DNA of 64,000 nt from contig JAJNBM010000002.1 in the NCBI GenBank assembly GCA_021156165.1, forward strand, positions 792-64,791. Reading direction: 5' to 3'. How positions within the stretch are numbered: position 1 is the first letter of the stretch; each line of letters starts with the position of its first letter. Origin of the DNA: Gammaproteobacteria bacterium (GTDB lineage Bacteria; Pseudomonadota; Gammaproteobacteria; UBA1113). Below the pieces are notes generated by a model, which made no database searches, was not told the DNA's origin, and worked only from the letters and a program-made list of their open reading frames with translations. Positions 1-64,000 of this stretch are shown here, piece after piece. The translations under genes were made by a program, and so were the position numbers.

Positions 1-10591: not shown

Positions 10592-11793
10592 TATTGACTC
10601 CCATCGCTTGAACTAAGATAAGTATTGCCAGATGCAGATGAATCCAAGTAGCTATCACTGCTATTGTTCGCTGTACTCGCTGCTGCTGCCGCTAAATTTG
10701 CGTTTTGTTTATCCTCATTGCTGACGGCACCATCCACAGGATTATCTACCTCACCCGAATCTCCCAACATTTTGTCAATGGGCACATTCAAAAACAATTG
10801 GTTGCCTTTATTCACATCGATAAACAATTTACTGGTGTTAGACAGTACGGATTCTACCGTGCCTAAATAGAGACGTTCCCGCATTACCCCCGGTGAACGG
10901 CGGTATTCTGGTAACATCGCCAAAAAGCGCGCTGTTTCGCCTTGCGCATTCAACACGACTTGTTCTTTGTATGCTTTAGCACTCGCTAATAAACGCTGCG
11001 CTTGCCCCAAGGCTTCTGGAATGACTTTTTCCTGATAACCACGCGCCTGATTAACAATCTGCTCGCGCTCTTGCTCCGCTTTGATGGCATTGTCAAATGC
11101 ATCTTTGACTTCCTCTGGTGGTTTTGCAGGCTGTAAAGCCACATCCACCACTTGCATGCCTACCCCATAACTTTTTAAGATATAACTTAACTGTTCTTGT
11201 ACTCCCGCACGCACATCCTCACGGCCGCTGGTTAATACCTGATCCAAAGTGGTATTACCAATGACCTGGCGCAATGCGCTGGCAGTAGATTCTTGCAAGG
11301 TGGCAACGGGATCGACCACATTAAATAAAAAGTTACGCGCATCGCTAATGCGATATTGGATAGCGATATCGACATTAACTATATTTTCATCTTTCGTCAG
11401 CATATCCGCATTATAGGAATAAGAAAAAACGTGTTGCTCATCTACCTTATAGACGCGATCGATTAGGCGGGGCGCCCAATGCGGGCCGTCGCCCACCGTT
11501 TTAATGTATTTACCCATGCGCAGCACAACTGCTTTTTCCGCCGGTTTAACGATATAAAAACCCGACAATATCCACAAGACAGCGACGACGCCAATAATCC
11601 AACCCCATGGCAAACCATTTCCGGAATCAGGAGCCTGGCCTGAGCCCTTAGGCTTGGCTTTACCGAATACCCGACGTAATTTATCTTGTATGTCTTTCAG
11701 CAATTTATCAATATCTGCCGTATCATTGCCGTTGGCTGGCTTCTTGCCCCACGGGTCATTGTTCTTCTGATTACCAGGTTGATTCCAAGCCAT
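10591..11793 (-). CDS. hflK: Protease modulator HflK (SPFH/band-7)
   Basis: MAWNQPG…GKKP N-terminus, a TM helix, the SPFH domain, and the Ala/Ser-rich C-terminus typical of HflK. Confidence 0.88.
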   Translation of the reverse strand: MAWNQPGNQKNNDPWGKKPANGNDTADIDKLLKDIQDKLRRVFGKAKPKGSGQAPDSGNGLPWGWIIGVVAVLWILSGFYIVKPAEKAVVLRMGKYIKTVGDGPHWAPRLIDRVYKVDEQHVFSYSYNADMLTKDENIVNVDIAIQYRISDARNFLFNVVDPVATLQESTASALRQVIGNTTLDQVLTSGREDVRAGVQEQLSYILKSYGVGMQVVDVALQPAKPPEEVKDAFDNAIKAEQEREQIVNQARGYQEKVIPEALGQAQRLLASAKAYKEQVVLNAQGETARFLAMLPEYRRSPGVMRERLYLGTVESVLSNTSKLFIDVNKGNQLFLNVPIDKMLGDSGEVDNPVDGAVSNEDKQNANLAAAAASTANNSSDSYLDSSASGNTYLSSSDGSQ

Positions 11794-11955
11794 GACTTAC
11801 TCCACTCAGTGATTCTGCCTTAAAAATAAACAATCTATGCCGTGCGCTACATCCGTTATTGCGCAACGTAATATTCTATCATTATTCGTAGATTGAGTAC
11901 TAGCGTGTATTAGAGTACACTATCTTCCAATTGATCCTACCTATAAAGCAGCATT

Positions 11956-12780
11956 ATGTCGACTTCTAAAACCATTTTTTTTATCTCCGACGGCACAGGC
12001 ATCACGGCGGCAAATGTAGGCCATAGCCTATTAACGCAATTTCCGAATGTACAGCTCATTAAGCAATTTAGGCCTTTTATAGACTCCCTCGAAAAAGCAC
12101 GGGCCGTTGTCAGCGAAATCAACAGCGTCTACCAAAAAGAGGGCGAAAAACCTGTGCTGTTTACCACCATTGTCGATGACTCATTACGCAATGAAATTGG
12201 GAAAAGCCATGCCATTATGCTGGATTTTTTCCATGGCTTTATTCAACAACTAGAAACACATTGGCAAATATCCTCAAGCAGCCGCATAGGCGGTGCCCAT
12301 GCTTTAGAAAATAATCCAGCGTATAATATGCGCATAGATGCGCTCAATTATACGTTGAGCACAGATGATGGTTTAGGCTACCAATTATACCCCCAAGCCG
12401 ATGTGATTTTGGTGGGCGTTTCTCGCTCAGGCAAAACCCCCACCTGCCTTTATTTAGCAATGCATTTTGGTATTTACGCCGCCAATTATGCTTACACCGA
12501 GGACGATGGGCGATACTTTGAATTACCCCCCGCATTAAAAAAAGAACGTCATAAACTATTTGGCTTGATTATTGCTGCCGATCACTTACATGCGATTAGA
12601 AGCAAACGTAAACCCAATACCGATTACGCATCCTTAGCACGTTGTCAACGCGAGCTAAAAAACATGAATGATTTATTGTTGCGCGAGAAAATCCCTTTTA
12701 TAGACGCCACGGTGCGATCGGTAGAAGAGATTTCGACAACAATTGTAACGCAAATGGGCTTGACGCGCAGGGACGTGTGA
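11956..12780 (+). CDS. ppsR: Phosphoenolpyruvate synthase regulatory protein (bifunctional kinase/pyrophosphorylase, DUF299)
   Basis: FFISDGTGITAANVGH…, P-loop VGVSRSGKTPTCLYLA, and …GLTRR at the C-terminus. Collinear with E. coli YdiA/PpsR. Confidence 0.85.
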   Translation: MSTSKTIFFISDGTGITAANVGHSLLTQFPNVQLIKQFRPFIDSLEKARAVVSEINSVYQKEGEKPVLFTTIVDDSLRNEIGKSHAIMLDFFHGFIQQLETHWQISSSSRIGGAHALENNPAYNMRIDALNYTLSTDDGLGYQLYPQADVILVGVSRSGKTPTCLYLAMHFGIYAANYAYTEDDGRYFELPPALKKERHKLFGLIIAADHLHAIRSKRKPNTDYASLARCQRELKNMNDLLLREKIPFIDATVRSVEEISTTIVTQMGLTRRDV

Positions 12781-12834
12781 TTTGCCCAAATCACTCTATT
12801 CAGCTCTTATGAAAGAGCATGTCAGGGGTATTTA

Positions 12835-13776
12835 ATGAAAATATTGAGTCTTTTGAGTGTATTCATTTTATTTACTGTGGTTGCGCATGCCGCCCCCACT
12901 GAAAAATTTTTGTTTCTTGGCGGAAATGATACTCTACAGCTGGCCCAAGTAAGAAATAGTATAAGTCGAAGCGATATTGCGGGCGTGCAAATGGTTTATT
13001 CCTGGCAATCATTGGAGCCAGAAGAAGGACAATACGATTTTACACAGATAGAAAAAGATTTGCGCTTTTTAAACAGCCTACATAAAGAACTTTTCATCCA
13101 GATCCAAGACCGATTTTTTGAACCTCAGGCGAAATATATACCCTCTTATTTATTGAAGGATCCTAAATATAAGGGTGGTTTAGTTCCCCAATGGGATAAA
13201 CCAGGTGAAAATAAGCCTTTGGTAATGGGTTGGGTAGCACAACAATGGAATCCAACTGTAAGAACACGTTATCAAGCATTGTTACGGGCGCTGGCGATGC
13301 ATTTTGACGGAAAGGTTTATGGCATCAATTTACCCGAAACGGCTATAGACATTGATATGAAACACGACCAAAGCGGCTTTACTTGTGATAGATATTTTGA
13401 TGCGGAAATAGACAATATTACGTTAACAAGAAAAGTCTTTAAACACAGCTATGTGGTGCAATATGTTAATTTCTTCCCTTGCGAATGGAATAATGATCAC
13501 AATTATATGGGTAGATTATTTGATTATGCTGTACAAAACCATATAGGTTTGGGAGGGCCAGATGTTGTTCCTTATAAAAAAGGACAAATGAAAAATAGTT
13601 ATCCATTCTTCCATCAATATAGAGGAAAATTGGTCTTGGTTGTGATGGCTATACAACAACCCACACATACCTATATTAATCCCCAAACTAAAAAGCCATT
13701 TAGCGACCAGGAATTACAGGATTTTGCTCATAACTATTTAGGGGCAAACATTATATCTTCAAGTATTAGTAAATGA
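12835..13776 (+). CDS. Secreted hypothetical protein (signal peptide; possible glycosidase-like fold)
   Basis: Cleavable signal MKILSLLSVFILFTVVAHA followed by 313 aa. I see no recognisable catalytic motif. Confidence 0.45.
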   Translation: MKILSLLSVFILFTVVAHAAPTEKFLFLGGNDTLQLAQVRNSISRSDIAGVQMVYSWQSLEPEEGQYDFTQIEKDLRFLNSLHKELFIQIQDRFFEPQAKYIPSYLLKDPKYKGGLVPQWDKPGENKPLVMGWVAQQWNPTVRTRYQALLRALAMHFDGKVYGINLPETAIDIDMKHDQSGFTCDRYFDAEIDNITLTRKVFKHSYVVQYVNFFPCEWNNDHNYMGRLFDYAVQNHIGLGGPDVVPYKKGQMKNSYPFFHQYRGKLVLVVMAIQQPTHTYINPQTKKPFSDQELQDFAHNYLGANIISSSISK

Positions 13777-13791
13777 AAGTCTAAGTAGAAA

Positions 13792-14718
13792 TTACAGATC
13801 GATGTCGTACATCTGTATATCCAGGGTATCCCCATTTCTCTCAGCGGCTAATAAAGAATATTCTGGTATTCTGATCCACGAAGAAGGGTCAATCGTTAAA
13901 GGCTCAGAAGAAACAATAATACTGTTCTTCAAGGGGTAACCTCGCATCTCATAATGCTCATCTATTCCAGTATACGCTTCGCCCAACGTGTACCACAATG
14001 AGTGATAATCTAAATGTGCATCTAATATTCCAGGTAAGTAATGTCCATAGTCAATAACATACCGTGTCGCAATTAACTTCTGGCCGTCTGTAATAAAAAA
14101 ATTGAGCGGTGAAAAAAAATCTATACCGTTATCACCGCGTATGATTCTTAAAATGTCAAAACTTTCGAATACGGCTTCTATCATTTCCCGAAGCGTAGGC
14201 GCTAATGATGGCAAGCGGCTTAGAAACAAGGCATACAACCATTCTGTATCGGTAGAGCCTTTAATTTGTGAAAAATACTGCGGCTTTATTTCTGCGCTCA
14301 AAGCCGCTTTTAACGAGTCCAAATGGCTGAGGGTTCCATTGTGGGCCATTACCACATTGGTCCCTTCAAACATAAAGGGATGCACATTTTGTTGTGAAAC
14401 GATATTGTCTCCGCTCACTTGTTCCCCTTCATAAGACAAACCACGCACATGCGCTAATACGCATTCTCCTTTTATCTTTGCAGCAATATTCTCTAAATTT
14501 TTATCATAAAAGGGCAAGGTAATGGACCTGAACACCATCGGTTCTGCTGGAACCAAGAATTGTTGACTCCATACAGCCATACCAAAACCTCCCAAATTTT
14601 GAATACCTCGCATATAGCGCGGATCATACGCTTGCTTTACCAAAGAAGCATCCGTTTTGTATAATAAATCATGAAAACTTAATGTTTGGCCCAAATACAT
14701 GAATGCTCTACACATTAT
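13792..14718 (-). CDS. Class II (Ntn-type) glutamine amidotransferase domain protein
   Basis: The true start is MCRAFMYLGQ, with the Cys nucleophile right after the initiator Met, which is the signature of class-II GATases (YafJ/EgtC-like). The track ORF extends 12 codons further upstream. Confidence 0.6.
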   Translation of the reverse strand: MMCRAFMYLGQTLSFHDLLYKTDASLVKQAYDPRYMRGIQNLGGFGMAVWSQQFLVPAEPMVFRSITLPFYDKNLENIAAKIKGECVLAHVRGLSYEGEQVSGDNIVSQQNVHPFMFEGTNVVMAHNGTLSHLDSLKAALSAEIKPQYFSQIKGSTDTEWLYALFLSRLPSLAPTLREMIEAVFESFDILRIIRGDNGIDFFSPLNFFITDGQKLIATRYVIDYGHYLPGILDAHLDYHSLWYTLGEAYTGIDEHYEMRGYPLKNSIIVSSEPLTIDPSSWIRIPEYSLLAAERNGDTLDIQMYDIDL

Positions 14719-15742
14719 CGACCTCCTGACCCGCTTGATACATATCTTCCACATTTAATTGTAAAAATATCCAATTGATACAAGCCATTTGTGCCCCTAT
14801 CGAAGACCACAAGACTCGCATTATTTTATCCCATAAGAGAGAATTTCTTTCTTTTATAGTGGCCAACACATCTTTGTTTAGAGACAAATAGATACCATCT
14901 TCACGCATAATGTAACGGTAAGCAGGCGCTAATTTGTCAATATACTCTACTGTGCCAAAGACTTCTCCGGGGCCATAAGTTGCTATTTTAATCCTATGGT
15001 CTCCTAGCACCATCGCTTGCACCGCGCCCCATAACGGCCAATAAAAACACTCGCCTTGTATATCGCTATTATGAATGATATCGCCGCGGTATAAAACATG
15101 CAGCTTAACCAAACTGCTTAGAAGATCAATCTCATCTTGGCTCAAGGTATTAAAAAATGGAATAGGAAAAGGCGGAGTCCCGGGTATTTGTAAAAATTCT
15201 CTAAGACTTGAAGTATTTAAGCTATCAATTCCTTTTTTTGACGGCTCTGCAAATCGTTCGTGGATTTGCCAAACTTCTTGGTGTTTCGCCTTGCTTGGGA
15301 TATAGTGTAATAATTGGCGGCTGCGCTCACAGCAACGTAAAGCAATCGCGTGTTTTATCTTGTCGCTTAATTGCCTATAAATAACAGAAATAGTCTGTAA
15401 ACTGTTAGGGGTTAACAATATTCCTGTGACATCTTCTTTTGCAATGACGCTAGAGGTCGCCACAAAATTTGAAAGCAAAGAAACTTCTCCGAAAATATCC
15501 CCCGTTTTTAGCGAAGCAATGTTCAGTTCAGTACCGCCAAAGATTTTCAACCAAACTTCAACGCTTCCTGACAGCAGGATATGCAAGCCCCGATGTTTAG
15601 TGGCTTGCGAAATAATGCGGGTCCCCGCTGGAGCGGAAAAAGGCTGTAAATAACTCATTAACTGTGCCAATTCTTCTGGCAACAAATCCGCAAATAAAGG
15701 TATCTCTTTGAATTTACTCTCTAAATTGTGCATACCGCCCAC
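14708..15742 (-). CDS. Protein with tandem cyclic-nucleotide-binding (cNMP/Crp-like) domains
   Basis: Two cNMP-binding folds, each with a GDIFGE / GEVFG phosphate-binding-cassette-like motif (…GDIFGEVSLL… and …GPGEVFGTVEY…). Confidence 0.6.
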   Translation of the reverse strand: MGGMHNLESKFKEIPLFADLLPEELAQLMSYLQPFSAPAGTRIISQATKHRGLHILLSGSVEVWLKIFGGTELNIASLKTGDIFGEVSLLSNFVATSSVIAKEDVTGILLTPNSLQTISVIYRQLSDKIKHAIALRCCERSRQLLHYIPSKAKHQEVWQIHERFAEPSKKGIDSLNTSSLREFLQIPGTPPFPIPFFNTLSQDEIDLLSSLVKLHVLYRGDIIHNSDIQGECFYWPLWGAVQAMVLGDHRIKIATYGPGEVFGTVEYIDKLAPAYRYIMREDGIYLSLNKDVLATIKERNSLLWDKIMRVLWSSIGAQMACINWIFLQLNVEDMYQAGQEVDNV

Positions 15743-17065
15743 CTATATTCAAATTATATCTTAGAGTATATACCAAGATTTGAGATATTGTGGTTAACCC
15801 TCTCTATCCATTACATTTTTTTTAGGGCAACCCTTCTGAGGACCTATACTGCCAGGAGCAGGCCACCACAAGGGGGTTATGCTTTATGGCAAATCGGCAT
15901 CTTTATCCTGCTTGTCTACCTTTACGGAATACGCTATGCTTGTGACCTTATGTTTACCCCCTTACATCATTTAAAGCAGCGTATTACCCACTCTCTCTGG
16001 GAAGCCGATCCCGGATACTTGCACCTACGACAAGGAACTCGCACTTTGTTGGCATCCATTATCACGCTGTTAGTTTGCTCTTGGCCCGGACTGTATACGC
16101 GCGTATTGGCTGGTTTTGCAGCCGGATTAGTTTGCCAGGGAATCAGCGGCATCAATATAACCGCACAAAAAAAGACCTTTACCATTGCAACCACAGCCTT
16201 GTTAGCTTATTTTTCCCTGATATCCTATGTGAGTCCCTATCCTCTAGTAATAGCAATCGTTATCATTTGCGCAAGTTTTAGCGTTTTTGCTCTACGGGCC
16301 CTAGGCCCCCGTTATGCCCTCTTTCCTTTATTCGTTTGGATTATGGGATTTATGACCAGCCTCTTCCCCAGCGCCACAGGTACTGATTTTATAATGCGCT
16401 TAGGCTGCATCGCCTTGGGTTGTGGCATTTCTTTTTTAGTTTATTTTTATTTATTGCCGCCGCGCCCTTTATCTTATTTTTTCGAAAATATTCGCTATTT
16501 TATCATCCTAGTGCATACCCGCAGTTTAACCTTAGAAAGGCAACTGCATCAACCCAATCCTTTTAAAGGAAAAGAAAAATACTCTTTAACATTACGTTAC
16601 TCTTTAAGAAAATATTACCTGCACAATCAAACCATTTTAGCTTCATTTGAAGTGGCAGATTTCACCCGAAAAAATTTATTTTTGTCGTTGCTGGCGAGCC
16701 ACTATTTAGCAGGGAAAGCTTTGTTAATGCTGCAGGATAATCTCATTACCTTAGCGCGGGGCATTTTAATTGAAGACGATCAAATTAAAATAGCGCTTTG
16801 TCAAAGCTTAAAAGAGCTCAGCGCTTTTACGCAGAATATAGACGTGCGGGCAAGTTCACTCAAAGTTATTCTAAAAGATAGAACCCTTACTTGCCTTAAA
16901 AGTGTTAGCACCTTAAAAGAACTATTGGAAAAGTCCACCTTAAATACTGTCGATTTAGTACCTTTGTACCAGTTCATTAACAGTCTTAATGAATTATGCG
17001 ATTGTTTATGCGCGTTTGCACAAGAACCCATCTTAGAGGCAGAAGAAGCCAGTTATGCTCAATAA
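15728..17065 (+). CDS. FUSC/ArAE-family-like integral membrane protein (putative efflux component). Start uncertain; a later Met such as 15944 is possible.
   Basis: Many TM helices. The …LRQGTRTLLASIITLL… motif resembles the FUSC R-x-x-GT-x-x-G motif. The C-terminus is a soluble helical domain, as in FUSC/YccS. Confidence 0.45.
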   Translation: MHTAHLYSNYILEYIPRFEILWLTLSIHYIFFRATLLRTYTARSRPPQGGYALWQIGIFILLVYLYGIRYACDLMFTPLHHLKQRITHSLWEADPGYLHLRQGTRTLLASIITLLVCSWPGLYTRVLAGFAAGLVCQGISGINITAQKKTFTIATTALLAYFSLISYVSPYPLVIAIVIICASFSVFALRALGPRYALFPLFVWIMGFMTSLFPSATGTDFIMRLGCIALGCGISFLVYFYLLPPRPLSYFFENIRYFIILVHTRSLTLERQLHQPNPFKGKEKYSLTLRYSLRKYYLHNQTILASFEVADFTRKNLFLSLLASHYLAGKALLMLQDNLITLARGILIEDDQIKIALCQSLKELSAFTQNIDVRASSLKVILKDRTLTCLKSVSTLKELLEKSTLNTVDLVPLYQFINSLNELCDCLCAFAQEPILEAEEASYAQ

Positions 17066-18068
17066 TGCTCATTTTCGTCTAGGGTTACAAGCCGCCATTG
17101 CCATGGCCATTGCTTTAAACATACAACATTTTTATCATTTTGAACGGTCTTACTGGTCTGTGTTCACCAGTATGATTTTATTTTCCCAGACTTTGGGCAG
17201 CAGCATTAAAAGATCATTAGAACGCATCGTTATGACTATTTTTGGCGGCAGCCTTGCCACTGGACTTTATCTACTGATGCCTACAGAACAGTTTCCTATC
17301 GTAACGATCATCCTTTGCAGTGTGTTTTTTCAAATTTGTTTTTTACAACGTTTCTACTTGGGCTCAGCTTTTTTCGCTTCCGTTTTTGTCGTTTTCTTTT
17401 TCGCTTTGGTACAATCTTGGAGCGTGCATTTATTGATGGTGCGTATAATAGAAACCATATTGGGTGCAGCCATTACATTATTATGTAGCTTTTTAATCTT
17501 TCCTATTAAAACCGAAGAAACGCTGCTGGCTAAAATCCCCTTGTTTATAGCCGATGCCCGAGCTTTGTCGGATCAAATATTAGAAACCTTGTTCTCGCCG
17601 CAGGCAAACTCCAAGATCATGTTGAAAAGGGCAAATGCCTGCCTTGTATTGTTGTCTGAATTAGATCAAGAGTATGCGCATTTAGGATATGAATTGGGAC
17701 GGCATCACAGCAAAAAAGAAATCAAACACACTTTAAAGGCATTGAGCTATTTTTACCATTATCTCAGCGGTGCAGCCTCCTGGTTATTGCATTTACAGGA
17801 TAGATCCTTATTTTTAGTATTAAAAGACGAATTGCGCGCACTATTGGATGCTGCCCTAGAGGATTTAAGCGACATTAACACAGCGCTTATTGCCGAAAAA
17901 AGGATTGTATTTAGTCCCGCATTTTCAATGCGATATGACATTTTACAGCAAAAAGCGGCTACGTTAGCGCAAAATCCCGTCTATAGCCGCCAAGCCTGGC
18001 TAGATTACTATGCCTTATGCCATTTTTTAAAGAGCATGGATCAGGCGCTTAGAGTATTGGCAAAGTAA
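17055..18068 (+). CDS. FUSC/ArAE-family-like integral membrane protein (paralogue of the preceding gene)
   Basis: …YWSVFTSMILFSQTLGSSIKRSLERIVMTIFGGSLATG… matches the FUSC N-terminal motif region. Confidence 0.5.
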   Translation: MLNNAHFRLGLQAAIAMAIALNIQHFYHFERSYWSVFTSMILFSQTLGSSIKRSLERIVMTIFGGSLATGLYLLMPTEQFPIVTIILCSVFFQICFLQRFYLGSAFFASVFVVFFFALVQSWSVHLLMVRIIETILGAAITLLCSFLIFPIKTEETLLAKIPLFIADARALSDQILETLFSPQANSKIMLKRANACLVLLSELDQEYAHLGYELGRHHSKKEIKHTLKALSYFYHYLSGAASWLLHLQDRSLFLVLKDELRALLDAALEDLSDINTALIAEKRIVFSPAFSMRYDILQQKAATLAQNPVYSRQAWLDYYALCHFLKSMDQALRVLAK

Positions 18069-18086
18069 TCAACAACATGGTATAAT
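18057..18086 (+). promoter_or_regulatory. Putative sigma-70 promoter for ssrA (TTGGCA-18 bp-TATAAT)
   Basis: A -35/-10 pair ends 12 bp upstream of the tmRNA 5' end. Confidence 0.4.
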
Positions 18087-18097
18087 TATAATGTATA

Positions 18098-18479
18098 GGG
18101 GGCGACCTGGTTTCGACGTGGGTTGCAAAACCTAAGGCGCATGTCGAGGATGTAGCTCACCTCGTAAATCACGCTGCAATTAAAGTAATCGCAAACGACG
18201 AAAACTTTTACGCTGTTGCCGCTGCTTAGTCAGTGGCTTGCTGCTTAAAACACAGCACGGCGCCAGCACCCTAGCCCGCCTGTGGGCTTACGGTGAGGGT
18301 AATACAATACAGGACCGCTGACGAAAGTATGCCCTACTGAGTCAGTTAAATTTAGGGCTTCGCTGCTGAGGATCCTGCCGATTGGAGCCTAAGTAGTCAA
18401 ATTAAATAATACGGCTAAACATGTAGTGCTAAGGGCGGAGAATTTACGGACGCGGGTTCAATTCCCGCCGCCTCCACCA
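18098..18479 (+). ncRNA. ssrA: tmRNA (SsrA, transfer-messenger RNA)
   Basis: 5' GGGGGCG pairs with the 3' CGCCUCCACCA acceptor stem, including a G3·U wobble as in tRNA-Ala. T-arm GGGTTCAATTCCCG. Internal tag ORF GCA AAC GAC GAA AAC TTT TAC GCT GTT GCC GCT GCT TAG = ANDENFYAVAAA* at 18191..18229. Ends in CCA. Confidence 0.93.
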
Positions 18480-18488
18480 AATAAAAAA

Positions 18489-18517
18489 GTAGACCCACCG
18501 GGTCTATTTTTTTATTT
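18489..18517 (+). terminator. Rho-independent terminator of ssrA
   Basis: Hairpin GACCC-acc-GGGTC followed by a long T-run. Confidence 0.7.
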
Positions 18518-18611
18518 GGTGATGTCGCTAGATGTGAAATCGCATCCGGTACCGACGCAGGGCGAGCTGGAAGTAGGCGAAACAACGTTTCGCCCCAGCG
18601 AGCGCCGAAGT

Positions 18612-18680
18612 CAGGATGGCGGAGGCTTGCGAGCAATGCACGATTGCATTGCGATGCAAGAATTTCCGCCACCTCCACCA
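18612..18680 (+). repeat. Partial direct duplicate of the tmRNA 3' end (att-like remnant)
   Basis: The 18612-18680 segment ends …TTCCGCCACCTCCACCA, which matches tmRNA …TCCCGCCGCCTCCACCA at 15 of 17 positions, and it also carries a GGCGGAG block as at tmRNA 18434-18440. Confidence 0.6.
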
Positions 18681-18800
18681 AATGAAGATTCTATTAAAAG
18701 TGATAGCCGTCGCATTTAGAGAAATATGCCTTTTCTATAGTCGCTCGTGGCCAAGGAAAAGGCACAAAAATTAGTCCTGATTATCTACATACCATACTGC

Positions 18801-27620: not shown

Positions 27621-28886
27621 ATGAAAGTATTGATTATCGGTCAAGGGGGCCGTGAACATGCCTTAGCGTGGAAATTTAAACAATCTAAAGAAGTCACGCA
27701 AATTTTTGTAGCGCCTGGCAATGCGGGCACGGCATTGGAGCCTGGCATTGAAAATATTGCTATCGCGGCTACGGATGTAGGGCAATTATTAAAATTTGCT
27801 CTAACACAACAAATTGACTTAACCATTGTCGGTCCCGAAGCACCGTTGGCTGCCGGTATAGTCGATGCGTTTCAAGACCAAGGCTTAGCGATTTTTGGCC
27901 CTACACAAAAAGCCGCTCAATTAGAAACGTCTAAAGTGTTTAGCAAGAACTTTATGGCAAAACACCATATCCCCACAGCCCCTTTCGCCACTTTCAGCAA
28001 TAAAGACAAGGCAAAAGCCTATGCGCACAATCACCCTTTACCACTGGTGGTGAAAGCTTCTGGCTTAATGGCAGGCAAAGGAGTTGTGATCTGTAACAAT
28101 GAAATAGAAGCCATCGCCGCGATAGATACTCTACTTAATGGGAAAAACAGTGAAATTGTTATTGAAGCCTTTTTACAAGGCGAAGAAGTGAGCTTTATAG
28201 TCATGACCGATGGCGAACACATTGTGCCCTTAGCAACCAGCCAAGATCACAAACGTCGTGATGATGGCGATTTGGGCCCGAATACCGGCGGTATGGGGGC
28301 CTATTCCCCTGTTTCTTGGGTAAGGCCCGTATTAGAACAAAAAATATTGGAAACCGTTATACGCCCCACTTTAAAAGCGTTGCAAAAAGAAAATACACCT
28401 TACTGCGGCTTTCTTTATGCAGGCTTGATGATTACCCCACAGGACGACTACTACGTATTAGAGTTTAACTGCCGGTTAGGAGACCCTGAAACTCAAGCAC
28501 TGTTGCCGCGCTTAAAAAGTGATCTTTTTACACTTTGTTGGGCAGCAACCCATAGCCAACTGCTAGACAAGAGTGTAGAATGGGATGAACGAGTGGTGGT
28601 GTCCATAGTGCTTTGTGCACAAGGATACCCAGGCCCAGTTAAAACCGGTGATTCGGTTAATAACTACGCGAGCGACTGTACTGAAGATGTTAAATGCTTT
28701 GTTTCTGGCGCAACCCGCCATGAGCAACAATTAATTACTTCCGGCGGCCGTGTGTTATGTATTAGCGCGTTGGGCCAGACGGTGCATGAAGCACAATCTA
28801 AAGCACTCTATTGGGCAGAGCAGGTCGATTGGCCTGGAAAGTTTTACCGTAAGGATATTGGTTGGCGAGCTGTTGCGAGGGAATGA
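27621..28886 (+). CDS. purD: Phosphoribosylamine--glycine ligase
   Basis: MKVLIIGQGGREHALAWK… and an ATP-grasp fold throughout. Confidence 0.92.
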   Translation: MKVLIIGQGGREHALAWKFKQSKEVTQIFVAPGNAGTALEPGIENIAIAATDVGQLLKFALTQQIDLTIVGPEAPLAAGIVDAFQDQGLAIFGPTQKAAQLETSKVFSKNFMAKHHIPTAPFATFSNKDKAKAYAHNHPLPLVVKASGLMAGKGVVICNNEIEAIAAIDTLLNGKNSEIVIEAFLQGEEVSFIVMTDGEHIVPLATSQDHKRRDDGDLGPNTGGMGAYSPVSWVRPVLEQKILETVIRPTLKALQKENTPYCGFLYAGLMITPQDDYYVLEFNCRLGDPETQALLPRLKSDLFTLCWAATHSQLLDKSVEWDERVVVSIVLCAQGYPGPVKTGDSVNNYASDCTEDVKCFVSGATRHEQQLITSGGRVLCISALGQTVHEAQSKALYWAEQVDWPGKFYRKDIGWRAVARE

Positions 28887-28887
28887 T

Positions 28888-29781
28888 ATGACCCAACAAG
28901 TGAATACCCCAAGAGATATAGATCGATTACTCAGCAAGGAAGCGCAAGCGTTATTAAAAAATCGCAGCGTTGTGTCGTCACGACAACAAAGCTTAAAAGA
29001 CATTACCCAAAATGGGCAACCCTTAAGCGCCTTGCAAAAACGTTACAAATCAAAAACTTTTATACCCGAACACGGTATTAACCCATTGGCTGCAGCTGCC
29101 AGTGCCTTATTTTCTCTAGTCAGTCGATTCCGACAAATCAGCGATTATCCCAAAATAAACGAATTGCACGCCAATTTAGTTCATGAAGTAAATGCTTTTA
29201 TCTGGGGAGCACAACGTCGCTCCTATAGTGATGATGAAGTATTGGTTGCACGATATGCCATTTGCGCCACCTTAGATGAAACCATTCAAAATACCGCTTG
29301 GGGCAAAGAAGCGAAATGGCATGAAAACAATTTGTTGTCTTATTTCCAAGGAGAGGCTTGGGGCGGCGAACGATTCTTTATTATTTTAGAAAAATTACGC
29401 GAGCATCCTCAAACCTATATTGATTTGTTAGAGTTTAGCTATCTCTGTCTTTCTAGCGGTTTTGAAGGGCAATTTCGTGTGTTTGAAAATGGTAAACTGC
29501 AGTTACAAGCTATTGTAGACGACTTATATCAACTCATTCGTAAGCAACGACGCTATTATTCACATCAACTCAGCCACAGACAAGAGCCTTATAAACGACT
29601 AACGGCTAAACCTCCTGTGTTATCCCCTTTGTGGATCATTTTATTAGTGTCTGCGGCGGTATTACTGGTTTCTTATTGTGGCGCTGGTTACCTTGTTCAT
29701 AACACATCAGAGCCACTGTATTCAGCTCTAGATGAAATAAACCCAGCAGCCATAGAGCCGCCAACGGAGGGTGTAAAATGA
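28888..29781 (+). CDS. icmH: DotU/TssL-family protein (IcmH/DotU-like type IVB secretion component)
   Basis: …VARYAICATLDETIQNTAW…LLSYFQGEAWGGERFFIILEKL…LLEFSYLCLSSGFEGQFRV… is the DotU signature. It has a single C-terminal TM helix. The start was moved to MTQQVN (the track ORF begins upstream). Confidence 0.7.
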   Translation: MTQQVNTPRDIDRLLSKEAQALLKNRSVVSSRQQSLKDITQNGQPLSALQKRYKSKTFIPEHGINPLAAAASALFSLVSRFRQISDYPKINELHANLVHEVNAFIWGAQRRSYSDDEVLVARYAICATLDETIQNTAWGKEAKWHENNLLSYFQGEAWGGERFFIILEKLREHPQTYIDLLEFSYLCLSSGFEGQFRVFENGKLQLQAIVDDLYQLIRKQRRYYSHQLSHRQEPYKRLTAKPPVLSPLWIILLVSAAVLLVSYCGAGYLVHNTSEPLYSALDEINPAAIEPPTEGVK

Positions 29782-32700
29782 AAATCCCCAGCATAGAAGA
29801 AAAAGCAAAACCGCAAATTAAATTTGCCACAGAACTCACCGTATTACAAAAAACTTTTGCGGGAGCCATGGAATTCTTAAAAAACACTAAGATTGATTCG
29901 AATCCCAAAGGGAAAACATTATTTGATTTACCCTGGTTTTTAGTATTGGGAGGGCCGCATACAGGAAAGTCCTCCATGTTGGCACATTCTAGCTTAAATT
30001 TCATTTTAACCAAAAAATCAACTATGCCTGGTCACATCATTCCCACCACGCGCCATTGTGATTTATGGGTGTCGCGCGAAGCTGTTTTTTTCGATACTTC
30101 CGGGCAATTTACTCTACACGATGCAGCCAATCAAGGTGGCGCACAATTATGGGAAAGTTTTTTAGAATTATTGTTTGAAGAAAAAAGGGATCCCCTACAA
30201 GGGATTATCTTAACTTTGAGCCTAGAACGCTTGGCCTTACAAAGTAAAGAAGAACAATCCTGGCATTTCCAAAACATTTCCGAACGTCTTAGTGAATTAA
30301 AAACACAACAAAAATACACGGCACCCATCTACCTACTGTTGACCAAAGCCGATTGTCTCGCTGGATTTAGCGAATATTTTGACGATCTCTCCCCAGAAGA
30401 ACGTGAGCAACCTTGGGGGTTAAGCTTCAATGAAGACGAATTAAGTTCGTCACAAACACTATTAGATAGCTTTACTTTAAAATTTAATGGCTTAATCCAA
30501 AACTTAAATGAACGTTTAATGGCAAGATTACACAGCGAACGCGATTGGCAGCGCCGCGCTTCTATTAAGGATTTCCCATTACAGATTGAAAGTCTCAAAA
30601 AAACATTAAGCTATTTTCTGCATAAACAGCTGGATAATTTCACCCTCCTCTCTACTTTTGTATTAAGAGGCATTTATTTTACCAGTGCTGTCCCGGAAGA
30701 ACATGTTATTGATCGCTTATTAAAGCCCTTATCACAAGGCTTCTCTCTCACCCACTATACACGCCCCTTGTTGGCTCCGCAAAGACAAGTGGGCGAATCG
30801 TTTTTTATAAAGAATTTATTTAAAAAAGTAATCTTAAATGATCAAAGGGTATTTACTCTGCAAAAAAATATAACCGAGTTCAAAAATAAGCTGTGGCGCC
30901 GCCGCACCGTGTTAACAGCTATCGCCTGCACTCTCGTCGCTACTTTTGCTTATTGGGGTTACTATGTGGCCCACAATATCAATAACGTTGCCATTGCTGA
31001 AAAAGCCATTACGCGTTATCAATTTTTAGCAGCAGAAATGCCTAAAAATCTGTCGCCACAGCAGTCTTTCACCGCTTTAAATAGCCTATTTAGCATGCAG
31101 AACGCCATTGATAATGCCCGCCTACCTAAATTATTACAATGGGCTAGTCATAATAAAGATCTTTCTGCTGAACAGAAAGTAACGGTGACTAAAAGTTTGC
31201 AGAAAATACTTTCTAGTCAATTAGCGCAAATATTGCAGCAAGAATTAAAGCAAAAAAACCTTTCAGCAGCCACCCTATATGGCGCATTAAAAACCTATCA
31301 AGCTATTAATGCTCCACAGCAATTTGAAAAAAATTATGCTCAGAATTGGCTAATTCAATATTGGCAGGAAACTTTTCACCTTAACGAAAAAGAAGTGCAC
31401 ACACTAAAAGGGCAATTAAAAAGTTTATCTTCCTTGCCTAAGGTTACGCTGGCTCCTCATCTATTGACACAAGCTTATGACAACTTATTGCAACTTCCTC
31501 CCGAAAAACTGGCGAATGCGATAGTCAGTAGCGATTATGCTTTAGCCCATCCACCCTTAATCATAAAATTACCCACCCCACAAACCTTATTTCAATTTAA
31601 GCACGATGCAAATAATTACAACATTCCGGCGGAGTTTACCAAAGAAAATTTTATGGCCATCTATGATCATGAACTGCCCAATAGCCTAAAGCAATTGAAA
31701 AATGGGAACCCCGTTTTAAAAGGACAAATTTTACCCGCTTTTGATGAAAATGAAACCCTGCAAAAAGCGCGTGAAAATTATATGGCTCAATACACGGCTA
31801 CTTGGCAACCCGTAGCGCAATCCATTCAGCTAAAAGACAGCACTAATTTAAATGAAATACAAGCATCCCTAAGCCAAATATTAGATGCACGCTCCGCGCT
31901 ATCCGTACTCCTAACGGCAATACGCGACAATACTAACGTACTGTATCAAGGTATGCCCACCCCTATTAGCTTGGCCTTTGAAAACGCCACCTTATCGTCT
32001 GCCGCTACCTTGAATAAAGATTGGTATCATGATTTAAACCGTTTAAACCATTTAATTAATAATGTGAATACCTCAGCCCATCCCGCTGAAAAAGCCTTTT
32101 CATTAGCGCAATATCGCATGACGCATATGAAAGAAGTCGATATTTTTTCAGATCTAGGTGATAAATCAGCTTCGTTGCCACCTGTATGGAAAAGTTGGTC
32201 ACAGCAGCTGACTACACAAGCTTGGTTGGGTTTATTGCAGAAAAGCCAAGATTACATTGAGGGCGCGTGGCAGGAACAAGTTTGGCCAATGTATGATAAA
32301 AATATTGCGCATCATTTTCCCATAGATATGAATGCCCAGGCAGAGATTACCTCCCATGATTTTGAGTCTTTCTTTGCGCCTAAAGGAACTTTTAACCTCT
32401 ACCTGACGCAATATTTAGACGCGTTCATAGACAAAACTGATCCCACTCAATGGCAAACCAAAACACGCGATAATGCCGGACTTACTTTATCAGCAGATAC
32501 ACTGCAAGCTTTACGGCAAACAGCGCTCATTACACAATTATTTTTTAATAACCAACCGCATCTTGCTACAGTACAATTAGCATTGGTCCCTACCTTGCCT
32601 AAAGATATTGATACAGTAACCATAGCCGCCAATGGCAATACCACCGTCTACAATCACCAAACCGCAGATCCGGTAACGCTGTCTTGGCCCCCTAGTGACA

Positions 32701-32957
32701 ATAAGCTTGCTTTAAACATCACCCATAACACCGGCAAAACAGAGAGTTTTCAAGCGGATGGGCTCTGGGCTTGGGTAAAGTTGATCAATCTAGCCAAATT
32801 GCAGCCCCCTACCTCCACCACAGAAATTATTTTTAGTCTACCCGCAGAGGGCAAAGAACGCCTGCAATACACGCTGACCAGTTTGAACACGCCAATTAAT
32901 CCCTTTGTTCCGGGTTTATTGCAGGGCGCAGTTTTGCCGGAAAAGATAGGAAATTAG
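29778..32957 (+). CDS. icmF: IcmF/TssM-family protein (type IVB secretion IcmF-like) with a Walker A NTP-binding motif
   Basis: …TLFDLPWFLVLGGPHTGKSSMLAHS… matches the TssM/IcmF consensus LY-x-LPWYLVIG-x-PGSGKT. There is one TM helix at ~aa 375 and a large periplasmic C-terminal region. It is translationally coupled (ATGA) to the DotU gene. Confidence 0.65.
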   Translation: MKIPSIEEKAKPQIKFATELTVLQKTFAGAMEFLKNTKIDSNPKGKTLFDLPWFLVLGGPHTGKSSMLAHSSLNFILTKKSTMPGHIIPTTRHCDLWVSREAVFFDTSGQFTLHDAANQGGAQLWESFLELLFEEKRDPLQGIILTLSLERLALQSKEEQSWHFQNISERLSELKTQQKYTAPIYLLLTKADCLAGFSEYFDDLSPEEREQPWGLSFNEDELSSSQTLLDSFTLKFNGLIQNLNERLMARLHSERDWQRRASIKDFPLQIESLKKTLSYFLHKQLDNFTLLSTFVLRGIYFTSAVPEEHVIDRLLKPLSQGFSLTHYTRPLLAPQRQVGESFFIKNLFKKVILNDQRVFTLQKNITEFKNKLWRRRTVLTAIACTLVATFAYWGYYVAHNINNVAIAEKAITRYQFLAAEMPKNLSPQQSFTALNSLFSMQNAIDNARLPKLLQWASHNKDLSAEQKVTVTKSLQKILSSQLAQILQQELKQKNLSAATLYGALKTYQAINAPQQFEKNYAQNWLIQYWQETFHLNEKEVHTLKGQLKSLSSLPKVTLAPHLLTQAYDNLLQLPPEKLANAIVSSDYALAHPPLIIKLPTPQTLFQFKHDANNYNIPAEFTKENFMAIYDHELPNSLKQLKNGNPVLKGQILPAFDENETLQKARENYMAQYTATWQPVAQSIQLKDSTNLNEIQASLSQILDARSALSVLLTAIRDNTNVLYQGMPTPISLAFENATLSSAATLNKDWYHDLNRLNHLINNVNTSAHPAEKAFSLAQYRMTHMKEVDIFSDLGDKSASLPPVWKSWSQQLTTQAWLGLLQKSQDYIEGAWQEQVWPMYDKNIAHHFPIDMNAQAEITSHDFESFFAPKGTFNLYLTQYLDAFIDKTDPTQWQTKTRDNAGLTLSADTLQALRQTALITQLFFNNQPHLATVQLALVPTLPKDIDTVTIAANGNTTVYNHQTADPVTLSWPPSDNKLALNITHNTGKTESFQADGLWAWVKLINLAKLQPPTSTTEIIFSLPAEGKERLQYTLTSLNTPINPFVPGLLQGAVLPEKIGN

Positions 32958-33340
32958 GTAATTACTCCTTCCGCTCCCTGACGGTCATATCTTTATATCT
33001 AAGTCGCTCTGGGTCGTCATTGCGAGAATACCGTTTCGCAGTTCTGGTGCGAAAACACAGAATAAGTGACGGTATTCGAAGCAATCCAGGGAATGTTGAG
33101 CAATAAAAAGGTCATCTGTGTACAGAAGACTTAAAAAAGTGAGATTCTTGAACGGGGCACACTTTTAATCTCAGCCCGTATAAAGATACGCTTCTTTTTA
33201 ATTTCTAGGATAAGACAACTACCTTCTTACCTTTTTAAGACTTCGTGGATTGCTTCGTCAACCGTTACTAACCTTGCTTGTGCGCGCAAGAATTATGAAA
33301 CGGTTTCCTCGCAATGACGACCCATAAAGAGTAATTACTT
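32958..33340. repeat. Inverted-repeat-bounded ~380-bp intergenic element (MITE-like or structured RNA)
   Basis: GGGTCGTCATTGCGAGAATACCGTTTC (33011-33037) against the reverse complement GAAACGGTTTCCTCGCAATGACGACCC (33297-33323). The palindromic GTAATTAC sits at both extremities (32958, 33331). There is a nested inverted repeat CGAAGCAATCC/GGATTGCTTCG. Confidence 0.55.
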
Positions 33341-34405
33341 TCTACTTGAATCTACTATAAATAAGCCATCATAGATAGCGCGTCTTGAACCCTTTTTTCC
33401 AGTAACGGATGCAATGCCGTTAGGCGCTTTTTTAACAAACAGTGTGGTTGAATTTCCCTGATCCATACTCATAGCAGATACAAGCTGCAATCCAAATAAG
33501 GTGGGTATTTTGTTATAAATAAAGTTAGCCATCTGGATAGAAGTCATACCGTATTCTTTATCTATGCCATCCACAGTGAAAAATAGCATGTGAGGATTAT
33601 CTTGTTTATCTTTTGCTAAAATAACAGCGGCATTGGCACTAAATTCGAACGTCGATAAAATGCCTTCCCAGGTAATTTGGATTTGAGGCTTGCCCGCTAT
33701 GGTTTGAATGAGTCCAGGGCCTGCACCAATCGCATTCACTGCATTGGCAGGGACTTCATCGTATTTCACCCGTTCAATACGCCATTGTTTGTGCGTCGCA
33801 TCTTGAATGAGACTTGAACGCCCATTTTCTGCCAGCGTGCCGCCATCGCAGTTAGTAGAATAAACTTGATGATCAATAACCAGTAAGCCTTCACCGACAT
33901 GTTTGGAAGTGTCTAGCGGAATATTGGGAGAACGTCTAATACAATTTTCATCAAGGCGATTCGCCCTCTTACGGAAGTAGCCGCCATTGATCCCTGCAAC
34001 AGCATTGGGATATAATGCCGCTTGTTCTAGTAAAGTGCTGCGATACGCATTTTTAGCGTTTGCATCCCCTATCGTTGGCTTTATAAAAGTATTGGCATCA
34101 GCAAGATTAGCGTCAACAATATTCATCGTAAGCAAACCCGTCGCTCTAGATTGCTTTGAAAAACCCCAAGGATAAGTGCCTTGGCATTGCAATTTAGTCC
34201 AAGTAATATTGCCTTTGGTATTTAAAGGCTGTTGAATAAGCGGCGATGAACATTGCCAAGCATAATCCCGTTTGGCCAGTTGCGTGAGGATTAAGCTAAT
34301 AGGCGATAACCCAGAAGGGCGTAAGTAAACCAATGCTATCGCTATCAAGGCAAATAGCAAGAGGACGATGAGACTTATTTTTAGAAGCGATTTAAATAGT
34401 TTCAA
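33335..34405 (-). CDS. Phosphodiester glycosidase family protein (DUF2233-like), membrane-anchored
   Basis: N-terminal TM anchor. The C-terminal region (…GINGGYF…, …FFTVDG…) resembles the DUF2233/NAGPA-like fold. This is a weak family call. Confidence 0.4.
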   Translation of the reverse strand: MKLFKSLLKISLIVLLLFALIAIALVYLRPSGLSPISLILTQLAKRDYAWQCSSPLIQQPLNTKGNITWTKLQCQGTYPWGFSKQSRATGLLTMNIVDANLADANTFIKPTIGDANAKNAYRSTLLEQAALYPNAVAGINGGYFRKRANRLDENCIRRSPNIPLDTSKHVGEGLLVIDHQVYSTNCDGGTLAENGRSSLIQDATHKQWRIERVKYDEVPANAVNAIGAGPGLIQTIAGKPQIQITWEGILSTFEFSANAAVILAKDKQDNPHMLFFTVDGIDKEYGMTSIQMANFIYNKIPTLFGLQLVSAMSMDQGNSTTLFVKKAPNGIASVTGKKGSRRAIYDGLFIVDSSRK

Positions 34406-34574
34406 GTTAACGTCCTCTGTGCTTAATCATAATGCGGCTATAGTACCAAAAGAGAAACGTCTTGTACAATCATAACTCACAAAGAACGGGATGTGGTGAC
34501 AACGTTACCCTTTTTGATTTCATTATCAATACCCCTTATAATAAAACTTATCCCCTAATAAAAGTAGACCTCTA

Positions 34575-35912
34575 ATGCTAAACCTCCTACAAAATTGGCC
34601 TATTCTGGTGTTCCCTGCCTTATTGTTGCTTTTATTTTCTCTAGAAAAAAAACCGCGTTTTAGCAACAACCTACGGATTTTTATAAGTTTAATTTTAGGT
34701 ATCCTTAGTGGCATGCTGTTAAATTATTTTCACTCCCATTTAACGCCTTTTAGCAATCAATTCATTGGCCAATCCTTAACCTTAGTCAGTGATGGTTATA
34801 TGGAACTGTTACGCATGTTGGTATTGCCCTTAATATTGACATCTATTATTCATGCTTTTATTCATTTAGGCGATCACCCCGGTGAAATTATCGGTAAGTT
34901 ACTTTCGCGCTCGGTAGGGTTACTCTTGCTATTAACAGCAGTGGCCTCGGCCCTAGGCATGGCCGTAGGCTTGTGGTTGCACGTAGGACAACAATTGTCT
35001 TTGCCCAGTGATGGCCCCATTCCCGCTCATCACTACACGGGCTTAGTCGATACGCTATTAGGTATGATCCCCAGTAATCCCATTGCCGCCATGAGCAACG
35101 ACAATACCGTCGCTATTGCTATTTTCGCCTGCTTACTCGGTATCAGCGCTTTACAGATCTATAAAAAGGAAAGGCAGCATGCCGAAAATTTTAAAGATTT
35201 CATTACCTCAACTTTCCATATGGTTAAACAATTGGCGCGCTTAGTGATTCGTACTACCCCTTACGGTGTGTTAGCCTTACTGGCTAAAATCAGTAGTACT
35301 CAAGGCTTCCATACCTTAATAGGCATCGCTCATTATTTGATCGCTATTCACATCGCTGTCATTTTGGTATTTATATTACAAATCATTTTAATCGCTCTCT
35401 TCGCACGCCTATCCCCCTGGGCTTATTTGAAAAAAGCCTACCCTACTTTATTGGTTGCTTTCACGACTCGTTCTAGTTTTGGATGCTTACCGTTAAGCGA
35501 AGAAACCTTACACGATCGCTTCAAAGTGTCGCAGCTCACGGCAAGTTTTGTACCCAGCATGGGTGCCACCTTGGGCATGAGTGCTTGTGCCGGTGTCTTC
35601 CCTGCGATGTTAGTAGTGATGGCCTTAGCAGTAACCCACCAACCGATGACTGTTTCTATTTTCCTAATGGTGATGTTTATCAATACCATCGCCTCACTGG
35701 GCATTTCCGGTATTCCAGGTACTGCTTTTGTGGCCGCAACCGTAACCTTAACCGCTATGGGATTGCCCTATGCCGTAGTGGGTTTGGTGCAAGGGGTAGA
35801 CAGCATTGTAGACATGAGCCGTACAGCAACCAATGTGAACGGCACTTTGGCAACGGCGATTATTGTGGATAGGGGACTGGTTCCGGCAAATGTTCCAACA
35901 CCATCTCTATAG
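34575..35912 (+). CDS. Dicarboxylate/amino acid:cation symporter (SDF/DAACS family)
   Basis: Polytopic membrane protein with …LLVAFTTRSSFGCLPLS…, which matches the SDF AF-x-T-x-SS-x-A-x-LP motif. Confidence 0.7.
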   Translation: MLNLLQNWPILVFPALLLLLFSLEKKPRFSNNLRIFISLILGILSGMLLNYFHSHLTPFSNQFIGQSLTLVSDGYMELLRMLVLPLILTSIIHAFIHLGDHPGEIIGKLLSRSVGLLLLLTAVASALGMAVGLWLHVGQQLSLPSDGPIPAHHYTGLVDTLLGMIPSNPIAAMSNDNTVAIAIFACLLGISALQIYKKERQHAENFKDFITSTFHMVKQLARLVIRTTPYGVLALLAKISSTQGFHTLIGIAHYLIAIHIAVILVFILQIILIALFARLSPWAYLKKAYPTLLVAFTTRSSFGCLPLSEETLHDRFKVSQLTASFVPSMGATLGMSACAGVFPAMLVVMALAVTHQPMTVSIFLMVMFINTIASLGISGIPGTAFVAATVTLTAMGLPYAVVGLVQGVDSIVDMSRTATNVNGTLATAIIVDRGLVPANVPTPSL

Positions 35913-36744
35913 TCTTATCCATCGTTGCAGCATAATTCGATGAAAAAGTACCTTGGGCGCGATTGGCCACAATGACATTCACCGATAAAGCACGATGGCC
36001 CATCAATTGGCTTAAACCATAAATACCCGAAGTTTCCATTTCAAAATTAGTCACGCGTTCATTTTGATACCGAAACGCTCTTAATCTATCTAATAAACCT
36101 GTAAATCGTGGGACTAAACGCACTCGTCTTCCCTGTGGCGCATAAAATCCAGAGCAGGTTGCTGTCATGCCTGCGCCATCGACATACGGTGCATAATGTG
36201 CCAGTAATTCTTTGTCAGCAGAAGCTACATAAGGATGCAAACGTTCTTCAGCAAAAAAATCCGCCAATGCATCTTCTACTGGCTGATCCAGGGGCGCTGC
36301 GCTGGCGCGATAATATTCTAATAAATTGTCAAAGCCTATGGCGCGTGCCGATAAAAGGACGCTATCAACTTCTGTTTCGGCTTGCAAGGCCCCGCTTGTA
36401 CCAATACGTATAAAAGTTAAAGAAGTTAATTTGTCTTTGATCCGCCGTGTTTTTAAATCCACATTCACTAAAGCATCCAATTCAGTTAAGACTATATCAA
36501 TATTATCCGTGCTCATGCCGGTTGAAATCACTGTCAAATGATGTTTTCCTATCCAACCACTGTGCGTAATCATTTCACGGTTTTGTTGTCGCACTTCTAT
36601 TTTATCAAAATGCTTTGACACTTTTTCTACCCGATTGGGATCCCCCACTAAAATAACCGTGGGCGCTAATTCCTCAGGCAATGAATTCAAATGATAAATG
36701 CGGCCATCGGCTGTTAAAATTAAGTCTGCTTCTGAAATATACAT
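35860..36744 (-). CDS. Phosphorylase family-1 (PNP/UDP/MTAP-type) nucleosidase/phosphorylase
   Basis: …FIRIGTSGAL… and the …FEMETSG… C-terminal motif of the PNP_UDP_1 fold. Confidence 0.5.
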   Translation of the reverse strand: MYISEADLILTADGRIYHLNSLPEELAPTVILVGDPNRVEKVSKHFDKIEVRQQNREMITHSGWIGKHHLTVISTGMSTDNIDIVLTELDALVNVDLKTRRIKDKLTSLTFIRIGTSGALQAETEVDSVLLSARAIGFDNLLEYYRASAAPLDQPVEDALADFFAEERLHPYVASADKELLAHYAPYVDGAGMTATCSGFYAPQGRRVRLVPRFTGLLDRLRAFRYQNERVTNFEMETSGIYGLSQLMGHRALSVNVIVANRAQGTFSSNYAATMDKTIEMVLEHLPEPVPYPQ

Positions 36745-36773
36745 AATAGTTCCTCGTGCTTTACGCGGTTTTG

Positions 36774-36832
36774 CCGTAGGCGGGCCCCTGTGCCCACCTT
36801 AGGGCAGGCACGGGCGTCTGCCCCTACGATAC
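36774..36832. repeat. REP-like palindromic element, copy 2
   Basis: TAGGCGGGCCCCTGTGCCCACCTTAGGGCAGGCACGGGCGTCTGCCCCTACGAT. It lies immediately adjacent to MITE copy B. Confidence 0.8.
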
Positions 36833-36842
36833 CAATCTGTAT

Positions 36843-37000
36843 GGTCTGTAGCCATTGGGTTTATCGGCTGCAAAATGAATAAAGCGGTCCAAATATTAGC
36901 AAATTTTCGTCAAATATAGCCCGATATTCTCTTCAAATTTACTAAAATTTTGCCCGGCTTTATTCATTTTTCGCTTCGACAAACCCAATGGCTACAGACC
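36843..37000 (+). mobile_element. MITE-like element, copy B (158 bp, perfect 17-bp TIRs GGTCTGTAGCCATTGGG … CCCAATGGCTACAGACC)
   Basis: Perfect terminal inverted repeats. There is no ORF. About 85 % identical to the reverse complement of 21576..21743. Confidence 0.75.
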
Positions 37001-38044
37001 CTATTGTAATTTTAACAATTGCCAATAACGAGAGATCGCGTCTAAGGCGTCATCATTAATGTCGGTTTGAAAGTAACCCTGTGTTATAACTTTTGGACCG
37101 GGGAAAATCACCGCATTATTCGCCAGTGTAGGCGGTAAATACGCCAGCGCTGCCTGGTTTGCAGTGGGATAAAAGGTTTCTGTGACTTGTAATGCCGCTA
37201 TTTTTGCTTGCATTACGTAGTTTAAAAATTTATAGGCATTCTCTTGGTGCGGGGCATTCTTAGGAATAACAAAGGAATCCACCCAAATTACAAATTTGTC
37301 TTTAGGATAGATAAATTCTATATCTGGGTTCTGCAAGCTTGCTTTATAGGCATCCGCGTTCCATGCCATGCCTATAGTGACATCTTCATCTACCAACAGC
37401 GAGGGCACAGAGCTACTATTGTACAGACGTACATTAGGCAATAAAGCCACCAAGTTTTGATACGCATCTTGCAAATGCTGCAAATTATTTTCGTTAGGAG
37501 AATAGCCCAAAGTCATTAGGCCTACATTAAATACTTCTCGAGGATCATTTAACAACAACAGGGAATCGCGATATTTAGGAGACCACAGATCCGTCCATTT
37601 TTCAATTTTATCGTGGGGATAGTACTTACGATTGACAAAAATGCCTGTTAAACCCCACACCCAGGGAATGCTGTATTCGCCTTTAGGATCGTAATCGGGA
37701 TGGGTAAACGCCGGATTTAAGTTTTTATAATTAGACAAACGGCTCGTATCGATTTTTTCTATCATATCTTCGCGCGCCATCCGAGTAATATAATAGCTAG
37801 ACGGTTCCACTACATCGTATTGCGTATCCTTACTCGCTGCCTTCATTTTCGCATACAATACTTCATTGCTGTCGAAGGTAGAATAGTTGACTTTAATGCC
37901 CGTGTCTTGTTGAAATTGCTGAACTATTTTAGGTGATAATTCTTGGGACCATGCAGAGACATTGACCACATTGTCGTCGGCCATGGCTGTGGTACAAAAT
38001 AAGCTTAGACTTAAAAATAATCCTTTGTATCCAATACGCTTCAA
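37001..38044 (-). CDS. potD: Spermidine/putrescine ABC transporter periplasmic binding protein
   Basis: PotD/PotF-family homology after a signal peptide …LFLSLSLFCTTAMA. The probable start is the TTG at 38044. The track ORF to 38176 reads through a REP element. Confidence 0.75.
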   Translation of the reverse strand: MKRIGYKGLFLSLSLFCTTAMADDNVVNVSAWSQELSPKIVQQFQQDTGIKVNYSTFDSNEVLYAKMKAASKDTQYDVVEPSSYYITRMAREDMIEKIDTSRLSNYKNLNPAFTHPDYDPKGEYSIPWVWGLTGIFVNRKYYPHDKIEKWTDLWSPKYRDSLLLLNDPREVFNVGLMTLGYSPNENNLQHLQDAYQNLVALLPNVRLYNSSSVPSLLVDEDVTIGMAWNADAYKASLQNPDIEFIYPKDKFVIWVDSFVIPKNAPHQENAYKFLNYVMQAKIAALQVTETFYPTANQAALAYLPPTLANNAVIFPGPKVITQGYFQTDINDDALDAISRYWQLLKLQ

Positions 38045-38058
38045 GGTGCGTATTATCC

Positions 38059-38117
38059 CGTAGGGGTAACCTCCGGTGGTTGCTCCTCTAGGGCAGGCAC
38101 GGGGGCCTGCCCCTATG
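38059..38117. repeat. REP-like palindromic element, copy 3
   Basis: CCGTAGGGGTAACCTCCGGTGGTTGCTCCTCTAGGGCAGGCACGGGGGCCTGCCCCTATGC. Confidence 0.8.
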
Positions 38118-38136
38118 CTCTTTACGAAAGGTATTT

Positions 38137-38907
38137 TCATATCTTCTTCTGCCTCGTGACCCATTGTGACAAACAAACCAATAGCAACGTCAGTCCAAAC
38201 AATAAACTACACAGTGCATTCAATTCTACATTAACCCCTAAGCGGGCTAAGCCAAAAATCTTGATGGGTAAGATTTCAAAACCAGGGCCTGAAACAAAAT
38301 AGCTAATGACGATATCATCGAAAGACAAGGCAAAGCATAACAAGGCCCCTGAAATAAGTGCTGGCAATAGTATAGGCACAATAATATGCCAGAAAGTCTG
38401 CAATTCACTGGCGCCCAAATCACTGGCGGCAGCAAAAATATTGGGATCGATGCTTTTTGCGCGGCTATACACAATAACCACCACGAAGGGGATACAAAAA
38501 GTAACATGAGCGATGTACAAGGACAAAAAGCCTAAGGACAAACCACTTAAGGAGAATAAGATTAACAACGCAATACCCAGTACAATATCGGGCGTGATAA
38601 TAATTACAAACAGCAGCCCTTCTAACATATTTTTACCGCGGAAACGATATCGATATAAACTAATCGCTGCCAAAGTGCCAATAAACAGTGCCGAAGCCGT
38701 TGCCGCTATCGCTAAGTACAGCGAATGCCATACTGCAATCCATAAATTGCTGTCATGCAACACTTCCTTATACCAATTTAAGGTAAAACCATGCCACAGC
38801 ATAGAAAATACCGCATTATTAAAAGAATAGACGATCAGCGTGCCTATAGGAATATATAAAAAAAGATAAATGAGTGCTAAATAAGAGAACCTAAATGACC
38901 GATTCAT
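38137..38907 (-). CDS. potC: Spermidine/putrescine ABC transporter permease
   Basis: 6-TM permease with an EAA-like loop. It overlaps potB by 17 bp. Confidence 0.8.
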   Translation of the reverse strand: MNRSFRFSYLALIYLFLYIPIGTLIVYSFNNAVFSMLWHGFTLNWYKEVLHDSNLWIAVWHSLYLAIAATASALFIGTLAAISLYRYRFRGKNMLEGLLFVIIITPDIVLGIALLILFSLSGLSLGFLSLYIAHVTFCIPFVVVIVYSRAKSIDPNIFAAASDLGASELQTFWHIIVPILLPALISGALLCFALSFDDIVISYFVSGPGFEILPIKIFGLARLGVNVELNALCSLLFGLTLLLVCLSQWVTRQKKI

Positions 38908-39823
38908 AGTTGATCCCTTTATTGCTACTCTTGAATTTGTATATCAATAACCCTATTGCCATAATCACCGTCAACAATACGCTGGTGGCAGCACCCCGCG
39001 GCCAGTTATTGGCCATTAAGAATTGATCTTCAATCAGATTTCCCAATAACAAAGCCTTAGCACCCCCTAATAGATCGGAGATAAAAAATAAGGTCATAGC
39101 AGGTAAAAATACTAAAGTACAACCGCCCGCAATACCGGGTATACTGAGTGGAATAATCACTTTACGGAAAATAGTGGTGTACTTTGCGCCTAAGTCTTTG
39201 GCCGCCTCAATTAAAGAAACATCGAAACGCTCTAGATTCACATAAATAGGTAAAATCATAAAAGGTAATAAATTATAAATTAGGCCTATGCCCACGGCCG
39301 TATTGGTAAATAAAAGTTGTAAAGGCTCATGAATTAAACCCATGGCCAACAAAGCGGTATTCACTAACCCCTTCGTTTTCAATAGACTCATCATGGCATA
39401 GGTGCGTACTATCGAGCTGGTCCAAAATGGCAGCAACAATAACAACAACGCCGTATTTTGTAGCCTTTCTGGCAACCTGGAAATAATGTAGGCAAAAGGA
39501 TACCCCAAGAGCAAACAGACCGCTGTTACCATAGACGCAATGTAAAAAGATTTCAGAAATATTTTAAAGAAAATAGGGTCGAATAAATCTACATAATTTT
39601 GCAAGGTAAAGTGCCATAAAGCGATGTGGTCGGGATCGTGTTCTGAAAAACTCATCACCACCATAACTAAAAAAGACAATAAGCCAAAGATACATAGCCA
39701 GCTGGTAATCAACCCTACCGAAAAATATTGAAACTTATGCTTCATAATAAACATCCACGTTCTTTTCAGGAAAGCCCAGATTGGACGCATCTTGCCCGTA
39801 ATTTTTCGGTGAAAAATGCTCAT
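38891..39823 (-). CDS. potB: Spermidine/putrescine ABC transporter permease
   Basis: 6-TM permease with the EAA motif (…IEAAKDLGA…). Confidence 0.8.
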   Translation of the reverse strand: MSIFHRKITGKMRPIWAFLKRTWMFIMKHKFQYFSVGLITSWLCIFGLLSFLVMVVMSFSEHDPDHIALWHFTLQNYVDLFDPIFFKIFLKSFYIASMVTAVCLLLGYPFAYIISRLPERLQNTALLLLLLPFWTSSIVRTYAMMSLLKTKGLVNTALLAMGLIHEPLQLLFTNTAVGIGLIYNLLPFMILPIYVNLERFDVSLIEAAKDLGAKYTTIFRKVIIPLSIPGIAGGCTLVFLPAMTLFFISDLLGGAKALLLGNLIEDQFLMANNWPRGAATSVLLTVIMAIGLLIYKFKSSNKGINYESVI

Positions 39824-39906
39824 TTAAACTCCGCTTTTTCAACTCAAAATTACAGTCAACCTGCCTTCCAATCTGGGCTTTGGAGTATTTGTAGATGAAA
39901 GAATAA

Positions 39907-41007
39907 TTATGCTTCATAGGGCAGTACCACCTCCCAGCCTATAGGCCAATTGACCCATACGGATTCGCCTATGATATAGGTAACATCTTCGCCATTGTCT
40001 TCGTCGAAAAATTCAGTGACCGACAACAATTTGCCATCGGGTAATTTAATGATTAAATCAACCGTAGTCCCTTTGTAAATAACCTCGTTCACCATGGCAG
40101 GAAACATCATGCTGATGTCATCAATTTCAGAGCGATGATACACTCGCGTGTCTTCCGGTCTTATCAGCAAATGAATTTTATCGCCGCTTTTAAATTGACT
40201 GCAGTTCTCTAATTCATATTGAATGTCTTGCACCGTAACTTTAATGGTTTTATCATTTGCTTCATCAATCACCACATCAAAAATATTACTTTCGCCGATA
40301 AAGGTTGCAACGGAAATACTTTTAGGATTTTCGTAAATATCGCGCGGCGTGCCTTGTTGTACCACGCGGCCTTGCTGTAACACGACAATGCTGTCCGACA
40401 TAGATAAGGCTTCTTCTTGATCATGCGTCACGAATACAAAAGCAATGCCCAACTTACGCTGCAATTGTTTTAGTTCAATCTGCATATTTTTGCGTAAGCG
40501 GTAATCTAAAGAACTCAAGGGCTCATCCAGCAACAACACTATAGGCTCTTTGACTACGGCTCTAGCGATGGCCACGCGTTGTTGCTGGCCGCCGCTTAAT
40601 TCATGTGGTTTGCGCCGCTCGTAATCAGACAACCGCACCATGCGCAACATTTCCGTAACACGTCGTGTAATTTCCTCTTCCGCTACGCCGTCGCAACGCA
40701 ACCCAAAGGCCACATTGTCAAAAACGGTCATGTGAGGAAACAAGGCATAACTTTGAAAGACGGTATTGACATGCCGCTCTTGGGGTAACAAGTCTTTAGC
40801 GTCTTTGCCATTGATAATAATTTGACCCGAAGTAGGTTTTTCAAAACCTGCCAAGAGACGCAAGAGGGTGGTTTTACCACAACCCGAAGGGCCCAATAAG
40901 GTTAAAAATTCACCATCTTTAATATTGAGGTTAATATTTTGTAAGATCTGCTGCCCGCCATATGATTTAAAAATATCGCGAAGCTCTATAATGTTTTTTT
41001 CAGCCAT
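39907..41007 (-). CDS. potA: Spermidine/putrescine ABC transporter ATP-binding protein
   Basis: Walker A GPSGCGKTT, signature LSGGQQQRVAIARA, Walker B LLLDEPLSSLD, and a C-terminal TOBE-like domain. Confidence 0.88.
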   Translation of the reverse strand: MAEKNIIELRDIFKSYGGQQILQNINLNIKDGEFLTLLGPSGCGKTTLLRLLAGFEKPTSGQIIINGKDAKDLLPQERHVNTVFQSYALFPHMTVFDNVAFGLRCDGVAEEEITRRVTEMLRMVRLSDYERRKPHELSGGQQQRVAIARAVVKEPIVLLLDEPLSSLDYRLRKNMQIELKQLQRKLGIAFVFVTHDQEEALSMSDSIVVLQQGRVVQQGTPRDIYENPKSISVATFIGESNIFDVVIDEANDKTIKVTVQDIQYELENCSQFKSGDKIHLLIRPEDTRVYHRSEIDDISMMFPAMVNEVIYKGTTVDLIIKLPDGKLLSVTEFFDEDNGEDVTYIIGESVWVNWPIGWEVVLPYEA

Positions 41008-41256
41008 GGCTCACCCTTAAAATAAATTAAAAAAGAATGATTTTATGCATTGAACGCCGATCTTGGGCCATAGCCGAGGATTTTACAGCGAAACAAGACC
41101 CCTTTTGCGCTCAATCCCTTCAGGATTAAGCCAAAAGGAACGCTTAAGGCGCTCATGCAACCCATGCAAAATACGGCATTTTAGGTTCTAGGTCAATAGT
41201 TTTAGTGAAAATTTTGTTATAATCTAACCACTACATAATTCATTTGAGGGGTTATC

Positions 41257-42150
41257 ATGGGTAAACGCATTATTTTGTTTTTATTGACCAACTTGGCCGT
41301 CATAGTAGTGGCTTCGTTCATTTTAAATCTATTTGGGGTGACGCCTTATTTAACGCAAAAGGGCTTGAATTATCAGTCTTTATTCATCTTTGCCCTTATT
41401 TTTGGTTTTGCGGGCGCGATCATTTCTCTGCTTTTGTCCAAAACCATCGCCATTTACGGTTATGGCGTGAAACGCATCCAAAGCCCTAGCAGCAGCGAGG
41501 AAAGGCTATTATTTGCCACGGTGCAAAACTTGGCACAAAAGGCCAATATAGGTATGCCCGAAGTGGGTATTTACAATAGCCCCGAGCCCAACGCTTTTGC
41601 CACTGGCTGGAACAAAAACAAATCCTTAGTAGCAGTATCCACGGGTTTGTTACAAAACATGAATCAGCAAGAATTAAACGGCGTTCTGGGTCATGAGATT
41701 TCCCATATTGCCAATGGCGATATGGTGACGATGACTTTACTACAAGGTGTGTTGAATACCTTTGTCATCTTCTTTGCCCGCATCGTCGCTTTTGCCATTG
41801 CACAAGTTTTACAAAAAGATGAAGAAGGCGGCGGCATCAGTACCATGGCCTATTGGCTCATTAGTATGGTGTTTGAAATGGTATTTGGGATTTTGGCAAG
41901 TCTGGTGGTGTTGGCCTTTTCGCGTAGACGCGAATTCCGAGCCGATGCGGGTTCCGTGCGCTTAGTAAATAAAGCAAGCATGATAGCGGCTTTGCAACGT
42001 TTGCAACAAATCACCGCTGCGGCACCTGTAGACAATCGCGTTCCCTCAATGGCAGCATTTAAAATTTCGCATCAAAGCCGCTTTGGAAGATTGTTTGCAA
42101 GTCACCCCCCGCTGGAAGCGCGTATTGAAGCGTTGCAAAAGATGAATTGA
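41257..42150 (+). CDS. htpX: Membrane zinc metalloprotease HtpX (M48)
   Basis: Two N-terminal TM helices and the HEISH zinc motif (GHEISHIANGD). Confidence 0.88.
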   Translation: MGKRIILFLLTNLAVIVVASFILNLFGVTPYLTQKGLNYQSLFIFALIFGFAGAIISLLLSKTIAIYGYGVKRIQSPSSSEERLLFATVQNLAQKANIGMPEVGIYNSPEPNAFATGWNKNKSLVAVSTGLLQNMNQQELNGVLGHEISHIANGDMVTMTLLQGVLNTFVIFFARIVAFAIAQVLQKDEEGGGISTMAYWLISMVFEMVFGILASLVVLAFSRRREFRADAGSVRLVNKASMIAALQRLQQITAAAPVDNRVPSMAAFKISHQSRFGRLFASHPPLEARIEALQKMN

Positions 42151-42245
42151 AAATGGAATTGACGCTGTACGATGTTGGGTACGGGCAGCTACAAAAGTCT
42201 CGCTACTCTATTTGTGAAGGTCGCTCAGTTTGCAATGACATAAAA

Positions 42246-43010
42246 TTACCCAAAATTAAAAACCTGTCCCTTAACCACAAAGCCTCTAAACCCATCGGCT
42301 TTGGCATCGGGTAGATCGCCAGGATTATAATGATATAACCACATTTTAGCGCGAATTTCAGGCGACAAGGTTAAGAGCTCGGCATAGCTGGCGTGTACAC
42401 CGCTAGGTGCTTTTGTAGTTTCACAATCCTGAAAGATAATATCGGCCCATTCATAAAAATCACAAATTTGTGTCGGTGCAAATTGTGTGTCGGTGGTAAT
42501 AAATACCTTCGTGTCATTAGCTGTAAAAATTAATCCGAAACTCGGCACTATTCTAAAACCATTCATCACGTGCATCGTTTGCACCGTTTGCAAGCTAAGT
42601 TTGTTCCATTTAAAAGGCTCATTCTCTTTTATAAGATGCACTTTAAAATAAGTATTTAAATTTGCAATACTGCCTTGTAAGGAAGTCATGCCACCGGACA
42701 GCACTTTCTCCCACAAAGGGGTCTCCAAAGAGTGGTGTATATATAAATTTGGCTGACTACAGGTGGGATCAAAATAGGAAGTAAAGCCCAACCATTCTAA
42801 ACCGCCCGCATGATCGGCATGTAGGTGACTAATGTAAACATGGTGAATGTCTTTATAATTCATTCCTAACTCTGCTAAAGACAAGCGCGCATCGGAGCCG
42901 CAATCAATGAGCAGCTTAGAATCGTTATCATCCACCAATAGCATATTCGAATGATAATTACCACTATTTATCGTAAAGGCCGATCCTGTTCCTAAAAAAA
43001 TGAGTCTCAT
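42246..43010 (-). CDS. MBL-fold metallo-hydrolase
   Basis: HxHxDH motif (ISHLHADHAGG). Confidence 0.65.
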   Translation of the reverse strand: MRLIFLGTGSAFTINSGNYHSNMLLVDDNDSKLLIDCGSDARLSLAELGMNYKDIHHVYISHLHADHAGGLEWLGFTSYFDPTCSQPNLYIHHSLETPLWEKVLSGGMTSLQGSIANLNTYFKVHLIKENEPFKWNKLSLQTVQTMHVMNGFRIVPSFGLIFTANDTKVFITTDTQFAPTQICDFYEWADIIFQDCETTKAPSGVHASYAELLTLSPEIRAKMWLYHYNPGDLPDAKADGFRGFVVKGQVFNFG

Positions 43011-43029
43011 CCTTTAAAACCTCACACTG

Positions 43030-43308
43030 TTATCCAATTAAAAAATCAGTGAAGTGCTTAAAAGGCACACTCCATGATTCCACTTCTTCTACCTGGGCAC
43101 GAGGCGGTCCTTTCCACAACCACTCTTCTAATTGCTCTAAATTCTGTGTTTCACCACAGGCTACTACTTCCACCGAACCGTCTCCCAAATTGAAGACTCG
43201 CCCGGTTAAATTCAATGCCAGCGCTTGTTGTTGCGCCGCGCGCCGGTAAAAAACTCCTTGCACTTTACCTGTAACTTTATAGTGTCTACATTCTTTACTC
43301 ATACTCAA
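43030..43308 (-). CDS. acyP: Acylphosphatase
   Basis: VQGVFYRRAAQQQA…GRVFNLGDGSVEVVA matches both acylphosphatase signatures. Confidence 0.8.
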   Translation of the reverse strand: MSMSKECRHYKVTGKVQGVFYRRAAQQQALALNLTGRVFNLGDGSVEVVACGETQNLEQLEEWLWKGPPRAQVEEVESWSVPFKHFTDFLIG

Positions 43309-43335
43309 CCCATATTCAACTTTTCTTTATTAGAC

Positions 43336-44286
43336 TTAGGGCGATATATTCGCCAATTCATTCGTGCTATGTACCATCGCATCAATAATGGGAGCCTCCG
43401 TAAGAGCATGACCCGCATCGCGAATAATTTTCAGCTTCGATTTTGGCCAAGCTTTATGTAATTCCCAAGCATTTCCTAATAGACAAACCATATCATAACG
43501 ACCATGAATAATGGTACCTGGAATATCTGCTAAAACCCCAGCATTAGTCAAGATCTCATTGTTCTTTAAAAAGCAATTTTGTCTAAAGTAATGACAACTG
43601 ATGCGCGCTAATGAATTGGCGTGCGGCGGCTCTGTAAAATGATCAATACGCTTTTGCTGTGGCTCTAAGGTAGTGGCGCGCCCTTCCCACGATGCCCAAG
43701 CCTTAGCGGCAACCCGACGTATTAAATCATCAGTTCCCGTTAAACGCTCATAATAAGCGTTTAAGAGATCTTTGCGCTCATTTTCTGGGATCGGCGCTAC
43801 AAAGGATTCCCAATAATCCGGGAAAATAAGGCGAGTACCGTCGCTAAAAAACCAATTGATATCTTCTTTTCGGCCTAAGAAAATACTCCACAATAATAAT
43901 GAACGGACCCGCTGCGGATACTTCTCAGCATATAACAGTGCCAACAAACTACCCCAGCCGCCACCCGCGACCAGAAAGCGGTCGATTTGCAGGGTTTTGC
44001 GTATGGCTTCGATATCGTGGAGTAAGTCTTGAGTAGTATTATTTTCTAAAGAAGCCAGTGGCACCGATTGGCCGCAGCCACGCTGGTCAAATAGAATGAT
44101 GCGATAACGCTCGGGATCAAATAAGCGGCGATGCAAGGTTTCAGAAAACCCCCCCGGCCCACCGTGTATCACTACAGCAGGAATACCATAGGGATTTCCA
44201 GATTCTTCCGCATAAAGCTGATGCCCCCCGCTTACTGGGATAGTATAGGTTTCATTCACTTTAAGCGGCGGGTAATACGTATACAT
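43336..44286 (-). CDS. pip: Proline iminopeptidase (alpha/beta hydrolase, S33)
   Basis: …VVIHGGPGG…RIILFDQRGCGQS… and the nucleophile GGSWGS-like motif (GGGWGS). Confidence 0.8.
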   Translation of the reverse strand: MYTYYPPLKVNETYTIPVSGGHQLYAEESGNPYGIPAVVIHGGPGGFSETLHRRLFDPERYRIILFDQRGCGQSVPLASLENNTTQDLLHDIEAIRKTLQIDRFLVAGGGWGSLLALLYAEKYPQRVRSLLLWSIFLGRKEDINWFFSDGTRLIFPDYWESFVAPIPENERKDLLNAYYERLTGTDDLIRRVAAKAWASWEGRATTLEPQQKRIDHFTEPPHANSLARISCHYFRQNCFLKNNEILTNAGVLADIPGTIIHGRYDMVCLLGNAWELHKAWPKSKLKIIRDAGHALTEAPIIDAMVHSTNELANISP

Positions 44287-44476
44287 ACCTCTAACTCTTT
44301 AATTTACAAGTCATCTTACTATAATATAGGCAAAGATTCACAAATATGCTAGTTTTATGTTTTCCTTTACCTAATTATAGAGGGGAAAGAGGATGTAGAG
44401 ATAAGCAAGACCCTTATATGCATTTTTTTTTATTGTTTTAATGTTAAAACTTACGCTAAATACACGTTTATCCGTC

Positions 44477-46306
44477 TTAACCCGCTTCTCTACCCTGGCG
44501 CTTACGGTCCGTTTCTTTTAACAATTTTTTACGCAAACGGATATGATGCGGAGTGACTTCCACCAATTCATCGTCATTAATAAACTCCAGTGCTTGCTCT
44601 AAAGTTAATTTTTGAGGCGGCGTTAACAAGATAGCGTCATCCGTGCCCGAGGCGCGAATATTAGTTAATTGCTTAGTCTTAGACACATTCACCACTAAGT
44701 CGTTGTCTCTAGAATGAAGGCCCACTATCATACCCTCATACACATCTACTTGGGGTCCTATAAACAAACGGCCGCGCTCCTGCAAGCCCCACAAAGCATA
44801 CCCCACGGAAACACCGTTACCATTGACAATCAACACGCCATTTTTACGCGCCACAATCTTTCCAGGCTTAATAGGAGCATAGCGATCAAACACGTGATAC
44901 ATCAAACCTGAACCCGACGTAATGGTTAAAAATTCGCCATGAAAGCCAATTAAGCCGCGCGTAGGGATTTCATAGTCTAAGCGTACGCGCCCCTTGCCAT
45001 CGGAATGCATGTTTTTAAGGTCGCCGCGCCGTAGCCCTAATTTTTCCATGACAGTACCTTGATGGGTTTCTTCTACGTCTACCGTCAATATTTCATAAGG
45101 CTCCATCAATTCGCCATTGATCTCTTTGACTATAACCTCCGGCCTAGATACCCCTAACTCGTACCCTTCGCGGCGCATATTTTCAATTAAAATGGATAAA
45201 TGCAATTCACCCCGCCCTGAAACGCGAAAACGATCGGGATTTTCCGTGTCTTCCACACGTAAGGCCACATTGTGGATCAATTCGCGCGCCAAGCGGTCGC
45301 GAATCTGCCGGCTGGTTAAATATTTACCGTCACGGCCTGCAAAAGGCGAATTATTAACGCAAAAGGTCATGGTTACCGTGGGTTCATCGACTGACAAGGG
45401 TGGCAAAGTCTCAACCGCATTGGGATCACACAAAGTATCCGAAATGCCTAAACCTTCCATACCGGTTACGGCGACGATATCCCCCGCTAAAGCTTCCTCT
45501 GTTTCCACACGCTGTAAACCCAAATGGGTAAAGACTTGCAAAATACGACCATTGCGACTCTCGCCTTCGGCGTTGACTATAGCAACGGGCATATTGTTGC
45601 GCGCCCGACCGCGAGTAATCCGGCCTATGCCTATAGCGCCTACGTAACTGGAATAATCAATGCTGGAGATTTGCATTTGAAACGGGCCTTCTAAATCCAC
45701 TGGCGGTGGCGACACTTTGTCGATAATAGTTTGAAATAAAGGCGTTAAATCAGTACCCGGTTTGTCTATATCCAAAGTAGCCGTGCCTAAAACGGCCGAA
45801 GTATATACGATAGGAAAATCCAATTGCGCATCGGTAGCACCCAGATCGACAAATAAATCGAAGACTTGATCCACAGCCCAATCGGGTCTAGCCCCTTCGC
45901 GATCGATCTTGTTGACGACCAGAATCGGCTTTAAACCTTGTAAAAACGCCTTTTGCGTGACAAAACGCGTTTGTGGCATAGGCCCATCCACCGCGTCTAC
46001 CAATAACAGTACCGAATCGACCATAGACAAAATACGCTCCACCTCGCCGCCAAAATCAGCATGCCCGGGGGTGTCGACAATATTAATACGGTGATCCTGC
46101 CAATGAATGGCGGTATTCTTGGCCAAAATGGTAATACCGCGCTCTTTTTCCAGATCGTTGCTGTCCATAACGCGTTCTTCTATATCGCCGCGCGTCGATA
46201 AAGTGCCTGATTGCCGCAATAATTTATCGACTAAGGTCGTTTTGCCATGATCAACGTGGGCAATAATCGCGATATTGCGTAATTTATTTAAAAAATTCGT
46301 AGACAT
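44477..46306 (-). CDS. typA: Translational GTPase TypA/BipA
   Basis: [20 protein letters not shown]…DTPGHADF…NKID and full-length collinearity with the EF-G-like domains. Confidence 0.92.
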
Positions 46307-46442
46307 AAGATACGGTTAACTCCTGGAAAAATAATCTATTTTACCCTTCTTTCATGCAAAAACCTCAAAATTGGCTATGCTTAATAGTAGGGCTTAAGGT
46401 CCGGATTATACACGAAAATTAGAATGAAGCGAGGATTTTATC

Positions 46443-47009
46443 ATGCAAGACATCGTTACCTATCCCACCTCCGTGGCACAATGGCAAGCTTTGATCAACG
46501 AAGCCACTGTCGATGCCCATATACGCTTAAATGAAGACTTGGAAAGCTATCTGGTTTTCCTGTTAATGCGTTTTAGTACCCAACCTAAAATGGCCCATAG
46601 CGTTTTGGCTCTAGATTTTTTATCAGCCTTTAACGACAATGCCATGGATAGGTCGGGACAATTACAACAAGTAGGAGACAAATGCTTGCTGTTGGCCGGA
46701 TTATTTCCTGGCCGTGCCGAGCGTAAGCATGTACGCATCAGTTATTTTATTCATTTGGGACAAAGTGCTTACAGCAGCCTTTCTTCAGTCTCCTCCCTTA
46801 GCTGGGCCGCTTTATTTAATGACTTAAGTAACGCCTTCGTGCCTTTAACCGATGTACTGTTAACCGCCCGCAGTTTAAACCAAGGTTCTACTCTCACTCC
46901 CTTACAAGCAGAAGAATTGTACAGCGACACCCACAGCAGTGCCGCTAAGCGTACACTGCCGGAGGGAAGCGTGCTGGGACTCGGGGGTAAATCAGCAAAA
47001 AAGACGTGA
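46443..47009 (+). CDS. Hypothetical protein
   Basis: 188-aa ORF with clean spacing. No family recognised. Confidence 0.4.
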   Translation: MQDIVTYPTSVAQWQALINEATVDAHIRLNEDLESYLVFLLMRFSTQPKMAHSVLALDFLSAFNDNAMDRSGQLQQVGDKCLLLAGLFPGRAERKHVRISYFIHLGQSAYSSLSSVSSLSWAALFNDLSNAFVPLTDVLLTARSLNQGSTLTPLQAEELYSDTHSSAAKRTLPEGSVLGLGGKSAKKT

Positions 47010-47254
47010 TTATAGGATAGGGTTACAGTGCTTTAAAGAATTAGACTATTTTTTGCTAATGCTTATACTACGGATACTAAGGCTTAGTTCGCCAGGCTAT
47101 TCAGGCAGCTTCGAGCTAGCTCTATATCACGGCAAGTTTCTTTCTGGCATCTTGAAGTGTAATGGGTACATCAAGCACTAGGAGTGTAGCGCGCTTAAGC
47201 GAACCCTTCCGGAGAGGCGTTTAATAAGAAGTTATGGTCTCAACCCGCCTCCCT

Positions 47255-64000: not shown

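Follow-up and report, generated by a model that had tools for sequence, protein, structure and literature searches.

A probable TA-flanked, hairpin-forming MITE family in an uncultured Legionellales-like lineage

[quoted passage not shown] Flanking TA dinucleotides are a general property of these elements, as exemplified by Correia, ERIC and RUP (PMC2229807), and TA is also the dinucleotide duplicated by IS630/ISY100 (PMC2170065). Here we analysed a pair of related repeats in a 64,000-nucleotide stretch of metagenome-derived DNA (hereafter, the window), which an earlier note, made from the sequence alone, had taken for a MITE family. The window is 100% identical to a contig from a JGI metagenome (L005) and to a Logan contig (L006). 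The closest named homologues of the glutathione S-transferase (GST) encoded in the window come from Legionella and Tatlockia (59% identity), and genes for ankyrin-repeat and IcmF-type proteins lie in the neighbourhood; the host is therefore regarded as an uncultured Legionellales-like bacterium. We find that the two repeats belong to a dispersed family that is probably a genuine TA-flanked MITE, most similar to bacterial MITEs of the IS630/Tc1-mariner type.

Both repeats were found where the earlier note had placed them, at 36843–37000 and as the reverse complement of 21576–21743. Family-wide alignment shifted the limits of the first repeat, copy B, outward by one base per side, giving a 160-bp element at 36842–37001 (plus strand) with intact ends, a near-perfect hairpin structure and an E value of 1.8e-47 in a profile search (nhmmer); its first base is a T, and the family consensus at this position is G. 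Copy A (21576–21743, minus strand, 168 bp) is older and decaying: as noted before, one of its ends is degenerate, and it also contains an 8-nt internal duplication, has lost its terminal pairing and folds with only about −50 kcal/mol. The previously estimated identity of ~85% over ~160 bp agrees with 88% over 135 nt in a repeat search of the window and with 86% when the flanks are taken into a MAFFT alignment. The 17-bp terminal inverted repeat described for copy B, GGTCTGTAGCCATTGGG, is exact at both ends, and the perfect run in fact extends to 20 bp, with 24 of 25 positions matching. Across the window, this 17-nt motif has two exact occurrences, both in copy B, and a third one, differing at two positions, at an end of copy A, giving three matches against 0.12 expected by chance.

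Both copies are intergenic and, in line with the original description, devoid of coding capacity: spurious open reading frames (ORFs) of 43–45 aa run over copy A, and copy B has no ORF of at least 40 aa. Copy B is enclosed by the stop codon of potD (37001–38164, minus strand), which encodes a spermidine/putrescine-binding protein, and the start of a nucleoside (uridine-type) phosphorylase gene (35860–36744, minus strand) downstream of potD. The potD stop codon (37001–37003) falls on the junction with copy B, and on the other side the element adjoins a REP doublet (about 36774–36828; families D1/D2), so that the reported contact with both a REP and the 3′ end of potD was borne out; the REP doublet is not part of the element. 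Copy A lies between the GST gene (20827–21513, plus strand; MCD6044935.1) and a gene for a 335-aa protein that starts at 22095; an equally long 335-aa neighbour in locus L032 has DUF1016/YhcG Pfam matches.

Copy A is bracketed by a direct duplication of ~100 nt, with a left unit at 21475–21575 and a right unit at 21795–21902 (both plus strand). This local duplication is what could be said for reading the two window copies as leftovers of a segmental duplication, or their resemblance as chance. Against such a reading, the similarity between copies A and B ends at the element limits and their flanks are unrelated, the end motif is far more frequent than chance would give, and ten more independent sites are found in other genomes. 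We give this explanation almost no credence, and the earlier proviso that the MITE reading would fall if only two copies existed and flanked a segmental duplication does not apply. The duplication units themselves are 65–70% identical and absent elsewhere in the window and in the fetched loci. The left unit stops exactly at the boundary of copy A and overlaps the GST gene over its final 13 codons; the window GST is 7 aa longer than its homologues.

The REP next to copy B is one of seven copies in the window, at 8168–8207, 9504–9565, about 36774–36831, 38059–38120, 55104–55165, 55450–55511 and 56810–56871. They form hairpin doublets with the core GGGCAGGCACGGGGGCCTGCCCCTACG and GTAG motifs, and are likely to be a REPIN-type repeat. 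The copy at 38059–38120 (minus strand, potC/potD junction) falls within the 5′ end annotated for potD, where the window PotD ORF encodes 387 aa compared with 350 aa in relatives, the extra 37 residues running in frame through the REP; either potD starts downstream or its signal-peptide region has been altered. A 59-nt direct repeat (86% identical) abuts a REP at 9562–9620 and recurs about 50 nt from another at 56698–56756; a larger, composite repeat may include the REP. Other features of the window include an 88-nt inverted repeat (33010–33097/33237–33324) with 74% complementary arms 139 nt apart, and a nest of diverged inverted repeats at 58839–63605 (164 nt, 72%; 138 nt, 70%; 62 nt, 82% complementary), which suggests either paralogous genes in inverted orientation or an extended palindromic arrangement. 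A tmRNA gene at 18098–18479 gave a full-length Rfam match of 204 bits and was the only feature of the whole window to reach an Rfam gathering score.

Beyond the window, the family comprises further copies at unrelated loci. Together with the window pair, these make 11 full copies, besides which there are a partial copy, at a contig end, and a solo end; they are spread over at least eight metagenome assemblies or metagenome-assembled genomes (MAGs). The nine full copies outside the window are located in L018 (in the spacer between a pterin-4a gene and tolQ), L026 (two copies), L028 (two copies), L029, L030, L031 and L001. Elements are 160–161 bp long (138–168 bp in decayed copies) and, in the aligned copies, end in GGGYCTGT...ACAGRCCC; the inverted ends are perfect over 20–21 bp in copy B, L018, L028b, L026a and L030.

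Scans for exact words of DNA were nearly insensitive to this family. Among 185,579 representative genomes, a set to which the window's own MAG evidently does not belong, an exact 20-mer found one true copy, L001, in a MAG from Lake Mendota, and none in any other genome of the set. Three metagenome 20-mer matches (L002–L004) were set aside as chance, all of them lying within coding sequence that, judged from its translation, presumably encodes a beta-ketoacyl-ACP synthase. Further copies were reached through contigs around PotD homologues and by using the peptides of spurious ORFs on the element as protein bait; an initial peptide-profile search yielded P0121 only, and a HMMER search of cluster representatives yielded P0122–P0126. 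These peptides belong to no family other than the remaining element copies, and some of the spurious ORFs read through from or into adjacent genes. The final copy count was obtained by running the nhmmer profile over all fetched loci.

Searches for the element in other collections were negative. In Rfam, it matched only models of microRNA-precursor hairpins, at 41 bits against gathering scores of at least 200, and neither plasmids (blastn) nor viral contigs (scan) contained a match. Nothing equivalent was found in the literature searched. Together with the single match among representative genomes, these results are consistent with the description of the family as previously unnoticed, and, as far as public data show, it is confined to an uncultured Legionellales-like clade.

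Both of the 20-kb loci that had been fetched on account of a single copy contained a second one, a hint that each genome holds the element in substantial numbers. Two independent short-read contigs, L006 (which stops at window position 36968) and L013 (at 17173), end inside the element, as is expected of multi-copy repeats, and MAGs of the clade probably under-represent the repeat.

Several of these loci carry features of their own. A solo 21-nt end, GGGCCTGTTGGCATTGGGTTT, lies at 6320–6340 of L013 (minus strand), followed by TA and adjoined by a terminator-like hairpin, 9 nt from a GST stop codon; it looks like the remnant of a deleted copy. We considered whether this solo end and copy A, both beside a GST gene, represent one ancient insertion, and rejected this because the two GSTs are only 26% identical. 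In L026, from a related MAG (9766–10023, and 10001–10567 with protein P0122), an element lies between sdhE and a ygfX/cptA-like gene and supplies the sdhE stop codon, and a called 188-aa ORF starts at the end of sdhE, crosses the whole element and enters the downstream gene. In L029 (228–555 of a 650-bp contig), an ORF for the ThiI N-terminal domain runs directly into an element copy, reflecting either an insertion within thiI or a mis-assembly at the repeat. The tail of P0125 (L030) reads like another translated repeat, and a motif in a 536-nt spacer of L007 (5729–5760, GGAGCCTGTCATTGCGAGCAAATGAG) resembles a different short dispersed repeat.

Comparison with related genomes revealed orthologous sites that lack the element. 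The spacer between potD and the phosphorylase gene is 256 bp in the window, where it holds the element and the REP, versus 17–19 bp in seven contigs of relatives (loci L007–L012 and L022–L024) whose PotD is 90% identical to that of the window; L013 and L025 likewise have no element at this site. A copy does occur elsewhere, in L018, in the clade whose potD site is empty, so the family is present there even though this particular site is empty. Similarly, the spacer beyond the GST gene measures 279 nt without the element in L032, whose GST is 78% identical to that of the window, versus 581 nt with copy A in the window, the L032 spacer being too diverged and locally rearranged to be aligned base by base with the copy A site. 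At the empty potD site, the left side ends in a single TA; the right side is unalignable because a REP has also inserted there. Together, the small size, lack of coding capacity, inverted ends, dispersal, absence from orthologous sites and TA on both flanks support the MITE reading put forward in the earlier note.

TA borders the element on the right in 10 of 12 copies, against a background TA frequency of 0.071 in these loci. On the left, 6 of 11 copies have TA and another two (A and L018) have TAA; TA stands immediately at both flanks in 6 of 11. For copy B, the left TA is at 36840–36841 and the right TA at 37002–37003, and copy A is framed by a direct TAA repeat (21573–21575 on the low-coordinate and 21744–21746 on the high-coordinate side). 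Exceptions are L028b and L026a, with TTACAAGA instead of TA directly at the left end, and the decayed L001. No direct repeat beyond TA was detected in the flanks of the aligned copies. We infer a duplication of TA rather than a mere preference for it; as no empty site aligns on both sides, TA may instead belong to the inverted repeat.

The junctions with genes follow a recurrent pattern. In three genes, namely potD, a 118-aa ORF in L013 and a carbamoyltransferase gene in L028, the stop codon TAG consists of the flanking TA and the initial G of the element; in potD, read on the minus strand, it is formed by the right TA and the terminal C of copy B at 37001. Two more stop codons, of sdhE and of an rluB-like gene (both in L026), are found a few bases into the element. 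Where the TA of a stop codon (TAA or TAG) is the target, the G of the element would rebuild TAG and leave the protein intact. Because the initial G recreates TAG, copy B and two others can begin exactly at stop codons, and such insertions may persist in a tightly packed genome because, with TAG restored, they would be harmless.

Palindromy, which the earlier note had described only for the ends, extends over the entire element, and each strand folds into one long hairpin. Folding, which had been recommended as a check, gave −67 and −80 kcal/mol for the two strands (z = −11.5 and −12.4). Folding energies are about −50 to −54 kcal/mol for the two decayed copies and −52 to −93 kcal/mol for the remaining nine, all well below the means of shuffled sequences (−23 to −34 kcal/mol). 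Covariation was scored on the alignment of the 11 full copies, in which the consensus hairpin comprises 58 pairs. Standard pairs account for 94.9% of cells, and 26 of the 58 pairs show double-sided changes (69 cells). None of 500 column shuffles reached the observed values of pairing or covariation, and sliding the partner column by 1–3 positions reduced pairing to only 36–50%. Covariation is strongest at positions 9–19 of the ends, hereafter the terminal box, where a copy's own two arms match, on average, at 10.2 of 11 positions and the same arm in different copies at 5.7 of 11. The features conserved across copies are the outermost 8 bp, a number of internal loops and one G–T pair. In the decayed copies A and L001, box pairing falls to 6 of 11, with a fold of about −50 kcal/mol. 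Since these old copies have lost pairing, arm complementarity is not kept in resident copies; it is a property of lineages still spreading.

Terminal sequence recognition by a transposase alone leaves this arm covariation unexplained. It could arise through co-evolution of the ends with lineage-specific transposases or, by analogy with what has been proposed for REPINs, through a need for pairing during transposition. Template switching within quasi-palindromes is a third possible source of such covariation.

A more novel explanation would have the element move while folded, in the form of a single strand. A structure-specific enzyme (of the RAYT or IS200/IS605 HUH type, or an integrase-like recombinase) would read the base of the hairpin, at which both ends come together, and selection would act on pairing rather than on sequence, in line with a proposal for REPINs. 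In its favour, covariation extends over the whole stem and includes transversion-type double changes with few one-sided intermediates, and the terminal box is near-identical within copies and different between them. Pairing has been lost in decayed copies and would thus be kept only in spreading lineages, and, as noted above, conservation extends to internal loops and a G–T pair. The same type of compensatory change occurs in REPIN hairpins (PMC3116915), and a REP family with GTAG motifs (CGTAGGGGCAG) is found in the same window. On the other side, symmetric TA flanks are the hallmark of DDE-type Tc1/IS630 insertion. Such flanks would not be expected of IS200/IS605 or RAYT elements, which insert beside a one-sided target that they are not known to duplicate. 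The element ends lack a conserved GTAG head, and the gene lists of the fetched loci hold no RAYT or Y1/HUH gene adjoining any copy; the covariation could equally come from end–transposase co-evolution or template switching. We therefore regard movement as a folded strand as unlikely, and a specific version of it, in which the ends would meet at the foot of a 160-nt hairpin and arm pairing, a few conserved loops and the 8-bp foot, instead of a terminal sequence read by a transposase, would make up the recognition signal, as improbable too. If true, the element would represent an as yet undescribed kind of structure-dependent mobile DNA, flanked by TA and resembling REPINs or attC sites.

The hairpin could also serve the host, the repeats being genes or regulatory sites for structured RNA, such as an RNase III target or an mRNA-stabilising hairpin, rather than selfish DNA. 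On both strands the hairpin is predicted to be very stable, and it covaries; copy B is situated within what in relatives is a tightly packed potABCD–phosphorylase string, and effects on mRNA are known for the hairpins of other bacterial MITEs (PMC2229807). The orientation of the copies to flanking genes is, however, mixed (about six sense and five antisense), and a hand count of the pair table gave roughly 19 G–U versus 15 A–C mismatches, two conserved wobble positions excluded; mixed orientation and balanced mismatches therefore disfavour a strand-specific RNA role. Scans of the element for promoter, terminator and IHF consensus sequences found none, and it corresponds to no Rfam family. Orthologous sites in close relatives are without copies, coding sequence is overlapped or broken in L026a, L026b and L029, and the resident copies A and L001 decay instead of staying conserved. 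A host function of this type is thus very unlikely.

Returning to the TA-flanked MITE, we suggest the following course of events. The family would consist of non-autonomous elements of 160–161 bp that encode no product and whose halves are inverted copies of each other. Insertion would take place at TA dinucleotides, the target signature of IS630/Tc1-mariner-type transposases. Given the TA flanks, an IS630/Tc1-type transposase is the best guess for the mover, which would be encoded elsewhere in the genome. Neither the window nor ~194 kb of related, non-redundant DNA contained a detectable transposase or full-length insertion sequence with these ends, no transposase was found near any element copy, and a search of the window and these related loci for paired ends 0.1–4 kb apart recovered MITE copies only. 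Spreading copies would keep their arms complementary, and long-resident ones, such as A and L001, would decay. The element may also influence the genes beside it.

The family adds a sequence-defined MITE to a poorly known, uncultured Legionellales-like lineage. It accounts for some oddities in annotation and assembly, including spurious ORFs of 60–190 aa, altered gene ends and contig breaks, and the re-creation of TAG illustrates how a TA-targeting element can directly adjoin genes, with no bases in between, in a compact genome and do them no harm. Covariation and its loss in resident copies provide a small, clean dataset on whether the palindrome of a MITE is selected in transposition or is a by-product. 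These findings leave current understanding intact; arm covariation and insertion at stop codons are neat rather than surprising.

Finally, we compared the element with the systems it resembles most. Like the IS630/Tc1-mariner-type MITEs RUP of Streptococcus pneumoniae, Correia/NEMIS of Neisseria and ERIC of enterobacteria, it is 100–200 bp long and non-coding, has terminal inverted repeats accompanied by TA (in those families as TA termini or a duplicated TA), pairs its 5′ and 3′ ends into one long stem-loop and resides in intergenic DNA, often at the 3′ ends of genes (PMC2229807). It differs from them in having no recognisable sequence similarity (with the one true 20-mer match in 185,579 genomes), no IHF site, a palindrome that covers the whole element and documented covariation of the arms. 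RUP has a cognate insertion sequence, IS630-Spn1; no such partner was found for the element in the window and the ~194 kb of related DNA.

With REPINs, the element shares a non-autonomous nature, two inverted halves that form a hairpin, common compensatory changes and singlet remnants, to which the solo end in L013 may be compared (PMC3116915). Unlike them, it is longer (160 bp), has symmetric TA flanks and shows no RAYT gene nearby. GTAG is present in the window copies (CTGTAGCC) and replaced by GTTG, GTCG or GTCC in the other copies, whereas REPs have a conserved GTAG head.

MITEs are also described from a related host order, the Legionellales, in the form of QMITE1 and QMITE2 of Coxiella burnetii (PMC5896051). 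QMITE2 is 150–190 bp long, is found mainly in 3′ untranslated regions and overlaps the 3′ ends of genes by a few bases, as our element does, and QMITE1 copies can likewise be read as short ORFs (PMC5896051). Judged by the published text, which gives no sequences, QMITE2 has direct repeats of 7–11 nt and QMITE1 is 300–400 bp long with repeats of 2–4 nt (PMC5896051). Our element has TA, and its 20-mer had no true match in any representative genome besides that of L001. Together, these comparisons place it as a new family of a familiar class, that of small, TA-flanked, hairpin-forming bacterial MITEs.
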